This document shows, in pieces, positions 1 through 64,000 of a stretch of DNA of 64,000 nt; the stretch's first letter is position 1, and every line of letters begins with the position of its first letter. The position numbers and the translations under genes were made by a program. The DNA lies in contig QCIY01000010.1 in assembly GCA_003216415.1 (NCBI GenBank), forward strand, positions 666-64,665, given 5' to 3'. The notes beneath the pieces were generated by a model that saw only the letters and a program-made list of their open reading frames with translations, did no database searches and was not told the origin of the DNA. Origin of the DNA: Prochlorococcus sp. AG-402-O16. GTDB taxonomy: Bacteria > Cyanobacteriota > Cyanobacteriia > PCC-6307 > Cyanobiaceae.

Positions 1-15
1 CCTCCATTAGATTGA

Positions 16-1311
16 ATGAAGCGTGTTTTGGCCATCATCCTCGGAGGAGGAAAAGGTTCTAGACTTTACCCTTTAACAAAAATGAGGGCGAAACCTGCTG
101 TTCCTTTGGCAGGTAAGTATCGCTTAATAGATATCCCAATTAGTAATTGTATTAATTCAGGTGTTGAAAAAATGTACGTATTGACTCAGTTCAATAGTGC
201 ATCTTTAAATAGACATATAGGAAGAACCTACAATTTAAATGGTCCTTTTGGACAGGGATTTGTGGAGGTTTTAGCTGCTCAGCAGACTCCAGATAGTCCA
301 AAGTGGTTTGAAGGTACTGCTGATGCGGTAAGAAAATACCAATGGTTATTTCAAGAATGGGATGTTGATGAGTATTTAATATTGTCAGGTGATCAACTGT
401 ATAGAATGGACTACAGTTTATTTGTTCAGCATCATAGAGATAATGGAGCGGATTTAACTGTTGCAGCTTTACCTGTTGATGAAACTCAAGCAGAGGGTTT
501 TGGTCTTATGAGAACAGATGATTTAGGGAATATAAAAGAATTTAGTGAGAAGCCTACTGGAGAGAAGCTGAAGGCAATGGCAGTAGATACTTCAAAATTT
601 GGATTAACTAAGGAATCGGCTGTAGAAAAACCTTATCTTGCCTCAATGGGTATTTACGTTTTTAGTAGAAATACTCTTTTTGATCTTCTAAATAAATTTC
701 CTAATTATACAGATTTTGGTAAGGACATAATTCCTGAAGCTCTTGAAAGAGGTGATACTCTCAAGAGTTATGTTTTCGATGATTATTGGGAAGATATTGG
801 GACCATAGGTGCATTTTTTGAGTCAAACTTAGCATTAACAGAACAACCAAAACCTCCATTTAGTTTTTATGATGAAAAATTTCCAATTTATACAAGACCT
901 AGATTTCTCCCCCCTTCTAAACTTGTAGATGCTCAAATTACTGATTCAATAGTTTGTGAAGGTACAATCTTGAAGTCATGCAGTATTTTGCATTGTGTTT
1001 TAGGTGTAAGAAGCAGGATTGAAAGTGATTCGGTTCTTGAGGACACACTAGTTATGGGTGCCGATTTCTTTGAATCACCTGAAGAGAGGATTGAATTAAG
1101 AAAAGGAGGCGGAACACCTCTTGGCGTAGGTGAAGGAACTACTGTAAAAAGAGCAATTCTTGATAAGAATACAAGAATTGGTGATAATGTTGTGATCATT
1201 AATAAAGATCGAGTAGAAGAAGCAGATAAGCCAGAATTAGGCTTCTACATAAGAAATGGAATTGTTGTAGTAGTTAAAAATGCAACTATTGCAAACGGAA
1301 CTGTTATTTAA
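16..1311 (+). CDS. glgC: Glucose-1-phosphate adenylyltransferase
   Basis: [32 protein letters not shown] and YWEDIGT motifs; 431 aa. Confidence 0.97.
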
Positions 1312-1406
1312 ATCTTTTCGATCATTTTTCGCTGACATAAGTACTTTTTTTGAGCAATTTTGTTTAGTTGCAGGCACACTATATTTATTGAGTTTTTTAA
1401 TTTTTT

Positions 1407-2825
1407 ATGTCCAAGGCACATTTCGGTTTAATAGGTCTTGGTGTTATGGGCGAAAATTTAGTTCTTAACGCAGAGAGAAATGGATTTTCTAGTGTAGTTT
1501 TTAATAGAACTTTTTCAAAAACTGAAGAATTTTTACAAGGTCGGGGCCTTGGAAAGAATATTGAGGGAGCTGAAACCCTTCAAGAATTTGTTAACAAGCT
1601 AGAGAGACCTAGAAGAATTCTAATGATGGTAAAAGCTGGACCCGCTACTGATGCTGTTATAGACAATATTTCTGGGTATCTCGAGGAAGGAGATTTATTA
1701 ATTGATGGTGGCAATTCTCAATTTAAAGATACAGAAAGAAGGGTAAATACTCTTGAAAGTAAAAGTTTTGGATACATAGGAATGGGAGTCTCAGGTGGAG
1801 CCAAAGGGGCTCTTGAAGGCCCAAGTATGATGCCTGGCGGTACAAAGGCTTCATATGATGCAATAGAAAGCTTATTAACTAAGATGGCTGCCAAAGTTGA
1901 AGACGGACCATGCGTCGCATATGTTGGGCCAGGAGGCTCAGGTCATTTTGTAAAAACTGTTCATAATGGAATTGAATATGGAATTGAACAAATACTTGCA
2001 GAAGCTTATGACCTTATGAAAAGAGTTAAAGGTATGAATGGAAAGCAGATGTCAGAGGTATTAGGTATTTGGAATAATACTGATCAATTAGCTTCTTATC
2101 TTGTTGAGATAACAGAGATTTGTCTAAATACAAAAGATGATATAACTGGAGATGATGTAGTGGAGAAAATATTAGATAAGGCTGGCCAGAAAGGTACTGG
2201 GTTATGGACTGTTGTAAGTGCTTTAGAACTTGGGGTATCAGTCCCAACGATTTATGCATCTTTAAATGCAAGAGTAATGAGTTCTTTAAAAGATCAACGT
2301 AGTGAGATTGAAAAAACTATTCCAACTAAAGAGATAGAGGATTTTGATTTAGGAAATATATCAGATGGAATGAAACCTTTATTTGATGCTGTAGTCCTTG
2401 CCACAATTGCTAGCTATGCCCAAGGAATGGATATTTTAAGAGAAGCATCTTCAGTATATAACTATGGTTTGAATATGCCGTCAATTGCCCAAATATGGAA
2501 AGGTGGTTGCATAATTAGATCAAAATTATTAAGCAAAATTCAAAGTGCTTATAACAAAGACCCTAATCTAAAAAATTTAATTTTTGATGATTGGTTCAAT
2601 AATGAAATCGCGACAAGATTAGATAACTTAGCCAAAGTAGTTTCTTTATCTACAAAAGCTGGTATACCAGTCCCATGTCTATCTAGTACCTTAGATTATT
2701 TGAATAGTTATAGAACAAATAGACTTCCTCAGAATCTTGTTCAGGCGATGAGAGATTGTTTTGGATCTCATACTTATGAAAGAATTGATAAGGAAGGTAG
2801 TTTTCATACTGAATGGATGAAATGA
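1407..2825 (+). CDS. gnd: 6-phosphogluconate dehydrogenase (decarboxylating)
   Basis: GLIGLGVMG Rossmann motif, GHFVKTVHNGIEYG, QAMRDCFGSHTYER. Confidence 0.97.
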   Translation: MSKAHFGLIGLGVMGENLVLNAERNGFSSVVFNRTFSKTEEFLQGRGLGKNIEGAETLQEFVNKLERPRRILMMVKAGPATDAVIDNISGYLEEGDLLIDGGNSQFKDTERRVNTLESKSFGYIGMGVSGGAKGALEGPSMMPGGTKASYDAIESLLTKMAAKVEDGPCVAYVGPGGSGHFVKTVHNGIEYGIEQILAEAYDLMKRVKGMNGKQMSEVLGIWNNTDQLASYLVEITEICLNTKDDITGDDVVEKILDKAGQKGTGLWTVVSALELGVSVPTIYASLNARVMSSLKDQRSEIEKTIPTKEIEDFDLGNISDGMKPLFDAVVLATIASYAQGMDILREASSVYNYGLNMPSIAQIWKGGCIIRSKLLSKIQSAYNKDPNLKNLIFDDWFNNEIATRLDNLAKVVSLSTKAGIPVPCLSSTLDYLNSYRTNRLPQNLVQAMRDCFGSHTYERIDKEGSFHTEWMK

Positions 2826-3550
2826 TTGAAAAGGTCAAAAATGGATATACCTTAAATATATACAAAGACAAGTTAGAACTTTCAACAGCGGTTTTTAAGT
2901 TTATTGAAAGTCGAATTATTAAAACTTTAAAAAAGAAAAACAGATTTAAATTTTGTGTAAGTGGAGGTTCAACGCCTAAATCTGTTTATCAGCTTCTATC
3001 AAATAGTGATCTTAGATGGGATATGGTTGATGTTTTTTTAGGGGACGAAAGATGTGTTGATCCAAATTCTGAATTAAGTAACTCGTTAATGTTGAAAAAT
3101 TCATTGTTAAATAATTATGGATCTAAAGCTTTTTTTTATGAAATTTTCAATGATTTAAAGGCTGACCAAGAAGCTACAAAAAATCAATTTATTTCTAAAT
3201 TATTTGAAAAATGCGGATCAAACCCTCCTTCCTTTGATTTAACTTTATTAGGTCTTGGAGACGATGGTCATACTGCTTCACTATTTCCTTATCAAAAAAA
3301 TAATAATGTAGATGATTTTGTGATTTTTAATGAAGGGAAAGGATTAAAAAGAATTTCATTAACTCCAAAGGTCCTTTCATCATCATCAAAGATAGTATTT
3401 TTGGTTAGTGGAGCCTCTAAAAGAATCGCTCTTGAGAGGTTATTAGATGAAAAAGAACCTCCCGATAGAACACCATCAAAATTAATAAAATCTATTAATC
3501 AAATTTCAATATTTTGTGATCAAGAATCAGCTAAACAAATAGAAATTTAG
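2822..3550 (+). CDS. pgl: 6-phosphogluconolactonase
   Basis: SGGSTP, FLGDERCV, LGLGDDGHTASLFP; ATG at 2822 forms an ATGA overlap with the gnd stop (track start 2813). Confidence 0.93.
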   Translation: MIEKVKNGYTLNIYKDKLELSTAVFKFIESRIIKTLKKKNRFKFCVSGGSTPKSVYQLLSNSDLRWDMVDVFLGDERCVDPNSELSNSLMLKNSLLNNYGSKAFFYEIFNDLKADQEATKNQFISKLFEKCGSNPPSFDLTLLGLGDDGHTASLFPYQKNNNVDDFVIFNEGKGLKRISLTPKVLSSSSKIVFLVSGASKRIALERLLDEKEPPDRTPSKLIKSINQISIFCDQESAKQIEI

Positions 3551-3580
3551 TTAAAGTCTAATAATAAATGAAATTGCTTA

Positions 3581-4129
3581 ATGAGTAAGAAAAAATTTTT
3601 ATTCCAGAAAAAAGAGTTTGATGGTTGGAAAACATTAAATGACACTGTTATGGGCGGATCAAGTTCAGCTTTTTGTGAAATTTCAAATTCTGGTTTGTTA
3701 TTAAAGGGTAATATTGTCGAGAAAGCAGGAGGATTTGTTAGTTGTAGATCCTCTATATATAAACCCTCTTTAAATGTATCCGAATATTCATCTTTTGAAT
3801 TAAATATTGATGGACAAGGAAGAACTTTTAAATTTGCGGTCGCTTGTGAAGATGATCTACTAGGACTAACCGAATTTATTCCAGGTGGTCTCAGATGGAT
3901 TAAATCATTCCCAACAAAAAAATTTGGAACAACAAAAGTTCAAATTCCTTTTAGTGAGCTAAAGCCTTCAGTAAGAGCTAATAAGGTACGTTTTCCATTT
4001 AAATTTAAGCCATCTAAAATTAAAAGATTGCAACTACTACACTCTAAGTTTGGTGATGATGGATTACTTAATAATGAGTTTAAACAAGGTTCCATAAAAG
4101 TTTTAATTAAATCAATAAGTGTTATTTGA
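3581..4129 (+). CDS. CIA30 family protein
   Basis: W..LNDTVMGGSS and G....GGFVSCR motifs. Confidence 0.8.
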   Translation: MSKKKFLFQKKEFDGWKTLNDTVMGGSSSAFCEISNSGLLLKGNIVEKAGGFVSCRSSIYKPSLNVSEYSSFELNIDGQGRTFKFAVACEDDLLGLTEFIPGGLRWIKSFPTKKFGTTKVQIPFSELKPSVRANKVRFPFKFKPSKIKRLQLLHSKFGDDGLLNNEFKQGSIKVLIKSISVI

Positions 4130-4505
4130 AAATCCACCTAAAAATATAGAGAACTTAATCGCTAAATCAGCAGATTTAACAAATAAACCTTTTGTTCATT
4201 CTGTTGTAAAAATAAATGGTGAATACGAAATCGAAGAAGAAGATATTGATTTGACGGTTAATATCTTATGTCGAGATAAAGAAGGTACAAGATTAGAAAT
4301 TTACGATCTTGAATTAGAACTTTTTAAATCAAATAAAGAGTTGGTTTTAGTTATCTCTAAGCTTAATTTTCCTGATGAACCAATACTATGGTGTGGAGTT
4401 AAAACATTATGGATGGACAGCAATAATGGTAAAAAATGCAACTCACCAAAATATAGCGCTAGATTAGAAAATTTAGCAAATAGGATAAAAAGTTTTATTA
4501 ATTAA
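4119..4505 (+). CDS. Hypothetical protein
   Basis: 128-aa ORF filling the gap, overlapping the CIA30 stop; no family recognised. Confidence 0.6.
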   Translation: MLFENPPKNIENLIAKSADLTNKPFVHSVVKINGEYEIEEEDIDLTVNILCRDKEGTRLEIYDLELELFKSNKELVLVISKLNFPDEPILWCGVKTLWMDSNNGKKCNSPKYSARLENLANRIKSFIN

Positions 4506-4525
4506 GAAAATAACTTTGAGCTGAT

Positions 4526-6199
4526 TTATAAATCAGTAACAGCTCCTAAACTTGATGTGCTTACTATTCTTGAATATTTTGAAAGTATACCTCTTTTGTA
4601 TTTTTGTGTAGGTTTTACCCAATCTTTCTTTCTTTTTTCTAATTCTTCGTCAGATAAATCAACCTCTATTAGTTGTTTTACAGCATCTATGGTGATTAAA
4701 TCACCTTGTTTTATAAGTGCTATGTTTCCGCCAACAGCAGCCTCTGGAGCGATATGACCAACAACTAGACCGTAGGTACCACCGCTAAATCTGCCATCGG
4801 TAATTAAAGCTACCTTCTCTCCGAGCCCTTGACCAACAATCGCAGATGTTGGGGCTAACATTTCTCTCATTCCTGGCCCTCCTACGGGCCCTTCGTTTCT
4901 AATAACAACGACATCGCCTGCTTTGATATCGTTATTTAGTATCGATTTTAAACAATCCTCTTCACTTTCAAAAATCTTTGCTGGACCAGTTAATACAGGG
5001 TTTTTTACTCCACTAATTTTTGCTACAGAACCTTCGCTTGCTAAGTTACCTTTTAAGATTGCTAGATGTCCTTTTTTATAAAGAGGGTCATCTATTTCCC
5101 TTATTACATTTTGATTTGTTGGAGGCTTATCTGGAATATTTTGTAAGTATTCTGAGATGGTTTTACCTTCAATGTTTTTACATTCACCATGAATTAATCC
5201 TGCATTCAAAAGTATTTTCATTACTTGTGGAATCCCGCCTGCATTATGAAGGTCTACCGTCACAAATTTTCCACTAGGTTTAAGGTCACAAATAACAGGT
5301 ACTTTTTGTCTTATTCTCTCAAAATCATTAATGTTGATATCTATTCCTGCTGTATTTGCAATGGCTAAGATGTGCAACACCGCATTTGTTGATCCTCCAA
5401 TGGCCATAATTACTGATATTGCATTTTCAAATGCTTTCTTAGTCATTAGGTCTAGAGGTCTTATATCTTTTTCTATTGCAGAGACTAATATCTCAGCACT
5501 TTTATCTGCACTTATTTCTTTTTCAAGATCTTCAGCAGCCATAGTTGAACTGTGAGGAAGACTTAAACCTAATACTTCAATAACCGCAGACATTGTATTA
5601 GCTGTAAACATTCCTCCACAGCTACCAGCACCAGGAATACAATTTTTCTCAACTTGGATTAACCTTTCTTCATTAATTTTGCCTGATGTTAATTGTCCAA
5701 CAGCTTCAAATGCGCTAACAACAGTAAGATCTTCTCCATGTAATTTCCCTGGTTTAATTGTCCCTCCATAAATGAAAATTGAGGGAATATTCATTCTTGC
5801 AATTGCTATCATGGCACCTGGCATATTTTTGTCACATCCACCTATAGCAAGCACTCCATCCATACTCTGAGCATTGCATGCTGTTTCAATTGAATCAGCA
5901 ATAACTTCTCTTGAAACTAAGGAATATTTCATACCTTCTGTTCCCATAGAAATTCCATCACTTACTGTGATCGTTCCGAACATTTGAGGCATCCCACCGG
6001 ATCTCTTTATTGACTCTTCAGCTCTGAGAGCTAACTTATTTAAACCTATATTGCATGGTGTTATGGTGCTGTATCCATTGGCCACTCCGATAATAGGTTT
6101 ATTAAAATCTTCATCATTAAATCCAACAGCTCTTAACATAGATCTGTTTGGGGATCTTTGCACACCTTGTGTTATTGCAGATGATCTGAGTTTATTCAT
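4526..6199 (-). CDS. ilvD: Dihydroxy-acid dehydratase
   Basis: [32 protein letters not shown]. Confidence 0.97.
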
Positions 6200-6222
6200 A
6201 TTATTTGAGAACCTTTTTTATT

Positions 6223-6513
6223 CTATTGCCCTAATTCTTCAAGTTGCTTCCTTACATCAGCAATTGCAGAATTAAGTTGCTCAACTTTCTTCTCCAAATT
6301 CTCTCCTTCAACTTCATTTATATTTTCATTTGAATCAATCGCTTCAGAGCCGTCTTGAATTCTGGAGGAATACATCATCGCTTTTTGTTTTTTTTCCTCC
6401 TTTCTTTTGTCTGCTTCGGATATTAACCACCAAGCTAGACCTGCTGCTCCAATAAAAGCACCGCTTATTAATGATAAAAGATTATTTGAAGACGAATCTC
6501 TGTATTCAGACAT
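6223..6513 (-). CDS. Small membrane-anchored coiled-coil hypothetical protein
   Basis: GAFIGAAGLAWW TM segment followed by a charged coiled-coil tail. Confidence 0.7.
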   Translation of the reverse strand: MSEYRDSSSNNLLSLISGAFIGAAGLAWWLISEADKRKEEKKQKAMMYSSRIQDGSEAIDSNENINEVEGENLEKKVEQLNSAIADVRKQLEELGQ

Positions 6514-6542
6514 TGTTAAAATATTTACTCCTACATTCTATA

Positions 6543-7160
6543 TTAGTTCTTATCTTGAAATATAGTACTCAAACGCAATAAAGGATTTCCAATACCCGGT
6601 AACAATAATTTTGTGTTTTCGTCTTCCTCATCTATGCAAGAGGTGTAGATTACCTGATTAGGGAATAATTTCCCTATATCATTCAACCCTCTATTTGAGC
6701 AAATAGCAGTTATTAACAAAATCCTATTGGAATCAACTCCTAATTCCTTTAATTTAATCAAAGTTTCTAATGTTGATGATTTTGTCGTTATTTGCTCCGA
6801 ATAAAATATAACTCCTTCATTTGATTCAATAGTTTTAGGAAGTTGTCCTAATGAGAGTGTTGAATTAGGAATTACTTCTTTAGATCCAAACCAAAGAGAT
6901 AAGCCTTCAGGCAACATTGCGAGAACTTTTATTGGATAATCATTATTAATAAAAAATCCATCTGTAACCCCATTATCAGTATTTACTATTTCTTTTTTAT
7001 ATGGAAGCCAGTTCCGTAATGCTTCATATGTAAGCCATTTGCCTAATTGTTCATATCCTGTTGAATACAAAATATTTGGAGTATTTTTTTCTCGCAATAT
7101 TGAAAGCCAATGTTTTATTAATGGATGAGGAGGAACAATAACCTTTAGTGACATTGCCAT
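6543..7160 (-). CDS. upp: Uracil phosphoribosyltransferase-like protein (degenerate PRPP motif)
   Basis: HPLIKHWLSILR N-terminus and ID...LLPGIG C-terminus; DPMLATG motif absent. Confidence 0.7.
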   Translation of the reverse strand: MAMSLKVIVPPHPLIKHWLSILREKNTPNILYSTGYEQLGKWLTYEALRNWLPYKKEIVNTDNGVTDGFFINNDYPIKVLAMLPEGLSLWFGSKEVIPNSTLSLGQLPKTIESNEGVIFYSEQITTKSSTLETLIKLKELGVDSNRILLITAICSNRGLNDIGKLFPNQVIYTSCIDEEDENTKLLLPGIGNPLLRLSTIFQDKN

Positions 7161-7223
7161 ATATTTTCCTATAAAATACTCTTACAAACTTTAAATACCT
7201 AAGTTCTAAAATACAGTCTTATT

Positions 7224-7736
7224 ATGATTAAATCAATTGTTTTCCCTTCACTAAAAAACGCATTTATCACATTATTGCTTGTTGGAATTCTATTTTTAAA
7301 TTCAGTTAATTCCGCATGGGCTAAACGACCTCCTGAAATTAGAAACCAACAAGACCTTAATTTAGAGCCAGATATGCATGGTCAAGATTTAAGCGGTAAC
7401 GAATACGTTAAGTTTGATATGAATGGATTTAATTTCAGTGAAAGTAATTTAGAAGGCGCGGTATTCAATAATAGTAAATTGCAAAACTCAAAGTTTACTG
7501 GAGCCAATTTAAGGGATGCACTAGCTTATGCAACAGACTTTACAGATGCAGATCTTTCGGATGTTAATTTTACAAATGCTTTATTAATGGAGAGTAATTT
7601 TGAAGGCGCAAAAATAGATGGGGCAGATTTTACTGATGCTGTTCTTAGTCGAACACAACAAAAACAATTATGCGCGATTGCTAATGGCACAAATAGTACT
7701 ACAGGAGAGAGTACAGAATATAGCCTAGGTTGTTAA
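7224..7736 (+). CDS. Pentapeptide repeat protein, secreted/lumenal
   Basis: Signal peptide, repeated A(D/N)LxxA pentapeptides, terminal C...C pair. Confidence 0.9.
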   Translation: MIKSIVFPSLKNAFITLLLVGILFLNSVNSAWAKRPPEIRNQQDLNLEPDMHGQDLSGNEYVKFDMNGFNFSESNLEGAVFNNSKLQNSKFTGANLRDALAYATDFTDADLSDVNFTNALLMESNFEGAKIDGADFTDAVLSRTQQKQLCAIANGTNSTTGESTEYSLGC

Positions 7737-7742
7737 TTATTA

Positions 7743-8810
7743 ATGATGAAAAAAAAAATACCAGTAATAGTTGTTTCCGGTTTTCTTGGTTCCGGTAAAA
7801 CAACTTTTCTTAGATATTTGTTAAAGGAGAGTAATAAAAAATTCGGTTTAATAATCAATGAATTTGGTGATGTTGGAATTGACGGTGATTTGATTAAAAG
7901 TTGCGATAGATGTGATGAAACCGAAGAAGAATGCGTAATCGAATTAAATAATGGATGTTTATGTTGTACTGTTCAAGATGATTTTGTTCCATCAATTAAA
8001 GCTCTTCTCGAATTTAATCCTCCTATTGAATCAATAATTATCGAAACAAGTGGCTTGGCACTACCAATTCCCTTAATTCAAGCACTTAACTGGCCTGAAA
8101 TTAGGTCTTCTATCTACCTTGATAATGTAGTTGGTATCGTTAATGGAGAGTCAATGCTTAATGGTTCACCAATTAATGATCTAAATAAAATAACAAAACA
8201 ATATAATGATACATATAGAATTGATCACAACGCTTCTATTGAAGAACTTTTTGAGGAACAACTTGAAGTCTCTGATATCGTTTTAGTCTCTAGATCAGAC
8301 ATCTTAAATGATGATCAATTTGACTTTGTAAAAAACAAAATCAAGGCAAGTCTAAACTCATCTGTGCCAGTCCTCAAATCCAAAAATGGCAAAATTGATT
8401 TAAATTACCTTTTTGATTTTAAATTAAAAAAAGAGACTTATAAAGAATTTTTAACTGAAGAACATGATCATAATCATGTTGAGCTTGTATCAGATTCAAT
8501 TAAATTAAATTATTTCCTTGAAAAAAATGACTTTGAAAAAGAGATGTCAAAAATTCTGGATGAATTAAACATTCTTCGAATAAAAGGACGAATATGGATA
8601 CCAAATAAATTATTGCCTTTACAAATACAAATAGTTGGAAAAAAAATTAATACTTGGTTTGAAGAGGCTCCAGTTCATTGTTGGAGACCAAAAGATAATG
8701 CTGGTCTTGAATTAGTTATTATTTCCTTCGATGAGAAATCGATAAAAATTTTGAATAATAAAATTAAAGAGAAATTTAAGATTTTAAGTGACCCAAAAAT
8801 AAGGATTTGA
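7743..8810 (+). CDS. cobW: CobW/COG0523 family GTPase metallochaperone
   Basis: GFLGSGKTT, INEFGDVGIDG, GCLCC, ETSG, His-rich EEHDHNH. Confidence 0.88.
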   Translation: MMKKKIPVIVVSGFLGSGKTTFLRYLLKESNKKFGLIINEFGDVGIDGDLIKSCDRCDETEEECVIELNNGCLCCTVQDDFVPSIKALLEFNPPIESIIIETSGLALPIPLIQALNWPEIRSSIYLDNVVGIVNGESMLNGSPINDLNKITKQYNDTYRIDHNASIEELFEEQLEVSDIVLVSRSDILNDDQFDFVKNKIKASLNSSVPVLKSKNGKIDLNYLFDFKLKKETYKEFLTEEHDHNHVELVSDSIKLNYFLEKNDFEKEMSKILDELNILRIKGRIWIPNKLLPLQIQIVGKKINTWFEEAPVHCWRPKDNAGLELVIISFDEKSIKILNNKIKEKFKILSDPKIRI

Positions 8811-8856
8811 TTTTATAGTTACATGTCGAGATATTTAGAAGAGTTAAAGGTCCTAA

Positions 8857-9021
8857 ATGGAAAGTTCAAAAATTGCTTTAAAAGAAATTATCTCTGATGA
8901 TGCAATTTCTATTGATAAAATTAAATGCTCTAAATGTGGAGGGTCAGGAAATTTTAAAACACCTGAAAATTCAAGAAGAACTTGCTTAGTTTGTTTTGGT
9001 AAAGGCTATATAAACATTTAA
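8857..9021 (+). CDS. 54-aa DnaJ-type zinc-finger microprotein (not in ORF track)
   Basis: Hand translation MESSKIALKEIISDDAISIDKIKCSKCGGSGNFKTPENSRRTCLVCFGKGYINI; two CxxCxGxG repeats. Confidence 0.75.
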   Translation: MESSKIALKEIISDDAISIDKIKCSKCGGSGNFKTPENSRRTCLVCFGKGYINI

Positions 9022-9118
9022 TAACTCAGAAAGCCTTAAGGTAAAAATATTTGTTTATTAATCAAGAGTACTTTTTATTAAATTTTAAACTAATCTTCTA
9101 ATAGAAATTAATTTTTAA

Positions 9119-9373
9119 TTGGACCAATTTGCTGTAAAAGTTTTTGTAAGACTAAGACCCTCAGTTTTAGATCCAGCAGGAGAAGCTACCAAATCTGCTT
9201 CTATAAAACTTGGAGCCGAGGGAATAAAATCACTGCGTATAGGAAAAATGATTGAAGTAAAAATAGAAGGCAATGGGGAAAACGAAGTAAGAGAAAAAAT
9301 TGATTTATTATGTGATAGATTATTCGCAAATACTGTCATTGAAGATTATGAGTATTCACTAGAAAAATTATAA
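9119..9373 (+). CDS. purS: Phosphoribosylformylglycinamidine synthase subunit PurS
   Basis: [21 protein letters not shown]; directly upstream of purQ. Confidence 0.93.
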
Positions 9374-9374
9374 G

Positions 9375-10040
9375 ATGGATAATTTTACTGTAGGAATTGT
9401 TGTCTTCCCTGGTTCTAATTGTGATCGTGATGTTTCATGGGCATTGGAGGGTTGTTTAGACATAAGAACAAAATACTTGTGGCATGAATCTTCAGATTTA
9501 AGCGATGTAGATGCAATAGTTTTACCTGGAGGATTTAGCTATGGTGATTATTTAAGATGCGGAGCAATTGCGAGATTCTCTCCATTAATAAATGCCTTGG
9601 ATGAGTTTGTTAAAAGTGGAAAAAAAGTTTTAGGAATTTGTAATGGGTTTCAAATTTTGACAGAATCAGGCTTTTTGCCTGGCGCTCTTGTTGCAAATAA
9701 AAACCTTAATTTCATCTGTGATGATGTTGAACTTGATATTGTTTCTTCAAAAGGAGGTTGGTTTAATAATGTAGATGAAAAACAAACTATTAAGTTGCCA
9801 ATAGCTCATGGGGAAGGAAGATATCATTGTGATTCTGATACTTTAAAAAAACTTATAGATAATGAATTGATCGCTTTGAGATATAAAAATAATCCTAATG
9901 GATCCTCATTCGATATTGCAGGCATAACTAATGAAAAGGGAAATGTTTTAGGTTTAATGCCTCATCCAGAGCGAGCATGTGACGAGACAATTGGTGGAAC
10001 TGATGGTCTCTTTACATTAAAATCATTAATATTGAAATAA
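9375..10040 (+). CDS. purQ: Phosphoribosylformylglycinamidine synthase subunit PurQ
   Basis: [31 protein letters not shown]. Confidence 0.96.
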
Positions 10041-10072
10041 AAAAAACCCCCAATTTTGGAGGTCTTTTTTTT
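10039..10072. terminator. Bidirectional intrinsic terminator
   Basis: A-run, ACCCCCAA/TTGGAGGT imperfect stem, T-run; lies between convergent purQ and fbaA. Confidence 0.65.
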
Positions 10073-10090
10073 GTTTGATTCAGTTATTAA

Positions 10091-11164
10091 TTAAACAGTA
10101 GCTTTTACTTTTGGATCTAAATCACCTTTAGCGTAAAGATCAGCAAAGTAATTGGTGCTGTTTTGCTTGATCTTACTTGCTTGACCTTCGCACCAGAACT
10201 GCTTGTATCTGTCAAGACAAACTTGCTTCATGTATTTTCTAGCAGGTTTGTTGAAATGTCTTGGGTCAAAGTTTGCCTTGTCAGCAAATGCTGCCTCTCT
10301 TACCGCGGCAGTGAAAGCAAGTCTGTTATCAGTATCAATGTTGACTTTCCTAACTCCATTTCTTATTCCCTCTTGAATCTCTTCAACAGGAACACCATAT
10401 GTTTGAGGAATTTCACCACCATATTTGTTAATGATATCCAACCATTCCTGAGGTACTGAACTAGATCCATGCATTACAAGATGTGTATTTGGAAGTGCTT
10501 TATGGATTTCAGCAATTCTGCTTATTGCAAGAACTTCTCCTGTAGGCTTCCTTGTGAATTTATATGCACCATGACTTGTACCTATAGCAATAGCTAATGC
10601 ATCAACTTTTGTTTTAGCAACAAAATCTGCCGCTTCTTCAGGATCAGTCAAAAGCATATCTGTAGAAAGTTCACCTTCAAATCCATGACCATCTTCTGCC
10701 TCACCTTTTCCTGTTTCTAATGAACCTAAGCAACCTAATTCTCCTTCAACACTAACTCCAACTGAATGAGCAAAATCTACTACTTTTTTAGTAACTGCAA
10801 TATTATATTCGTAACTAGCGGGTGTTTTTGCATCTGCCTCTAGAGAACCATCCATCATTACTGATGTAAAGCCATTTATTGCTGCTGAATAGCATGTTGA
10901 TGGCTCATTACCATGGTCTTGGTGCATTACTACTGGAATATTAGGATATGTTTCTGTAGCGGCAAGTATTAGATGACGTAGGAAAATTTCTCCTGCATAA
11001 TTTCTTGCCCCTCTTGAAGCTTGGAGGATTACAGGACTATCTGTTTCATATGCTGCTTCCATGATTGCTTGAACTTGCTCAAGGTTATTAACATTGAAAG
11101 CTGGAATACCGTAACCATTTTCAGCAGCGTGATCTAAAAGTAGTCTTAGTGGAACGAGGGCCAT
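10091..11164 (-). CDS. fbaA: Fructose-bisphosphate aldolase class II
   Basis: [31 protein letters not shown]. Confidence 0.96.
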
Positions 11165-11311
11165 AATTAAAATAAGTTAAATGCTATATAAAGCATATGT
11201 TTCCGAGATTTTAGTATAAAGAGGTATCAAATGTCACGTCATTAGATATACAAAATACTAAATTAAAGAAACTAATTTTATGACCCAGAGTGATTTTTTA
11301 GAATTCTTTAG

Positions 11312-12379
11312 TTAGTAGGTGTAACCTGCCACAAACAATTGCTCATCAGATGAAGGTTGAGATCCTGCTACATAGGCACCTTTTGAAGCTTCAGAGTTTG
11401 CTTGAGCTCTTGCTATTAATGCTTTTTGACCTCCTTCAAAGTCGCTTCCTTTCCAAGCCTTTAAGCATGAATGCTGTAATGCTCTTCCATAGGAGAATGA
11501 AACATTCCATAAAGCTTTCCTGTAAAGAGTGTTCATATTATTTAAATAAACAGAAGCAGCTTCTTCACTTAACCCTCCTGATAAGAAAACTATTCCAGGA
11601 ACAGATGCAGGAACGCATCTTTCCATAGTTCTGATTGTCATTTCAGCAACTTTCATAGGATCAGCCTTTGTTGGACAATCTGCTCCATTGACTGTCATAG
11701 AAGGTTTTAATAGAGTTCCTTCTAGAAAAACTCCATTTGTTTGACAGGCAATATAAACCTGCTTTATTACCTCTTCTTGGACTTCGGCAGTTTTATCAAT
11801 AGTATGATCGCCGTCCATTAAAATTTCAGGTTCAATAATTGGTACCAAACCAGATTCTTGAACTGATCTTGCATACCTTGCTAATCCCCAAGCATTCTCT
11901 TGAATTGATAGTTTTGAAGGGCAACCATCATTTGAAATTTGCAGAACTGCTCTCCACTTTGCAAATCTTGCACCTTGTTCATAATATTTTGCGGCTCTTT
12001 CAACTAACCCATCTAGGCCAGAGCAAAAAGTTTCTACATCCCCTCCTCCAGGAAGTGGATTTAGACCTTTATCGACCTTTATACCTGGAATAATACCTAA
12101 ATCATTTAGTTTCTTAACCATTGACTCACCATCTTGGTGATTCTGATAAAGAGTTTCTTCGAATAGGATTGCTCCACTTATATATTTACCAAGACCTTCT
12201 GTCGTAAAAAGCATTCCTCTATATGCTTTCCTATTTTCTTCTGTATTCTCAACGCCAATTCCAGCCAGTCTTTTACCTATTGTTTTAGTGGATTCATCTA
12301 CCGCTAATATCCCTTTTCCTTTAGAAGCTAGTAATTGAGCATTTGCTTTTAGCTCATTTTTGTAATAATTTAAAGCCAT
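11312..12379 (-). CDS. Fructose-bisphosphate aldolase class I (eukaryote-type)
   Basis: GKGILAVDES, FAKWRAV, PIIEPE, LLKPSM, FSYGRALQ. Confidence 0.93.
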   Translation of the reverse strand: MALNYYKNELKANAQLLASKGKGILAVDESTKTIGKRLAGIGVENTEENRKAYRGMLFTTEGLGKYISGAILFEETLYQNHQDGESMVKKLNDLGIIPGIKVDKGLNPLPGGGDVETFCSGLDGLVERAAKYYEQGARFAKWRAVLQISNDGCPSKLSIQENAWGLARYARSVQESGLVPIIEPEILMDGDHTIDKTAEVQEEVIKQVYIACQTNGVFLEGTLLKPSMTVNGADCPTKADPMKVAEMTIRTMERCVPASVPGIVFLSGGLSEEAASVYLNNMNTLYRKALWNVSFSYGRALQHSCLKAWKGSDFEGGQKALIARAQANSEASKGAYVAGSQPSSDEQLFVAGYTY

Positions 12380-12482
12380 TCTTTAATAAATCAGTTCAAT
12401 TGATTTTTCCAGAATATGAAAAAAAAATAAAATCAATCCAATACTTTATCGGGTGATAATTGCTACTTATAAATGTATAGCC

Positions 12483-13580
12483 TTAAATTTTGATTCTCAA
12501 TCCGCTTTTCGAAGATTCTCTTATGGCTTCGCAAACTTTATGACTAGCAAGTCCTTCGCATAATCCTGGAATGATAGGTGTTTTATTAAAAATACTCTCA
12601 GCCCATAAATTTTGAATTCTCAAAACTGGAGCTATCCTCCCATCAGTCCATGTTTTTTCAAAATTAAAACTTGAATCTGCAGTTAAATTTTGTATTTTAT
12701 TTTCATTGTTTGAATATTTCAAATTAAAACCATGGACATAATCTTTTTGGTTCTCGCTTTTAAGAATAAGCGAACCTTCGCTTCCATATATTTCTAAACT
12801 AAATCCTCTACCGTTTTTAGAAATCGATGATAAAGATACCTGACATGGAATAAGATTGGAGCTGTAGTTTGATATTTCTATATTAGCCAGACAAACATCC
12901 TCGCTAGTAACATCATTTAATTCAGATGAATTAGGTAAAGGTCTTTTTTTGATTGATGTTGCTAACTTACCAGATACATTTATTGATTCTCCAAAAAACC
13001 AATTCAACATGTCGAATGCATGAGTACCTAAAGCACCAAGAACTCCTCCACCTTTTTCTTCCAGAGAATACCAATTCCAAGCTCTTTTGGGATCGGATCT
13101 GCTCCCCATTAACCAATCTAATTTGACTAAATATATTTCTCCTAAAATATTTTCATCAATAAGTTTTTTTGTCTGAAGAAAAAGGGGTACTGCTCTATAT
13201 TCGAAATCAATACATACGCTTAAGTTATTAATCAAAGATAGTCTCTGAAGCTCTTCTATTTCAGAGGACGATATTGAAACGGGTTTTTCTAATAGCAAGT
13301 TTTTATTACTCTCAAGAGCTTGTTTTGCTAATTTAAATCTTGATTTAGGAGGGGTAGCAATAATTATTCCATCAATTTCTGGAGATTTAACTAAGTCTTT
13401 CCAATTATGAAAAAACTCTAATCCAGTTTCTTTTTCTAAAATTGATTTTTGCTTTTTCTCATAATGATAAATAGCTACAGGAGTTAAGTAATCAGACTCT
13501 TTTAATGCCTCTAAATGAACTTTTTTACCAAACCCTAATCCAGCAATTGCTATTTTTAATTTTTTATTTTTAGAATTCAT
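12483..13580 (-). CDS. Gfo/Idh/MocA family oxidoreductase
   Basis: AGLGFG, LLEKPV, GGGVLGALGTHAFD. Confidence 0.88.
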   Translation of the reverse strand: MNSKNKKLKIAIAGLGFGKKVHLEALKESDYLTPVAIYHYEKKQKSILEKETGLEFFHNWKDLVKSPEIDGIIIATPPKSRFKLAKQALESNKNLLLEKPVSISSSEIEELQRLSLINNLSVCIDFEYRAVPLFLQTKKLIDENILGEIYLVKLDWLMGSRSDPKRAWNWYSLEEKGGGVLGALGTHAFDMLNWFFGESINVSGKLATSIKKRPLPNSSELNDVTSEDVCLANIEISNYSSNLIPCQVSLSSISKNGRGFSLEIYGSEGSLILKSENQKDYVHGFNLKYSNNENKIQNLTADSSFNFEKTWTDGRIAPVLRIQNLWAESIFNKTPIIPGLCEGLASHKVCEAIRESSKSGLRIKI

Positions 13581-13582
13581 TC

Positions 13583-13975
13583 TTATCCATTTATAAACTC
13601 TGAACAGCTATTTTCAATAACTACATCTATTAGTTCATCATTATTAGAAGTTTGCCATTTTGAATTGAATTGAGGTATTCCATTTATGGAGGTATCTTTG
13701 AACTTTTTTTCATCACAATTAATTCTCATTAAATAAAGTGATAACTCTCCATCATCATCAGAATTAGTTGGATTTTTAAAGAACTTTGTTAAGACACTTA
13801 TTTCACCATTTGGAAGCCGCTTAATACTGCCTTTATCAAGCCATTCTTTTCCTTCATTATTCTCTTTTAGTAGAACCCATTCAACATTTCCTATTCCATA
13901 AGAATATGGAGCAAAATTTAAAATAAAAAATAAAAGGCTTAAAGAAAAATAAAAGAAATTTGAAATAATTCTCAT
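13583..13975 (-). CDS. Secreted hypothetical protein
   Basis: Signal-peptide-like N-terminus from ATG 13975, immediately after the accD stop (track start 13996). Confidence 0.6.
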   Translation of the reverse strand: MRIISNFFYFSLSLLFFILNFAPYSYGIGNVEWVLLKENNEGKEWLDKGSIKRLPNGEISVLTKFFKNPTNSDDDGELSLYLMRINCDEKKFKDTSINGIPQFNSKWQTSNNDELIDVVIENSCSEFING

Positions 13976-13976
13976 A

Positions 13977-14858
13977 TTATATATTTGCTTTTGCAAGTTC
14001 TTTTACTCCATGAATTTTTAAAATTTTAGTCAGAGTATCCTTGAGATCTTTCCTTTTAACTATTACATCAACAAAACCATGCTCAAGTAGATATTCAGCT
14101 GTTTGAAAATTATCGGGTAATTTTTCTCTTAATGTTTGTTCTATAACCCTTCTTCCAGCAAATCCAATAAGAGCTTTAGGTTCCGCCAAAATTAAATCAC
14201 CTAACATTGCAAAGCTTGCTGTTACCCCCCCCGTGGTTGGATGAGTTAATAAGGGCATATATAGAAGATTTTTTTCTTTATGTTTTTTTAGTGCTCCAGA
14301 TATTTTTGCCATTTGCATGAGACTTAACATACCTTCTTGCATCCTTGCTCCTCCAGAAGCGCAAACAATAAGAATTGGAAAATTTTCTAAAGTTGCTCTC
14401 TCAATAATCCTTGTAATTTTTTCACCAACTACTGAACCCATTGATCCTCCCATAAATCTAAAATCCATAACAGCTAATGCTAAAGGCAATGAATTTACAG
14501 AACAGATACCTGTTACGACTCCATCTCTTAAACCTGTACCTGCTTGACTTTCTTTAATTCGATCAGCATATGACCTTCTATCTTTAAAACCTAAAGGATC
14601 TGTAGGACTTAATGAACTATCAAACTCTTCGAATGAATTTTTGTCAGCAATTATATTTATCCTTTCATCGCTATTAATCCTATTGTGGTGTCCACAATTA
14701 CTACAAACATTGAAATTTGAAATTAGGTCTTTTCTATAGGCTACTTGCGAACATTCTGAACATTTAACCCACAAACCATCTCCTTCATCAGTATCTTGCG
14801 AAACTTTCCCAACAAATTGATCTTTACGCCTTGCGGCAAACCAGTCGATTAATGACAC
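13977..14858 (-). CDS. accD: Acetyl-CoA carboxylase carboxyltransferase beta subunit
   Basis: CxxC...CxxC zinc ribbon, [22 protein letters not shown]. Confidence 0.97.
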
Positions 14859-15001
14859 ATCATTACCTGTTTTTTTCTATTTAAATCTAAACAAGGTACT
14901 TTTATCAAGAAAGATATATAAAAATTTGAGATCTTGTAGATTAGAAACTCCTCAAAGTAAAAAAAATATAATGATTTGAGTTGATAATCGAAAATTAATT
15001 A

Positions 15002-15898
15002 TTATTTATTTTTCTCCTCAATCATTTTATGAATTATTGGAGTAAGAATTAGTTCCATTGCGAAACCCATTTTCCCACCGTTTACGACGATACTTGTTGG
15101 ACTTGACATAAATGAATCGTTAATCATTCCAAGCAAGTATTGAAAATCAATCCCCCATTTCTCTCTTGCCCCTTTTCTGAAATGTATGATCACAAAGCTC
15201 TCATCAGGAGTTGGGATATTCCTGCATATGAAAGGATTGGAAGTGTCAATTGTGGGAATTCTTTGGAAATTAATATCGGTTTTGCTGAATTGTGGGCAAA
15301 TGTGGTTTATATAATCAGGCATTCTTCTCAATATAGTATCCACAATGGTTTCCGCTGAGTAACCTCTTTCTGCGTTATCTCTATGGATTTTTTGAATCCA
15401 CTCTAAATTTGTTATTGGAACAACTCCAACAAGTAAATCAGCATAAGATGCCACATTGTATCCATCTCCTTCTACCCCGCCATGCAAACCTTCATAAAAA
15501 AGTACGTCTGTCCCATCAGGAATATCTTCCCATGGAGTAAATTGGCCAGGTTCTAAGGATGTCCCAAGTCTTGTATTGTGTTCTTCTGCTTCTTCAAGAC
15601 TATGTAGATAATATCTTTTCTTTCCTCCTCCAGTTTCACCATAGATTTTAAAAAGTTCTTCTAGCTTGTCAAAAAGATTAGCCTCTGGACCAAAGTGAGA
15701 GAAATTTTCACCTTTTGAAAGAGCCTCTGCCATAGCTTTTTTCATAGGCATTCTTTCAAACCTGTGGTAACTATCACCTTCTACAACTGCTGGAACAATA
15801 TCTTCTCTAGCAAAAATATGCTCGAAGGCTCTTTTTACTGTACTTGTTCCTGCTCCTGAAGATCCTGTTACAGCAACTACTGGATGACGTTTTGACAT
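15002..15898 (-). CDS. prk: Phosphoribulokinase (proteobacterial-type)
   Basis: AVTGSSGAGTST, EGDSYH, YEGLHG, FQRIPTIDTSNPF. Confidence 0.93.
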   Translation of the reverse strand: MSKRHPVVAVTGSSGAGTSTVKRAFEHIFAREDIVPAVVEGDSYHRFERMPMKKAMAEALSKGENFSHFGPEANLFDKLEELFKIYGETGGGKKRYYLHSLEEAEEHNTRLGTSLEPGQFTPWEDIPDGTDVLFYEGLHGGVEGDGYNVASYADLLVGVVPITNLEWIQKIHRDNAERGYSAETIVDTILRRMPDYINHICPQFSKTDINFQRIPTIDTSNPFICRNIPTPDESFVIIHFRKGAREKWGIDFQYLLGMINDSFMSSPTSIVVNGGKMGFAMELILTPIIHKMIEEKNK

Positions 15899-15987
15899 TT
15901 TTTAAAAACAATATCTAATGATTCTGACAGGTCATATGCCAACTTTATGTTTTACAATAAAATATTTTTTTATTTATTAATTTTTTT

Positions 15988-17061
15988 TTAAATTTCATCT
16001 ATTATTTTATCTCCGATTTCACTGCAAGACAAAACTTCAGAAGACCCATCAGCTAAATCGGCTGTTCTAAATCCGTTTGATAAAACTTTATCAATAGCAG
16101 TTTCTAAATCTTTTGCGGCTTCTTCTTCATTTAATCCAATTTTTAACATCATGGAAGCGGATAAAAGCATCGCAATAGGATTTGCTATGTTTTTACCTGC
16201 TATATCAGGAGCCGAACCATGAACCGGTTCAAAAACTCCTGGACCATTATTGTTTAGAGACGCAGATGGAAGCATGCCAATAGAACCAGTTAACATTGCG
16301 GCTAAATCGCTTAAAATATCACCAAATAAATTACTAGTTAAAATCACATCAAATTGACCAGGATCTCTTACTAATTGCATTGCTGCATTATCAACGTACA
16401 TATTGCTTAGAGATATATTTTTATCTTTTGAGGTGATATTTAAAACTGTATCTCTCCACAATTGACTAACCTCAAGAACGTTTGATTTATCAACAGAACA
16501 TATTTTTTTATTTCTTTGTGTAGCAATTTTTATTGCTATTTCAGTTATTCTCTCTATTTCGGCCGAATCATAAACCATCGTATTGAAAGCTTTTGGGATT
16601 TTTGTATTTGTTATATGTCCTCTTGGTTTTCCAAAATAAATTCCCCCTATTAATTCTCTTACAACAATAAGATCTACATTCTCAACGATTTCTTTTTTTA
16701 ATGTACTTGCATCTAATAGAGATTTTCTTATTTTGACAGGTCTGATATTTGCGAAAAGGTTTAGGGCAGATCTTAACTTTAGTAACCCACTCTCTGGCCT
16801 TAATTCTCTTGCAAGAGAGTCATATTTAATATCTCCAACACATGCTAGAAGTACAGCATCACTTTTTTTACATTGATCTAGTGTCTCATCTGGAGCAGGA
16901 GTCCCATATTTTTCATAAGCTATCCCTCCAAATAATTTTTCAATAATCTCAATATCGAAATTATGATTTTTTGAAAGTTTTTTTAAAACTTTTTTTGAAA
17001 CTTCTGAAATCTCTGGTCCAATTCCGTCTCCTGACAATAAAACAATCTTATATTTCTTCAT
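15988..17061 (-). CDS. leuB: 3-isopropylmalate dehydrogenase
   Basis: GDGIGPE, NLFGDILSD, EPVHGSAPDIAGK. Confidence 0.96.
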   Translation of the reverse strand: MKKYKIVLLSGDGIGPEISEVSKKVLKKLSKNHNFDIEIIEKLFGGIAYEKYGTPAPDETLDQCKKSDAVLLACVGDIKYDSLARELRPESGLLKLRSALNLFANIRPVKIRKSLLDASTLKKEIVENVDLIVVRELIGGIYFGKPRGHITNTKIPKAFNTMVYDSAEIERITEIAIKIATQRNKKICSVDKSNVLEVSQLWRDTVLNITSKDKNISLSNMYVDNAAMQLVRDPGQFDVILTSNLFGDILSDLAAMLTGSIGMLPSASLNNNGPGVFEPVHGSAPDIAGKNIANPIAMLLSASMMLKIGLNEEEAAKDLETAIDKVLSNGFRTADLADGSSEVLSCSEIGDKIIDEI

Positions 17062-17089
17062 TTAAATTTTTGTTTATTAGAACAATAAT

Positions 17090-18124
17090 TTATTGCTTGT
17101 CTAATTGTCTAAGTTTTTTTGCGAATTCTGGTAATTTTTTAAAAATACTTGAACTTCTTAGCCATGATTTATTTTCCATCGCTGGGAAACCACTAATTAC
17201 CTTGCCATCTTCTATGTCACGATGGATTCCGCATTTTGAACTTGCTATGACATTATTCCCAACTTTTACTCTATTGTTGACTCCTACTTGCCCTGCCAAA
17301 ATAACACCATCTCCAATATTTGCTCCCCCAGCGATACCAACTTGAGCAGCAAATGCACAATTCTTTCCAATTTTAACTCCATGACCGATTTGTATTAAAT
17401 TATCCAACTTTGTTCCCTCATCAATAAAAGTAAATCCAACTGAGGGTCTATCAATACAACAATTCGTGCCAATTTCTACAAAACTCATTATTTTTACACC
17501 ACCTTTTTGAGGCATCTTTACCCATTTGCCATTTTTAGGAATAAAACCAAATCCCTCTGATCCAATAACAGAATTTGAATTAATTACACAATTATTTTTT
17601 AGAGTGGTATTTTCGTAAATAACACAATTTGGATGAATTATATTATTATTTCCTATTCGAACATTGCCTAAAATTGATGATCCAGGAAGAATATGATTAT
17701 TGTCACCAATTACAGTATTTTCCCCAATATAGACATTAGGTCCAATATGGCAATCTGCTCCAATTATTGCTGTTTTATCTATAACTGCTGAAGCGTGAAT
17801 TCCTGGTTTGAAATTGATAGTTTTATATAAACAATCCAATACTTCTGCAAATGCAATCCTTGGATTTTTAACGATTATGTTTGATATATTGAGTTTCTTT
17901 AGGGAACTAACGATTTCATTATTGTTAGTAGTTATTATTGCTGATGCTTTAGTTTGATCTAATTTTTCTTTAAGGATATTATTTTCCTCTAAAAAAGATA
18001 TTTGATGTTTAACTGCAGCATCTAATGAGGCAGCATCATCTATATTTAAATCTTTAAAAATATTGGCACTAATAAAATTTGAATTTCCTTTTTTTATTAG
18101 ATCAACTAAATCACTTAAAAGCAT
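17090..18124 (-). CDS. lpxD: UDP-3-O-acylglucosamine N-acyltransferase
   Basis: Hexapeptide repeats, GSEGFGF, KLDNLIQIGHGV. Confidence 0.93.
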   Translation of the reverse strand: MLLSDLVDLIKKGNSNFISANIFKDLNIDDAASLDAAVKHQISFLEENNILKEKLDQTKASAIITTNNNEIVSSLKKLNISNIIVKNPRIAFAEVLDCLYKTINFKPGIHASAVIDKTAIIGADCHIGPNVYIGENTVIGDNNHILPGSSILGNVRIGNNNIIHPNCVIYENTTLKNNCVINSNSVIGSEGFGFIPKNGKWVKMPQKGGVKIMSFVEIGTNCCIDRPSVGFTFIDEGTKLDNLIQIGHGVKIGKNCAFAAQVGIAGGANIGDGVILAGQVGVNNRVKVGNNVIASSKCGIHRDIEDGKVISGFPAMENKSWLRSSSIFKKLPEFAKKLRQLDKQ

Positions 18125-18144
18125 TTTTCAGGTTTAATTTTTTT

Positions 18145-19227
18145 CTAAGAGAGAGCAAGAACATCTCTGTGTACGACAATTATCGAGGAGTTGTTATTTT
18201 CTTTATTATTTAAGATACTTCTTAATTTGTCGCTACTTATTGATACTAAACCTTTTGCAACTTCTTTATCATTTGTATTTACGATTTTTACTGCCTGATT
18301 AATCGTAAAGTTACCTTCTACATTTTTAACACCAACCGCTAAAAGTGAAGCACCTTTTTTTTTAATCGCAAAAGAAGCGCCATCATCTAAAGTGATTTTC
18401 CCTACTGTTTGAATTGCATGTGAAAGCCAACTTTTTTTGTTTCCTATAGGTTTTTCTACTGGATAAAATAAAGTTCCAATTTTATTATCATTAAAAATTT
18501 CAATTAAGTTTTTTTTATTAGTTCCATCAACTAGTTGGACTTCAACCCCTCCTTTTGTTGCTATTTCTGCAGAAATTAATTTTGTAGAAATTCCTCCTGT
18601 TCCCCATTCATTATTTGAGTTTTGAATATTTTCATCTTTAATTTCTTTTAATTCACAATTATGAACTTCTTTAATAGGTTGCGCATCTTTATTATTACGT
18701 GGATCTTTTGAATATAGATTTTCAATATCGGTTAATAAAATAAGCTTGTTAGCATTTATAGCTAAGGCAACTAAAGCAGAGAGGGTATCATTATCTCCAT
18801 ATTTAAGCTCTTCATTTGCTACGGTGTCATTTTCATTTACTATTGGAATAACATTCAAATCTATTAATTTTTTTAAAGTTTTAGAAGCGTTATTAAAGGA
18901 TTCTCGTGAATTGAAATCAGCTTTAGTTATTAAAATTTGAGCAATATTATGACCTAATTTATTAAATACTTTATCGTACAAGGACATTAAATTAACTTGA
19001 CCTACTGCAGCAGTAGCTTGCAGTGTACTTAAATCATTTGGTCTGGTTTTAATATTTAATTTTTGGCAACCTAATCCAACTGCTCCACTAGTTACTAAGA
19101 TTAATTTGTTTCCTTTTGAAAGAAAATTTTTAAAGGATCTAGAAAGGGTTTCAATAACTTCTTCTGTAGATGTTTCCTCTGTTCCTCTTAAAATACTAGT
19201 ACCAATTTTTATAACCCAAGTTTTCAT
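18145..19227 (-). CDS. proB: Glutamate 5-kinase
   Basis: [32 protein letters not shown] domain. Confidence 0.96.
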
Positions 19228-19718
19228 TTTATAAAATAAGAAATTAATTTTTCTATTGTCAAAGTTAAATTAAATTTTATAGGCAAGCCATTTATATTTA
19301 ATCTCTTAACTAATATTGTGTTTATATTACATCTATTCCCAACAATAATATCTGTAAAAATTCTGTCGCCAATAATGGCTATATTTTTTGGCTCACTGCC
19401 AATTTCTTTGATAGCAAACAAAGTTACTTTTTTTCTTGGTTTTGATGCATTGTATTTGTACCTTAATTTTAATTCTTTCGCTATTTTTGCGATTCTTTTT
19501 TTTGATGGATTATTACTTATTAGATATAAGGAGAAAAGTTTTTTAGATTCTATTATCCAATTTTTTACAGCTATTGGGATCATATTTGATTTTCTATTTA
19601 CAAGAGTCCCATCCACGTCTAGCAATAAAGAATTAATTCCTTTTTTTTGCAACTCAGATTGAGAAATCGCATATATTGGTAAGTTTGAATCCCAATTGAC
19701 TTTTAGGATAGATCTCAT
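19224..19718 (-). CDS. YqeG family HAD IIIA phosphatase
   Basis: [23 protein letters not shown]. Confidence 0.9.
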
Positions 19719-19723
19719 TTATT

Positions 19724-20260
19724 TTATGAACTACTTTTTTCAAGCTCAGTTTCAATCAAAGGTTGAATTTTATCGAACTCATCATCTTCAATTAATAAAG
19801 CACCTTTGTCTTTTAATTTACCCACAATAAAAAAAGGATCTAGTGGAATATATAAACCATATTCTTGGTCAAAAAGATTAAAGTTAACGAGCAATTCATA
19901 ACTTTCGCTATCATCATCGACGTACTCTTCCTCTAATTCATCATAAATTGGTTCTTCAAGTTCTCCTGATACTGTTAATGTAACTGCTGATTTGATAAGT
20001 CTTAAATCATGTTCTTGCAGAACCGCTTCAGCATTTTTTAATATTTGTTCATTTTTATCTATTTTCTCAATTAGTTCAGGTTCATCTTTTTCATTTATCT
20101 TAAAAAGACTTACTGGAGTATCAACTGGTGTTAGTAAAGCATATTCTTCTCCTTCAACACTTACTAATTGTTCAAGATAACAAAATAGTTCGTTTCCATT
20201 TGAGTCATTTAATATTAGCGTCTTAGCCTCATAATTATCATTCGAGTTAGTTTCTTTCAT
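19724..20260 (-). CDS. DUF3727-type conserved cyanobacterial protein
   Basis: Acidic protein, YALLTPVD and YIPLDPFF motifs, next to ruvX. Confidence 0.78.
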   Translation of the reverse strand: MKETNSNDNYEAKTLILNDSNGNELFCYLEQLVSVEGEEYALLTPVDTPVSLFKINEKDEPELIEKIDKNEQILKNAEAVLQEHDLRLIKSAVTLTVSGELEEPIYDELEEEYVDDDSESYELLVNFNLFDQEYGLYIPLDPFFIVGKLKDKGALLIEDDEFDKIQPLIETELEKSSS

Positions 20261-20287
20261 TTAAAAATTATCTACTTATTTTTAATA

Positions 20288-20749
20288 TTAATATTTTATC
20301 TGACTATTACCAGCTAATTCTTCTAATTCAGGACCTTCTTCAATCCATTGTTCAAGTATCACTTTTGCTGAAAAACTATCAATCAATCCAGATTTGTCTT
20401 TTTTAATTCCAAATCTATTTGAGGATTCCCATGTTGAACTATGTTCATTGACGAAAGAAAATGGAAGCTTTAATTTATTTGAAAGTAATAGTCCGTAATG
20501 TTTACAGTCAATAGCTTGTGGAGTCATTTTCCCTTCCTCATTGAGTGGAAGGCCAACAATAAAACCAGTCAAACTAAAATCATCTATATGATTTCTAATG
20601 ATTTTTAACTCTTGATTATTTTCAAACCTCTTTACTGCTGGAAGTATATTTGAAGTTATGCATAGGGGATCACAATAAGCTAATCCTATTCTTTTGATAC
20701 CTACATCCAAACTTAAAATTGATCTGGGTTTTGGTTTACAATATTTCAC
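20288..20749 (-). CDS. ruvX: YqgF/RuvX Holliday-junction-resolvase-like protein
   Basis: [32 protein letters not shown]. Confidence 0.9.
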
Positions 20750-21801
20750 TTTGTTTTTAGTGGAAAAGGTGATGGATATGGATTTCTTTGAGGACTTAAT
20801 TTTTCAAAGATTGATTCCAAAGATTGATTTATTTTACTTACTTGTTTTGCTTCATTCTTAACTATTGAATTCCTTATAAGGATAAGTTCTTGATTTTTTT
20901 CTTTTAGGTCACATTCTTCGAGAAAGATATTTAGTTGAGAATTCTCTTTATAGGTTTTTAAACATGAAACAGGTGATTTTTCAAAAAATCTTTTTATAAA
21001 TTCTTTTAAAATAGAATTAAATCTATTATCCCAATATCTACTTATAGTTAAAGTATAAATATTATCGTTTTGGTAATTGATATCTTTTAAAATTGTACAT
21101 AAAACAGAATTTTCATATATTAAGGCACCACTTTTAGAATTATTTCTTTTAAGAATATCGTCTTGATCAAAATCTAAAATATTTCTTATTAAGGGCGACT
21201 GATTTGATCTAATGAAATTCACTATTTTTAATAAATTTTGTTTATTAATTATTTGGTATTCATTAATTAATTCATAGCCTTGAGTATTTTGCCTTAAGGA
21301 TTTATTAAGATCACAACCATTCCATAGTATTATCTCACCTAATGGTTGAAAGCCTAATTCTCTTGAGATTGATATAAGGTCAATATTGTTTATATCCGCA
21401 TTAATTATCCAACTTGAAGTCTTGATGTCTGTTATTGAGATAGATTTTTTTATCAATCCTAAAGTTAATTGTTTCTCTGTTAAAAAACAATTTTTATTAA
21501 TTAAATTTGGCTTAGATATTTTTAGGCAAGTCTCTTTTTTGTTCAAAGGAAAAATATTCAAATAACCAATAATTTCGTTTCCGCAAATGGCAATTATGCA
21601 TTTATTTTTATTTTTCTTAAGATTATTCAAAAATATTTTCAAGTCATCAAATGTATTTATAATTGCCATCTTTAAAAACCAATTATTCAATTCCTTGTTT
21701 TTGATATCAATTAAAAGGTTAATGTGACGAATATGAAGTTCTTCAAAAGTTATTTCCACTCCTTTGTCGGACTTAAAAGAATAAGAGGAATCTTTTTTCA
21801 T
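20746..21801 (-). CDS. Hypothetical protein, possibly degenerate GNAT fold
   Basis: 351-aa ORF overlapping both neighbours by 4 nt; LGFQPL motif resembles GNAT C-terminus. Confidence 0.6.
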
Positions 21802-22967
21802 TTACTTTTTTCTCTTATTAATACTATAGGAGTTTTTTCATCACCATTGCCAGCCGGATTAGATATTAAGTTTCTTTTGAGTATTTTATCTACTTTTTTA
21901 TTTGAACTAGCTAATACTTTCACACCTCCAAGGTCATTTACATCAACTACAGCAACATCTATATTTAAATATTTTGAGACTTCCTTACAAAATAAATCAG
22001 CAAAAATAGGACCCATAACTATACTTTTGTCATAAGGAGTTACTGTGCCACTTATATCATCAATTAGAGATGATTCTGAACCAGTTAATCTATAAAATAC
22101 CCCCTTAATGCCAACAAATTTAAAGAGGAATCCCACAATTAATGCAATGGTTATTCTTGTGACCCCAATTTTATTTATTAATAATTGCATGCCACAAGCT
22201 GTTGCGAGACTGCTTGTGGGGTGAAAAAAATAACAAAAAGCTTTCGAGAATAAACTATATTTTAAATTTTGAGGAGAAATATATCTAGCTTGCATAATTG
22301 CAAGTGGACTCTCACCAATTGTCAATATATCATTTTTTTCTACAATTCCTTTGCAGTATTTAATGACAGTATTTGCTGGATTATCAAAGCATCCAAGTAA
22401 ATCAGTTTTAATAGCAAGAGCATTATATTTATTATTTATTGGAATTTCAAAAACTTTTTTTGGGTTTTGTTTTTGAGCGTCTAAATTTACTAAAAAACAA
22501 TCCTGTTTTTTTGAAACACCAAAATGTCCATAATTCTCCCAAAATACTTTTAACCATATATATTTTATTTTTTTTCTAATATTATTATTTTTAAATTTAT
22601 AGATGACTCTTATTAATAATTCTGAATTTGACTTGATAATTGTTGTTGGCCAATAATTATTTAAATTCTTTTCTTTCTTTTGATCAAATATATATATATC
22701 TTCTTGATAATTTAAATTTTGGGAATATTCGTTCCCTTGACTTTTAAAAAAATCCAATTCGAAATTTATATTGGTTACCATTGTCTCTTTATTTTGATTT
22801 TTATTAGTTATTTTTAAATCAATAATTATTTCGTTTAAGCCATCTTTTCTTTTGATTTTGTAATTTATAGGTTCTAGAAATAACTTTGATTTGGGTGAGT
22901 ATTTAATATATATATCTGAAAGAATTAAAAAAATTAAAAGGAATAATAGGATATAAACTAATATCAT
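21798..22967 (-). CDS. Membrane-anchored protein with C-terminal F420-0:gamma-glutamyl ligase (CofE)-like domain
   Basis: N-terminal TM; IGESPLAIMQ, IDDISGT, VVDVNDLG, NPAGNGDEKTP. Confidence 0.72.
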   Translation of the reverse strand: MILVYILLFLLIFLILSDIYIKYSPKSKLFLEPINYKIKRKDGLNEIIIDLKITNKNQNKETMVTNINFELDFFKSQGNEYSQNLNYQEDIYIFDQKKEKNLNNYWPTTIIKSNSELLIRVIYKFKNNNIRKKIKYIWLKVFWENYGHFGVSKKQDCFLVNLDAQKQNPKKVFEIPINNKYNALAIKTDLLGCFDNPANTVIKYCKGIVEKNDILTIGESPLAIMQARYISPQNLKYSLFSKAFCYFFHPTSSLATACGMQLLINKIGVTRITIALIVGFLFKFVGIKGVFYRLTGSESSLIDDISGTVTPYDKSIVMGPIFADLFCKEVSKYLNIDVAVVDVNDLGGVKVLASSNKKVDKILKRNLISNPAGNGDEKTPIVLIREKSK

Positions 22968-22978
22968 TTTTTTAATAA

Positions 22979-23527
22979 TTAATTTTTGTTTTTTTCTTTT
23001 TTTTCAGAAATGATACTGTTGTATTCATTAAAACTTTCCACAGAAAATTTAGTATCTTTAATGTCAATTCCTTTTAGTTCTCCTATGACTTTGTTTAAAT
23101 CATCTATATTTATCATTCCATTTTGATTATATTGAACTTCACCATCACTATTGATAATAATGGTTTGTGGAATTAATCCATTCCAATAATAATTAGGTTC
23201 ATTTGGACTGTCAGACTTTTCTTTATCCTGTAATTCATCTGTAGTTAGAGCAATGATATCTATATTGTTTCTCCATATCAAATCTAAACCAGATATTATC
23301 GGAGCCATAGCTTTACTATCGGAGCTATCATCAAGATAAAAAAATAAAACTGCGACTCTTTTATTTTTAAATGATTCCTGAAGAGTTGTCTGGGGAGGAA
23401 CTATAGCTCCATTTCCTGCGTATATAGGAAAGATGTTGCCATCGTAACTATTAGAATCTCTAGAAGCATTTGCTTTATATGGACTTAAGAAAATTAATGC
23501 TATTAGAATCCATTGAATTATTTTCAT
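22979..23527 (-). CDS. Thioredoxin-like thylakoid photosystem I accumulation factor family protein
   Basis: Signal peptide, YDGNIFPIYAGNG, FFYLDDSSDSK. Confidence 0.7.
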   Translation of the reverse strand: MKIIQWILIALIFLSPYKANASRDSNSYDGNIFPIYAGNGAIVPPQTTLQESFKNKRVAVLFFYLDDSSDSKAMAPIISGLDLIWRNNIDIIALTTDELQDKEKSDSPNEPNYYWNGLIPQTIIINSDGEVQYNQNGMINIDDLNKVIGELKGIDIKDTKFSVESFNEYNSIISEKKEKNKN

Positions 23528-23541
23528 TAAAGTTTAAAAAC

Positions 23542-25158
23542 TTACTTTGAACTTGATCTTCCTAATCCTTGTAGGACTCCTTTACCAACTAAGCCGATAG
23601 CTTTGCCTACGACCTTTGTAAGGAAAGTTACGAAAAGATTACCGATATACTTTACAGCAACTTCTAACTGCGGTGCTACGGCATCTCTTATCTCAACTAA
23701 CAATGTAACTTGTTTTTGTAGCCATTCTAGATTCTGTAATTCTTTCTCCCTATTTTCATTTTTAAAGTAACGGGTAAATTTTTTATCGATAATATCAATA
23801 TATTCTCGTTTACTCTCATATAAGTAGATAGGCATATAAACATAGTCATGCCAGCGATTGTAGTTATTAATAGTATTTCTAAATCTTTCAAAATTTCTTG
23901 TTGATTGTAATTCAGTATTTATAAGTAGAGTTCTTAATTCAGGCCAAGAAGAACAAATATTAAAGATTTCAGAAGCCAATAAATTACAGTTCCTTATTAT
24001 CCAATTTGAAATTATGTTTTCAAGGATTAAAAACGATTCTGTTTCATATAGAGGTAGTAGTTTCCCATCATAGTCTAGAGCTTCATTTTTAATAATTGGC
24101 TCGATAAACATTATTGACTCATGAGATTCTCTATCTATCTCTTCACAACTTACTTCACTATAAATAAATTCATTTATTGAAATAGACTCGCTTCCTTTTT
24201 TTAATCTAAAATAGCCGTCTGTGATATTTGAAATTGTATTAACTTTAAGTTCTTTTATAAGGGAATTTAAATCATCTTTAAAATCTTTTTCTTTATAGTT
24301 TTCTTTAATATTTTTTACTAAATTATCTAACTCATCTAACATTTTGCAAATTAGTCGTGAAATGTACTCTTTCTTTATCCCAGAGAGAATTATTGATGAA
24401 TTATTAAATTCAACATGTAAGTTAGTTGAGCAATATCTTTCTTTTAACCTATCAAAAATCAAATTCCAAATTTCTATAGTATTTTTGTCTTTAATGAACA
24501 CAGTATCCTTATTTTCAAAATTAATTTTATTTTCTGTGTAAATTGCTTCTGTATAAAGCTCTAGTGAATTACCCCATAAGAAAATAAGAAAAGATTTAGC
24601 AGTAATAAGTTCTCTCAATCTTCCTTTCAAAATAAATTTATAAAATTCTGAAGTTGAATCAGAGTTAACGTATTTGAATATATAGTTAATCTCAGTGTCT
24701 ATTTGTTTCAAGCCTGAAGTTAGAATTTTTTGACTAAAAGATAGAGGCTTATCTTTGTTTAATTGAACCCGAGAATTGTTTTCAATATCAAATACCCTTC
24801 CTCCATTTAAAATGGTATCAATGGATTCAAGAACTTTTTCTGCACTGGGATTTAAAAGAAAGCCTTCAGCATTTAAAGATGGAGTGGTTTTTGCTTCATA
24901 AACGAGTTCACCAGAAAGTATTATTAGAAACTTTGAATCATCATATCTTTCTCTAAATTTTAATAATTCCAACCTTATAAGATCTTCTGATTGAAAATTA
25001 AGAACATTCCATATAATTAAATCCGGGGTTTTATCACCTATTCCATTATTAAAATTAATATCTAAATTTTGATCTATTGATGTTAACTTAAGCGATAAAG
25101 ATTCTGCTATTAAGCTTGGAGCAATAATTAATATTGATTTTTTTGAAATTAATTCCAA
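23542..25158 (-). CDS. DUF3685 (Ycf55-like) protein with receiver-like N-terminus
   Basis: Receiver-like N-terminus; LKGRLREL, STRNFERFRN, QVTLLVEIRDA C-terminal motifs. Confidence 0.78.
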   Translation of the reverse strand: MELISKKSILIIAPSLIAESLSLKLTSIDQNLDINFNNGIGDKTPDLIIWNVLNFQSEDLIRLELLKFRERYDDSKFLIILSGELVYEAKTTPSLNAEGFLLNPSAEKVLESIDTILNGGRVFDIENNSRVQLNKDKPLSFSQKILTSGLKQIDTEINYIFKYVNSDSTSEFYKFILKGRLRELITAKSFLIFLWGNSLELYTEAIYTENKINFENKDTVFIKDKNTIEIWNLIFDRLKERYCSTNLHVEFNNSSIILSGIKKEYISRLICKMLDELDNLVKNIKENYKEKDFKDDLNSLIKELKVNTISNITDGYFRLKKGSESISINEFIYSEVSCEEIDRESHESIMFIEPIIKNEALDYDGKLLPLYETESFLILENIISNWIIRNCNLLASEIFNICSSWPELRTLLINTELQSTRNFERFRNTINNYNRWHDYVYMPIYLYESKREYIDIIDKKFTRYFKNENREKELQNLEWLQKQVTLLVEIRDAVAPQLEVAVKYIGNLFVTFLTKVVGKAIGLVGKGVLQGLGRSSSK

Positions 25159-25236
25159 GACTAGATTTCTTATCTCTTATATAAAATTAACTAACAATTA
25201 CTGCAAACACCAGCCTTAAATCAATTTTATATTATT

Positions 25237-26004
25237 TTAAGCGAAGTAATTGTTGTTTAAATCAAAGTCATTTAGTCTCTCTGATGAAAATACATTATTC
25301 GCTTCGTTTATTGTAAATTTATTTTCATATAGAGCTTTACCTACAATTACGCCAAAGAGTCCAGAATTCTCAAATTTAACTAAGGATAATAAATCAGAAA
25401 TTGAACCAACACCTCCCGAGGCTATTACTGGAATATCTGTAATCTCAAGAATTCTTTTTATGAATTCTTCATTTGTTCCTTCTAGGGTCCCATCTGTATT
25501 TATATCTGTAACAATAAAACTAGCGATTTTAAATGATGAAAACTCCCTTACTAGATCTGTTGCTAAAATATTAGATTGCTCTAGCCACCCCCTGGTACTA
25601 ATTTTTCCTTCTTTTGCATCAATACCTACAATTATCCTCCCAGGAAATTTATTTGATAAGTCTTTAACTAATTCTTTATTTTCTATTGCCGAAGTCCCCA
25701 TTATAACTTTCTCAATACCATAAGAAAATAATTGTTCTATCCTTTCTTGAGACCTTATCCCTCCACCAATTTGAATGGGTATATTAACTGTTTCTGCAAT
25801 CTTTTTTATTGATTTATCGTTTGTTGGTGATCCTGTTTTTGCAGCATCCAAATCAACTATATGTATATATTTGGCTCCTTCGCTTTCCCAAAATTTAGCC
25901 TGCTCATGAGGTTCTTTCTTGAAGTCTTTTCTTTTGTTAAAGTCGCCCTTAAAAAGCCTTACACACTTACCATTCATCAAATCAATAGCTGGTATTAGTT
26001 CCAT
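25237..26004 (-). CDS. hisA: ProFAR isomerase
   Basis: LIPAIDL..GKCVRL, HIVDLD, GGGIRS, TDINTDGT, ASGGV. Confidence 0.96.
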   Translation of the reverse strand: MELIPAIDLMNGKCVRLFKGDFNKRKDFKKEPHEQAKFWESEGAKYIHIVDLDAAKTGSPTNDKSIKKIAETVNIPIQIGGGIRSQERIEQLFSYGIEKVIMGTSAIENKELVKDLSNKFPGRIIVGIDAKEGKISTRGWLEQSNILATDLVREFSSFKIASFIVTDINTDGTLEGTNEEFIKRILEITDIPVIASGGVGSISDLLSLVKFENSGLFGVIVGKALYENKFTINEANNVFSSERLNDFDLNNNYFA

Positions 26005-26096
26005 AGAATCATCCTTTTCATTAATTGCTTCTTAGTAGTACTATTCAATATGTAATTCTAATTAAGATTACTACTTCAGTTAAATATTTTTTGAAT

Positions 26097-27017
26097 ATGA
26101 AAATTCTTGTAATGGGTGGCACTAGATTTGTTGGCAAATCTTTGGTTGAAAAGTTATTAAACCAGAATCATGATATTGATATTTTTACAAGAGGTAATAA
26201 AGCTAATCCTGAAAAAACAAATTTAATTAAGGGGGATAGAAATAGTTCAGAAGATATCGTTAAGCTAAGAAATAAAAAATATGACGTTATTTATGATATC
26301 TCTGGACGAGAGTTAGAACAAACAAAACTTCTTGTAGAAAATTTAGATAATTCTTTCCAGAGATATGTATACGTTAGCTCTGCTGGTGTTTATAAAGATA
26401 ATTATGAATTACCTTTATCTGAAATTGATCCTATTAACCAAGATAGTCGGCACAAAGGAAAGTTTGAGACAGAAAATTGGTTAATAAACCAAAAAGTTCC
26501 TTTTACAAGTTTTAGACCTACTTATATTTATGGACCTGGAAATTATAATAAAATTGAAAATTGGTTTTTTGAAAGATTATTTACTAATAAATCCATCCCA
26601 ATCCCCGGTGATGGGTCTTTAATTACCCAGCTAGGCCATGTTTCGGATCTGACTGATGTAATGATTAGGTGTATGAATTTTAGAAATTCTAAAAATAATA
26701 TTTACAACTGTTCAGGTGAAAAAGGAGTTACGATTAAGGGCTTAATATATTTCTGTGCAAAAGTTCTTGGATTAAACCAAAATGAGATTTCTTTAAGAAC
26801 ATTTGATTATCAAAAATTAGATCCTAAATCTCGAAAGGGATTTCCAATTAGATTAAATCATTATCAAACTGATATATCTAAGATTAAACGTGATTTAGAG
26901 TGGGAGCCAACTTTTGATTTACTTAAGGGTTTAAAGGATAGTTTTGTGAAAGATTTTAATAATAAAAAGAGTGAGGGGTTTGATGAAAATTCAGATCAGA
27001 TCCTTTTTGATTCTTAA
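26097..27017 (+). CDS. NAD-dependent epimerase/dehydratase family (CSP41b-like)
   Basis: MKILVMGGTRFVG, YVSSAGVY, RPTYIYGP; start moved to ATG 26097. Confidence 0.88.
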   Translation: MKILVMGGTRFVGKSLVEKLLNQNHDIDIFTRGNKANPEKTNLIKGDRNSSEDIVKLRNKKYDVIYDISGRELEQTKLLVENLDNSFQRYVYVSSAGVYKDNYELPLSEIDPINQDSRHKGKFETENWLINQKVPFTSFRPTYIYGPGNYNKIENWFFERLFTNKSIPIPGDGSLITQLGHVSDLTDVMIRCMNFRNSKNNIYNCSGEKGVTIKGLIYFCAKVLGLNQNEISLRTFDYQKLDPKSRKGFPIRLNHYQTDISKIKRDLEWEPTFDLLKGLKDSFVKDFNNKKSEGFDENSDQILFDS

Positions 27018-27503
27018 ATAGCCTAATGAGGTCACAAAAGTCAGGATGAATCCTAACCAATAAAAAATTAAAGCCAAATTATTCAATAAGCTTATTTCTA
27101 ATGGTGCAAAAAAGGTGATTACTGAAATAAAAAAGAAAAATGTTTTAAATTTGCCCAACATAGATGCCGGCAAACCGTCTTTCGTGACGTTCCTCAGGCT
27201 AGAGATTATTAATTCCCTAAATAAAATTAATGTTAAAGACCAGAAAGGTACTAAATTATTTTTGCAGAGGAATACTAAAGGAATTAAATAGAATACTTTG
27301 TCGCTTAAGGGATCTAGGATAGCTCCTAATCTTGTTTTAAGATTATATTTTCTTGCAATTAACCCGTCAAAATAATCAGTTAAACCACCAATAATAATCA
27401 AAATGAAAACATAAAAAGGTCTATTAATCTCTAAAAAGAGAATTAAAGGAAATACAAGTAAAAGGCGAGATATCGATAATAAGTTAGGAATATTTAAAGC
27501 CAA
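26991..27503 (-). CDS. pgsA: CDP-diacylglycerol--glycerol-3-phosphate 3-phosphatidyltransferase
   Basis: NIPNLLSISR, TDYFDGLIAR, GAILDPLSDK. Confidence 0.9.
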   Translation of the reverse strand: MALNIPNLLSISRLLLVFPLILFLEINRPFYVFILIIIGGLTDYFDGLIARKYNLKTRLGAILDPLSDKVFYLIPLVFLCKNNLVPFWSLTLILFRELIISSLRNVTKDGLPASMLGKFKTFFFFISVITFFAPLEISLLNNLALIFYWLGFILTFVTSLGYLRIKKDLI

Positions 27504-27714
27504 TTTTTGGAAAATTTTTTTAATTAAAAATTAATTTTTCTGCATAAAAGATATCTTACACTCTCCAGAAGCTTAAATTTTCAGTAAAACTTATCAAAAT
27601 TGTATAAATGTTAGATTCTGAAATTTAATTTAAATCACAATCCTAAAGATTATGAACCCTTCTTCTATTTATTATTGATGATGTTTTATATTTAAAAATT
27701 ATTAACAATATCTA

Positions 27715-28326
27715 ATGCAGCCTCATAGCCTAAAGCTATCTCCTGAATCTGATTTAATAAAATCAATTAAAGAATATTCTTATGCAAATAATTTATACGG
27801 GTATGTTTCAGGAGTGGTTGGTAATCTTAGGACAGTTTGTATTCAATGCCCAGGAAATCAAGAGATAAATAAATTTGAAGGCAATCTTGAGATCGTTTCT
27901 CTTAATGGTCACTTTAATAAAGGGGATGTTCACCTTCATTTGAGCTTTGCTGATGAGGGATGTAATGTCTTTGGGGGGCATCTTGAGGAAGGATGCATTG
28001 TAAAAAAAGGTACTGACATATTATTAATTTCTTTTGAACAAAAAATTATCAACATCTCAAATTATGATTTAGTTTCAAATGAATCACGAGTAAGAGTCTA
28101 TATTTTAAAAGATTGTCCCTGGTCTAAAAGAGCAATTAGGTTGCTTAATTCTTTATCTATACCTCATGAAGTTACTTCAATAGACAATGATGAAAGCTTT
28201 CAAAAAATAATGGCTAAAAGTCGACATAATACTTTCCCTCAAATATTTTTGGATAATAAATTTTTTGGAGGATATGATGAACTTTCAGAACAAGCAAAAT
28301 TGGATAACTTAAATTTATTTAAGTAA
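27715..28326 (+). CDS. PPC (DUF296) domain fused to glutaredoxin-like domain
   Basis: LEIVSLNG, HLHLSFAD, FGGHL (PPC); then CPWS, TFPQIF, GGYD (Grx). Confidence 0.85.
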   Translation: MQPHSLKLSPESDLIKSIKEYSYANNLYGYVSGVVGNLRTVCIQCPGNQEINKFEGNLEIVSLNGHFNKGDVHLHLSFADEGCNVFGGHLEEGCIVKKGTDILLISFEQKIINISNYDLVSNESRVRVYILKDCPWSKRAIRLLNSLSIPHEVTSIDNDESFQKIMAKSRHNTFPQIFLDNKFFGGYDELSEQAKLDNLNLFK

Positions 28327-28336
28327 TCTAGATTTT

Positions 28337-28525
28337 TTAACTATCACGATTATTAAGCTTTTCAGAGACTAATTCTTCCTCTAACTGCTTTATCAACCTT
28401 GATACAAGACTTTGAAATTCTGGTTGACAGCCTTTAAATGCAGCTTTATGTCTTATTGGTTCATTTCTAGTTCTTAAATCAGTAAGCATTAATTGTAATG
28501 CGTCAATTTTGGGGTTTATTTTCAT
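28337..28525 (-). CDS. Small hypothetical protein
   Basis: 62-aa ORF filling the gap. Confidence 0.6.
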   Translation of the reverse strand: MKINPKIDALQLMLTDLRTRNEPIRHKAAFKGCQPEFQSLVSRLIKQLEEELVSEKLNNRDS

Positions 28526-28549
28526 GGTTTTTTTATATGTTTACATCTT

Positions 28550-29209
28550 TTAAATCATTTGCATAGCTTTTTTAAAAGATATTTTTTTATTATCATTCGA
28601 ACTTGTTACTTCTATTAGTTTATTTATGGATTCTTTGTTTTTTAAAGAATCTATACAACATTGCGCTACTAATCTTCTTGGGATTGATCCATTAATTTGA
28701 GTATCCTCCTTTGAATAATTTATATTTTCTGATTTAATATCTTCATTTTCCTTTAATCCTCCAGGCCTGATAATAGTCCATTCGAAATTTGAATTTCGTA
28801 GAAAGTTTTCACCTAATTTCTTCCAAATAAGAATTAAGCCAAAAAAGTTTAATGGGTGAAATAATTTACCAGTACAAAGAGAACTAACTAAAATAATTCT
28901 TTTAATACCAACTCTTTTGCAACTCTCTAATTGCCTGTATACGCCTAATGCATCAACCTTTGCAGGACCAGTTAAATCTAATGATGCTCTCGCACCAGTA
29001 GCAATTACCAATGCATCAATATCTTTTAAAGCTTTATCAAGTTCACCTTTTTTGTCTAATGAAACCCTAATTGTGTCTAAACTCTCAAGTCCTTCTGAAA
29101 CTTTTGAATTCTTTCTAATAATTTGCCTTACTTTATATCCTTTCTTAACTGCCTCTTCAGAAATCCTATAACCTGTTTTCCCCGATGCACCAGTAATTGC
29201 TATTTTCAT
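28550..29209 (-). CDS. NAD(P)-binding atypical SDR protein
   Basis: ITGASGKTG, LVSSL, WTIIRPGGL. Confidence 0.88.
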   Translation of the reverse strand: MKIAITGASGKTGYRISEEAVKKGYKVRQIIRKNSKVSEGLESLDTIRVSLDKKGELDKALKDIDALVIATGARASLDLTGPAKVDALGVYRQLESCKRVGIKRIILVSSLCTGKLFHPLNFFGLILIWKKLGENFLRNSNFEWTIIRPGGLKENEDIKSENINYSKEDTQINGSIPRRLVAQCCIDSLKNKESINKLIEVTSSNDNKKISFKKAMQMI

Positions 29210-29244
29210 GATTAAAAAACTAATTTAATCATTATATAAATTTC

Positions 29245-29910
29245 TTAGGGTTTTTTACATATAAATTTCTTTTTTCTTCTTGGGTAAAGAGTACGACATA
29301 AATAACATTTTGTTCCATCACAGCCTCTTGCGGTGCAGTATTCCCTGCCATAAAAGATTATTTGTAAATGCAGGGTATTCCAATCATTAACAGGAAATAT
29401 TTTTTTCAGGTCTTTTTCAGTTTGAACTACGCTATCTCCATTTGATAGACCCCATCTTTGTGACAACCTGTGTATGTGAGTATCGACTGGAAATGAGGGG
29501 ATTTTAAATACTTGTGACATTACAACTGATGCTGTTTTATGACCTACCCCTGGGAGAGATTCAAGCTTCTCAAAAGAATCTGGGACTATACCTTTATGCT
29601 TCTCAATCAATAGTTTAGATAGGTTATATATGTTCTTTGATTTTTGATTAGATAGACCCAAAAATTTTATGTATTGATAAATGCCATTAATACCTAGCTT
29701 CACCATCTTTTCTGGATTATCTGCAGCCTCAAATAAGCTTTTTGTTAATTCGTTAACTTTCTTATCTGTTGATTGAGCGCTTAAAACAACGGCGACGAGA
29801 AGTGTATATGCATTTGTATGGTCAAGAGGTATCGGAGGCGATGGATATAGCTTTTTAAGTTCCTTACTTATTATTTCTGCTCTTTCGGTCTTTCTCATTA
29901 AAATAGGCAA
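29245..29910 (-). CDS. nth: Endonuclease III
   Basis: LLVAVVLSAQSTD, LPGVGHKTA, VDTHI, C-terminal Cys cluster. Confidence 0.95.
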   Translation of the reverse strand: MPILMRKTERAEIISKELKKLYPSPPIPLDHTNAYTLLVAVVLSAQSTDKKVNELTKSLFEAADNPEKMVKLGINGIYQYIKFLGLSNQKSKNIYNLSKLLIEKHKGIVPDSFEKLESLPGVGHKTASVVMSQVFKIPSFPVDTHIHRLSQRWGLSNGDSVVQTEKDLKKIFPVNDWNTLHLQIIFYGREYCTARGCDGTKCYLCRTLYPRRKKKFICKKP

Positions 29911-29994
29911 ATTAAATGGTGTATAAAATTATACAAGAGATGTTTTAGATTAGTATTTTCTGCTAATTTAATATATTTAAAGAAGAAAAAATTT

Positions 29995-31053
29995 GTGAAA
30001 AATGATGCGTTAGTAATTGATGATTTGCATCATAAATATGATAAGCGAGAGAATTCAAATTGGATATTAAATAAAATTAACCTAAAAATTGAAAATGACG
30101 AATTATTAGGCTTGCTTGGTCCTTCTGGTTGCGGAAAAACTACTCTTTTGAGATTAATCGCAGGGTTCGAATATCCCTCTAAAGGAAGGATTTCTTTGAA
30201 TAATATCGAAATTTCAAGTAGGAAAAAAATTCTTAGCCCTGAGAAAAGAAATATTGGAATGGTTTTTCAAGACTATGCACTTTTCCCTCACTTAACTGTT
30301 TTGGAAAATGTAATGTTTGGTTTGAAAAACAAAAAAGATAGATCTAGAATTGATTATTTACTAAATGTAGTGGGTCTTGATAGTTTTGTTGCAAGGTACC
30401 CACATGAATTGTCTGGAGGCCAAAAACAAAGACTAGCAATTGCAAGAGCTCTTGCTCCAGGTACAAATTTTATGTTATTAGATGAACCCTTTTGTAGCCT
30501 TGATATGCATGTCAAACTTAAATTGAGAAGTGAACTACCAAATATTCTAGGAAGTTGTAATGCAAGCGGATTAATGGTTACTCATGATCCTGAAGAAGCC
30601 ATGTCAATTTGCGATAAAGTTGCCGTTATGAATGAAGGTAAAATTCATCAAATTGATACACCAATTAACCTTCTAAATAATCCCAAGACAATATTCGTGA
30701 GTAGTTTTATTTTGGGAAATAATATTATAAATCTCAGAAATACTGGTAATTCATTTATTTCTAGTTTAGGTGAAATAAATAGTTCAGGGTTATTAGAAAA
30801 TACACATATTAATAGAATGTCAATTTCGCCTAAATTTATTTCAATTAAAAGATCAGAATCTAGTAATGCGAAAGTAATATCAAAAGAATTTCTTGGAGAA
30901 TATCTTATATATAAAGTATCTATTAATGGTGATATATTAAGGGTTAGAACTGATATTAATAATCTCCTAAGTAATGGTGATAAATGTTCTCTTTCTATTA
31001 ATAAAAATAGTTATTGTTTTTTATATCCTGGAGCACATAAGGTATATATATAG
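29995..31053 (+). CDS. futC: Fe(III) ABC transporter ATP-binding protein (FutC/SfuC-like)
   Basis: GPSGCGKTT, VFQDYALFPH, LSGGQ, LLDEPF, TOBE-like tail; next to ferritin. Confidence 0.8.
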   Translation: MKNDALVIDDLHHKYDKRENSNWILNKINLKIENDELLGLLGPSGCGKTTLLRLIAGFEYPSKGRISLNNIEISSRKKILSPEKRNIGMVFQDYALFPHLTVLENVMFGLKNKKDRSRIDYLLNVVGLDSFVARYPHELSGGQKQRLAIARALAPGTNFMLLDEPFCSLDMHVKLKLRSELPNILGSCNASGLMVTHDPEEAMSICDKVAVMNEGKIHQIDTPINLLNNPKTIFVSSFILGNNIINLRNTGNSFISSLGEINSSGLLENTHINRMSISPKFISIKRSESSNAKVISKEFLGEYLIYKVSINGDILRVRTDINNLLSNGDKCSLSINKNSYCFLYPGAHKVYI

Positions 31054-31189
31054 AATTTATTTATAAGCAATTACACTTCCCCCCCGTCCAGTTAGAGCAT
31101 TTTTTCTTTTTACATTTCTTTTTTTTATTTTTATATTTTTTATTAGTTAATAGCAGCTCAGTAAAACTGTACTCTAAATTCATTTATAG

Positions 31190-31214
31190 TATTGCGATTG
31201 ATTTTCATTATCAT
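31190..31214. promoter_or_regulatory. Fur-box-like operator upstream of ferritin
   Basis: Reverse complement of 31194-31212 is GATAATGAAAATCAATCGC, 15/19 to GATAATGATAATCATTATC. Confidence 0.6.
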
Positions 31215-31296
31215 ATTATTTAATTTTATTTAAATGATTAATTAATTACTAATTTATACAAAATGTTGTATTATTTATATAGTTTCTTTTTGAGTA

Positions 31297-31851
31297 ATGA
31301 ACGAGAATAATTTAAAGACAAAGAAATTAATTAATTTTGGTCCATCTGGAAGAGCTGTTGCACAACCAATGGACAATAGTTTATTGGATAATATTTTTGA
31401 ACATCTAACAATGGAAAGATATGCTAATGTGCAATATTTTTCTATATACCTATGGTTTCAAGAGCGGGATTTAAATGGTTTTGCCGCACATTTTCTAAGT
31501 GAATCACAAGGTGAAATGGAACATGCTCAAAAATTTGCAGATTACTTAATTGCAAGAGGACAAAGAGTGAAATTAGATGAACTTCCTGCACCAGTTCAAA
31601 CATGGGATTCAATTGAGGACTTAATTTCTTATTCTTTCAACATGGAGGCTGATTTAACTTCATCTCTTCAACAACTTTATTCGATTTCAGAAAGAATTTC
31701 AGATACAAGAACCAACGTTTTTTTAGATCCAATTATAGAGGCTCAAACAAAATCAGAAGATGAATTTGCGAACATACTTGGCAAAGTAAAGTTTGCTTCT
31801 AATCAACCTTCTGCAATCTTATTGATAGATAGTGATTTAAAGAAAAAATAA
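31297..31851 (+). CDS. ftn: Ferritin
   Basis: ERYANVQY, E..EMEHA, FLDPIIEAQTKSE ferroxidase-type residues. Confidence 0.92.
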   Translation: MNENNLKTKKLINFGPSGRAVAQPMDNSLLDNIFEHLTMERYANVQYFSIYLWFQERDLNGFAAHFLSESQGEMEHAQKFADYLIARGQRVKLDELPAPVQTWDSIEDLISYSFNMEADLTSSLQQLYSISERISDTRTNVFLDPIIEAQTKSEDEFANILGKVKFASNQPSAILLIDSDLKKK

Positions 31852-32127
31852 ATTACTTTCAAATTTATTTTCATTCAATGTTCTTTTGGCAATTTCAACA
31901 AGTAAATTAGAAAAGTTGATTTTCTCATCATTATTTTTATTTAAGAGCCCAGCTATTTTATGAATCTCATTAACTCTTTTGAAAATATTTTTGTTTTCAG
32001 AAAATAACCTTTCCTTCAATGCTTTATTTCCGGTAGTTTTGTAAGATTGTTTTATATTTCTGAGCCTATTCGATAAAACATCAACTTCCATTAATAAACT
32101 GTTAGTAAGTGATTGTGATTCCTTCAT
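31837..32127 (-). CDS. Hypothetical coiled-coil protein downstream of Crp regulator
   Basis: ATG 32127 is 4 nt after the Crp stop; probable operon. Confidence 0.65.
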   Translation of the reverse strand: MKESQSLTNSLLMEVDVLSNRLRNIKQSYKTTGNKALKERLFSENKNIFKRVNEIHKIAGLLNKNNDEKINFSNLLVEIAKRTLNENKFESNLFFL

Positions 32128-32131
32128 GTTT

Positions 32132-32719
32132 TTATAGCGGCGATGTTTCAATAAAAGAAGGTGCAACACTGACTGTTTGGGTTCCAATAGGTGCTATTAA
32201 TAACTCAGATGTTCTTAATTTAGAAATTAATCTTGTTGATGTTACACGAGTTGAGCCGATTAATTCACCAATCCTTTCGTGAGTTAACCTAAAAGGTAAC
32301 TCACACCATTGACCACATCTTCTACCTAAACGATTTACTAGTATTGAAAACAATGCTTGTAAACGCTGTTCTGCATTTCCTAGGTGTCTAATTCTAAGGA
32401 GTTGCAAAGTCCATTCATTTACTGCATCAAAACCAATATTCTCATCAATATTTACATTGCTATGAAAAGATAAATCTGTTAGTGCTTCAACACAGACACC
32501 TTCGCTGCATAAAAGGTCCGTTCTTAATTGATCACCTGATTGTAAAAATGCTAGTGTCATGCCTTCAGTTTCTTCACAAGGGCAATAAACTCTAGCTATT
32601 CCAGTTTCAACCTCTAGGCATGTGCCTTTTGGTCTTGATGAAGGGTCTATTAAAACGGATTGCCCAGTTATAATCCTTACTGATTTTGACGGAGATTCCC
32701 CATAACAATGGAAATTCAT
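32132..32719 (-). CDS. Crp/Fnr family transcriptional regulator, Cys-rich
   Basis: C-terminal HTH LTHERIGELIGSTRVTSTRLISKL; start moved to ATG 32719. Confidence 0.88.
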   Translation of the reverse strand: MNFHCYGESPSKSVRIITGQSVLIDPSSRPKGTCLEVETGIARVYCPCEETEGMTLAFLQSGDQLRTDLLCSEGVCVEALTDLSFHSNVNIDENIGFDAVNEWTLQLLRIRHLGNAEQRLQALFSILVNRLGRRCGQWCELPFRLTHERIGELIGSTRVTSTRLISKLRTSELLIAPIGTQTVSVAPSFIETSPL

Positions 32720-32731
32720 TAATTTAAATAT

Positions 32732-32750
32732 GATAATGAGAATTATTATC
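32732..32750. promoter_or_regulatory. Fur box
   Basis: GATAATGAGAATTATTATC, 17/19 to consensus, 12 nt upstream of the Crp start. Confidence 0.75.
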
Positions 32751-32772
32751 AATTATGCACTAAAAAAATACT

Positions 32773-32797
32773 TATTGCAATAGATTCTCATTATCAT
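32773..32797. promoter_or_regulatory. Second Fur-box-like operator
   Basis: TATTGCAATAGATTCTCATTATCAT, 22/25 identical to the ferritin site; core 14/19 to consensus. Confidence 0.6.
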
Positions 32798-32868
32798 CAA
32801 ATTTTTGATGTTTTTCTTTACATAGTATTTAGCAATATAATTTAAATAGAATTGCAAAATGATTTTAG

Positions 32869-33057
32869 ATGAGCGTAAATAGAGTCTGTTTTAATTGTGG
32901 AAGTTCTTCATTCGTCTCAGATCGATCTTTAGGAGGTAGGATTGTGTGCTCTAAATGTGGATCTTCTTTATTTAAAAATAAATCCTCTTCATTTTTAAAA
33001 AGTAAAAAATTAGTATTTCTTGCTATTGCGATAGCTATTTTTATAATTGTTATTTAG
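32869..33057 (+). CDS. Small zinc-ribbon protein with C-terminal TM anchor
   Basis: CFNC...CSKC plus hydrophobic C-terminus. Confidence 0.7.
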   Translation: MSVNRVCFNCGSSSFVSDRSLGGRIVCSKCGSSLFKNKSSSFLKSKKLVFLAIAIAIFIIVI

Positions 33058-33838
33058 ATAATCTGTTTATATTCCAAATTCCATTATTTTTTGTTACTTC
33101 TACTTGAATACCATATAACTTGTTAAGATTTTCACTATTTATAATCTTATTTTGATTTCCATCAGCGATTATCTTGCCATCTTTTAGCATTATTACTCGG
33201 TCATAAATTTTTGTAATCGTTGAAATATCATGAGTTACGCATAAAATTTTGGTATTTAATTTTGATAAGTCATTAATCTTATCTACTACAAAAAACTTTG
33301 ATTTATAATCTAAATTTGCAATTGGTTCATCTAGGATTAATATATCTGGTTTTTTGATTAACGCCCTAGCAATGAGAGAAATTTGTTTTTCCCCATCAGA
33401 TAAATACGAAAAAAATTTGTTAGATATATTTGATATATTCATTTTTTTTATAATACTTTCAACGTTATATAGATCTTTTTCTGATTTATTTGATACGTAA
33501 CAATATCTTCCATATAGTCCACTTAAAATTAAATCAAAAACTTTTAGGTTTGGATTTATTCTATTCTTGATATCGTTATTTACGGTACTTATTCTTTCCC
33601 TTAGTTCCCATATATTTATGAGTTCTTTGTTAAACATCTTTAGTTTTGATTCGTTAGCTATTACTGGGTATATGTTTCTATTAATTGTTTCTATTAAAGA
33701 CGATTTACCTGAACCATTAGGTCCAATTAATATTACATTCTCTGAATAGGCTATCTTTAAATTTAAATCTTTGATTACTCTAAAACCACCTTTGAAACAA
33801 TTTATATTTTTCGCCTCAAACCAAAACTTATTAACCAC
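33050..33838 (-). CDS. ABC transporter ATP-binding protein
   Basis: GPNGSGKSS, LSDGEKQ, LILDEP, VTHD. Confidence 0.9.
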   Translation of the reverse strand: MVNKFWFEAKNINCFKGGFRVIKDLNLKIAYSENVILIGPNGSGKSSLIETINRNIYPVIANESKLKMFNKELINIWELRERISTVNNDIKNRINPNLKVFDLILSGLYGRYCYVSNKSEKDLYNVESIIKKMNISNISNKFFSYLSDGEKQISLIARALIKKPDILILDEPIANLDYKSKFFVVDKINDLSKLNTKILCVTHDISTITKIYDRVIMLKDGKIIADGNQNKIINSENLNKLYGIQVEVTKNNGIWNINRLSK

Positions 33839-33942
33839 TAAAACTTATTGCTCCAAAATATAATCAATTGAATTGAGCTTAAAATAAATATAAAAAGATA
33901 AAGCCAATTCAACCATGAAGGTCTATTTACTTTCTTCATAAA

Positions 33943-35265
33943 TTATATTATTAACATAAAAAATATAAGTGGAGCAGCGAATCTTAAAAATGTTTTTCTA
34001 ATAATATCTATATTATTTATAATTTCTAATTTTTTTATCTCTGGAGGATATTTCAATATAACTTTGTCGTATACATTAGGATTTTGGGCTTTATTAATAT
34101 TTTTCCATGGTTCATCTTTATCTTCAGATTTCTTGTACCATTTCCAAAAGTAATTTATTATTCTGTCTTCTCCCAATAATTTTATTTCATCTTTACTTAT
34201 AAACCCCATATTGTGATTATATGTTTGCGTTTTTAAAATCATATAATCCTCATCAAATATCTTATAAAAAATTTTTCTTTGATTCTCTTTAAATAACATG
34301 AGGTTATTAAGAAGTTTATTTTTTAAAAATTTCCTGTAGTGTCTTACTATTACTCTTGCTTTGTTATCTCCTAGTGGAATATGGTCTAAAACTTGTAAAT
34401 ATCTAGCTAAAGAAGGATCCCCCTTATAAATTAATATCCTTCCAGGTGGCATGTATTTTATTCGGATAAATTCTTTTGTAGAGTCATTCTTGTAGTAATA
34501 AATACTTTCAATGTATTTGGGAGTAACATTAATTTTCTGATTAAAACTAACTAGTACGTTTTTATTAACATCTTTATCAGGGATTGTATCCCCGTGAACC
34601 CAAAAAAGATGAAGGATATCTAAGTGATTTTCAATTATCCTTGACCAATCACATTTAAAGTCAACTAATACCTCTTCAGATACATAGTCCTCAATTGAAA
34701 AACCATTATCAGATAATTCGTAGTTACTTATAGGTGAATCTTCGCTTGTATTGTTTAAATCAGTTTCAGATTTTTTAGAAAAATGTACAAAAATATATCC
34801 ATTTTTTTCTAAAGCTTTGTATTGAGATAAGTGGATTCTTTTGGCGTAGTTATCGTAGTTATTATCAACTATGTGACTGCATGTTATTCTATCGAGATTT
34901 TGGCAACTTCCACTAGATGAGAATTTAGCTCCATGATATGGACAAGTTATTACTCCATCTGATAAAGTTCCCCCAAAAAAGGAGGCTCCCCTATGTGGAC
35001 AAATATTTTTAATGCATCTAACATTTTTATTCTCATCTCTATAAATAACAAGAGGCTCATCATAGAGTGAAAAATAATGTAGCTTATTTTTTTTTAGTTC
35101 TTTTGAGGGACAAATTGCATACCAACCAAATAAACCTATTTTTAATTCATTTTGATTTTCTCTAATATCTAACGAGTCAATTTTTACTACCGTTCCTTTT
35201 TTAAATGGCTTAAGAACGGTATTAAAGTCTTGTGATTTAAAAAAATTAATTTGTCTGTTATCCAT
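33943..35265 (-). CDS. cao: Rieske non-heme iron oxygenase, probable chlorophyllide a oxygenase
   Basis: CPHRG...CPYHG Rieske motif and ENHLDILH...VH mononuclear Fe motif; CAO call rests on recalled Prochlorococcus context. Confidence 0.6.
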   Translation of the reverse strand: MDNRQINFFKSQDFNTVLKPFKKGTVVKIDSLDIRENQNELKIGLFGWYAICPSKELKKNKLHYFSLYDEPLVIYRDENKNVRCIKNICPHRGASFFGGTLSDGVITCPYHGAKFSSSGSCQNLDRITCSHIVDNNYDNYAKRIHLSQYKALEKNGYIFVHFSKKSETDLNNTSEDSPISNYELSDNGFSIEDYVSEEVLVDFKCDWSRIIENHLDILHLFWVHGDTIPDKDVNKNVLVSFNQKINVTPKYIESIYYYKNDSTKEFIRIKYMPPGRILIYKGDPSLARYLQVLDHIPLGDNKARVIVRHYRKFLKNKLLNNLMLFKENQRKIFYKIFDEDYMILKTQTYNHNMGFISKDEIKLLGEDRIINYFWKWYKKSEDKDEPWKNINKAQNPNVYDKVILKYPPEIKKLEIINNIDIIRKTFLRFAAPLIFFMLII

Positions 35266-35428
35266 AAATTAATTTCTTTTTTAATTGACTGTTTATCTTT
35301 GGAAACTATAACCCAAGTAAATAATCAATTTCTCATAAAAAAAAAATTCTCTATTATTTGTAGCAATAATTAAGTTGTTCTTGAAAAATATTGAGTCCCT
35401 TTCGTATTTATGTATCTTTATTTCATGT

Positions 35429-35617
35429 TTATTGTATCTTTTGTGATTCCTTCAGATTTCTTATGTAATCAATAGCATCATCAATATTTTTGTGGAAATT
35501 GCACTGACCCAAATAACAACCTATAAATCTTAAGAATTTTCTCTTGCCACCACTAATTTCATATCTATGTATTGTTCCGCCATCTATAGGAGCATAAATA
35601 AGTTCTGGTAATGCCAT
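35429..35617 (-). CDS. Small hypothetical protein
   Basis: 62 aa with higher GC than flanks, protein-like composition. Confidence 0.7.
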   Translation of the reverse strand: MALPELIYAPIDGGTIHRYEISGGKRKFLRFIGCYLGQCNFHKNIDDAIDYIRNLKESQKIQ

Positions 35618-35981
35618 ATTAACTTTGTATGTATTAATTAATTAAACAATAATTCATGTTCAAATACATTTCCATAGTTCATCCATATATTTAATAATTA
35701 ATTTAATTATTTTTGGATAATTATTTATTGAACAACAAAGTATTATCTGTTATCTATGAATTATTGAGAGGGATTTTTCATTATGCCAAAAGTATTTAGG
35801 CGTTTTTTAAAAAAACTACCAAAAAAAATTCAAACTATTAAATACTCATTTAGAGAGTTTTTATCTTCCAAAATATGAAAAAGCTGTTTAGGCTAAAAAT
35901 TTTAAATTTCAATATTTTAATAAATCATATTAGGCACAGATAAATTTTAAACTATATTAAATTTGCAATTTATGAAATATT

Positions 35982-36323
35982 ATGATCAAAAGAGCTTTTA
36001 CGATATTTGTTTTAACTTTGCTGCTTCTTTTTAGTAGTCCAGTTTACTCATTAGATACTTCCTCTAAAAATCTTGAAAAGTATACAAAAAAGATTTCTAA
36101 TAAGTTCACTAGAACTTACTGCAATACTACCAAATTTGGTATTTCTTATGAAGGAGCTTTGGCATTTTCCATTGGAGAGACTAATAAAGAATTTAAAAAT
36201 AATAAACTCAATAAGTTGATAGATTATTCCCTGCTAAAAAATTCAATAGTTAATGATTTAGAAAATAATTGCATGGTTTATGATTTTGATATTAGTAGTC
36301 TAGAAAATTTAAAATTTAATTAA
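35982..36323 (+). CDS. Secreted hypothetical protein
   Basis: Signal peptide; two Cys. Confidence 0.65.
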   Translation: MIKRAFTIFVLTLLLLFSSPVYSLDTSSKNLEKYTKKISNKFTRTYCNTTKFGISYEGALAFSIGETNKEFKNNKLNKLIDYSLLKNSIVNDLENNCMVYDFDISSLENLKFN

Positions 36324-36344
36324 AAAATGTAAATTGTTAAAGTC

Positions 36345-36527
36345 TTATTTTTTACCAATCCAATCATTAGGTTTTTCCATCATCCATTCGAAAACTCCCT
36401 TAGCATCAAGGTTTTTAGATGCATAAACAAATAAAATTGGAAATATTAAAATTACAACCCCAATAACTACTAACTCTAATTTACCGATCCCTATCTCAGT
36501 TACAGTTAATGCAAAATAATTAATCAT
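36345..36527 (-). CDS. Small membrane protein
   Basis: 60 aa, one TM segment, W-containing tail. Confidence 0.6.
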   Translation of the reverse strand: MINYFALTVTEIGIGKLELVVIGVVILIFPILFVYASKNLDAKGVFEWMMEKPNDWIGKK

Positions 36528-36699
36528 TATATTTATTGAATTAAAATTTATTTCTACATAATTTATAAAAAATTTTTAGTTTTTTCACTTTTTTATAAAA
36601 AATCTTAATTGTTTATAGTGAAAGATATTTGTATAAAGTACCTATTTTATAGATGCAAAATTTTTAATAATTTGAATAATATGCTTCTATTTGATGGTT

Positions 36700-36843
36700 A
36701 TGAATTATGAAATTATTATTGTCACACCTATTTTTGCAGTAATGATTGGATTTATAGTTTTTACAATTTTAAAAAAAAGGAAGAGATCAGCTAAAAGTAT
36801 TTATAAATTAATAGATGATTTAGAAAAAAAATACATATATTAA
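36700..36843 (+). CDS. 47-aa single-TM microprotein (not in ORF track)
   Basis: MNYEIIIVTPIFAVMIGFIVFTILKKRKRSAKSIYKLIDDLEKKYIY; alternative ATG at 36694. Confidence 0.45.
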   Translation: MNYEIIIVTPIFAVMIGFIVFTILKKRKRSAKSIYKLIDDLEKKYIY

Positions 36844-36865
36844 TCTCTTTTGTAAGAAAAAAGGA

Positions 36866-37162
36866 TTAGTCAAATTCTATACCAACTTCTTCTTTTAAAT
36901 CTCTGTCCAAATCTGGAAGATGAGGTTCAACCCAATGATCTTTGTTATCAATACCAGCAGCATTTACATAATTCATAATGTGTTGATCCACTTGCTTGTA
37001 AAGATCATGCAAATTTAAATCCATACGAATATCATGTGCAATTTCAGAAACTTGTTTTTCTGTTAAACAATGATCTGGATGTAGTAAATCACAACATGGA
37101 ATTCTCTTTTCAATCAATTCATTTAAATTGATTTTTATTTCATAATCTTGATGGACAGTCAT
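36866..37162 (-). CDS. Hypothetical protein with CCxxxHPxHC motif
   Basis: 98 aa, His/Cys/Asp-rich. Confidence 0.75.
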   Translation of the reverse strand: MTVHQDYEIKINLNELIEKRIPCCDLLHPDHCLTEKQVSEIAHDIRMDLNLHDLYKQVDQHIMNYVNAAGIDNKDHWVEPHLPDLDRDLKEEVGIEFD

Positions 37163-37255
37163 TGATTTTGTATCTCTAAATTTATTCTAATTATGTTTAA
37201 GTTTTTGTATATCTTTAGTCAAGAAACAAAGTTCTTAAATACCTATGCAGTAATT

Positions 37256-37411
37256 TTAAATAAATAGATCTTCCAAGTCTTTATACAAATCATCATTCTC
37301 TTTTTGCTTTTCTACAGGGTCATGGTGATCTAATGAAAGTTCTTTTTTTGAGTTGTAGAAAAGATATCCAAGGGCTCCTAAAATTAAGGTTGTTGGTAAA
37401 ATCATTAGCAT
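37256..37411 (-). CDS. 51-aa single-TM microprotein (not in ORF track)
   Basis: MLMILPTTLILGALGYLFYNSKKELSLDHHDPVEKQKENDDLYKDLEDLFI. Confidence 0.55.
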   Translation of the reverse strand: MLMILPTTLILGALGYLFYNSKKELSLDHHDPVEKQKENDDLYKDLEDLFI

Positions 37412-37436
37412 TTAATTGACTTATAATGAATATAGT

Positions 37437-37462
37437 GCAACACTTATTACAGTCAAGTGCTG
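37437..37462. repeat. Inverted AAGTGYTG motif pair upstream of RHH gene
   Basis: CAACACTT-N9-AAGTGCTG; GCAACACTTATTA is the reverse complement of 37877-37889. Confidence 0.55.
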
Positions 37463-37480
37463 AACTTTAATTATTTTTAA

Positions 37481-37879
37481 ATGCCTACCAAGAAAAAAAG
37501 AGTTGGGTTTATTCCAAGAGAAGATGTTATGAGAATAATTGATAAGTTGAGCATAGAAAATAATTTAAGTAATTCAAAAATAATAAGTATTTTGGTAGAG
37601 GAAGCACTTGCTATAAGAGGTATATTTAATAAAAAAAATGGTAAAGTAACTCAATCATATCAACTTTCTAATGATCATTCACAATACTTATCTGATAATT
37701 CTGCTGACTTTATAGATAATGCAAAAATCTCAATTAATACTAAATTAGAAAATCATTTTACTCCTATTGAATCAACCCATTTAAATGAAGCAAATCAGGA
37801 GACTTTTGACTTACAAACTTATAAAAAGTTTTTATTATTCCTTAAATTTCAGGAAATGAATGATAAATATCATACTTAA
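37481..37879 (+). CDS. Ribbon-helix-helix (CopG/Arc-like) domain protein
   Basis: KRVGF strand, EDVMRIIDKLS helix, turn, NSKIISILVEEAL helix. Confidence 0.7.
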   Translation: MPTKKKRVGFIPREDVMRIIDKLSIENNLSNSKIISILVEEALAIRGIFNKKNGKVTQSYQLSNDHSQYLSDNSADFIDNAKISINTKLENHFTPIESTHLNEANQETFDLQTYKKFLLFLKFQEMNDKYHT

Positions 37880-37898
37880 TAAGTGTTGCTAAGTGCTG
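37877..37898. repeat. Tandem AAGTGYTG motifs downstream of RHH gene
   Basis: AAGTGTTG (37881-37888) and AAGTGCTG (37891-37898), 10-bp period. Confidence 0.55.
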
Positions 37899-38007
37899 TA
37901 CTGTGCGTTAAATTTAATTTGTATTTATGGGAGATATGCATATTAGAAATTATTTAACACCATTTCTAAAAAACTAAATTCAATTTATCTATAAAATAGT
38001 TATTCCT

Positions 38008-38322
38008 ATGAGCTCATCTCTCCCAGTTTTATCTGTAAATCTACTTCCTCCAGACAAGTTATATTGTAATTTTAGTCATTGGAGTTCCTTGTTCTCTCAA
38101 GATATGCAAATTCTATGGGATAGAGCCCATGGAGTACCTTTAGAAAAACTGCCAAAAGGTATTTCTGATATGATTTTTCCATATTTATTGCTTGCACTTT
38201 CTGACTATAAGACTACTCAAATAAATAAAATGAATGGAATAGGATTAGACAATCTATTAAGCCTTTGGTTTGATAAGTACTTATTAAATAAAAATGGTTA
38301 CTTCGAGCTAATTAAAAAATAA
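38008..38322 (+). CDS. Hypothetical protein
   Basis: 104-aa ORF in AT-rich islet, protein-like composition. Confidence 0.65.
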   Translation: MSSSLPVLSVNLLPPDKLYCNFSHWSSLFSQDMQILWDRAHGVPLEKLPKGISDMIFPYLLLALSDYKTTQINKMNGIGLDNLLSLWFDKYLLNKNGYFELIKK

Positions 38323-38671
38323 TATTTAAAATTAGTTCTTTTAATTTCAAATTTAATTGCCATGAAATTTATTGTGTCTAAAAACTTTTTAAGTTATTTT
38401 TTCGAATTGGCACATCAATAGTCTTGCTATAAATAAATTAAATGGTTTGATGATGATTTCTCTAATTTTTTTAGCAAATATGTATATTGTCGTTTTTATA
38501 ATGCTAATTAGTAGAGATTTGAAATTAAGAAAAGCATGATAAATGAAATTTAATTCAAAGACTCTGAGCTTGATATTAAATCTATTATTTTGCTTGTTAA
38601 TATTTATTATCTAAATTTTTATTCTTTATTCATTAATTTTCAAAAAATTCAAAATTAATATTCAAATTTTG

Positions 38672-38700
38672 TTGACTTTTTTTGTTAATGCGATGATAAT
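38672..38700 (+). promoter_or_regulatory. Putative sigma70-type promoter
   Basis: TTGACT-N17-GATAAT upstream of GTG 38722. Confidence 0.4.
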
Positions 38701-38721
38701 GACAAAAATAAATTTTTGATT

Positions 38722-38895
38722 GTGAATCCTCTTTCAGATACTTTTGATGATTTTGTTGATGATCTACTTTCATCAGATGTCAATTTGTTGAAAGGGGAAC
38801 TTGATTTTCTGCTTATGCAACATTTATTTAATTCAATTGATTTGAAGCTTATAAATAAAACTGAACTTGAAGATAACGAATCATTAGTTGCTTAA
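38722..38895 (+). CDS. 57-aa acidic microprotein (not in ORF track)
   Basis: GTG start; MNPLSDTFDDFVDDLLSSDVNLLKGELDFLLMQHLFNSIDLKLINKTELEDNESLVA. Confidence 0.5.
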   Translation: MNPLSDTFDDFVDDLLSSDVNLLKGELDFLLMQHLFNSIDLKLINKTELEDNESLVA

Positions 38896-39156
38896 TTTTT
38901 TCATGAAATTCTTGTATGAAAAAATTTGGGTCCCTGTTTTTGGCAATATACTATCCAAATTTATTTTTTTAATAGAAGGTAAAAAGCCAGAATCTAAGAA
39001 TAAAAAAAAAAGAGAATGATTCATTTTCGTTTTCATAAAGTGTCTTTAAATACATAATTAAAGTCAATATATTTTGATAACAACAAATGATATGCTTTTT
39101 ATTTATGAATATATGCATTGTTGAAATATAAACTAATTACTTTTTAGATAATAAAT

Positions 39157-39336
39157 ATGAACAAAATTAATACTTTAAAACCATATACCGTTCATTATCG
39201 TGATTTTCAAAATATAAGATTAGAAAATTGTTTTTATGCTTTTGATGCTTACGAAGCAAGAACACTAGCGATGGAATTTAATAAGTATATAAGTGAGCAT
39301 CCTAATAGTATTGATCTTATTAGATGTGAAAAATGA
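39157..39336 (+). CDS. 59-aa hypothetical microprotein (not in ORF track)
   Basis: MNKINTLKPYTVHYRDFQNIRLENCFYAFDAYEARTLAMEFNKYISEHPNSIDLIRCEK. Confidence 0.7.
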   Translation: MNKINTLKPYTVHYRDFQNIRLENCFYAFDAYEARTLAMEFNKYISEHPNSIDLIRCEK

Positions 39337-39370
39337 TAAAAGATTGTTTAATTATATAAAAATAATCTAT

Positions 39371-40081
39371 TTAAACACTTAAGAACTTGTCAATAACTGA
39401 TTGACTTAACTCACTAGTATTTCCACTCGCAACAATGCCACCGCGTTGCATAGCGTAATATCTGTTTGCTTGCCTAACAAAATGCAAGTGTTGTTCAACT
39501 AATAAAACACCAATTCCAGTATCTCTAATTATCTGATTGATGGCATTTTCAATATCTAATACTATATTTGGCTGTATACCTTCCGTAGGTTCGTCAAGTA
39601 ATAGTATTTGTGGTTTGCCCAACAATGCTCTCGCAATTGCTAGTTGTTGTTGTTGACCTCCGCTGAGATCTCCTCCTTTCCTTTGAAGAAAGTCTTTTAG
39701 GATTGGAAACAAGTCATAAATAAATGGATCTATTTTCTTGTTCTTAGATAATCCACCTGGCAGAGATTCCATTCCTAGCATTAGGTTCTCTTCAACTGAT
39801 AAGTAAGGAATAATTTCTCTTCCTTGAGGAACGTAAGCCATTCCTTTTCTAGCCCTCTGATGAGGTGCCTTTCTATTAATATTTTCTCCAATTAAAAAAA
39901 TATCTCCTGTTTTTTGCTTTAACAAACCAATAAGTGATTTCAATAAAGTTGTTTTGCCTACTCCATTTCTTCCAATTAAACAAACCATTTCTCCTGATTT
40001 AACATTTAAATCTACATCTCTGAGAATATGACTCTCGCCATAGTAAGTATTTAATGATTTAATTTCCAGTAAATTTTCCAT
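39371..40081 (-). CDS. urtE: Urea ABC transporter ATP-binding subunit
   Basis: GRNGVGKTT, LSGGQQQQL, DEPTEGIQP; last gene of the urt operon. Confidence 0.95.
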   Translation of the reverse strand: MENLLEIKSLNTYYGESHILRDVDLNVKSGEMVCLIGRNGVGKTTLLKSLIGLLKQKTGDIFLIGENINRKAPHQRARKGMAYVPQGREIIPYLSVEENLMLGMESLPGGLSKNKKIDPFIYDLFPILKDFLQRKGGDLSGGQQQQLAIARALLGKPQILLLDEPTEGIQPNIVLDIENAINQIIRDTGIGVLLVEQHLHFVRQANRYYAMQRGGIVASGNTSELSQSVIDKFLSV

Positions 40082-40083
40082 AG

Positions 40084-40833
40084 CTAATCCTCGGGTCTTC
40101 CTAAATAAACATCAATAACTTTTTTGTCTTTTTGTATGGTTTCCATCGTCCCCTCACACAATACTGTACCTTGATTTAATACTGAAACATTACTATCAAG
40201 TCTTCTTATGAATTCCATATCATGATCTATTACAACAACAGTATTCTCTCCAGATAAGGATTTTAATAAATCAGCAGTAAGATCAGTCTCTTCATCAGTT
40301 AAGCCAGCGACGGGTTCATCTACAAGCATTAAATCTGGCTTCTGTCCTACTAACATTGCTATCTCGAGCCATTGTTTTTGACCATGTGATAAAGATCCAG
40401 CTTTTGAATCAACTTTTTGAGCTAAATTAACAATTTTCATAAGACGTTCAATCTCATTAAGCTGCTCATCCTTAATATTTTTATTTATAAGGTTTAAGGG
40501 ACTTTTAGGAGTTGTCACTGATATTTCAAGATTTTCTTTTACTGTTAGATTTTCAAAGATTCTTGGACTTTGGAACTTTCTTCCAACTCCAAGCCTGGCT
40601 ATTTTATGCTCCTTTCTACCTACTAAAGATTTTCCTTTAAAAATTACTTCACCATTTGTTGGCTTAACCTTTCCAGTTATTACATCAAGAAATGTTGTTT
40701 TACCTGCGCCATTGGGCCCTATTACAGCTCTTAATTCCCCTTTCTTTAAATTTAAATTTAGTTTGTTAAGAGCTAAAAAACCCTCGAAACTAACAGTAAT
40801 ATCTATTAAATTTAGAAGATCTTTATTATTCAT
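40084..40833 (-). CDS. urtD: Urea ABC transporter ATP-binding subunit
   Basis: GPNGAGKTT, LSHGQKQWLEIAM, HDM. Confidence 0.95.
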   Translation of the reverse strand: MNNKDLLNLIDITVSFEGFLALNKLNLNLKKGELRAVIGPNGAGKTTFLDVITGKVKPTNGEVIFKGKSLVGRKEHKIARLGVGRKFQSPRIFENLTVKENLEISVTTPKSPLNLINKNIKDEQLNEIERLMKIVNLAQKVDSKAGSLSHGQKQWLEIAMLVGQKPDLMLVDEPVAGLTDEETDLTADLLKSLSGENTVVVIDHDMEFIRRLDSNVSVLNQGTVLCEGTMETIQKDKKVIDVYLGRPED

Positions 40834-41957
40834 TATTTTTTCTCCTTATTATTAATTTCTAAGCTTGGATAGGTTTCAATCTTCCTTTTTAAACCAAATC
40901 TTTGAAGAAGATTCCTAGGACCATCTCCTTGAATCCATCCTAAAACTCCTTCTGGCAGAGCTGTTACAACTAAGATAAATAACCCTCCTTGAATAAACAT
41001 CCAGCTTGCCGGTAAAGCTTCACTTACTAGACTTTTCGCATAGTTGATGAACACTGCTCCAAGTATCGCTCCCAATAAAGTCCCTCTGCCTCCAACTGCA
41101 ACCCATATAACCATTTCTATAGAAAAGGGAACTGTCATAAATTGAGGTGATACTATTCCAGACTGAACAGTATATAAAGCTCCCGAAATTCCAGCGAGAG
41201 CCCCAGCAATAGAAAATATTATCGTCTTGAATATCACAGGGTTGTATCCTGTAAATCTGACTCTTGGTTCGTCATCTCGAATGCCTATAAGAATATTCCC
41301 AAATCTCCCTTTAACCACCCACTTTGCAAAAAACCATGATGCTATTACTAGGATGGCAGTAACCCAAAAAAACATTCTTTGCATGGATTCAGAACCTACC
41401 ATCTGACCAAATAGTTGTGTTACATCTGTTTTTAATCCATTTGTTCCATTTATTAGTTTTTGTTGTCCATTAAAAAAGTTAAAGAATACAAGAAGAGAAG
41501 CTTGAGTAAGTATAGAAAAATATACCCCTTTGATTCTATTCCTGAAAACAAGAAATCCAATTAAACCTGCAACTAATGCTGGAATTGTCCAGATAGCGAA
41601 GAAGGTGAAAACTGGTGATCTAAAAGGTTCCCAGAAAAAAGGTAATTTTTCTACACCATATAAAGCAAAAAATTCAGGAATATTATTTGGAAATTCAGAG
41701 GAGCTGGTTATTTGCAAATACATTGCTGCACAATATCCACCCAGTGCAAAAAATATACCTTGTCCAAGACTTAGTAAACCTGTATATCCCCAGATAAGAT
41801 CAACTCCAAGAGCAACTATTGACAAGGATAAGTATCTACCTAGAAGATTTAGTCTAAATACAGGGAGTAGAGTTGGTGCTGCAATAATTAAGGCTATTAA
41901 TATTATCCAAAATGTTAATATTATTTTTTTATCAAATTTAATTTTACTTAAGGACAT
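40833..41957 (-). CDS. urtC: Urea ABC transporter permease
   Basis: DLIWGYTGLLSLGQG, IRDDEPRVRFTGY. Confidence 0.95.
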   Translation of the reverse strand: MSLSKIKFDKKIILTFWIILIALIIAAPTLLPVFRLNLLGRYLSLSIVALGVDLIWGYTGLLSLGQGIFFALGGYCAAMYLQITSSSEFPNNIPEFFALYGVEKLPFFWEPFRSPVFTFFAIWTIPALVAGLIGFLVFRNRIKGVYFSILTQASLLVFFNFFNGQQKLINGTNGLKTDVTQLFGQMVGSESMQRMFFWVTAILVIASWFFAKWVVKGRFGNILIGIRDDEPRVRFTGYNPVIFKTIIFSIAGALAGISGALYTVQSGIVSPQFMTVPFSIEMVIWVAVGGRGTLLGAILGAVFINYAKSLVSEALPASWMFIQGGLFILVVTALPEGVLGWIQGDGPRNLLQRFGLKRKIETYPSLEINNKEKK

Positions 41958-43111
41958 TAGTTCTCAACCATCCTTCCTTTTTGAGGAAATAAACCTGTAG
42001 GTTTAAATTGTAAGAATATAACAATTAGTGCAAATATCATTACCCTTGCCATGCTTGTGGTCGCAAAAAAGTTGATTGTGTTCGAAAGAGGTAAAGGCAT
42101 ATCTGGCCATATTGATAAGAACCTTCCAGCTCCAATTAAATCTGTCATAATGCCTATTCCAAATGAAGCAAGTACTGTTCCTAATAAATTTCCTACTCCT
42201 CCCAGCACTACAACCATAAAACAACCAACTATATAGTTTCCTCCAACATTTGGTCCTACAGAACCTAAAAGTGATACTGCTACCCCGGCAACTCCTGCCA
42301 ATCCAGAGCCTATCCCAAAAGTAATAATATCAACTTTTTCAGTTGATATACCAAGGCAATCGCTCATTTGTCGGTTCTGAGTAACTGCTCTTATACGCAT
42401 ACCCCATGCACTTTGATTAAGAAATAATGTTATTGCTATTACAGAGATTAGAGTAATGACAATTATCATTAATCTTGTTTTAGGAAATGCAGTTCCAATA
42501 ATTTCTACTTGACCTCTCATCCATGAGGGTGCTGTTACATCAACATTACGGGCACTTGCTCTACTAAGTTTGCTTACAGAGGATGAGATTACGCTACCTG
42601 TTAGGACCCCAGTTAAAGCAGCAAATATCCAAGAACTAAATTTAAAATATTTGAAATTTATTGATTCTTTTATTTTTGAAGAGAATGTTGTTGGTAAAAA
42701 TAAACCAATTATCAGACTTATAATCAGACCTGTCCCATAAGCTAAAGGTACACTTCTAACAAATTGTTGAAGGATTAAGCTTACGCCCCAAGTTGCGAGA
42801 AGTGTTTCTAGTGGACTTCCATAAAGTTTTCTAATTATAGTTTTTTCCAGGAGAATGCCTACTACTCCACTAACAATAAAAGCAAGGAAAATTGAAACTA
42901 TTATGTATGAATTGTAGAAGGGTTTTAATATAGGTAATTTGAAAATTAATTGTGTAACGTATGTTGTGTAAGCCCCAAGCATCATAAGTTCTCCATGGGC
43001 AAGATTAATTACACCCATAAGACCAAAAACAATTGCCAGACCTAATGCAGCAACAAGTAGTACAGATCCAATTGCAATACCATTAAAAAGACTATCGAGA
43101 AGTAACTCCAA
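41957..43111 (-). CDS. urtB: Urea ABC transporter permease
   Basis: GLMGVINLAHGE, LETLLATWG, VVLGGVG. Confidence 0.95.
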   Translation of the reverse strand: MELLLDSLFNGIAIGSVLLVAALGLAIVFGLMGVINLAHGELMMLGAYTTYVTQLIFKLPILKPFYNSYIIVSIFLAFIVSGVVGILLEKTIIRKLYGSPLETLLATWGVSLILQQFVRSVPLAYGTGLIISLIIGLFLPTTFSSKIKESINFKYFKFSSWIFAALTGVLTGSVISSSVSKLSRASARNVDVTAPSWMRGQVEIIGTAFPKTRLMIIVITLISVIAITLFLNQSAWGMRIRAVTQNRQMSDCLGISTEKVDIITFGIGSGLAGVAGVAVSLLGSVGPNVGGNYIVGCFMVVVLGGVGNLLGTVLASFGIGIMTDLIGAGRFLSIWPDMPLPLSNTINFFATTSMARVMIFALIVIFLQFKPTGLFPQKGRMVEN

Positions 43112-43139
43112 TTTAGAAAAAGAAAATATTTGTTTATAA

Positions 43140-43173
43140 AAAATAAAAGGAGGTGTTAACCTCCTTTTATTTT
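43140..43173. terminator. Stem-loop between urtA and urtB
   Basis: Perfect 15-bp stem AAAATAAAAGGAGGT/ACCTCCTTTTATTTT with GTTA loop. Confidence 0.8.
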
Positions 43174-43194
43174 GAAGTATAGGTTTTAATTAAA

Positions 43195-44472
43195 TTAAAG
43201 CTTATACTTTTCTCCTTTTGAAGGATCTGTCCAATCGCATGCAAATCCTTTTGAACTTGGATGCTTTTGGTTCCATGCTTGAGGAAGAACAACTCCTGTC
43301 TCTTCAAGAATTGTAAATCCACCCTCTGCATTAATCTCTCCAATTCTTACCGTTTGGGATAAGTGGTGATTAGGCATAACTTCAACAGGACCTTGTGGAG
43401 CATCAAAAGTTTGTCCAACTAGGGCTTCTCTTACTGCGTTGTCGTCGAATGTCCCTGCATCTTCAACTGCTTGTTTCCATAAGTAAACCATGTTATAGGC
43501 AGATTCTTGAGGATCAGCTACAACACGATCAGCTCCCCATCTTTTCTTGAAACTTGCAGCAAATTTCTTAGATGCAGGAGTATCAATTGACATCATGTAG
43601 TTCCATGCACCGTAGTGGCCTTCAAGGAACTCAGGACCAATTGTACTAATCTCTTCTTCAGCAATCGAATAGTTCATTACGTAGTAGCCACTTGAAGGAG
43701 TAATACCAGCGTCTTGAATCTGTTTGAAGAATGCAACGTTTTGGTCACCATTAAGTGTATTAATGATTATTCCACCATCAGGCAACGCCTTTTTGATTTT
43801 TGAGATAATTGGAGCAACTTCAGTATTTCCTAATGGGAGGTAATCTTCTCCAACAACCTTACCTCCTAACTGTTTCACCTGAGCTTTTGTAATTGTGTTG
43901 GAAGTTCTTGGGAAAACATAATCAGAACCTACAAGGAAGAAATCTCCACCAGCTGCTGGAGAACGCTTATACATGAAATCTGTAGCTGGTTCTGATTGTT
44001 GGTTTGGTGTAGCTCCCGTATAGAAAATGTTGTTAGAACATTCTTGGGCTTCATATTGAATCGGGTAGTAGAGGAAGGCATCCTTTGATTCGTAGACTGG
44101 TAACATTGCCTTTCTACTTGCAGATGTCCAACCACCAAACACTACAGGAACTCCGTCTTGGTCAATAAGTTTCTTGGATTTTTCAGCAAAAGTAGGCCAG
44201 TCAGATGCGCCATCTTCAACTATGTACTCAATTTTGTAACTTTTGCCGCCAACTGTTACACCACCAGCAGCATTTATCTCTTCAATAGCCATTTTTTCTG
44301 TATCAACAAGGGTTGATTCAGAAATAGCCATTGTTCCAGATAAAGAATGCAAAATACCAACGGTTACTGTGTCATCGAAACTTCCGGAGGTTCCACCTCC
44401 ACCACATGAAGTTGCAGTGACCGCAAGTGAGGCAGTAGCTAATCCTGCCAAAATACGCCTTGAAATTCTCAT
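43195..44472 (-). CDS. urtA: Urea ABC transporter substrate-binding lipoprotein
   Basis: Lipobox ATSC, GILHSLSGTMAISE, FGGWTSASRKA, YPIQYE. Confidence 0.96.
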   Translation of the reverse strand: MRISRRILAGLATASLAVTATSCGGGGTSGSFDDTVTVGILHSLSGTMAISESTLVDTEKMAIEEINAAGGVTVGGKSYKIEYIVEDGASDWPTFAEKSKKLIDQDGVPVVFGGWTSASRKAMLPVYESKDAFLYYPIQYEAQECSNNIFYTGATPNQQSEPATDFMYKRSPAAGGDFFLVGSDYVFPRTSNTITKAQVKQLGGKVVGEDYLPLGNTEVAPIISKIKKALPDGGIIINTLNGDQNVAFFKQIQDAGITPSSGYYVMNYSIAEEEISTIGPEFLEGHYGAWNYMMSIDTPASKKFAASFKKRWGADRVVADPQESAYNMVYLWKQAVEDAGTFDDNAVREALVGQTFDAPQGPVEVMPNHHLSQTVRIGEINAEGGFTILEETGVVLPQAWNQKHPSSKGFACDWTDPSKGEKYKL

Positions 44473-44520
44473 GAATTAGGATAAATTAGGTAATTGACCC
44501 TCATTAGGGGGATAAAATAA

Positions 44521-44562
44521 AAGTTATTAACGAGTGAGGATTCGTTTTGTATCAGTCGTAAC
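44521..44562 (-). promoter_or_regulatory. NtcA-activated promoter of urtA
   Basis: Minus strand GTT-ACGACTGA-TAC (44562-44549), 22 nt, then TAACTT (TA-N3-T). Confidence 0.8.
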
Positions 44563-44600
44563 TTTTTGTTGAATCCAATATATTAGTAATGATCATTTTT

Positions 44601-45212
44601 CTAGTTTCGATTGTTGGGTATATGTGATTCTAAAAATAGAGTTATTTCTTCAACTCCTTTGCCTTTACTTAGGTTGGTAAAAAACCAAGGTTTCCCTTTT
44701 CTCATAAATTCAGTATCGCTTTTCATAATATTTAAATCTGCACCAACCATATCTGCTAAGTCAATTTTGTTTATTAATAATAAATCTGATCTTGTTATTC
44801 CTGGTCCTCCTTTCCTAGGAATTTTGTCTCCTGCAGATACATCAATCACATATATTGATAAATCTACAAGTTCTGGACTGAAACTAGATGCTAAATTATC
44901 ACCTCCACTTTCTACAAAAACAAAATCTAAAGGATTATATTTATTTTCTAAATCTAAAACTGCATTTTTATTTAACGAACAATCCTCTCTTATCGCTGTA
45001 TGAGGACAACCTCCTGTTTCTACACCAATAATCCTTCCTTCCTCTAAAACTTTTTTATTTATAAGAAAATTAGCATCTTCTTTGGTGTAGATATCATTTG
45101 TGACAACTGCTATCTCATAATTTTTTTTCAAGCTTAAGCATAGAGTCTCTACTAATGCAGTTTTTCCTGAACCTACAGGCCCAGCAACTCCTACTCTCAA
45201 TTTACTGCTCAT
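44601..45212 (-). CDS. ureG: Urease accessory GTPase
   Basis: [28 protein letters not shown]. Confidence 0.97.
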
Positions 45213-45215
45213 AAA

Positions 45216-45902
45216 TTAATTTCTAAAAAGTTTTGTATAAAGGTCATTATGATTTTGTTGTGCCATAGCTAAACCTACATTGCCAAAATAAATGTCATCA
45301 ATTTCTTTGTCCATAATTTCTTTAGAAACTTTTGAAATTATTGCTAATAAATCTCTCTGAATTAATTGTGCTTTTGTTGAACCAATAGGAATAATTCTTA
45401 ATGCTGCACTTAGTTGGTTTGCACTCCACGAATAGAAAAAATTCTCAATCATTTCTAATTTCGTAATTTCAAAACAATAACAAGCCCAACTCCACGCCAA
45501 TGGCCAGGAGCTTTTTTTATTATTCTCATATAGATATTCAAATCCAAATTCTTTGGTTAAATCAAAGAGAGATTTTGACATTTGAGTTTGCTGTTCTCTC
45601 ATTTCGACAGAGTCCTTTGATGATAGGATCCACTTATCCAAACTCAATAGCTTTTGCAAATTACTTTTTAAATTTTTGCCGTTGTTAATCTCATTGAAAA
45701 TATCAAAAAAATCTAGTAAAAGTTTTGCATCTAGTCTGATCTGGCCAATTTTTAGTTCACTTATGATTAATTCTTTAACCGAATTTGAGTTTTTTAAATT
45801 TTTATTATGAAGATAACTCTCCATTCCCTCCGAATAACAAAATCCTCCAACTGGTAAGTTAGGACTTATTAATAAATATTTCAATAAGTGACTTTTACTC
45901 AT
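45216..45902 (-). CDS. ureF: Urease accessory protein
   Basis: SPNLPVGGFCYSEGME, LYTKLFRN; between ureE and ureG. Confidence 0.93.
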   Translation of the reverse strand: MSKSHLLKYLLISPNLPVGGFCYSEGMESYLHNKNLKNSNSVKELIISELKIGQIRLDAKLLLDFFDIFNEINNGKNLKSNLQKLLSLDKWILSSKDSVEMREQQTQMSKSLFDLTKEFGFEYLYENNKKSSWPLAWSWACYCFEITKLEMIENFFYSWSANQLSAALRIIPIGSTKAQLIQRDLLAIISKVSKEIMDKEIDDIYFGNVGLAMAQQNHNDLYTKLFRN

Positions 45903-46350
45903 GACTATGAGCTCCTCTTTCAGGAAAAAATTTTTTCTTGGTATTCACGATATCAACATTAAAATTTTTAAGCATATTTTCAATAACATAATCACTTTTT
46001 GTTAGAAGAATATCTTCTTCAATTTCTAATTCTACGTGTCTATTTCCTAGATGATAAGCAGTTTTAACAAGCTCAATTTTTGAATTTGAACTTATTTCAA
46101 TTAAATCTTCTGTTTTGGCAATTATCTCTATATAAAAATTGGACTCATTAGTTGAAAGAATATCTCCATCATTTAACTTTTGCTTTCTAGGTAATTGTAG
46201 AATTATTTCTTGATCACAATCAGTTAATCTTTTTCCTCGTAAGATTCTTCTTTCATCTGAACTTAAGGTAAGTTTTAAAAATGAACCTAATTTAGGTTTT
46301 TCCTTAATCCAATCAGTTACAACAATTTGTTTATTCATTCTCATAATCAA
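45895..46350 (-). CDS. ureE: Urease accessory protein
   Basis: LNDGDIL, AYHLGNRH, C-terminal HSH; exact start uncertain. Confidence 0.92.
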   Translation of the reverse strand: MIMRMNKQIVVTDWIKEKPKLGSFLKLTLSSDERRILRGKRLTDCDQEIILQLPRKQKLNDGDILSTNESNFYIEIIAKTEDLIEISSNSKIELVKTAYHLGNRHVELEIEEDILLTKSDYVIENMLKNFNVDIVNTKKKFFPERGAHSHE

Positions 46351-46392
46351 AATTTTTGGTTACTTTAATTTAGTAATTAAAGAAAACAATTT

Positions 46393-47295
46393 ATGATTAA
46401 AACTTCATGGGAAGGTAATTGTTTCTTAAATTTTTTCAATAATAATGCAAGTTTAGGAAATGTTGATAAAACAATCTTTAAATCTAAATCAACTTCTCCT
46501 TATAAGTTATTAAAATCTACTCATGATCAAGAGGGCAGATGCATTTTACCTGTTCTACATACTGCAGGGGGATTGGTAGGAGGAGATTTACTTGAGTTTG
46601 ATGTAAATCTTGAAAAAAACTCTAAGGTTTTGTTGACTACTTCTTCAGCTCAGAAAGTATATGGATCAGTTGGAAGATCTAAAATTAATCCAAAAGGAAG
46701 TTTTTCAAAGCAAAAGAATCTCATAAATATTCTTGACAATTCTCATTTGGAATATCTCCCCCAAGAAACAATTATCTTTGCAAATGGTTTATATGATCAA
46801 AAGTTTAAAGTATCTATTTCAGAAACTTCAAGTTTTTTATTTACTGATTTAATAAGACTTGGAAGATCTTCTTCTGGAGAGTCTATTGAAAGAGGAGTTT
46901 TTAGGTCAAAATTAGAAATCATTAGAAATAATGATTTATATGATGATTGGGAATATGTTGATCAAATTGAATTATCTAAAGCAAGTTATGTGGCCAAGTC
47001 AGGAATGGATCACATGCCCGTTTTTGGATCCTTAATTTGGATTTGCGAAAAAGACTTTTCCAAATCAAAAATTAATACTTTAGTAGGAAATATAAAAAAG
47101 ATTTTTAATGAAAGTGATAATCATTTATCTATTGGAATTCTTGAAAATGGAATCTCTGTAAGATTCTTAGGTAGTTCTTCTCAAGATGCAAGAAAATGTT
47201 TTTTTTGTATTTGGAAACAAATTAGGTCTGTTTGTGGATTTTGTGAGCCAAAATATCAAGGTGTATGGCCTTTACAAGATTCTATGAATTATTAA
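46393..47295 (+). CDS. ureD: Urease accessory protein
   Basis: [27 protein letters not shown]. Confidence 0.93.
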
Positions 47296-47345
47296 TTATG
47301 TTCAGAGAGAACCTTTTTTAAGAATTTATAGATTAATTTTTTATT

Positions 47346-47648
47346 ATGCATCTTTCACCTCAAGAAAAGGATAAATTATTGATTTTTTCTGCTGCGCTCC
47401 TAGCTGAAAGAAGACTTAATCGAGGTCTGAAGCTGAATTATCCTGAAACAATTGCTTTTTTAAGCTTTCAAGTTCTTGAAGGAGCTAGAGATGGTAAAAG
47501 TGTGAGTCAATTAATGTCAGAGGGGACCGCCTGGCTTTCAAAATCACAAGTTATGGATGGCATACCTGAAATGGTTGATGAAGTTCAAATAGAAGCGGTT
47601 TTTCCTGATGGGACCAAACTAGTTACTATTCACAATCCGATTAATTAA
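47346..47648 (+). CDS. ureA: Urease gamma subunit
   Basis: [30 protein letters not shown]. Confidence 0.97.
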
Positions 47649-47650
47649 TT

Positions 47651-47971
47651 ATGAGTAATTTAATTCCTGGCCAAATAATTTCTGAACAAGGTGAAATCGA
47701 ATTAAATCTTGGTAAGAAAGTTAAAACAGTAACAGTATCTAATTCTGGAGATAGACCTGTGCAAGTTGGATCTCATTATCATTTTTTTGAAGCAAATAAG
47801 GCCTTAATTTTTGATCGAGAATTAACACTTGGTATGCGCCTTGACATACCTGCAGGAACAGCAATTAGATTTGAACCAGGAGATACAACAGATGTCAAAT
47901 TAGTTCCATATAAAGGTTTAAGAAATGTATATGGTTTCAATTCATTAGTTAACGGTTCTTTAAATACTTAA
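47651..47971 (+). CDS. ureB: Urease beta subunit
   Basis: [29 protein letters not shown]. Confidence 0.97.
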
Positions 47972-47975
47972 AATT

Positions 47976-49685
47976 ATGTCCTATAAAATTGACAGAAATA
48001 CTTATGCTCAAACTTACGGCCCCACTACCGGAGATAGAGTAAGGCTTGCTGATACCGAACTATTTATTGAAGTAGAAAAGGATTTAACTACTTACGGAGA
48101 TGAAGTTAAATTCGGAGGAGGAAAAGTTATTCGAGATGGGATGGGACAGTCTCAAGTAACAAGAGGAGATGGAGCTGTAGATACCGTAATAACTAATGCT
48201 TTGATTATGGATTGGTGGGGAATAATTAAGGCCGATGTGGGTATTAAAGATGGAATGATTTTGGAAATAGGTAAGGCTGGTAATCCTGATATCCAGGATA
48301 AAGTCGATATAGTTATTGGTGCCTCAACAGAAGTAATAGCTGGAGAAGGTCATATTCTTACTGCAGGGGGAATAGATACCCACATTCACTTTATCTGTCC
48401 CCAACAAATTGAGACTGCTCTAGCCTCAGGAATCACAACTATGTTGGGAGGAGGTACAGGACCCGCAACAGGAACAAATGCTACTACCTGTACTCCTGGT
48501 TCTTTTCATATTTCTCGAATGCTTCAATCTGCAGAAGCATTCCCCATGAATTTAGGTTTTTTTGGTAAAGGAAATTCAACGAACGAAAGAAATCTTATTG
48601 ATCAAGTTGAAGCTGGTGCATGTGGATTAAAGCTTCATGAGGATTGGGGAACTACTCCTTCAACCATAAATTCATGTCTTAATGTTGCAGATAAATTTGA
48701 TGTTCAAGTATGTATTCACACGGATACTTTAAATGAGGCAGGCTTCGTTGAAGATACTATTAAGGCTATCTCAGGAAGAACAATTCATACTTTTCATACT
48801 GAAGGAGCGGGTGGAGGCCATGCGCCAGATATAATCAAAATTTGTGGCGAAAAGAATGTTCTTCCAAGTAGTACTAATCCAACAAGACCCTATACGAGAA
48901 ATACATTAGAGGAACATCTTGACATGCTAATGGTTTGTCATCATCTAGATTCCAAAATTCCAGAAGATATTGCATTCGCCGAGTCAAGAATCAGAAGAGA
49001 GACTATCGCTGCAGAAGATATCCTGCATGATGTAGGCGCCTTTTCAATTATCGCTAGTGATTCTCAAGCTATGGGAAGAGTTGGTGAAGTTATAACAAGA
49101 ACCTTTCAAACTGCTCATAAAATGAAAGTGCAAAGGGGACCTTTATATCCGGACTCAGATAGGAATGATAATTACAGAGTAAAGAGATATATTTCTAAAG
49201 TTACAATTAACCCTGCTATAGCACATGGTATTAGTAAATATGTCGGGTCTATAGAAAAAGGAAAAATTGCAGACTTAGTATTGTGGAAACCTTCCTTTTT
49301 TGCTGTAAAGCCTGAATTAGTTGTTAAAGGAGGATCTATAGTTTGGTCCCAAATGGGTGATGCAAATGCCTCAATTCCTACACCAGGACCTGTTCACGGT
49401 AGACCTATGTTTGCAAATTTCGGCCAATCCCTAATTAAGAGTTCTTTCACCTTTTTAAGTAAAAATTCAATTGATCAAAATATTCCAAACAAATTAGGAT
49501 TACAAAAGAATTGTATTGCAGTAGAAAATACAAGAAATATCAATAAATCGCACTTGAAACTTAATAGTAAACTTCCAAATATTTCTGTCGATCCTCAAAC
49601 TTACGAAGTTTTTTCCGATGGAGAACTTCTTACTTGTGAACCACTTGATGAAGTCCCAATGGCTCAAAGATACTTTTTGCTTTAG
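47976..49685 (+). CDS. ureC: Urease alpha subunit
   Basis: [34 protein letters not shown]. Confidence 0.98.
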
Positions 49686-50908
49686 AAATTTTTAATTAAT
49701 TCTTTTTCACTTATCTTTATGTCTTTTGAACCTGCAATAGCTAAATCTTCTTGTAGTTTGTTCTCACAAGATAGAACCCTTGACCAACTTGGTAATTGCT
49801 GTGTTGTAGGAAAAGCTAGGTAATTCTCTGTAGCTGGTCTTAATAATTTCGCAAATTTTTGAACTGAAAGCTCTTCTTCGTGCCTATCGTATGGAATTTG
49901 ATTTACTGCTGAATCCAATCCAAATTGTTTTACACGATCTTCTCCAACTCTTTTGTAAAGCACTTCTAAAGTTGCTAGTTGAGTTCCAGTTAAGGTCTCG
50001 GCTTGATGCTCCATAAGACCTCTTAAAACACTTGAAAGTATTTCTGTACACATTTTTTGCAATCCTGTTTTAGAGGAATCGCCAATATTTTTATGTTTAT
50101 GATCAAACAAACCTAAGTCTACTTGGGCTATTTTGGAGGTTCTTACGTTTCTATAAACTTCTGATAGTAAACCTATTTCTAGACCCCAATCACAGGGAAT
50201 TCTTAAATTCATAGCTAAGTCTTTAGTAAAAGCAAACTCACCAGCTAATGGATATCTAAATGATTGTAGATATTGCAAAAAAGGACCCTTCCCAACTAAT
50301 TGCTCAAGACTTGCTAGCAGAGGACCAACAAATAATCTTGTTGCTCTACCTTGTAGTTGGTTTGTTTCTAATGATAATCTACTGTAAAAGGCTTTTACGT
50401 AGGATATTCCATATGATTCATCAAGAAGCGGGAGTATCATTCTTGAAGGATACAAAGGACTGAAAGTTCTTATGTCAGCATCAAAAAGTGCAACAACTTC
50501 TGATTTTCTAGTTGAAACGCCAATACCTTGCCATACGGCCCATCCTTTACCTGGAGTTCCCAAAAGTTCCAAACCATTTTTTTCTTGGCTTTTCAACAGT
50601 TCTATTACGAAGGGAGAATTTGTCCATTGGATATGAACTGGGAAAGGCATTGAATCAAAAAATGATTTTGCAGCTTTAACTTGCTCTACAGTTTTTGCTG
50701 AGAGAGCGATAACCAATTCATTTAATCCTGTAAGTTTTTTCAAAACTTCTCTTATATCTTTTAAAGCTGGACGTTCAAATTCTTCATATAAGCAAGGTAT
50801 TAAAATGCTAGTTGATCTTTTTTTCAGACTTTTATTTAATTCTTTAAGTAAATCGCTAGTTACTCCGTATTCATGTATTGTTGTGATTAACCCTTGTTGA
50901 AAGTCCAT
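49682..50908 (-). CDS. gpgS: Glucosyl-3-phosphoglycerate synthase
   Basis: GT-A fold, [31 protein letters not shown]; clustered with GpgP-like phosphatase. Confidence 0.8.
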
Positions 50909-50958
50909 TTTCTAATTGATGTGCAGAATAGTGTTAATACTTCAATGATTTTTTCAAA

Positions 50959-52719
50959 GTGAAGCAATTTGATTCAGAGAAAAAATTAGATAGATTAAAA
51001 CTCTATAAATTGTTGGAAACAATTTACTCAAATAATACTACAGAAGAAATAAAGTTTATTTCAAATCAATTATTACAGATTTTAGACGATTTCTCAGAGA
51101 AATCTGCTTATGAAGAAATAAGCGATAAAGAAAGGTGGGATGAATCTTATTCGGTTTTAATAACTTATGCAGATAGTATTTGTAAAAATGGAGAGGCAAC
51201 ATTAATTACTCTTCGCAAATTGTTAAGTAAACATTTTGGCAGTCTTTCAAAAGTTGTACATATTCTTCCTTTCCTGAAATCTACAAGCGATGGAGGTTTT
51301 GCCGTTTCAAGTTATGATTCCCTTGAAGAAAAATTTGGTGGTTGGGATGATCTTAAAAGTATTTCCAAAAATCATTTTTTGATGGCTGATTTGGTACTAA
51401 ACCATGTTTCATCATCTCACCAATGGGTTCAACAATTTATTAAATCCCAAGAACCAGGAATATCAAATGTTTTTTCACCAGAACAAAATCTTGACTGGTC
51501 AAATGTTGTTAGACCAAGAAGTTCCTCATTGTTTTCTCAAATAAATACTGAAGATGGTCCTAAACAAGTTTGGACAACTTTTGGTCCAGATCAAATTGAT
51601 TTGAACTGGCATAATCCAAAAATGACACTTGAGTTCTTAAATTTAATTATTACTTATTTATCAAATGGGATTAAATGGTTAAGGCTTGATGCTGTAGGGT
51701 TCATTTGGAAAGAATCAGGAACCACATGCTTGCATTTGTCAAAAGCTCATTCGATTGTAAAAGTTTTAAGAGTTCTTTTAAATAATCTTCTTGATGATGG
51801 AGTTTTGATAACAGAAACTAATGTTCCGCAAAAGGAAAATCTATCTTATCTAATTTCAAATGATGAAGCTCATATGGCATATAATTTCCCATTACCACCT
51901 CTTCTCCTTGAGGCAATTATTACTTCAAAAGCTGATATTTTAAACTCATGGATATTTGATTGGCCAATATTAACTGATGATACAACTCTTTTTAATTTCA
52001 CTGCATCACATGATGGTGTTGGATTAAGAGCTCTTGAGGGTCTAATGAATGAGCAGAGAATTAAAGATTTATTAATTAATTGTGAAAAAAGGGGGGGGCT
52101 GGTAAGTCATAGACGTTTATCAAATGGTGATGATAAACCTTATGAATTGAATATTAGTTGGTGGAGCGCGATGGAAGACTCCAGCAGAGATTTTAATCGA
52201 TACCAATTTGAGAGATTTATCTTGACGCAATTATTAGTAATGGCTTTAAAAGGCGTCCCTGCATTTTATTTGCCAGCATTACTTGCTTCAGAAAATGATA
52301 TCAAAAGTTTTTCTATGACAGGTCAAAGAAGAGATCTCAATAGACATAAATTTAAATTAGATAATCTTTTATCTGTATTAAATAATCCTGAATCTAATGC
52401 GAATAAAAACTTAAAATATCTTCGTAATGCTATGGATGTCAGGTCACAATTAAAGCAATTCCATCCTTCTTCTGAAATGAGATGTTTATCTAAAGGTAGA
52501 AGCGATATTGTTGTAATTAAAAGAAGTAAAGGTCCAGAATCCGTTTTTGCAATTCATAATATGACTGAAAATAAAATTAATTATCAATTGAATGATAATG
52601 ATTTGCCAGAAATAATCGATAATGATTTTAATATGCGAGATTTTTTAACATCCACTAAATACCACTGGAAAAATATTAGCCTTGATCCTTTTGAAGTTAT
52701 TTGGCTTGGTGCTTTATAA
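50959..52719 (+). CDS. GH13 sucrose-phosphorylase-family enzyme, probable glucosylglycerate phosphorylase
   Basis: LITYAD, SSDGGFAV-like, DLVLNHVS, WTTFGPDQIDL, RLDAVGF, ITETNVP, SHDG. Confidence 0.8.
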   Translation: MKQFDSEKKLDRLKLYKLLETIYSNNTTEEIKFISNQLLQILDDFSEKSAYEEISDKERWDESYSVLITYADSICKNGEATLITLRKLLSKHFGSLSKVVHILPFLKSTSDGGFAVSSYDSLEEKFGGWDDLKSISKNHFLMADLVLNHVSSSHQWVQQFIKSQEPGISNVFSPEQNLDWSNVVRPRSSSLFSQINTEDGPKQVWTTFGPDQIDLNWHNPKMTLEFLNLIITYLSNGIKWLRLDAVGFIWKESGTTCLHLSKAHSIVKVLRVLLNNLLDDGVLITETNVPQKENLSYLISNDEAHMAYNFPLPPLLLEAIITSKADILNSWIFDWPILTDDTTLFNFTASHDGVGLRALEGLMNEQRIKDLLINCEKRGGLVSHRRLSNGDDKPYELNISWWSAMEDSSRDFNRYQFERFILTQLLVMALKGVPAFYLPALLASENDIKSFSMTGQRRDLNRHKFKLDNLLSVLNNPESNANKNLKYLRNAMDVRSQLKQFHPSSEMRCLSKGRSDIVVIKRSKGPESVFAIHNMTENKINYQLNDNDLPEIIDNDFNMRDFLTSTKYHWKNISLDPFEVIWLGAL

Positions 52720-52720
52720 A

Positions 52721-53518
52721 ATGATTGAAAATTCTTCTCTTTGGGTTGTGAGTGATGTAGATGGAACTTTAATGGATCACTCGTATGATTTAACACCTGC
52801 TAAAGAAACTATAAAAACACTTCAAAACCTATCTATACCAGTAATTCTATGTACAAGTAAGACAGCATCTGAAGTAAATGTTATTAGGCAGGAACTAAAT
52901 TTAACTGATCCCTATATTGTTGAAAATGGTGCAGCAATTTATGGTGAATCTCTTAAAAAGGTTAATGGAGAAATTATTCTTGGCATAAAATATGAATTTC
53001 TGGAAGAAATCTTAAATTTAATTTCAAAAGAAATTGATTATAAACTTATTCCTTTAAATAATCTTACTGATCAAGAAGCAACTCAGCTTACAGGCTTAAA
53101 AGGTAACTCATTGAATTTAATGCGAGATAGACATTGGAGTATGCCTTTTTTGAATCCGCCATGTTTTTTAGAAGAGAAAATTAATATTTGTTGTAAAAAG
53201 TTCAAAGTAGATTTTTTTAAGGGAAATAGAATGAGTCATTTATTATCTACAAACTCTAATAAAGGAAAAGCAATAAATGCTCTAAAAAAATATTCAAATA
53301 TTCAAAAAATTCAAATTATAGGATTGGGTGATTCTCCAAATGATTTGCCTCTACTTTTAAACTCAAATTTTAGAATTATTATTCCAGGAACAGATGGACC
53401 TAATTTACATTTAATAGATCAATTAAAAGATTTGGAATTTACTTTAGCTTCTGAACCAAATGGATATGGTTGGAAAATTGAAATTAATAAATTATTAAAT
53501 AAGCTAGAACTAATTTAG
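52721..53518 (+). CDS. gpgP: Glucosyl-3-phosphoglycerate phosphatase (MPGP-like HAD)
   Basis: SDVDGTL, CTSKT, ENGAAI, GLGDSPND; start moved to ATG 52721. Confidence 0.78.
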   Translation: MIENSSLWVVSDVDGTLMDHSYDLTPAKETIKTLQNLSIPVILCTSKTASEVNVIRQELNLTDPYIVENGAAIYGESLKKVNGEIILGIKYEFLEEILNLISKEIDYKLIPLNNLTDQEATQLTGLKGNSLNLMRDRHWSMPFLNPPCFLEEKINICCKKFKVDFFKGNRMSHLLSTNSNKGKAINALKKYSNIQKIQIIGLGDSPNDLPLLLNSNFRIIIPGTDGPNLHLIDQLKDLEFTLASEPNGYGWKIEINKLLNKLELI

Positions 53519-53522
53519 AAAT

Positions 53523-54467
53523 ATGAAAGATTTAGATATTAATTTTCCTATTGATAAATTTGAAAAATTAATTAAAGATATTGGTTGGGAATCATTGGAT
53601 AATTGGTTCAACTTCTGGAATAGTCAAAAGAATATTCTTTCAATTGATCAATATTGGAATAATAAAGTAAATGATGATTGGATTTGGGGTTTAGCTTTAC
53701 CTCTTTTATCTCAGGCTTATAAATTTCAAAATAATTTTTCTGATCGAAAAATAATTGGAATCTCTGCTCTTCCTGGAACAGGCAAAACAACTTTAGGTAA
53801 ATGGCTTGAAGCAATATCTTTAAAATTAAATTTTAAAATTGCAGTTATTTCAATTGATGATTTTTATCTTCCTTCAGATGAAATGAAATTAGCAATTAAG
53901 AATAACCCTTGGAATGTTTCAAGAGGTTTTCCTGGAAGTCACTCAGTTAAATTAATGTATGAAAAATTATTAACTTGGAAATTAAATGGAGAATTAAGCG
54001 TACCTGTTTTCGATAAATCCCTAAGAAATGGATTGGGGGATAGATCTCATTGGAGATCAGATAATCCTGATTTATTAATTTTTGAGGGTTGGTTTTTGGG
54101 AATAGAAACATCATCTATTGATATTGATGATCAACTAATAAAATCATCAAAGTTGAGTCCCGATGAAGTTTTTTATAGACATAAAATTCAAAAAAATTTA
54201 TACGAATATTTAGATGTTTGGACTTTAATAGACAATATTTGGCACTTGAAACCTTTGAAGTTTGAATATATGAATATGTGGAAGTCTAATCAAGAAAAAG
54301 AAATGCTTTTACAAAAAGGAAATGCGCTTCAAAATAAAAAATTATTTAATTTCTTGAGAATGCTTAATGTTTCTATTCCTCATAAAAGTTTTGATGATAT
54401 AAATTCTTATGCTTTGTTATTAATTGATAAAAATAGAAATTTAATTGAAGCAGGATTAAATTTGTAG
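53523..54467 (+). CDS. D-glycerate 3-kinase-like P-loop kinase
   Basis: GISALPGTGKTT, SIDDFYL, RGFPGSH, PVFDKS..GDR, FEGWFLG. Confidence 0.7.
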   Translation: MKDLDINFPIDKFEKLIKDIGWESLDNWFNFWNSQKNILSIDQYWNNKVNDDWIWGLALPLLSQAYKFQNNFSDRKIIGISALPGTGKTTLGKWLEAISLKLNFKIAVISIDDFYLPSDEMKLAIKNNPWNVSRGFPGSHSVKLMYEKLLTWKLNGELSVPVFDKSLRNGLGDRSHWRSDNPDLLIFEGWFLGIETSSIDIDDQLIKSSKLSPDEVFYRHKIQKNLYEYLDVWTLIDNIWHLKPLKFEYMNMWKSNQEKEMLLQKGNALQNKKLFNFLRMLNVSIPHKSFDDINSYALLLIDKNRNLIEAGLNL

Positions 54468-54557
54468 CAATTTACAAAGAATTCTTTTTTCAGTAATTTT
54501 TTATACATTTTAAGTTGCTTTCAATAGTGTTTAATTATTCTTATTTGTTTTTTTGGG

Positions 54558-54785
54558 ATGGTTGAGTTTTCTTACAAAAACCGAGGTAGTAGAATGGTTG
54601 TTTTGCGATGCATTGGTCCATCAAACTTTTTTTTAGAGAGGGTTTTATTTCCAACAGACATTCTCACTTTTATGGCTCCAAACGATTCAAGAGTTGAAAT
54701 CTGGGGAAATGAACTATATGGTCCTAAATTGGAGGAGAGAATAAGAGTTTCATCTGAAAATGAAGATTCAACTTTAGTTGCATAG
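54558..54785 (+). CDS. DUF1830-type small protein
   Basis: Y.N...MVVLRC...FFLERV.FP motif. Confidence 0.7.
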   Translation: MVEFSYKNRGSRMVVLRCIGPSNFFLERVLFPTDILTFMAPNDSRVEIWGNELYGPKLEERIRVSSENEDSTLVA

Positions 54786-54873
54786 ATACATAATCCCTTA
54801 ATTGTCTTAGAGTCAAAATTTTTTACAAATACCTTTTTTTTATTGATATTATCAAAATAGATTTGTTTTAGAA

Positions 54874-54999
54874 ATGTCTATTTTTTCATCTTTTGCAATT
54901 GGTGGTTTCGTGCCTTCTGCAGCGGTTGCTGGAGTTTTACTTTTAGTTGGTTTAGGAGCCTTCTTTTATCTTGGTATTAAAGGTCCAACAGATTATTAA
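54874..54999 (+). CDS. 41-aa single-TM microprotein (not in ORF track)
   Basis: MSIFSSFAIGGFVPSAAVAGVLLLVGLGAFFYLGIKGPTDY; GC-richer than flanks. Confidence 0.65.
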   Translation: MSIFSSFAIGGFVPSAAVAGVLLLVGLGAFFYLGIKGPTDY

Positions 55000-55068
55000 A
55001 GCTGAGTTTAATTAACGGAAAATTTTTTAATTTTAAAAATTTATACTCTTTAATGCAACTTTTTAATT

Positions 55069-55203
55069 ATGGATTTAACAACAATTTTATTTATATTAAG
55101 CTTGCCATTCGTTTTATTAACGGTTTACTTTGGCACAAAAAATGATTTTTATGAAAGTGAAAATTATAAAGGTGATGGATGTGCGCACGATGTTAAAAGG
55201 TAA
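55069..55203 (+). CDS. ndhP: NDH-1L small subunit NdhP (not in ORF track)
   Basis: 44 aa, one TM then FGTKNDFYESENYKGDGCAH, matching the recalled NdhP motif FGTRNGFYDTDxYxGxGSAH. Confidence 0.8.
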   Translation: MDLTTILFILSLPFVLLTVYFGTKNDFYESENYKGDGCAHDVKR

Positions 55204-55205
55204 CT

Positions 55206-55481
55206 TTATTTCTCATCGCCACTAAATACACAAGTCCATTTACTATCAAATTGCCAAACAGGTTTATATATTTCATTCGTTATTTGTTCGCCAGCCTTTT
55301 TACATGTATCCAAGTCTTTCATGGGAATAGAGTGTAATGAAGGACTAGTTATTCCACTAACCTCTGGCCTACCTCCTGGACCTTGCCTATAGGTTCCAAT
55401 TATTAACCAATAATTAGCCTTTACAGAATCAGAAAAAAAGAATGGAGAAATAAATAATATTAATAGAGAAATTTTTTTCAT
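55206..55481 (-). CDS. Secreted small hypothetical protein
   Basis: Signal peptide ending VKA; two Cys. Confidence 0.7.
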   Translation of the reverse strand: MKKISLLILFISPFFFSDSVKANYWLIIGTYRQGPGGRPEVSGITSPSLHSIPMKDLDTCKKAGEQITNEIYKPVWQFDSKWTCVFSGDEK

Positions 55482-55563
55482 TGATTTATATTAGCTTTTA
55501 CTTATTAAATGTAAATTGTATTTTATAAATTGCTATTAATGAATTAAGAAATTTTATAAGTTT

Positions 55564-56364
55564 TTGGAATATTTAGAATTTATTCTATATGGCTTAATCC
55601 AAGGTTTAACAGAATTCGTACCAGTGAGTAGTACTGCTCACTTAAAAGTTATATCTATTGTTTTAGGTCTTGATGATCCAGGCATGTCTTTGTCTGCAAT
55701 TATTCAACTTGGAAGTGTTTTTGCTGTAGTTTGGTATTTTAGGAATGATGTTTTTATATTCGGTAGTCAATCTTCACTAAAAACTTATGATTATATACCA
55801 AATGTAAGGTTATTAAGGTCTATTTTTTTTAGTACTATCCCAATTATTCTTCTTGGTGGGAGCATAAAATTATTTTTCCCTTATTTTTTTGATAAGATTC
55901 TGCGTTCAAATTTATCAATAGCTATAGTTTCTCTTTTAATGGCTATGTTTATGTACATAGCAGATAGTTCGAAAAAAGGTTCTATAAATTTAAATAATCA
56001 TAATTATTCAGATAGTTTTTTAATAGGTTTTTCTCAAGCATTTGCTATTATTCCTGGCTTCTCAAGATCTGGTGTTACTATTTCCACAGCTTTAATATCA
56101 GGATGGGATAGAAGAGATGCTGCAAAATTCTCTTTTCTTTTAGGTATTCCTGCTATCTCTCTCGCTGCGATTGTAGAGTTCATTTCTTCTTTTAAGCAAT
56201 TATCCGAAGTTAGTTTTGGCCCTTTAATTTTGGGTCTTATTTCTACATTTTTATCTTCTTTATTAGCTATCGATTTCTTATTAAAATATTATTCTTCAAA
56301 TGGTTTAAAAATTTTTATTATTTATAGGGTGATATTTGGTGTTGTAATTCTTCTGAATTTATAA
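55564..56364 (+). CDS. uppP: Undecaprenyl-diphosphate phosphatase
   Basis: QGLTEFVPVSSTAHL, QLGS, PGFSRSG, FSFLLGIP. Confidence 0.93.
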   Translation: MEYLEFILYGLIQGLTEFVPVSSTAHLKVISIVLGLDDPGMSLSAIIQLGSVFAVVWYFRNDVFIFGSQSSLKTYDYIPNVRLLRSIFFSTIPIILLGGSIKLFFPYFFDKILRSNLSIAIVSLLMAMFMYIADSSKKGSINLNNHNYSDSFLIGFSQAFAIIPGFSRSGVTISTALISGWDRRDAAKFSFLLGIPAISLAAIVEFISSFKQLSEVSFGPLILGLISTFLSSLLAIDFLLKYYSSNGLKIFIIYRVIFGVVILLNL

Positions 56365-56419
56365 GTCGTTGAGAAAAATGTTTTTGTAATTGTGTTAATG
56401 TTTATAAAAATAATAACTA

Positions 56420-56572
56420 ATGAATATTTTTATATCTTTCCAGCTTGGTGAAGTCGAAGTCTCAAATCTTACAATATTAGTTTTAGCGTTTTTCTCTTCT
56501 TTTACTTTCATAGCTGTCGGAATAAGCTCTTATAAACTATACAAGTCCCTTATCAATGATGAAGAAAAGTGA
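56420..56572 (+). CDS. 50-aa single-TM microprotein (not in ORF track)
   Basis: MNIFISFQLGEVEVSNLTILVLAFFSSFTFIAVGISSYKLYKSLINDEEK. Confidence 0.55.
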   Translation: MNIFISFQLGEVEVSNLTILVLAFFSSFTFIAVGISSYKLYKSLINDEEK

Positions 56573-56646
56573 TCGGAACGGCGGGATTTGAACCCACGAC
56601 CCCCACTACCCCAAAGTGGTGCGCTACCAAACTGCGCTACGCCCCG
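56573..56646 (-). tRNA. tRNA-Pro (GGG)
   Basis: CGGGGCGTAGCGCAGTTTGGTAGCGCACCACTTTGGGGTAGTGGGGGTCGTGGGTTCAAATCCCGCCGTTCCGA; cloverleaf, anticodon GGG, no encoded CCA. Confidence 0.96.
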
Positions 56647-56680
56647 TATTATTACTATAAAGATAAGATGAATTTAAATC

Positions 56681-57403
56681 TTATTTTTTTATAGGATTGT
56701 TATCAGATCTCAATACACACTTGTCGACTTCCCAATTGAAGTTTTCCCAAATATAATCTTTTAATTTGTAATTACTTCCAGTAAAAACTCCTAACTTAAC
56801 TTTTGTAGGTGAAGCAGAACAATATTGTCTGCAGCCTTCTGATGCAAGATATTGTTGGTGGTAATGTTCTGCAAAAAAATAATTATCAATCTTTTTTATT
56901 TCCGTTTCAATTAAACCAAGATTTTTTTTATACAGTTCTTTTTGATATTGTTCTTTACTGGCTAATATTATTTCCCTATTATTTTCATTTTTGAAATATA
57001 TTGCTGACCTATATTGAGTACCTACATCATTACCTTGCCTATTTCTTTGAGTCGGGTCATGACATTCCCAAAACATTTTCAATAGATCACTTATATCTAT
57101 TTCATTTTTATCCCAGATAACTCTTACAACTTCTGAATGTCCAGTTAAACCAGAACATACTTCATTATAAGTTGGGTTGCTTTTATTACCACCTGCATAT
57201 CCTACGGAAGTTGTTACAACTCCTGGAAGTTTCCAAAAACATTTTTCAGCTCCCCAGAAACAACCACACCCAAATATTATTTCATCTTCTTGCGAATTAG
57301 GATCTTTTTTAAAATCTGTTTTTAGTATTCTATGAACAGATTTTACATGATTATTTAGAGTAGACTTTTCATTATTCATAATGTTTTTTAGAAATTTCAA
57401 CAT
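56681..57403 (-). CDS. msrA: Peptide methionine sulfoxide reductase A
   Basis: GCFWG, GYAGG, GHSEVV, HDPT, QGNDVGTQYRSAI, AE.YHQQY. Confidence 0.95.
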   Translation of the reverse strand: MLKFLKNIMNNEKSTLNNHVKSVHRILKTDFKKDPNSQEDEIIFGCGCFWGAEKCFWKLPGVVTTSVGYAGGNKSNPTYNEVCSGLTGHSEVVRVIWDKNEIDISDLLKMFWECHDPTQRNRQGNDVGTQYRSAIYFKNENNREIILASKEQYQKELYKKNLGLIETEIKKIDNYFFAEHYHQQYLASEGCRQYCSASPTKVKLGVFTGSNYKLKDYIWENFNWEVDKCVLRSDNNPIKK

Positions 57404-57440
57404 AACTTAAATCTTCATATCATAAGTTAAAAAGTAATTT

Positions 57441-59186
57441 TTAGCTTTTAACAATGTTAGTGGCAAGTTCTCTTTCCCAAAGTTTTTTATAAAGTCCGTT
57501 CTTGTTTACTAAATCTTTATGATTACCTTCTTGTACTATTTCTCCTTTATCCATAACTAAAACCCTGTCACAAGTTGCAGCTACAGATAGTTGATGGCTA
57601 ATCATTAAAATAGTTTTGTTACTTCTTTCTCGCATTTCATCTATAATTCTAGCTGCCGTTTTATTGTCTACGCTTGCTAAAGCATCATCAAGAATAACAA
57701 CTGGCGAGTTTACGAGTAATGCTCTTCCAAGCGCTGTTCTTTGCCTTTGTCCACCACTTAGTGTAATACCTCTTTCACCAACAATTGTTTTAAATTTTTG
57801 TGGGAAATTATTTATATCATCGATCAAACCTGCCTTTGTAGCGCTTTCTTTGACTAATCTCTTAGATGCTTTGGGTTCTCCAAAACTTATATTTTCTGAG
57901 ACTGTAGAAGTAAACAAAAATGCTTCTTGGGGAACGATTGCAATATTTTTTCTAAGATCTTCTAATTTAATATTTTTTAGATCTATTTCATCCAAAAATA
58001 ATTGACAATCAGGAATTTCTATAGTTCTTCCAAGAGCTTTTGCTAGTGTTGTTTTACCACAACCTACTGGTCCTACTATTGCAATAAGTTCTCCAGGATA
58101 AATTTTTAAATTGAGATTGTTTAATGAATTAAATTTTGAACCTGGATATTTTATTGTTAGGTTTTTTGCTTCTAACAATCCTTTTACCTTTTTCTTTAAA
58201 AATTTTGTGTTTGCACCATCTACAATATTTGGATTGTTCTGAAAGATCTCTTCTACACGATCCAAACTTACCTGACCTAGTTGAAAAGTATTCAATGTGA
58301 AACCTAAAAGAGCTGTCGGGAAAACAAGCCTCTCAACGTAAAGAATTAAAGCTACTAAACCACCTATTGAAATAAAGCCACTTTCAATTTGAGACGTGCC
58401 TAATCCTAATAAAATTAATAATGAGATTGAAGAAATACCTTGTAGCAAAGGGAAAAGGGTACTTGCTGTTCTTGCAAGTTTTATAGCCGAATTTCGGTAA
58501 GCATCATTATGTATATTAAATTCTTTCTTCTCAGCATTTTCTTGAGCATAAATTTTGATGGCACTTATTCCAGAAAGATCTTCTTGAATTAGATCGCTAA
58601 GTTTTGATAATGATTCTTGTTGAGCTTTTCTTTGATTAACCATTCTACCTCCGAATAAACTTACAATTCCAAGGATTAATGGAAAGATCATTAAAGCGGA
58701 TATTGTTAATGTTTTGTTTATTGAAAACATCGATGGAATTGTAAATGAATAAGCTAAGACAATATTGCATAAACTTAAAACCGTGAAACCTAAAAGTCTT
58801 CTTATGTTTTCCACATCACTAGTTGCTCTACTTATGATATCTCCGCTTCCTTTTTGTTGAATCCATTCTGGATCTTGTATAAGCAAGTGATCGAATAGTT
58901 TCTGACGAAGATTTACCTCAACTTTTCTACCTATACCAAAGACAATCTGCCTAGAAAATAATCTGATTAAACCCATACAAGTTGCTAATAATATTAACCA
59001 CAATGATTTAGTGATAACAAAGTTTGATGAAAACCCAATTTGTAATTGGTCAATTATATTTTTTACTTCTAGAGGTATTACAACACTCAAAATATTAACT
59101 ATCAAAAGAGCTAAAGCCCCGTATAGAAATTCTTTTTTGTAAGGTCTGAGATATTTTATTATGACTTTTAAGTTTAAATTTTCCAT
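57441..59186 (-). CDS. ABC exporter, fused permease/ATPase (MsbA/multidrug-type)
   Basis: Six-TM domain, GPVGCGKTT, VGERGITLSGGQRQR, ILDDA. Confidence 0.92.
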   Translation of the reverse strand: MENLNLKVIIKYLRPYKKEFLYGALALLIVNILSVVIPLEVKNIIDQLQIGFSSNFVITKSLWLILLATCMGLIRLFSRQIVFGIGRKVEVNLRQKLFDHLLIQDPEWIQQKGSGDIISRATSDVENIRRLLGFTVLSLCNIVLAYSFTIPSMFSINKTLTISALMIFPLILGIVSLFGGRMVNQRKAQQESLSKLSDLIQEDLSGISAIKIYAQENAEKKEFNIHNDAYRNSAIKLARTASTLFPLLQGISSISLLILLGLGTSQIESGFISIGGLVALILYVERLVFPTALLGFTLNTFQLGQVSLDRVEEIFQNNPNIVDGANTKFLKKKVKGLLEAKNLTIKYPGSKFNSLNNLNLKIYPGELIAIVGPVGCGKTTLAKALGRTIEIPDCQLFLDEIDLKNIKLEDLRKNIAIVPQEAFLFTSTVSENISFGEPKASKRLVKESATKAGLIDDINNFPQKFKTIVGERGITLSGGQRQRTALGRALLVNSPVVILDDALASVDNKTAARIIDEMRERSNKTILMISHQLSVAATCDRVLVMDKGEIVQEGNHKDLVNKNGLYKKLWERELATNIVKS

Positions 59187-59266
59187 TTAATTTTGCCGAT
59201 ATGATTAAGATAATGTTTCATTTTTAAATATGTGAGCTAATTTTATAAATGATTCAGTATTTATTC

Positions 59267-59563
59267 ATGAGTAACGAACAAACTCATCCTTTACATGCAA
59301 CAGACAAAAATATTATAGATTCTCTTATCACTAAAGAAAAACCAGAAGATCTAGATTTTATTAATTTAGCTAGATTAATAAACCGTTATAACAATTTCCC
59401 TGGTGAAATTGAAATTAAAAAAGATATTGAAAAAATCCTAAATTTTTGGAAAATTACTAAAAATGAGCTTTTTTCTAAAACAAAAATTATTTGGTCAAAA
59501 AGCTTTAGGCCTACTAATACAAATAAAGATATGGTTGGCTCAGGTTTTGATACTTCAAATTAA
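59267..59563 (+). CDS. DUF3288-type conserved protein
   Basis: Q.HPL...D, LARLINRY..FPG; start moved to ATG 59267. Confidence 0.75.
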   Translation: MSNEQTHPLHATDKNIIDSLITKEKPEDLDFINLARLINRYNNFPGEIEIKKDIEKILNFWKITKNELFSKTKIIWSKSFRPTNTNKDMVGSGFDTSN

Positions 59564-59591
59564 AATTTATCAGCTTAATTTTCATAAATAA

Positions 59592-60641
59592 ATGTCTTCT
59601 AATCTATCCAATCCTGAAATCCTAAATATTTTGTTAGATGGTTCAAATCTTGATGATTTAAATGCTAGATCATTAATGAAAAGATGGCTTAATGATGAAA
59701 TATCTGATGTCCAAACAGGAGCTTTTTTAGGAGCTTTAAGAGCCAAGGGTTGCACAGGTGTAGAATTATGTTCTATGGCTAAGGAACTCTTAAATGTTTG
59801 TGAATTGCCAGTAGATAGACCAAATTTATATATGGTAGATACTTGTGGAACTGGAGGCGATGGGGCTAATACATTTAATATTTCTACTGCAGTGGCTTTT
59901 GTGGCGGCATCTTGTGGTGCAAAAGTTGCAAAACATGGTAATAAAAGTGCTAGTGGAAAAGTCGGGTCTGCAGATGTTTTGTTGAATCTTGGTTTGAATT
60001 TAAATTGTTCGTTAGAAAAAGTAGTCTCTGCCGTTGATGAAATTGGAATAACTTTTTTGTTCGCACCCATTTGGCATAAATCTTTAATAAAGCTTGCTCC
60101 ATTAAGAAAGGCCCTTGGCATTAGGACTGTATTTAATCAACTTGGTCCATTGGTAAATCCTTTAAGACCCAACGCGCAGGTATTGGGTGTTGCTTCTGAG
60201 GATCTTTTGAGACCCATGGGAAGTGCATTATTAGAAATGGGGATGAATAGAGCAATAGTAGTTCATGGTTCTGGCGGTCTTGATGAAGCCTCACTTCAAG
60301 GTGAAAATAAATTAGTGTTTGTTGAAAATGGTGAGTTACGATTTTCAAAAATAAATATCTCGGATTTTAACTATGAAAATATTTCAAACGAAAATCTTGT
60401 AGTTTCTAATGAAGATTCTAACGAAGAAATATTAAAGTCTGTTTTAAATGGTTCAGGACAAAAATCTCATAATTATGTAGTTGCTTTGAATACTGCATTA
60501 GTTCTCTGGGTAGCAGGAATTGAGGATGATTTAAAAGAAGGCTTTAATAAAGCATTATTTTCAATAAATCAGGGAAACTCTTGGAAAAAATTTTTACTTT
60601 TAAAAAATTATTTATCTTCAGATGAATTAATTACAAATTAA
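59592..60641 (+). CDS. trpD: Anthranilate phosphoribosyltransferase
   Basis: [34 protein letters not shown]. Confidence 0.96.
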
Positions 60642-61780
60642 TGATTAATCAATATAAGAAAAATGCAAAATTAGTTTTAAGTAATGGAATTGTTTTCCCG
60701 GGATTTTCTTTTGGAGCCTCGGGGACTGCTGTTGGCGAAATAGTTTTTAATACAGGAATGACCGGATATCAGGAAGTTATTACTGATCCGAGTTATTATG
60801 GACAAATATTAACATTCACTTATCCAGAAATTGGAAATACAGGTATTAATCTTGAAGATTCAGAATCTAATATTAGTGTTAAAGGAATAGTTGTTAGAAA
60901 TTATTCATCAACTAATAGTAATTGGAGATGTAAAAAAAATTTTAATCAATGGTTACTTGAAAAAAATATAATTGGCCTTTATGGGATTGATACAAGAGCA
61001 CTTGTTAAAATCTTAAGATCTAATGGCTCAATGAATGGTGTTCTTACATCTGATGATAAAACTATAGAAAGTTGTTTAAAAATAATATCTCAAACTCCAA
61101 AAATGGAAGGATTAAATTTATCAAAAGATGTTTCCACAAACCATAAATATTTATGGCAAAGCTTTTCTGAAACAAGTTTTGATGTTAGAAAAAAATATTC
61201 AGATAAACCTAAAAAATTAAAAATTGTAGCAATTGATTTTGGAATAAAAAAATCAATTTTAAATAGATTAGTCTCCCATGGTTGTGAAATTTTAGTCTTA
61301 CCTTCTCGATCTACTTTAAATGATGTTCTGAATAATAAGCCTGATGGAATATTCTTCTCAAATGGTCCAGGGGACCCTTCTTCGGTTAAGGAAGGGATAA
61401 ATTTAGCTAGATCACTTATTGATCATGGTGAAATACCTATGTTTGGAATTTGCCTTGGCCATCAAATATTTGGATTAGCCTTGGGAGGTTCAACTTATAA
61501 ACTACCTTTTGGACATCGAGGTCTTAATCATCCTTGTGGAAAGAATAATCAAATTGAGATAACAAGTCAGAATCATGGTTTCGCTATTGACCCTAATTCT
61601 CTCCCAAAGGAGATAGTCAAAATAACCCACTACAATCTTAATGATAATACTGTCGCAGGATTGGAAGTTCTTGATAAGCCAATATTTAGTGTTCAATATC
61701 ATCCAGAAGCAGGACCTGGTCCACATGATTCTGATTATTTATTTAATAAATTTGTTTCTCTAATGTTAGAAAGATGTTGA
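60641..61780 (+). CDS. carA: Carbamoyl-phosphate synthase small subunit
   Basis: GEIVFNTGMTGYQE, SNGPGDP, GICLGHQ, QYHPEA. Confidence 0.97.
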   Translation: MINQYKKNAKLVLSNGIVFPGFSFGASGTAVGEIVFNTGMTGYQEVITDPSYYGQILTFTYPEIGNTGINLEDSESNISVKGIVVRNYSSTNSNWRCKKNFNQWLLEKNIIGLYGIDTRALVKILRSNGSMNGVLTSDDKTIESCLKIISQTPKMEGLNLSKDVSTNHKYLWQSFSETSFDVRKKYSDKPKKLKIVAIDFGIKKSILNRLVSHGCEILVLPSRSTLNDVLNNKPDGIFFSNGPGDPSSVKEGINLARSLIDHGEIPMFGICLGHQIFGLALGGSTYKLPFGHRGLNHPCGKNNQIEITSQNHGFAIDPNSLPKEIVKITHYNLNDNTVAGLEVLDKPIFSVQYHPEAGPGPHDSDYLFNKFVSLMLERC

Positions 61781-61830
61781 CATATTGCTTTCTTTTGATT
61801 TGATAATTACATTTGATACATAAATTTTTT

Positions 61831-61836
61831 GGAGGT
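61831..61836 (+). promoter_or_regulatory. Shine-Dalgarno sequence of STAS gene
   Basis: GGAGGT, 5 nt before ATC 61842 and 8 nt before ATA 61845. Confidence 0.7.
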
Positions 61837-61844
61837 ACTAAATC

Positions 61845-62207
61845 ATAGAAGATTTCCAGAAGTTAACGGTTTCTTTAAGAGGAAACATTGATTTTAAAAC
61901 AAACATTATTGTTTTTACTTTTAAAGGCCAACTTGATGCCTTCTCAGAAAAACAATTTAAGACTTTTGTTTCTAATAATCTAAAAAATGAGCATCCATTT
62001 GTTATTGATCTAACAAAAATTGATTTTCTAGATTCTTCGGGTCTTGGAGCTCTTGTTCAAACTGCTAAAGAATGTAAAAAGTTAAAGTTAGGTTTTTCAG
62101 TTGTTGGTAATTCGAGAGTTGCTCAATCAATTAAACTTGTGCGGCTGGGAGATTTTCTTAATTTAAAGTCTAATCTTGAAGAAGCATTAAATTATTTAAA
62201 AAATTGA
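61845..62207 (+). CDS. STAS-domain anti-sigma factor antagonist with non-ATG start (not in ORF track)
   Basis: 120-codon frame IEDFQKLTVSLRG...GQLDAFSE...VIDLTKIDFLDSSGLGALV...; in-frame TAA at 61839-61841; no ATG/GTG/TTG before codon 99. Confidence 0.85.
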   Translation: MEDFQKLTVSLRGNIDFKTNIIVFTFKGQLDAFSEKQFKTFVSNNLKNEHPFVIDLTKIDFLDSSGLGALVQTAKECKKLKLGFSVVGNSRVAQSIKLVRLGDFLNLKSNLEEALNYLKN

Positions 62208-62602
62208 ATTATTGGATTCAAAACTTGGTTCCATATGGCTCTCCTGAAGAAATAGGTGTTATACAACTTGCATGGCTTGGGGATTCGGTTTGGGAACTTC
62301 ATCAAAGACTTAGACATGTTCATTTCCCTTTGAAATCAAAAGAACTCCATTTATCAGTAGTGAACGAAGTAAAAGCAAAATCTCAATCAAAATCTTTATA
62401 TCAAATTGAACATTTATTAAATGAAAACGAAATGGACTTAATTAGACGTGCTAGAAATAAAACAAAGAGATATCCAAAATCTTCAGATCCTACTATATAC
62501 TCCAGAGCTACTGGTTTTGAAACTCTGATAGGTTGGCTATTTCTTAAAGATCCCCAAAGATTATCAATTCTTTTTGATTATCTTGAGAGTAAAATGAAAT
62601 AA
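62204..62602 (+). CDS. mrnC: Mini-ribonuclease III
   Basis: LAWLGDSVWE, V.AKSQ, RRARN, Y..ATGFETLIGWL; TTG start overlaps the STAS stop. Confidence 0.88.
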   Translation: MNYWIQNLVPYGSPEEIGVIQLAWLGDSVWELHQRLRHVHFPLKSKELHLSVVNEVKAKSQSKSLYQIEHLLNENEMDLIRRARNKTKRYPKSSDPTIYSRATGFETLIGWLFLKDPQRLSILFDYLESKMK

Positions 62603-62606
62603 TCTC

Positions 62607-63614
62607 ATGAAAAAGTCAACTAAAAATAATTTTTCCGAGAAAAATAGTAAACAAAACAAAAGAAATTCAAATTCTCAATTTTACCCAAATCATATTAACT
62701 CTTCAAAAAAGAATAATAGATCTCAGATTAATTCTACTAAAAATAATAATTATAAAAATTTAAATAAAAATGATGAAAACAATACTTTTTCATCTTTAAA
62801 ACGAAGAAAGCCTATATCTAAATCTAATGGAGAATTTTCTAAAAAAAATTCTGATGTGCATCAAGAGTTTATTAATAAGAAAAATTTTGATGATTGGATA
62901 TGGGGTAAACATTCGGTTTATGAGGCTCTTATTAGTGAAAGAGCAATTAATAGGATTTGGTGTACTTCGGAAATCTTTTCATCAGAAAAATTCTATATTT
63001 TGCTTAAGGACTTTAAATCAAAAGGAGTTCTTATTGAAGAAGTTTCTTGGAACAGGCTTTCTCAATTGACTTATGGTGCTTCACATCAAGGAGTCGCATT
63101 GCAGTTAGCCTGTTCTAAAGCAATATCCCTAGAAAAATTAATCGATTTTTCTAAAAATAACTGTGCAAATCCTATAATACTTGCATTAGATGGTATAACT
63201 GACCCCCATAATGTTGGTGCGATTATAAGATCAGCGGAAGCATTTGATTGTAAGGGCATCATCATTCCTCAAAGAAGATCTGCTGGATTGACGGGAACAG
63301 TCGCCAAGGTAGCAGCAGGTGCCTTAGAACACCTGCAAGTAAGTAGAGTTGTTAACTTGAATAGAGCACTTGATGAGCTTAAGAAAAATGGTTTTCTTGT
63401 CGTTGGCTTATCTGGAGATGGTCAATTATCTATCTCAAATTTCCTAGAAAAATCGCCCTTGGTAGTTATAGTCGGCTCTGAAGATAAAGGTATTTCTTTG
63501 CTTACTCAAAAAAAATGTGATTTTCTATTAAGAATTCCTCTAAAAGGTAAAACTTCAAGTTTAAATGCTTCTGTGGCGGCCGCCATATCACTATTTCACT
63601 TGACGTGTAAATAA
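62607..63614 (+). CDS. rlmB: 23S rRNA (Gm2251) 2'-O-methyltransferase, TrmH/SpoU family
   Basis: WGKHSV, HQGV, LDGITDPHNVGAIIRSA, GSEDKGI, SLNASVA. Confidence 0.9.
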   Translation: MKKSTKNNFSEKNSKQNKRNSNSQFYPNHINSSKKNNRSQINSTKNNNYKNLNKNDENNTFSSLKRRKPISKSNGEFSKKNSDVHQEFINKKNFDDWIWGKHSVYEALISERAINRIWCTSEIFSSEKFYILLKDFKSKGVLIEEVSWNRLSQLTYGASHQGVALQLACSKAISLEKLIDFSKNNCANPIILALDGITDPHNVGAIIRSAEAFDCKGIIIPQRRSAGLTGTVAKVAAGALEHLQVSRVVNLNRALDELKKNGFLVVGLSGDGQLSISNFLEKSPLVVIVGSEDKGISLLTQKKCDFLLRIPLKGKTSSLNASVAAAISLFHLTCK

Positions 63615-63759
63615 TTTTATTTGTTAATATTCAATTTTTTAAGACCTCTAAAATGTTGTTATTTCAATACATTTATATTATTAATAAAAATTTATTGAAT
63701 TTTCACTACTAAATTGTATAGAATTTAACAAGAATTGATGGTCTAATAGGCCAATAAAA

Positions 63760-63978
63760 TTGATTAGAAACTTTGGAAACAAACTCGGATTAGCCTGGTG
63801 GGCTAAAATTGAGACGGATCAACCTAGTGCTACTTACTGGTTCGGCCCATTTATTACTAAACGTAGTTTAAAAGAAAATATGTCTTCTTTTATTGAAGAT
63901 CTTTCCGATGAAGGATCAAAAAATATTAAACATAGTCTAATTCGCTGCAACAAAGAAGAACCACTAACTGTCGGATGA
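63760..63978 (+). CDS. DUF1816-type small protein
   Basis: GLAWWAKIET..P...YWFGPF, DLSDEG, RC...EPLT. Confidence 0.78.
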   Translation: MIRNFGNKLGLAWWAKIETDQPSATYWFGPFITKRSLKENMSSFIEDLSDEGSKNIKHSLIRCNKEEPLTVG

Positions 63979-64000
63979 CTTTAATTTTAAGAAATAAATC

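Follow-up and report, generated by a model that had tools for sequence, protein, structure and literature searches.

High-light Prochlorococcus retain a small gene, so far without a name, whose product is most likely a DNA-binding repressor of the CopG-like (ribbon-helix-helix, RHH) type, and the conserved palindromes flanking the gene resemble operators of this same gene and not the ends of a flipping cassette. The explanation that accounts best for the observations, to which a probability of about 0.6 was assigned, is that the protein is an autorepressor acting at operators that overlap a pair of interleaved, divergent promoters, and that an auxiliary operator lies ahead of a downstream 104-aa gene. 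No phototroph on Earth is more abundant than Prochlorococcus. Its transcription factors are very few and it is genetically intractable, so that each added regulator with a defined DNA motif helps the reconstruction of its network. The palindrome AGTG-N3-CACT constitutes a testable candidate operator, with which a genome-wide motif scan would yield a candidate regulon, and the conserved association of the gene with that of a divergent membrane microprotein provides a handle on the function of one of the many unexplained microproteins in these genomes.

Repeats around the 132-aa gene

The window analysed comprised 64,000 nt of Prochlorococcus sp. AG-402-O16 (contig QCIY01000010.1, positions 666 to 64,665; assembly GCA_003216415.1), in which three genes were considered:

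37256..37411, minus strand: 51-aa single-TM microprotein gene, divergent from the RHH gene
37481..37879, plus strand: 132-aa gene (N-terminal RHH-like domain, variable linker, C-terminal helix)
38008..38322, plus strand: 104-aa conserved protein gene, candidate member of the local regulon in HLII only

The four AAGTGYTG copies and the 13-bp inverted repeat described around the 132-aa gene in the initial annotation were all found in place when the sequence was read again. The copies lie at 37438-45 (-), 37455-62 (+), 37881-88 (+) and 37891-98 (+), while GCAACACTTATTA at 37437-37449 is matched in exact reverse complement by TAATAAGTGTTGC at 37877-37889, which shares bases with the TAA stop codon of the gene (37877-79); this pair was also listed by the repeat search. 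A total of 7 AAGTGYTG were counted in 64 kb, with 3.1 expected, a number attained by 4 out of 100 shuffles and thus weak evidence by itself. Four of the seven fall inside 461 bp (P = 5.1e-5, placement simulation), and such clustering is unlikely to have arisen by chance. The 13-bp length of the inverted repeat is not special: a second perfect 13-bp inverted repeat is present in the same AT-rich kilobase, and of 81 HLII sequences this window is the only one with 13 bp, the majority presenting 7-9 bp with the core GCAACAC[TT]. Conservation is stronger evidence than the count. In particular, when the orthologous loci were inspected, as the initial annotation had proposed, about 75 of 80 species-level relatives had the upstream AAGTGYTG pair, at -44/-27, and most had a downstream copy. 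The 8-mer was nonetheless the wrong register for the motif, the conserved unit being the 4-3-4 palindrome AGTG-N3-CACT (37434-44, 37456-66 and 37892-902).

Upstream sites and putative interleaved promoters

Two palindromes and two putative promoters, assigned by a promoter scan and by direct reading of the sequence, occupy the region between the divergent genes:

37416..37421, plus strand: putative -35 of the RHH gene promoter P(+), TTGACT (pairwise identity 0.996 in 81 sequences)
37429..37434, minus strand: putative -10 of the microprotein promoter P(-), TATATT (promoter scan)
37434..37444: site A, perfect 4-3-4 palindrome AGTGCAACACT
37439-44, plus strand: putative -10 of P(+), AACACT, the last six bases of site A, 17 nt after TTGACT
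37451..37456, minus strand: putative -35 of P(-), TTGACT (promoter scan)
37456..37466: site B, imperfect palindrome AGTGCTGAACT (pairwise identity 0.978, 81 sequences)

Site A was invariant in the 81 HLII sequences (pairwise identity of 1.00, compared with 0.84-0.88 for the third codon positions in the genes on either side), and it is the sole AGTG-N3-CACT in the 64-kb window, where 0.33 would be expected. The distance between sites A and B is 22 bp, corresponding to two helical turns, so both would face the same side of the helix. The bases that vary are those at the centre of the spacer and at the N3 centre of the palindromes, the palindrome arms being fixed, a pattern that indicates that the sites are under selection. 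Regarding the promoters, the putative -10 of P(+) matches at 3 of 6 positions, which is weak, while TTGACT-16-TATATT of P(-) matches 10 out of 12 positions in the promoter scan. The AATATA of the P(-) -10 region is conserved in all AT-rich family members, and the hexamer equivalent to the P(-) -35 is TTGCAT or TTGCAC in loci L085-L088 and TTGACT in L081 and L217. A TATAAT at 37422-27 is conserved within HLII only. Two other copies of GTGCAACAC in the window (5372 and 32161) were rejected as sites, both being within coding regions, and a resemblance to the LexA box (TAGTGCA vs. TAGTACA) was likewise discarded, as the spacing of the halves differs.

Downstream sites and the 104-aa gene

Directly past the stop codon, the following elements were identified:

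37882..37889: AGTGTTGC, left two-thirds of site A in reverse complement
37886..37914, plus strand: putative promoter of the 104-aa gene (TTGCTA, 17 nt, TAAATT; sequence reading), whose spacer holds site C
37892..37902: site C, AGTGCTGTACT (HLII consensus AGTGATGCACT)

The first of them overlaps the putative -35 TTGCTA (37886-91) and contains GTGTTGC at 37883-89; GTGTTG[CT] appeared in 80 of 81 sequences, with a pairwise identity of 0.93 vs. 0.75-0.81 at neighbouring bases. Site C presented the form AGTG-N3-YACT in 59 of 81 sequences and a relaxed form in 72 of 80, with conserved arms and a variable centre, and both promoter hexamers, TTGCTA and TAAATT, were well conserved. The 104-aa protein itself was found in 80 of 80 loci with a median identity of 94%. 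Its AF2 model was of low confidence (pLDDT 54), so that the fold could not be judged and was too uncertain for a structure search. No family match was obtained for the 104-aa or the 51-aa protein in Pfam, NCBIfam, PADLOC or PHROGs.

Sites and microprotein in divergent family members

A total of 11 divergent loci of the family were compared (protein identity of 30-45% and GC content of 25-42%), mostly located between AhpC and SpoU/CobU and not beside urtE. In these loci, 23 matches to [AG]GTG-N3-YAC were found in the 66-bp upstream zone (0.15 expected, both strands counted) and 6 in the 51 bp around the stop codon (0.12 expected), although the 11 loci represent only about five independent lineages and the Poisson P-values are consequently overstated. 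Eight of the 11 had site A at -42 to -45 relative to the ATG, and the spacing between A and B was 20-22 bp in L081, L082, L085-L088, L216 and L217, where the equivalents of site B were AGTGTCACA(C)T, AGTGTTACACT and AGTGCAACACA. Moreover, TTGAC followed by exactly 12 nt and AGTG was present in L081, L085-L088, L216 and L217 (with AATG instead in L081 and L217), and copies of the motif directly past the stop codon were found in L087, L088, L216 and L217. Thus, the layout in distant members includes a second site in most, a post-stop copy in several and a divergent gene for a membrane microprotein of about 50 aa in most, while a single upstream site was found in L083 and the upstream motif was not found in one family branch (L214). 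The sites therefore hold their positions across deep divergence and, as far as these sequences indicate, travel with the 132-aa gene into a different genomic context, in agreement with the earlier proposal that they are operator-like sites tied to the RHH gene.

The microprotein was found in 80 of 80 HLII loci with a median identity of 86%, and its codon positions 1+2 were conserved above position 3 (0.932 vs. 0.843). A homologue (E=2e-8) occupies the same divergent position in L081 in another genomic context; since the microprotein-RHH pair appears in two genomic contexts across lineages, it has moved at least once.

The 132-aa protein

The product of the gene, annotated merely as "hypothetical protein" and without a Pfam or NCBIfam family, comprises RHH-like residues 1-48, a variable linker (~49-105) that is probably disordered and a conserved C-terminal amphipathic helix (~108-130). 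Four weak, independent lines suggest that its N-terminal domain is probably CopG-like RHH, as first proposed, each of the signals being below significance when taken singly. The AF2 model showed an extended N-terminus followed by helices at 13-27 and 31-45, with a mean pLDDT of 51. The alignment of the family profile to CopG with hhalign gave P=1e-4 and a probability of 57% over 36 columns with 36% identity, in the register KRVGFIP = KRLTITL, and CopG was also reached at E=0.36 in a PDB profile search. The best Foldseek matches in the PDB were CopG-DNA, AtaR, Arc and CdbA, all with E-values above 1. Finally, Pfam RHH_5 matched 2 of 25 distant members (best E=0.0037), and a PHROG family of CopG-like repressors was matched at E=0.0065, while no curated RHH family of Pfam or NCBIfam matched the window protein at E<=1. 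Overall, the strand and two helices of the RHH superfamily (~45 residues) can be traced in the protein with moderate, not conclusive, strength. Dimers of this superfamily insert an antiparallel beta-sheet into the major groove at repeated or palindromic sites, and palindromic repeats of this kind do lie beside the 132-aa gene. A search of phages with tblastn for an origin of the RHH family gave nothing relevant. The "CopG family" gene PMM1176 of MED4 has been treated elsewhere (PMC5082946; bioRxiv 10.64898/2026.04.15.718746), and neither a sequence nor a name connecting it to the 132-aa family was found.

Proposed mechanism

In the autorepressor model, RHH dimers would recognize the palindrome AGTG-N3-CACT, with two dimers on sites A and B that the conserved C-terminal helix may join. 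As these sites overlap the putative back-to-back promoters P(+) (TTGACT-17-AACACT) and P(-) (TTGACT-16-TATATT), binding would repress both genes, resulting in autoregulation and co-regulation. The third site, directly past the stop codon and inside the promoter-like element ahead of the 104-aa gene, may repress this gene in HLII, serve as an auxiliary operator looping to A/B, or both. Among the readings offered by the initial annotation, that of a small local regulon is the one favoured here, with the RHH gene, the divergent TM microprotein gene and, in HLII, also the 104-aa gene as its predicted members.

Comparison with known systems

The closest functional parallel is TrcR (All0854) of Anabaena sp. 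PCC 7120, an experimentally proven RHH autorepressor of about 111 aa restricted to cyanobacteria and reported missing from Prochlorococcus, whose footprint, from -53 to -28, overlaps a TACACT -10 box (PMC10272220). Both proteins are small, TrcR with about 111 aa and the present one with 132 aa; both combine an RHH at the N-terminus, predicted in the 132-aa protein, with an extension at the C-terminus, and are found in cyanobacteria only; both genes present a conserved operator, a candidate one in the present case, ~25-50 nt upstream of their own start, which contains ACACTT and overlaps a (T/A)ACACT -10-like hexamer. In contrast, no sequence homology was detectable (profile-profile hhalign probability of 0.16%), the TrcR box ATACTACACTTGTATTAC is absent from the window within 3 mismatches, the ACACTT core alone being common, and neither a downstream site nor a divergent microprotein has been described for trcR. 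The 132-aa protein would therefore be an analogue working like TrcR, not a detectable homologue. The TrcR family set used here consisted of 85 proteins whose genes follow the published operator on metagenome contigs, and a conserved helix-B leucine was located at position 44 in its 111-aa forms, as in TrcR-L44P. Two apparent TrcR homologues in viral contigs were dismissed as chance matches within coding regions.

The best match in sequence and fold was to CopG of pMV158 (Arc/MetJ/CopG superfamily), with which the beta-alpha-alpha register agrees and which uses short pseudo-symmetric elements overlapping promoter hexamers, as the 132-aa protein would do. However, CopG has 45 aa without an extension and is plasmid-borne, and the curated RHH models remain below threshold on the window protein. 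The Mnt repressor of phage P22 combines an RHH with a C-terminal tetramerization helix that joins two dimers on half-operators of one face. The same arrangement of an N-terminal RHH and a C-terminal helix underlies the model proposed for sites A/B, although the 132-aa protein has a variable linker of ~55 residues and its oligomeric state is a proposed one. Auxiliary operators acting through looping are found in the lac (O1/O2), gal (OE/OI) and deo systems. As in these, a primary operator would lie at the promoter and a second one a few hundred bp away, within or just past the regulated gene, but looping is here purely hypothetical and the downstream site of HLII may simply control the next promoter. 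The upstream pair has in common with CIRCE a 9-nt spacer and an AGTGCT core, and nothing more.

Alternative explanations

The alternative that survives best, although unlikely, is that the palindromes are sites of a different trans-acting factor, or constrained core promoter elements, with the 132-aa protein being regulated and not binding. Site A overlaps the putative -10 regions of both promoters, and TTGAC shows the same invariance; some of the conservation might thus be due to promoter constraint alone, and a factor other than the 132-aa protein could bind the sites, the link between this protein and the DNA being one that we infer. However, the post-stop copy persists in several lineages where what follows is a convergent tRNA or a different gene, and hence it is not a promoter there. 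Moreover, the motif follows the gene to a different genomic context and is absent elsewhere in the 64-kb window and in the +/-2.5-kb flanks of 80 loci, except for one near-match in a coding region. As with the TrcR box, no match within 3 mismatches was found to the CIRCE/HrcA operator (TTAGCACTC-N9-GAGTGCTAA).

A more ambitious version of the autorepressor model, quite unlikely as a whole, would make the protein a core transcription factor of marine picocyanobacteria filling the niche of TrcR. Its gene would be enclosed by operators, with a tetramer formed through the C-terminal helix looping the DNA around it, its activity would be set by the co-inherited microprotein, for example by membrane sequestration, and the microprotein-operator-RHH-operator switch would have moved as a block between two chromosomal contexts.

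Action of the repeats as RNA, through a 5'-UTR hairpin, small 4-bp hairpins or pairing of the 5' and 3' ends of the mRNA, is improbable. The 13-bp complementarity would connect the 5' leader with the stop-codon region, but it has this length in the present genome only, most others presenting 7-9 bp. Folding of the upstream pair as minus-strand RNA gave -10.9 kcal/mol (z=-1.8), in a hairpin that would sit upstream of the predicted P(-) start, while the plus-strand folds were no better than shuffles (z=+0.4 and +0.9). The upstream inverted pair would imply an 8-bp stem with a 9-nt loop, which is not kept across the family: the stem is paired in 65.6% of cells, as in shuffles, and its outer pairs break without compensation. 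Furthermore, zero compensatory changes were counted in the 4-3-4 arms, and no known RNA family was found with Rfam.

A toxin-antitoxin-like module, in which the RHH protein would be the antitoxin and autorepressor and the toxin would be the 104-aa protein or else the hydrophobic microprotein encoded divergently, is very improbable. RHH proteins whose C-terminal part is unstructured are numerous among type II antitoxins, the fold matches include AtaR, and, in size and shape, the microprotein is similar to small membrane toxins. Against this, no toxin, defence or toxin-antitoxin family matched the partners in Pfam, NCBIfam, PADLOC or PHROGs. The 104-aa gene, the partner originally suggested, begins 128 bp downstream with its own promoter-like site and is not a neighbour in other lineages keeping the RHH gene and the sites, and the gene order, divergent or with a 128-bp gap, is atypical of such pairs. 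In addition, all the genes are single-copy, syntenic and core in 80 of 80 streamlined HLII genomes, a distribution unlike the patchy one of mobile toxin-antitoxin loci.

An invertible or recombining cassette ended by the inverted repeats, the other suggestion of the initial annotation, is hardly credible: despite the exact 13-bp repeat bracketing the gene in this genome and the two genomic contexts of the microprotein-RHH pair in different lineages, gene order and orientation were identical in 80 of 80 loci; no strand-changing joints appeared among ~4,000 contigs from four marine DNA metagenomes, these contigs being short and of moderate power; the flanking ORFs within ~2.5 kb are small and none is evidently recombinase-like (7 were scanned without a recombinase family match); and the repeat, of 7-9 bp in relatives, does not take in the gene of the microprotein, which moved together with the RHH gene.

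Occurrence in marine sequence data

Contig ends at 37448/9, recurring in three metatranscriptome runs, were considered as a transcription start and rejected; they fall on the spacer base that is most polymorphic and are thus uninformative, being probably breaks of the assembly graph. The metatranscriptome contigs cover the 132-aa gene, which is therefore transcribed in situ and well represented in these data despite lacking a protein family, and more than 6,000 sequence variants of it were found in marine data.

Setting and family of the 132-aa gene

To begin with, the chromosome was that of a high-light-clade (HLII-like) Prochlorococcus, and the locus appeared in a run of small genes bordered by a Rieske oxygenase gene and urtE. 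The features considered were the following, with pairwise identities referring to the HLII sequences (80 fetched loci and the window).

Features of the locus (window positions)
33943-35265: Rieske oxygenase gene, one border of the run
37256-37411, minus strand: 51-aa microprotein gene
37416-37421: TTGACT, identity 0.996
37428-37433: GAATAT, identity 0.996
37434-37444: site A, AGTGCAACACT, identity 1.00
37456-37466: site B, AGTGCTGAACT, identity 0.978
37481-37879, plus strand: 132-aa RHH-like gene
37892-37902: site C, after the stop codon
38008-38322, plus strand: 104-aa gene
39371-40081: urtE, the other border

The 132-aa protein had 6,311 relatives in a large protein collection, the named ones being Prochlorococcus "hypothetical protein", and was present at 75-83% identity in 80 species-representative genomes, each labelled as Prochlorococcus or as a picocyanobacterial single cell. 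When 1.8 billion cluster representatives were searched, 209 clusters of this family were recovered. In all the listed members the N-terminal ~48 residues were near-invariant (MPxxxKRxGFxP...LSxSKVxxILVEEALxxRG), followed by a linker that varied and, at the C-terminal end, by a helix (YxKFxxFLxFQ). In two representatives (P0220 and P0231) this N-terminus was joined to an unrelated C-terminal part, Omp85-like in one and HisE-like in the other; both probably reflect chimeric gene calling on short contigs. Moreover, the linker (residues ~55-105; 37646-37807) was hypervariable while both gene ends were strongly conserved; metagenome and metatranscriptome contigs of other strains skipped it, with a 10- to 100-fold lower depth there.

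The initial annotation had called this an RHH gene. Neither Pfam nor NCBIfam recognized the 132-aa protein, but four weak lines agreed on a CopG-like ribbon-helix-helix domain, which is thus probable, not proven. The AF2 model presented an extended N-terminus, helices at 13-27 and 31-45, disorder at 49-98 and a C-terminal helix at 111-130. The alignment of the family profile with CopG (hhalign) covered 36 columns with 36% identity, the strands being in the correct register (P=1e-4, probability 57%), and the best Foldseek PDB matches were all RHH proteins (CopG-DNA, AtaR, Arc and CdbA), with E>1, the domain being so short. Furthermore, Pfam RHH_5 matched 2 out of 25 distant members, and the PHROG "CopG-like transcriptional repressor" matched at E=0.0065. 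A regulator of strain MED4, PMM1176, is called "CopG family" in the literature.

Among known regulators, the closest functional analogue is TrcR of Anabaena, an RHH autorepressor restricted to cyanobacteria, reported missing from Prochlorococcus by its authors, with a footprint from -53 to -28 overlapping the TACACT -10 box (PMC10272220). Metagenome contigs were scanned for the published operator and the ORF behind each was translated, recovering 85 TrcR-family proteins in which leucine 44, the site of the published L44P mutant, was conserved. The profile-profile probability between both families was 0.16% and the TrcR box was absent from the window, so that the 132-aa protein resembles TrcR in architecture while standing outside its family. 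CIRCE, the HrcA operator, had no match within 3 mismatches in the window and was excluded as the identity of the sites.

Conservation of the motifs

The positions initially annotated for the AAGTGYTG copies and for a 13-bp inverted repeat were all correct, as found by reading the sequence, counting the motif and listing the repeats. AAGTGYTG appeared seven times in 64 kb (3.1 expected), and its total alone was not significant (at least seven in 4 out of 100 shuffles), while the presence of four of the seven copies within 461 bp had a P-value of 5.1e-5 in a placement simulation. The length of the inverted repeat carries no meaning in itself: it was 13 bp only in the window genome among the 81 HLII sequences (7-9 bp in most), and a second perfect 13-bp inverted repeat was present in the same AT-rich kilobase.

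The upstream pair of motifs was kept at -44/-27 in about 75 of the 80 HLII loci, most of which also had at least one downstream copy. The 69-bp intergenic region between the divergent start codons showed a mean pairwise identity of 0.952, compared to 0.84-0.88 at the third positions of codons in the genes on either side. Such conservation was uneven, the variable parts being the spacer centre, the AT-rich leader and the TATAAT at 37422. On the 3' side of the stop codon, GTGTTGC was kept in 80 of the 81 sequences and AGTG-N3-YACT in 59, the arms being conserved and the centre variable. This pattern indicates that the natural unit is the 4-3-4 palindrome AGTG-N3-CACT (one perfect copy in the window vs. 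0.33 expected); AAGTGYTG, whose copies were indeed conserved, is the same unit read one base off.

Loci were also fetched for family members 30-45% identical to the window protein, most of them lying in another context, between AhpC, SpoU methylase and CobU. These presented TTGAC, 12 nt, (T)AGTGCAACACT and, 20-22 bp on, a second site (AAGTGTCACA, AAGTGTTACACT or AAGTGCAACACA). Site A was at -43 to -45 relative to the ATG, and its spacing to TTGAC was constant in seven divergent loci. Two loci of 40-42% GC (L082 and L211) had TAGTGCGACACT at -44, while the motif was absent upstream in one branch (L214). Moreover, several loci had a copy at most ~25 nt past the stop codon: AGTGTCACACT (L088), GTGTCACACT (L216), GTGTGACACT (L087) and AGTGATACACT (L217).

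Occurrence of [AG]GTG-N3-YAC on both strands of 11 divergent loci
66-bp upstream zone: 23 hits (0.15 expected)
51 bp around the stop: 6 hits (0.12 expected)
Remaining 51.5 kb: 11 hits (background)

As the 11 loci represent perhaps five independent lineages, formal P-values are overstated, and the enrichment around the genes of this family is still very large. Overall, the cis-regulatory architecture that surrounds this unannotated RHH-like gene is real and strongly conserved.

Regarding similar sequences elsewhere, GTGCAACAC, the core of site A, appeared three times in the window (0.4 expected), the extra copies (5372-5380 and 32161-32169) being both coding, one within a 557-aa gene and the other at the low-coordinate end of a Crp-like gene. 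The sole other recurrent match in the flanks was AGTGCATTACC, a near-palindrome of site-A type at ~39181-39191 within a 59-aa ORF (39157-39336), kept in 44 of the 80 loci probably by coding constraint.

Proposed regulation

The best explanation of this architecture is an autorepressor whose operators flank its gene, with a membrane microprotein under the same control. A divergent 45-51-aa single-TM gene was found about 70-85 bp upstream of the RHH gene in HLII, L081, L085-L088 and L216. The L081 microprotein was homologous to that of the window (E=2e-8, both proteins having EDLFI as their last residues) and the L087 type weakly similar, so the microprotein gene, the operators and the RHH gene stayed together while the chromosomal context changed. 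In L083 (34% GC), the upstream gene (2175-2294, minus strand) encoded instead a 39-aa protein carrying AEKLNGWAAMIGF, a high-light-inducible (Hli/CAB) motif, not the TM microprotein of the other loci.

The promoter scan predicted a minus-strand promoter directed at the microprotein gene, TTGACT (37456-51)-16-TATATT (37434-29). The invariant plus-strand TTGACT (37416-21) was followed after 17 nt by AACACT (37439-44), the right half of site A. Judging from this anatomy, if both readings are right, two promoters would be interleaved back to back, with site A covering or abutting both -10 elements and site B abutting the minus-strand -35, just 3' of the plus-strand start. The A-B distance of 22 bp would place two RHH dimers on one helix face, which would then shut both promoters. 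Furthermore, site C lay in the spacer of a promoter-like sequence before the 104-aa gene, TTGCTA (37886-91)-17-TAAATT (37909-14), both hexamers being conserved, so this gene may belong to the local regulon in HLII. The locus is of interest for its organism, and its motif allows the regulon to be tested directly.

By eye, an opposite-strand tRNA gene was located at most ~30 nt after the RHH gene in L087 (~3400-3480), L088 (~3165-3250) and L216 (~1890-1970). With this convergent neighbour, the post-stop site there cannot be a promoter operator, and an auxiliary, possibly looping, operator would be the more general reading. In L082 (~2950-2980 and 5302-5327), what follows downstream is a tRNA-like 3' end together with a gene for a DUF3987 (primase-like) protein, which may point to the integration site of a mobile element.

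RNA contig ends at 37448/9 recurred in three metatranscriptomes; they were rejected as a transcription start, since they fall on the most polymorphic base and are probably graph breaks.

Alternative readings

An action of the repeats at the RNA level, as a hairpin or stem, is unlikely. Plus-strand folds of the motif region did not surpass shuffles, Rfam had no match at the locus, and the 8-bp stem implied by the upstream pair initially annotated was paired in 65.6% of cells across eight divergent sequences, as in shuffled controls, its outer pairs being lost without compensation. The 4-bp palindrome arms were complementary in 85.9% of cells with zero compensatory changes, which is predicted by sequence-specific protein recognition and lends no support to an RNA stem.

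Even less probable is the toxin-antitoxin-like module initially proposed, in which the 104-aa protein would be the toxin-like partner: it matched no toxin or defence family, and its gene is a core gene (94% conserved) that does not neighbour the RHH gene in other lineages. Finally, repeats serving as the ends of a recombining or invertible cassette can practically be dismissed, as the microprotein, RHH and 104-aa genes kept the same relative orientation in 80/80 loci with all flanking genes syntenic, and about 4,000 contigs of four marine DNA metagenomes had no strand-changing joints, their sole skips falling in the hypervariable linker.

Other observations

An extra A at 37472/37473, in the AT-rich leader just 5' of the RHH start codon, was a common natural one-base length polymorphism, whose share of the depth was about a quarter to half in DNA and RNA runs alike. 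The neighbouring 98-aa CCxxxHPxHC protein (36866-37162, minus strand) was 98% conserved in 80/80 HLII loci and matched phrog_15479 (E=3e-47), which places it in a family shared with phages.

Follow-up and report, generated by a model that had tools for sequence, protein, structure and literature searches.

A STAS-domain gene of Prochlorococcus is predicted to begin at a non-AUG codon, and the comparison of orthologues indicates that this start is kept across all cyanobacterial orders sampled. The window, a stretch of 64,000 nucleotides from Prochlorococcus sp. AG-402-O16, carries the gene between carA and the genes for mini-III and RlmB. The best explanation of the locus, which we regard as probable, is that the gene encodes the orthologue of Ssr1600, that a conserved weak ATH start (ATT, ATA or ATC) acts as a throttle on the dose of the protein, and that in picocyanobacteria the translation of mini-III is coupled to it. 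The arrangement was found in 81 of 81 HLII Prochlorococcus genomes, and its essentials in 304 cyanobacterial loci; given this recurrence, it is far beyond chance. The locus has the following features:

60641 to 61780, + strand: carA, carbamoyl-phosphate synthase small subunit, the conserved upstream neighbour (TIGR01368, 487 bits)
61808 to 61813, + strand: TACATT, a -10-like hexamer of the putative STAS operon promoter (from conservation only)
61831 to 61836, + strand: Shine-Dalgarno (SD) sequence GGAGGT (HLII conservation, metagenomes, comparison within the window)
61839 to 61841, + strand: in-frame TAA stop that closes the frame upstream (read from the sequence)
61842 to 61844, + strand: ATC, an HLII-only second near-cognate codon and possible alternative start (HLII genome comparison)
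61845 to 61847, + strand: ATA, the most probable start codon (HLII invariance, cross-clade alignment, synonymous-change signature)
61845 to 62207, + strand: STAS-domain anti-sigma-factor antagonist, putative Ssr1600 orthologue, 120 aa and stop (Pfam/NCBIfam, identity, dN/dS, synteny)
62034 to 62039, + strand: codons of Ser64 and Ser65 in the DSSGLG motif, the predicted phospho-switch (alignment with Ssr1600 S59/S60)
62204 to 62207, + strand: TTGA, the STAS stop TGA overlapping the mini-III start TTG (conservation)
62204 to 62602, + strand: mini-III, RNase III catalytic domain without a dsRNA-binding domain (PF00636, 77 bits)
62607 to 63614, + strand: rlmB, 23S rRNA Gm2251 2'-O-methyltransferase (TIGR00186, 236.3 bits, cut-off 160.15)
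63760 to 63978, + strand: DUF1816 gene, the last conserved member of the syntenic block (PF08846, 84.7 bits)

The STAS frame is open and intact from 61845 to its TGA stop at 62205-62207 and, counted from ATA, comprises 120 codons without a single Met codon. Its product matched the Pfam STAS domain (PF01740) with 65.1 bits against a cut-off of 22.6 and TIGR00377 with 59.8 bits against a cut-off of 53.45. The PDB matches were TM1442 and SpoIIAA. In the DSSGLG motif, the Ser64 codon lies at 62034-62036, and D63-S64-S65-G66 aligned with D58-S59-S60 of Ssr1600 and with DSAG of TM1442; the two serines fall on the stretch of SpoIIAA and TM1442 that holds their phospho-serine. A sequence-only reading of this DNA had described an intact 120-codon STAS frame with this motif and Ser64, a perfect GGAGGT ahead of ATC or ATA, an in-frame stop at 61839-61841 followed by no ATG, GTG or TTG until codon 99, and a TTGA overlap at 62204-62207 with mini-III, with rlmB next. 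Domain scores and coordinates bore out the frame, the motif and the overlapping neighbours, the GGAGGT was located at 61831-61836, and the stop and the lack of canonical codons after it were found again in the sequence. The gene is under strong purifying selection (dN/dS 0.077 at dS 0.44), and this low ratio indicates that it is functional. The frame was unbroken in every locus examined, and ocean metatranscriptome contigs spanned the gene, showing that it is transcribed in the ocean.

ATA is the second codon after the in-frame stop, and the earliest in-frame ATG, GTG or TTG is GTG 62139, which is codon 99. The start must therefore be non-canonical, and in the window it is limited to ATA 61845 or ATC 61842. 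We compared these codons in 81 HLII genomes. ATA was invariant (81/81), whereas ATC was found in 75 genomes and was replaced by AAC, ACC or GTC in the other 6. The codon position of the stop was TAA or TAG in 65 genomes, and 70 had no ATG, GTG or TTG at all from the upstream in-frame stop to ATA. GGAGG was present in every one of the 81 loci, 8-10 nt before ATA, and it occurred in the corresponding position of none of the 58 long ORFs of the window. Four ocean metagenomes showed variants at 61836, 61838 and 61841 and none in GGAGG (threshold of at least 2%) or in ATCATA, and metagenome contigs carrying the same ATA had word depths in the thousands.

For the start-codon census, tblastn was used to collect 304 non-duplicate cyanobacterial loci without reliance on gene calls. 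The codon aligned with ATA 61845 was ATT in 141, ATA in 103 and ATC in 57 loci (301/304), and it was ATG, GTG or TTG in none. This ATH codon stands six codons before LTVSLRG, and a GGAGG or G-rich core precedes it by 5-9 nt. No canonical start lay between the upstream in-frame stop and the ATH codon in 187 loci, and in many a TAG is embedded in the SD itself (TAGGAGG). From codon +2/+3 after ATA onward, changes were nearly all synonymous. Upstream of ATA, changes were non-synonymous, stops were present, the SD was fixed at the nucleotide level, and the spacer just upstream varied in length by frame-breaking steps (8, 9 or 10 nt). This pattern of changes places the coding boundary at or just after the ATH codon. 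The tblastn comparison of orthologues that the sequence-only reading had proposed thus returned an ATH codon behind an SD in 301 of 304 loci, never ATG, and the alignment indicates that the ATH start is no oddity of Prochlorococcus. Since ATG is one mutation away and would yield the same protein, selection against ATG can be argued, and we infer that selection keeps the start weak. An essential internal Ile codon would likewise never become ATG, and the argument presupposes that the codon is the start. In E. coli, initiation at AUA, AUC or AUU reaches about 1-2% of that at AUG (bioRxiv 10.1101/063800).

Other placements of the start, and the reading that there is no functional gene, were weighed against this picture. 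A decaying pseudogene, or an ATG lost through faulty sequencing or assembly of this genome, might explain that standard gene callers report no gene at the frame and that the ATC- and ATA-started proteins of the window are both absent from a collection of 15 billion proteins. A pseudogene is opposed by the low dN/dS, the intact frame in all examined loci and transcription in the ocean, and an error by the same ATA in 81 genomes and in deep metagenome contigs. With the HLII genomes, the 304-locus census, dN/dS and the metagenomes, this reading was refuted, and we give it practically no weight. The possibility of a private mutation, also raised by the earlier reading, was met by orthologues and ocean metagenomes that carry no ATG, and the non-canonical start stands. 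That reading had left the choice between ATC 61842 and ATA 61845 open. The working HLII start could be ATC, either by itself or beside ATA, which would yield a 121-residue product as in several RefSeq models. ATC sits 6 nt past GGAGG, nearer the classical optimum than the 9 nt of ATA; it has no metagenome variant and is shared by 75 of the 81 HLII genomes, and PGAP picked it for WP_072165446.1. However, it is replaced in six HLII genomes where ATA is invariant, its homologous position in all other clades is not near-cognate (CCC, GCC, GTT, TCT and others), the conserved ATH of those clades aligns with ATA, and PGAP itself starts at ATA in other strains (WP_342665652.1). A start at ATC is therefore unlikely, and by homology ATA 61845 is the most probable start. 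A canonical start further upstream would add an N-terminal extension, either from TTG 61829 in TTGGAGG via a frameshift or from in-frame TTGs 15-20 codons upstream. Gene callers do give models of 125, 135 and 140 residues where the frame happens to be open, and in one subclade, whose spacer is 8 nt, the TTGGAGG motif has its TTG in the STAS frame. In the window, that frame is closed by TAA 61839, and TTG 61829 does not belong to it and lacks a separate SD; the upstream extensions vary in sequence, length and frame, with none conserved, and the in-frame TTGs lie at or 5' of the conserved -10 hexamer, outside the predicted transcript. Both forms were rejected for this lack of conservation upstream, and such a start is highly improbable.

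The non-canonical start at ATA also bears on annotation. The gene had been described as hidden, and this holds for callers restricted to ATG, GTG and TTG, which miss it, but not for RefSeq/PGAP, which calls orthologues from ATC, ATA and ATT. These calls are inconsistent. Public annotation uses ATC, ATA, the first or second ATT, the Leu7 TTG or upstream extensions, or has no gene, and Prodigal-type callers in Prochlorococcus miss the gene or place its start wrongly. A full-text search of the literature returned no description of a non-AUG start of the STAS/Ssr1600 gene.

The STAS product of the window is 48% identical to Ssr1600 of Synechocystis PCC 6803 over 110 residues (E 6e-34), and the residue numbering of the two differs by a constant offset of 6. 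The order carA, STAS, mini-III, rlmB, DUF1816 was found in the window, in Synechocystis salina and in most of 320 loci, and by this comparison it is kept across the orders sampled. The gene 16410 of L. boryana also adjoins carA (PMC12344097). Because of the identity, the constant offset and the common synteny, the STAS gene is taken as the Ssr1600 orthologue, and a role as SigC antagonist in Prochlorococcus is predicted. Previous work showed that Ssr1600 is the phospho-switched antagonist in the growth-limiting Slr1861/SigC cascade of Synechocystis and that Slr1861 phosphorylates it at S59/S60 (PMC12329169). Excess Ssr1600 by overexpression slowed growth in high CO2, and the rpoZ deletion was rescued by mutants with little Ssr1600 (PMC12329169). 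The Ssr1600 peptides of PCC 6803 agree with the family consensus, and the 116-residue model of the protein lacks six conserved N-terminal residues. Ssr1600 is readily seen by mass spectrometry, with 11 peptides and 92% coverage, so its expression is not extremely low. A search of the Synechocystis riboproteogenomics preprint for Ssr1600 start-site coordinates, and of its supplements for an N-terminal peptide, found neither, and the ends of the assembled Synechocystis RNA contigs cannot tell an ATT from a TTG start; initiation at ATA or ATT is thus a prediction. The sequence-only reading had reported no cognate anti-sigma kinase in the window; of the 61 other long ORFs, 30 were scanned against Pfam, and these 30 carry no SpoIIAB/RsbW-type kinase or PP2C phosphatase domain. 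No kinase gene adjoined the STAS gene in any locus examined.

A TAYAYT hexamer (TACATT, TACACT or TATACT) was found 30-33 nt 5' of the start codon in picocyanobacteria and Nostocales. From this hexamer we infer transcription of the STAS gene to start near 61820, with a 5' UTR of about 25 nt. A simple scan for sigma-70 promoters and terminators gave nothing at the conserved hexamer and nothing over the shuffle background. Ocean metatranscriptome contigs showed no clean 5' end of the STAS gene, and some transcripts read through from carA. With such read-through, the in-frame upstream TTGs of a minority of genomes could sometimes serve. An RNA structure or riboswitch at the start was also considered and rejected, as the leader RNA of the window folded no better than shuffles (z = -0.64), RNAalifold gave no consensus pairs for 20 picocyanobacterial leaders, and Rfam had no match in the region.

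Downstream, the 132-aa mini-III has PF00636 as its sole domain, and its best PDB matches were Mini-ribonuclease 3, including B. subtilis Mini-III 4OUN and 6TNN (about E 1e-10). The rlmB gene starts 4 nt past mini-III; RlmB has both the SpoU_methylase and the SpoU_sub_bind domain and an N-terminal extension of about 95 aa rich in K, N and S. Synechocystis salina and many other loci have the DUF1816 gene at the same place, and most of the 320 have carA ahead of the STAS gene. All 78 HLII loci have the TTGA overlap, as do the LL Prochlorococcus and marine Synechococcus loci examined. In Cyanobium-type genomes, the overlap of STAS and mini-III measures 11-26 nt. The 25 nt ahead of TTG 62204 read AAGAAGCATTAAATTATTTAAAAAA, with no GGAG, GAGG or AGGA. 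As the overlap is conserved and mini-III has no SD of its own, translational coupling from STAS to mini-III is likely in picocyanobacteria. Outside them, 34-1370 nt separate the STAS gene from mini-III, which makes coupling impossible there, and coupling thus cannot explain the conservation of the start codon.

These results suggest the following mechanism. The STAS gene would be transcribed from its own promoter just after carA. On the short leader, the perfect GGAGG would bring the 30S subunit to ATA 61845, a weak non-AUG start, and ATC 61842, found in HLII only, may serve as a second initiation site. The initiator tRNA would place Met at the N-terminus. The weak start would serve to keep the amount of the protein low, as an excess is harmful in Synechocystis. 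Ribosomes ending at the STAS TGA may, in marine picocyanobacteria, re-initiate on the SD-less TTG of mini-III, and the output of mini-III, and probably of rlmB too, would be tied to the throttled translation of the STAS gene.

As an alternative to the coupling step, mini-III could have a start independent of the STAS gene, such as TTG 62225, and the TTGA overlap would then reflect genome compaction with no functional link. A second in-frame TTG is present at 62225 in the window and in 62 of 78 HLII genomes. Most Prochlorococcus genes have no SD (of the 58 long ORFs in the window, 51 lack one), so that SD-independent initiation is common, and mini-III of other cyanobacteria begins at a start of its own, well past the STAS gene. 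The overlapping TTG, however, is carried by all 78 HLII genomes and by the LL Prochlorococcus and marine Synechococcus loci examined, 16 HLII genomes lack the second TTG, and the residues right after the first TTG (x-x-W-I) are conserved. Independent translation is therefore the less probable account, with perhaps a minor share of the likelihood, and coupling is preferred. IF3 discriminates against non-canonical start codons, and the AUU start of infC is needed for its autoregulation. By analogy, and as the sequence-only reading proposed, the weak start could act not just as a throttle but also as a sensor. A shortage of IF3 in relation to 30S subunits would raise the output of STAS product, which would carry translational status to the SigC switch and, through coupling, to 23S rRNA maturation. 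The ATH codon and the strong SD are strictly kept in every order sampled in a pattern that resembles infC, there are many routes to a simple low set-point, which ought to drift, and the linkage with mini-III and rlmB persists in the sampled orders. Against this, the only annotated ATT start in Synechocystis is not that of infC, so there is no evident AUU loop of the infC type, no conserved RNA structure suggests further control at the start, and coupling is confined to picocyanobacteria. We consider the sensor possible but doubtful. A fuller version is somewhat more tentative still. In it, the antagonist that frees the growth-limiting SigC would have a deliberately IF3-sensitive AUH start in all sampled orders, its synthesis would report the balance of initiation factors and free ribosomal subunits, and marine picocyanobacteria would gate two 23S rRNA maturation enzymes by termination-reinitiation. 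The whole would be an ancient tie of translational capacity to ribosome biogenesis and to sigma-factor choice. The dose throttle remains the preferred reading.

Conserved non-AUG starts are very rare in bacteria, and infC and pcnB are the only two confirmed cases in E. coli (bioRxiv 10.1101/063800). A third case across about 300 genomes, from Nostoc to Prochlorococcus, would offer a natural system for asking why a start stays weak. As a regulator of growth and of acclimation to high CO2 and high light, the Ssr1600 cascade has only recently been described. The published Ssr1600 constructs, residue numbers and antibodies rest on the 116-residue model, and the native throttle was not considered. 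In marine picocyanobacteria, the overlap predicts that the levels of mini-III, and probably of RlmB, are slaved to the STAS gate.

The closest known system is Ssr1600 of PCC 6803 itself, with the kinases Slr1861 and PmgA (PMC12329169). The window gene resembles it in the DSSG phospho-serines, the interface residues, the neighbourhood and the ATH start behind GGAGG. The published numbering differs, as it runs from a TTG at Leu7 (116 aa) and the ATT start, 18 nt ahead of the annotated TTG (NC_000911.1:2024126), is not mentioned (PMC12329169); the 122-aa NCBI model (MAEPLNL...) uses the ATT start. The Synechocystis mini-III has an ATG of its own, 72 nt past the STAS gene, whereas the genes overlap in Prochlorococcus. 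SpoIIAA/RsbV of Bacillus and TM1442 of Thermotoga share the STAS fold and the phospho-serine switch, but their genes stand in operons with a kinase and a sigma factor, while the STAS gene here stands with rRNA maturation genes and has a putative non-AUG start. The four-base overlap with a downstream gene lacking an SD is like the stop/start overlap coupling described for AUGA, UGAUG and UUGA (PMC12548453); the difference is that the upstream STAS cistron would start very weakly, and the whole unit would be throttled. The non-AUG starts of chloroplasts concern other genes, but they are likewise conserved, serve as a regulatory layer and belong to a translation system derived from cyanobacteria (PMC9845219). 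The infC gene for IF3 in E. coli also has a near-cognate AUH start that is conserved among orthologues and poorly recognised owing to IF3. There the product is the discriminator itself and the loop closes, whereas the STAS product is a signalling protein for which IF3 would be an input. In pcnB (poly(A) polymerase I, E. coli; AUU), a weak start keeps the level of a protein low whose excess does harm, and pcnB is the simplest analogy to the dose-sensitive Ssr1600. The two proteins belong to unrelated families, and the STAS case spans about 300 genomes.

The window that holds the STAS frame is AT-rich (31% G+C) and derives from Prochlorococcus of high-light clade II (HLII). Its features, read from the sequence or, for the hexamer, recognised by conservation, are as follows.

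61808-61813: -10-like hexamer TACATT (conservation)
61831-61836, forward strand: Shine-Dalgarno sequence GGAGGT
61839-61841, forward strand: in-frame stop TAA
61842 and 61845, forward strand: candidate start codons ATC and ATA
61845 to 62205-62207, forward strand: STAS open frame, from ATA to TGA
62204-62207, forward strand: TTGA stop/start junction of STAS and mini-III

The sequence was re-read, and the positions of GGAGGT, TAA, ATC/ATA and TGA in the sequence-only reading, which had proposed a hidden gene with a non-AUG start, were right to the base. Within the frame, no canonical start codon occurs before GTG 62139 (codon 99), and methionine is absent from the protein. Its STAS domain scored 65 bits in Pfam (cut-off 22.6), the NCBIfam model 'anti-sigma factor antagonist' matched above its cut-off, and the nearest solved relatives were TM1442 and SpoIIAA. 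The switch serine of the DSSGLG motif is residue 64, numbered from ATA. The closest relatives of the frame are all from Prochlorococcus, with 88-94% protein identity.

A tblastn search, independent of gene calls, retrieved the locus from another 80 HLII genomes; the resulting 81 loci, including the window, come from related genomes and are not 81 independent observations, a concern covered by a cross-order sample. ATA was present in 81/81 loci, as was GGAGG, 8-10 nt 5' of it. ATC was found in 75/81, with AAC, ACC or GTC in the remainder, and an in-frame TAA or TAG stood immediately 5' of the pair in 65/81. In 70 of the 81, no ATG, GTG or TTG occurred from the upstream stop to ATA. The coding sequence is strongly constrained (median dN/dS 0.077, dS 0.44). 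In four ocean metagenomes, contigs whose word depths run into the thousands carried variants at 61822, 61824, 61836, 61838, 61841 and 61859 and none in GGAGG or ATCATA. STAS and mini-III are both covered by metatranscriptome contigs from the ocean. Together, these results rule out a sequencing error, a private mutation or a pseudogene. In one HLII subclade (loci L017 and L024), the GGAGG-ATA spacer is one base shorter and AAC replaces ATC; this brings the TTG of TTGGAGG into frame and yields a 125-residue gene-caller model (MEELNIEDFQ...), which recurs in many metagenome proteins, such as P0001.

We further collected loci from low-light Prochlorococcus, marine and freshwater Synechococcus and Cyanobium; from Nostocales; and, starting from the Synechocystis protein, from a mixed set including Synechocystis, Snowella, Spirulina, Chroococcus, Aphanothece, Microcoleus, Phormidesmis, Leptolyngbya and Thermosynechococcaceae. 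The census excludes Gloeobacter and the non-photosynthetic sister groups. In every further group, an isoleucine codon was found exactly six codons 5' of the invariant LTVSLRG strand. Among 304 non-duplicate loci, the aligned codon was ATT in 141, ATA in 103 and ATC in 57 (together, ATH), and was displaced by an indel in the alignment register in 3. The sequence-only reading had allowed that orthologues might carry ATG, as expected of an error or private mutation; ATG, GTG or TTG was the aligned codon in 0/304. From the upstream in-frame stop to this codon, 187 of the 304 lacked any canonical start. The third base tracks genome composition, being C in GC-rich Synechococcus, A in Prochlorococcus and T elsewhere, and is never G. 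Most non-picocyanobacteria have GGAGG 5 nt upstream, and picocyanobacteria have a G-rich core 8-9 nt upstream; in many genomes, TAGGAGGnnnnnATT places a stop codon within the Shine-Dalgarno sequence.

The coding boundary was examined by codon-by-codon counts. From the second or third codon past ATH, nearly all changes were synonymous (Nostocales Glu+2 37/37 and Leu+4 44/44; HLII Phe+3 15/15). On the 5' side, non-synonymous changes and stops occurred, and the GAGGAGG stretch was invariant at the nucleotide level. Since the codon immediately 5' of ATH is unconserved and mostly not near-cognate (CCC, GCC, GTT, TCT, CTT and others), ATH is the sole candidate start common to all genomes. Judged by homology, ATA 61845 is the predicted start in the window, and the adjacent ATC 61842 is an HLII-specific addition and a possible second start site. 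These results show that the start must be non-canonical, that start codon, Shine-Dalgarno sequence and coding boundary are conserved, and that the gene is functional and transcribed.

In picocyanobacteria and Nostocales, a -10-like hexamer was found 30-33 nt 5' of the start codon, as TACATT in the window, TACACT in other picocyanobacteria and TATACT in Nostocales; in the remaining cyanobacteria it lies somewhat farther 5'. A simple consensus promoter scan did not detect it. Its conservation suggests a STAS promoter with a leader of about 25 nt, so that the in-frame TTGs occasionally present farther 5' would mostly fall outside the transcript. Some transcripts run through from carA into the STAS region. 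Leader folding and consensus folding of leaders revealed no conserved RNA structure at the start. In the marine Synechococcus loci L104, L108 and L119, a tandem in-frame ATG ATG lies 13-14 codons 5' of ATC and about 9 nt past a -10-like hexamer, and could provide that subgroup alone with a near-leaderless alternative start.

The description of the gene as hidden holds only in part: RefSeq/PGAP already models orthologues from a non-canonical codon, though not consistently. These models start at ATC (MIEDFQ, WP_072165446.1) or ATA (MEDFQ, WP_342665652.1) in Prochlorococcus, at ATT in Synechocystis PCC 6803 (MAEPLNL, 122 aa), at the earlier of two ATTs in Nostoc (MIAEPLNL) and at the TTG of Leu7 in other genomes (MTVSLRG). 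Among representatives at 50% identity, many models were cut to an internal Met and others carried extra unconserved N-terminal residues. Such models are what callers produce when no legal start can be found. Metagenome callers gave truncations or extensions to 125-140 residues. The ATC- and ATA-started proteins of the window were both absent from a 15-billion-protein collection.

The window protein is 48% identical to Synechocystis PCC 6803 Ssr1600. The residues named by Kurkela et al. (PMC12329169; L24, D25, F27, S28, R33, G43, D58, S59, S60, L62, G63, V66, Q67 and K70) were all matched in a Nostocales protein (P0134) numbered from the conserved Ile, at a constant offset of 6, and ssr1600 peptides in a proteogenomic supplement agree with the family. 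On this basis, the STAS family is that of Ssr1600. The offset indicates that the published numbering begins at the Leu of LTVSLRG, which PCC 6803 encodes as TTG; the published model thus has 116 residues and lacks six conserved ones. Neither PMC12329169 nor the Synechocystis ribosome-profiling/proteogenomics preprint mentions a non-AUG start of ssr1600, and the preprint's tables yielded no N-terminal Ssr1600 peptide. Ssr1600, a phosphoprotein, antagonises the anti-sigma kinase Slr1861, and the pair governs formation of the growth-limiting RNA polymerase-SigC holoenzyme; excess Ssr1600 slows growth in high CO2, and near-loss of it rescues an rpoZ mutant (PMC12329169). PmgA has been reported as a second kinase, and in Leptolyngbya boryana the antagonist gene adjoining carA is mutated in dark-adapted variants (PMC12344097). 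No partner kinase was matched among 30 of the 61 other long ORFs of the window.

Wherever the flanks sufficed, nearly all loci from Prochlorococcus to Synechocystis and Nostoc showed the order carA, STAS, mini-III, rlmB (then DUF1816). The mini-III product is a 132-residue RNase III-domain protein that, among solved structures, best matches B. subtilis Mini-ribonuclease 3, and RlmB, four bases past its stop, scored 236 bits with the equivalog model (cut-off 160), in agreement with the overlap and gene order first proposed. In HLII, 78/78 genomes have the TTGA overlap, as do the loci examined from low-light Prochlorococcus and marine Synechococcus; in Cyanobium-type genomes, the earliest canonical mini-III-frame start lies 11-26 nt 5' of the STAS stop, implying overlap. 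A second mini-III-frame TTG (62225) is absent from 16 HLII genomes. Because the overlap and the residues directly following the first TTG are kept and no Shine-Dalgarno-like tetramer precedes TTG 62204, termination-reinitiation coupling is likely the way mini-III is made in picocyanobacteria. The two genes lie 347-1370 nt apart in Nostocales and 34-1286 nt in the mixed set; in Synechocystis salina, mini-III has its own ATG, 72 nt away. As ATH is equally conserved without overlap, coupling to the rRNA enzymes cannot be the reason for the weak start.

Further observations concern the same block. At L107-L160 (Cyanobium, freshwater Synechococcus), the junction is CCTGA rather than CTTGA, where a CTG start is conceivable. 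Shortly 5' of the STAS operon, the trpD stop and carA ATG also share one base (60641, within 60639-60643). The small DUF1816 gene is a member of the conserved block (63760-63978; 4591-4914 in the S. salina locus, L241; many other loci). At its N-terminus, RlmB is extended by about 95 low-complexity residues outside the E. coli-type model (62607-62890; L241 3368-3770), rich in K/N/S in the window and P/K/R in Synechocystis. In Synechocystis RNA-seq contigs, depth was about 10x that of the flanks from the 3' end of ssr1600 into early mini-III (L241 2729-3072), which could come from a stable processing product, an internal promoter or antisense RNA. Elsewhere in the window, an Rfam 5_ureB_sRNA match (94 bits, 48132-48417, reverse strand), antisense within the urease alpha-subunit gene (47976-49685, forward strand), may reflect conserved urease coding sequence, not a Prochlorococcus sRNA. 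About 35300-39300, the otherwise densely coding window holds nothing but short ORFs (113, 132 and 104 aa), none of them with a Pfam match, and this stretch may be a variable island.

IF3 discriminates against start codons such as AUA, AUC and AUU. In E. coli, these initiate with Met at about 1-2% of AUG (bioRxiv 10.1101/063800). A single mutation would create ATG without altering the protein, yet ATG is found in none of about 300 genomes, which suggests that selection maintains the weak start, offset by an unusually strong Shine-Dalgarno sequence; GGAGG occupies this position in 0/58 long ORFs of the window. 'Weak' is relative, since Ssr1600 is readily detected by mass spectrometry. The simplest purpose would be to hold the antagonist at a low, tightly set dose relative to its kinases. 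The sequence-only reading had likened the start to that of infC, as a sensor of IF3 or ribosome status; the analogy makes this role attractive, but we regard it as less likely than not. The non-AUG start seen in that reading is thus confirmed, and its interpretation is supported in part and much extended. A full-text literature search found no paper describing or discussing this AUH start, which is implicit in RefSeq models and belongs to a recently characterised growth regulator. The STAS gene is a new, deeply conserved case among the few bacterial genes that must start at AUH.
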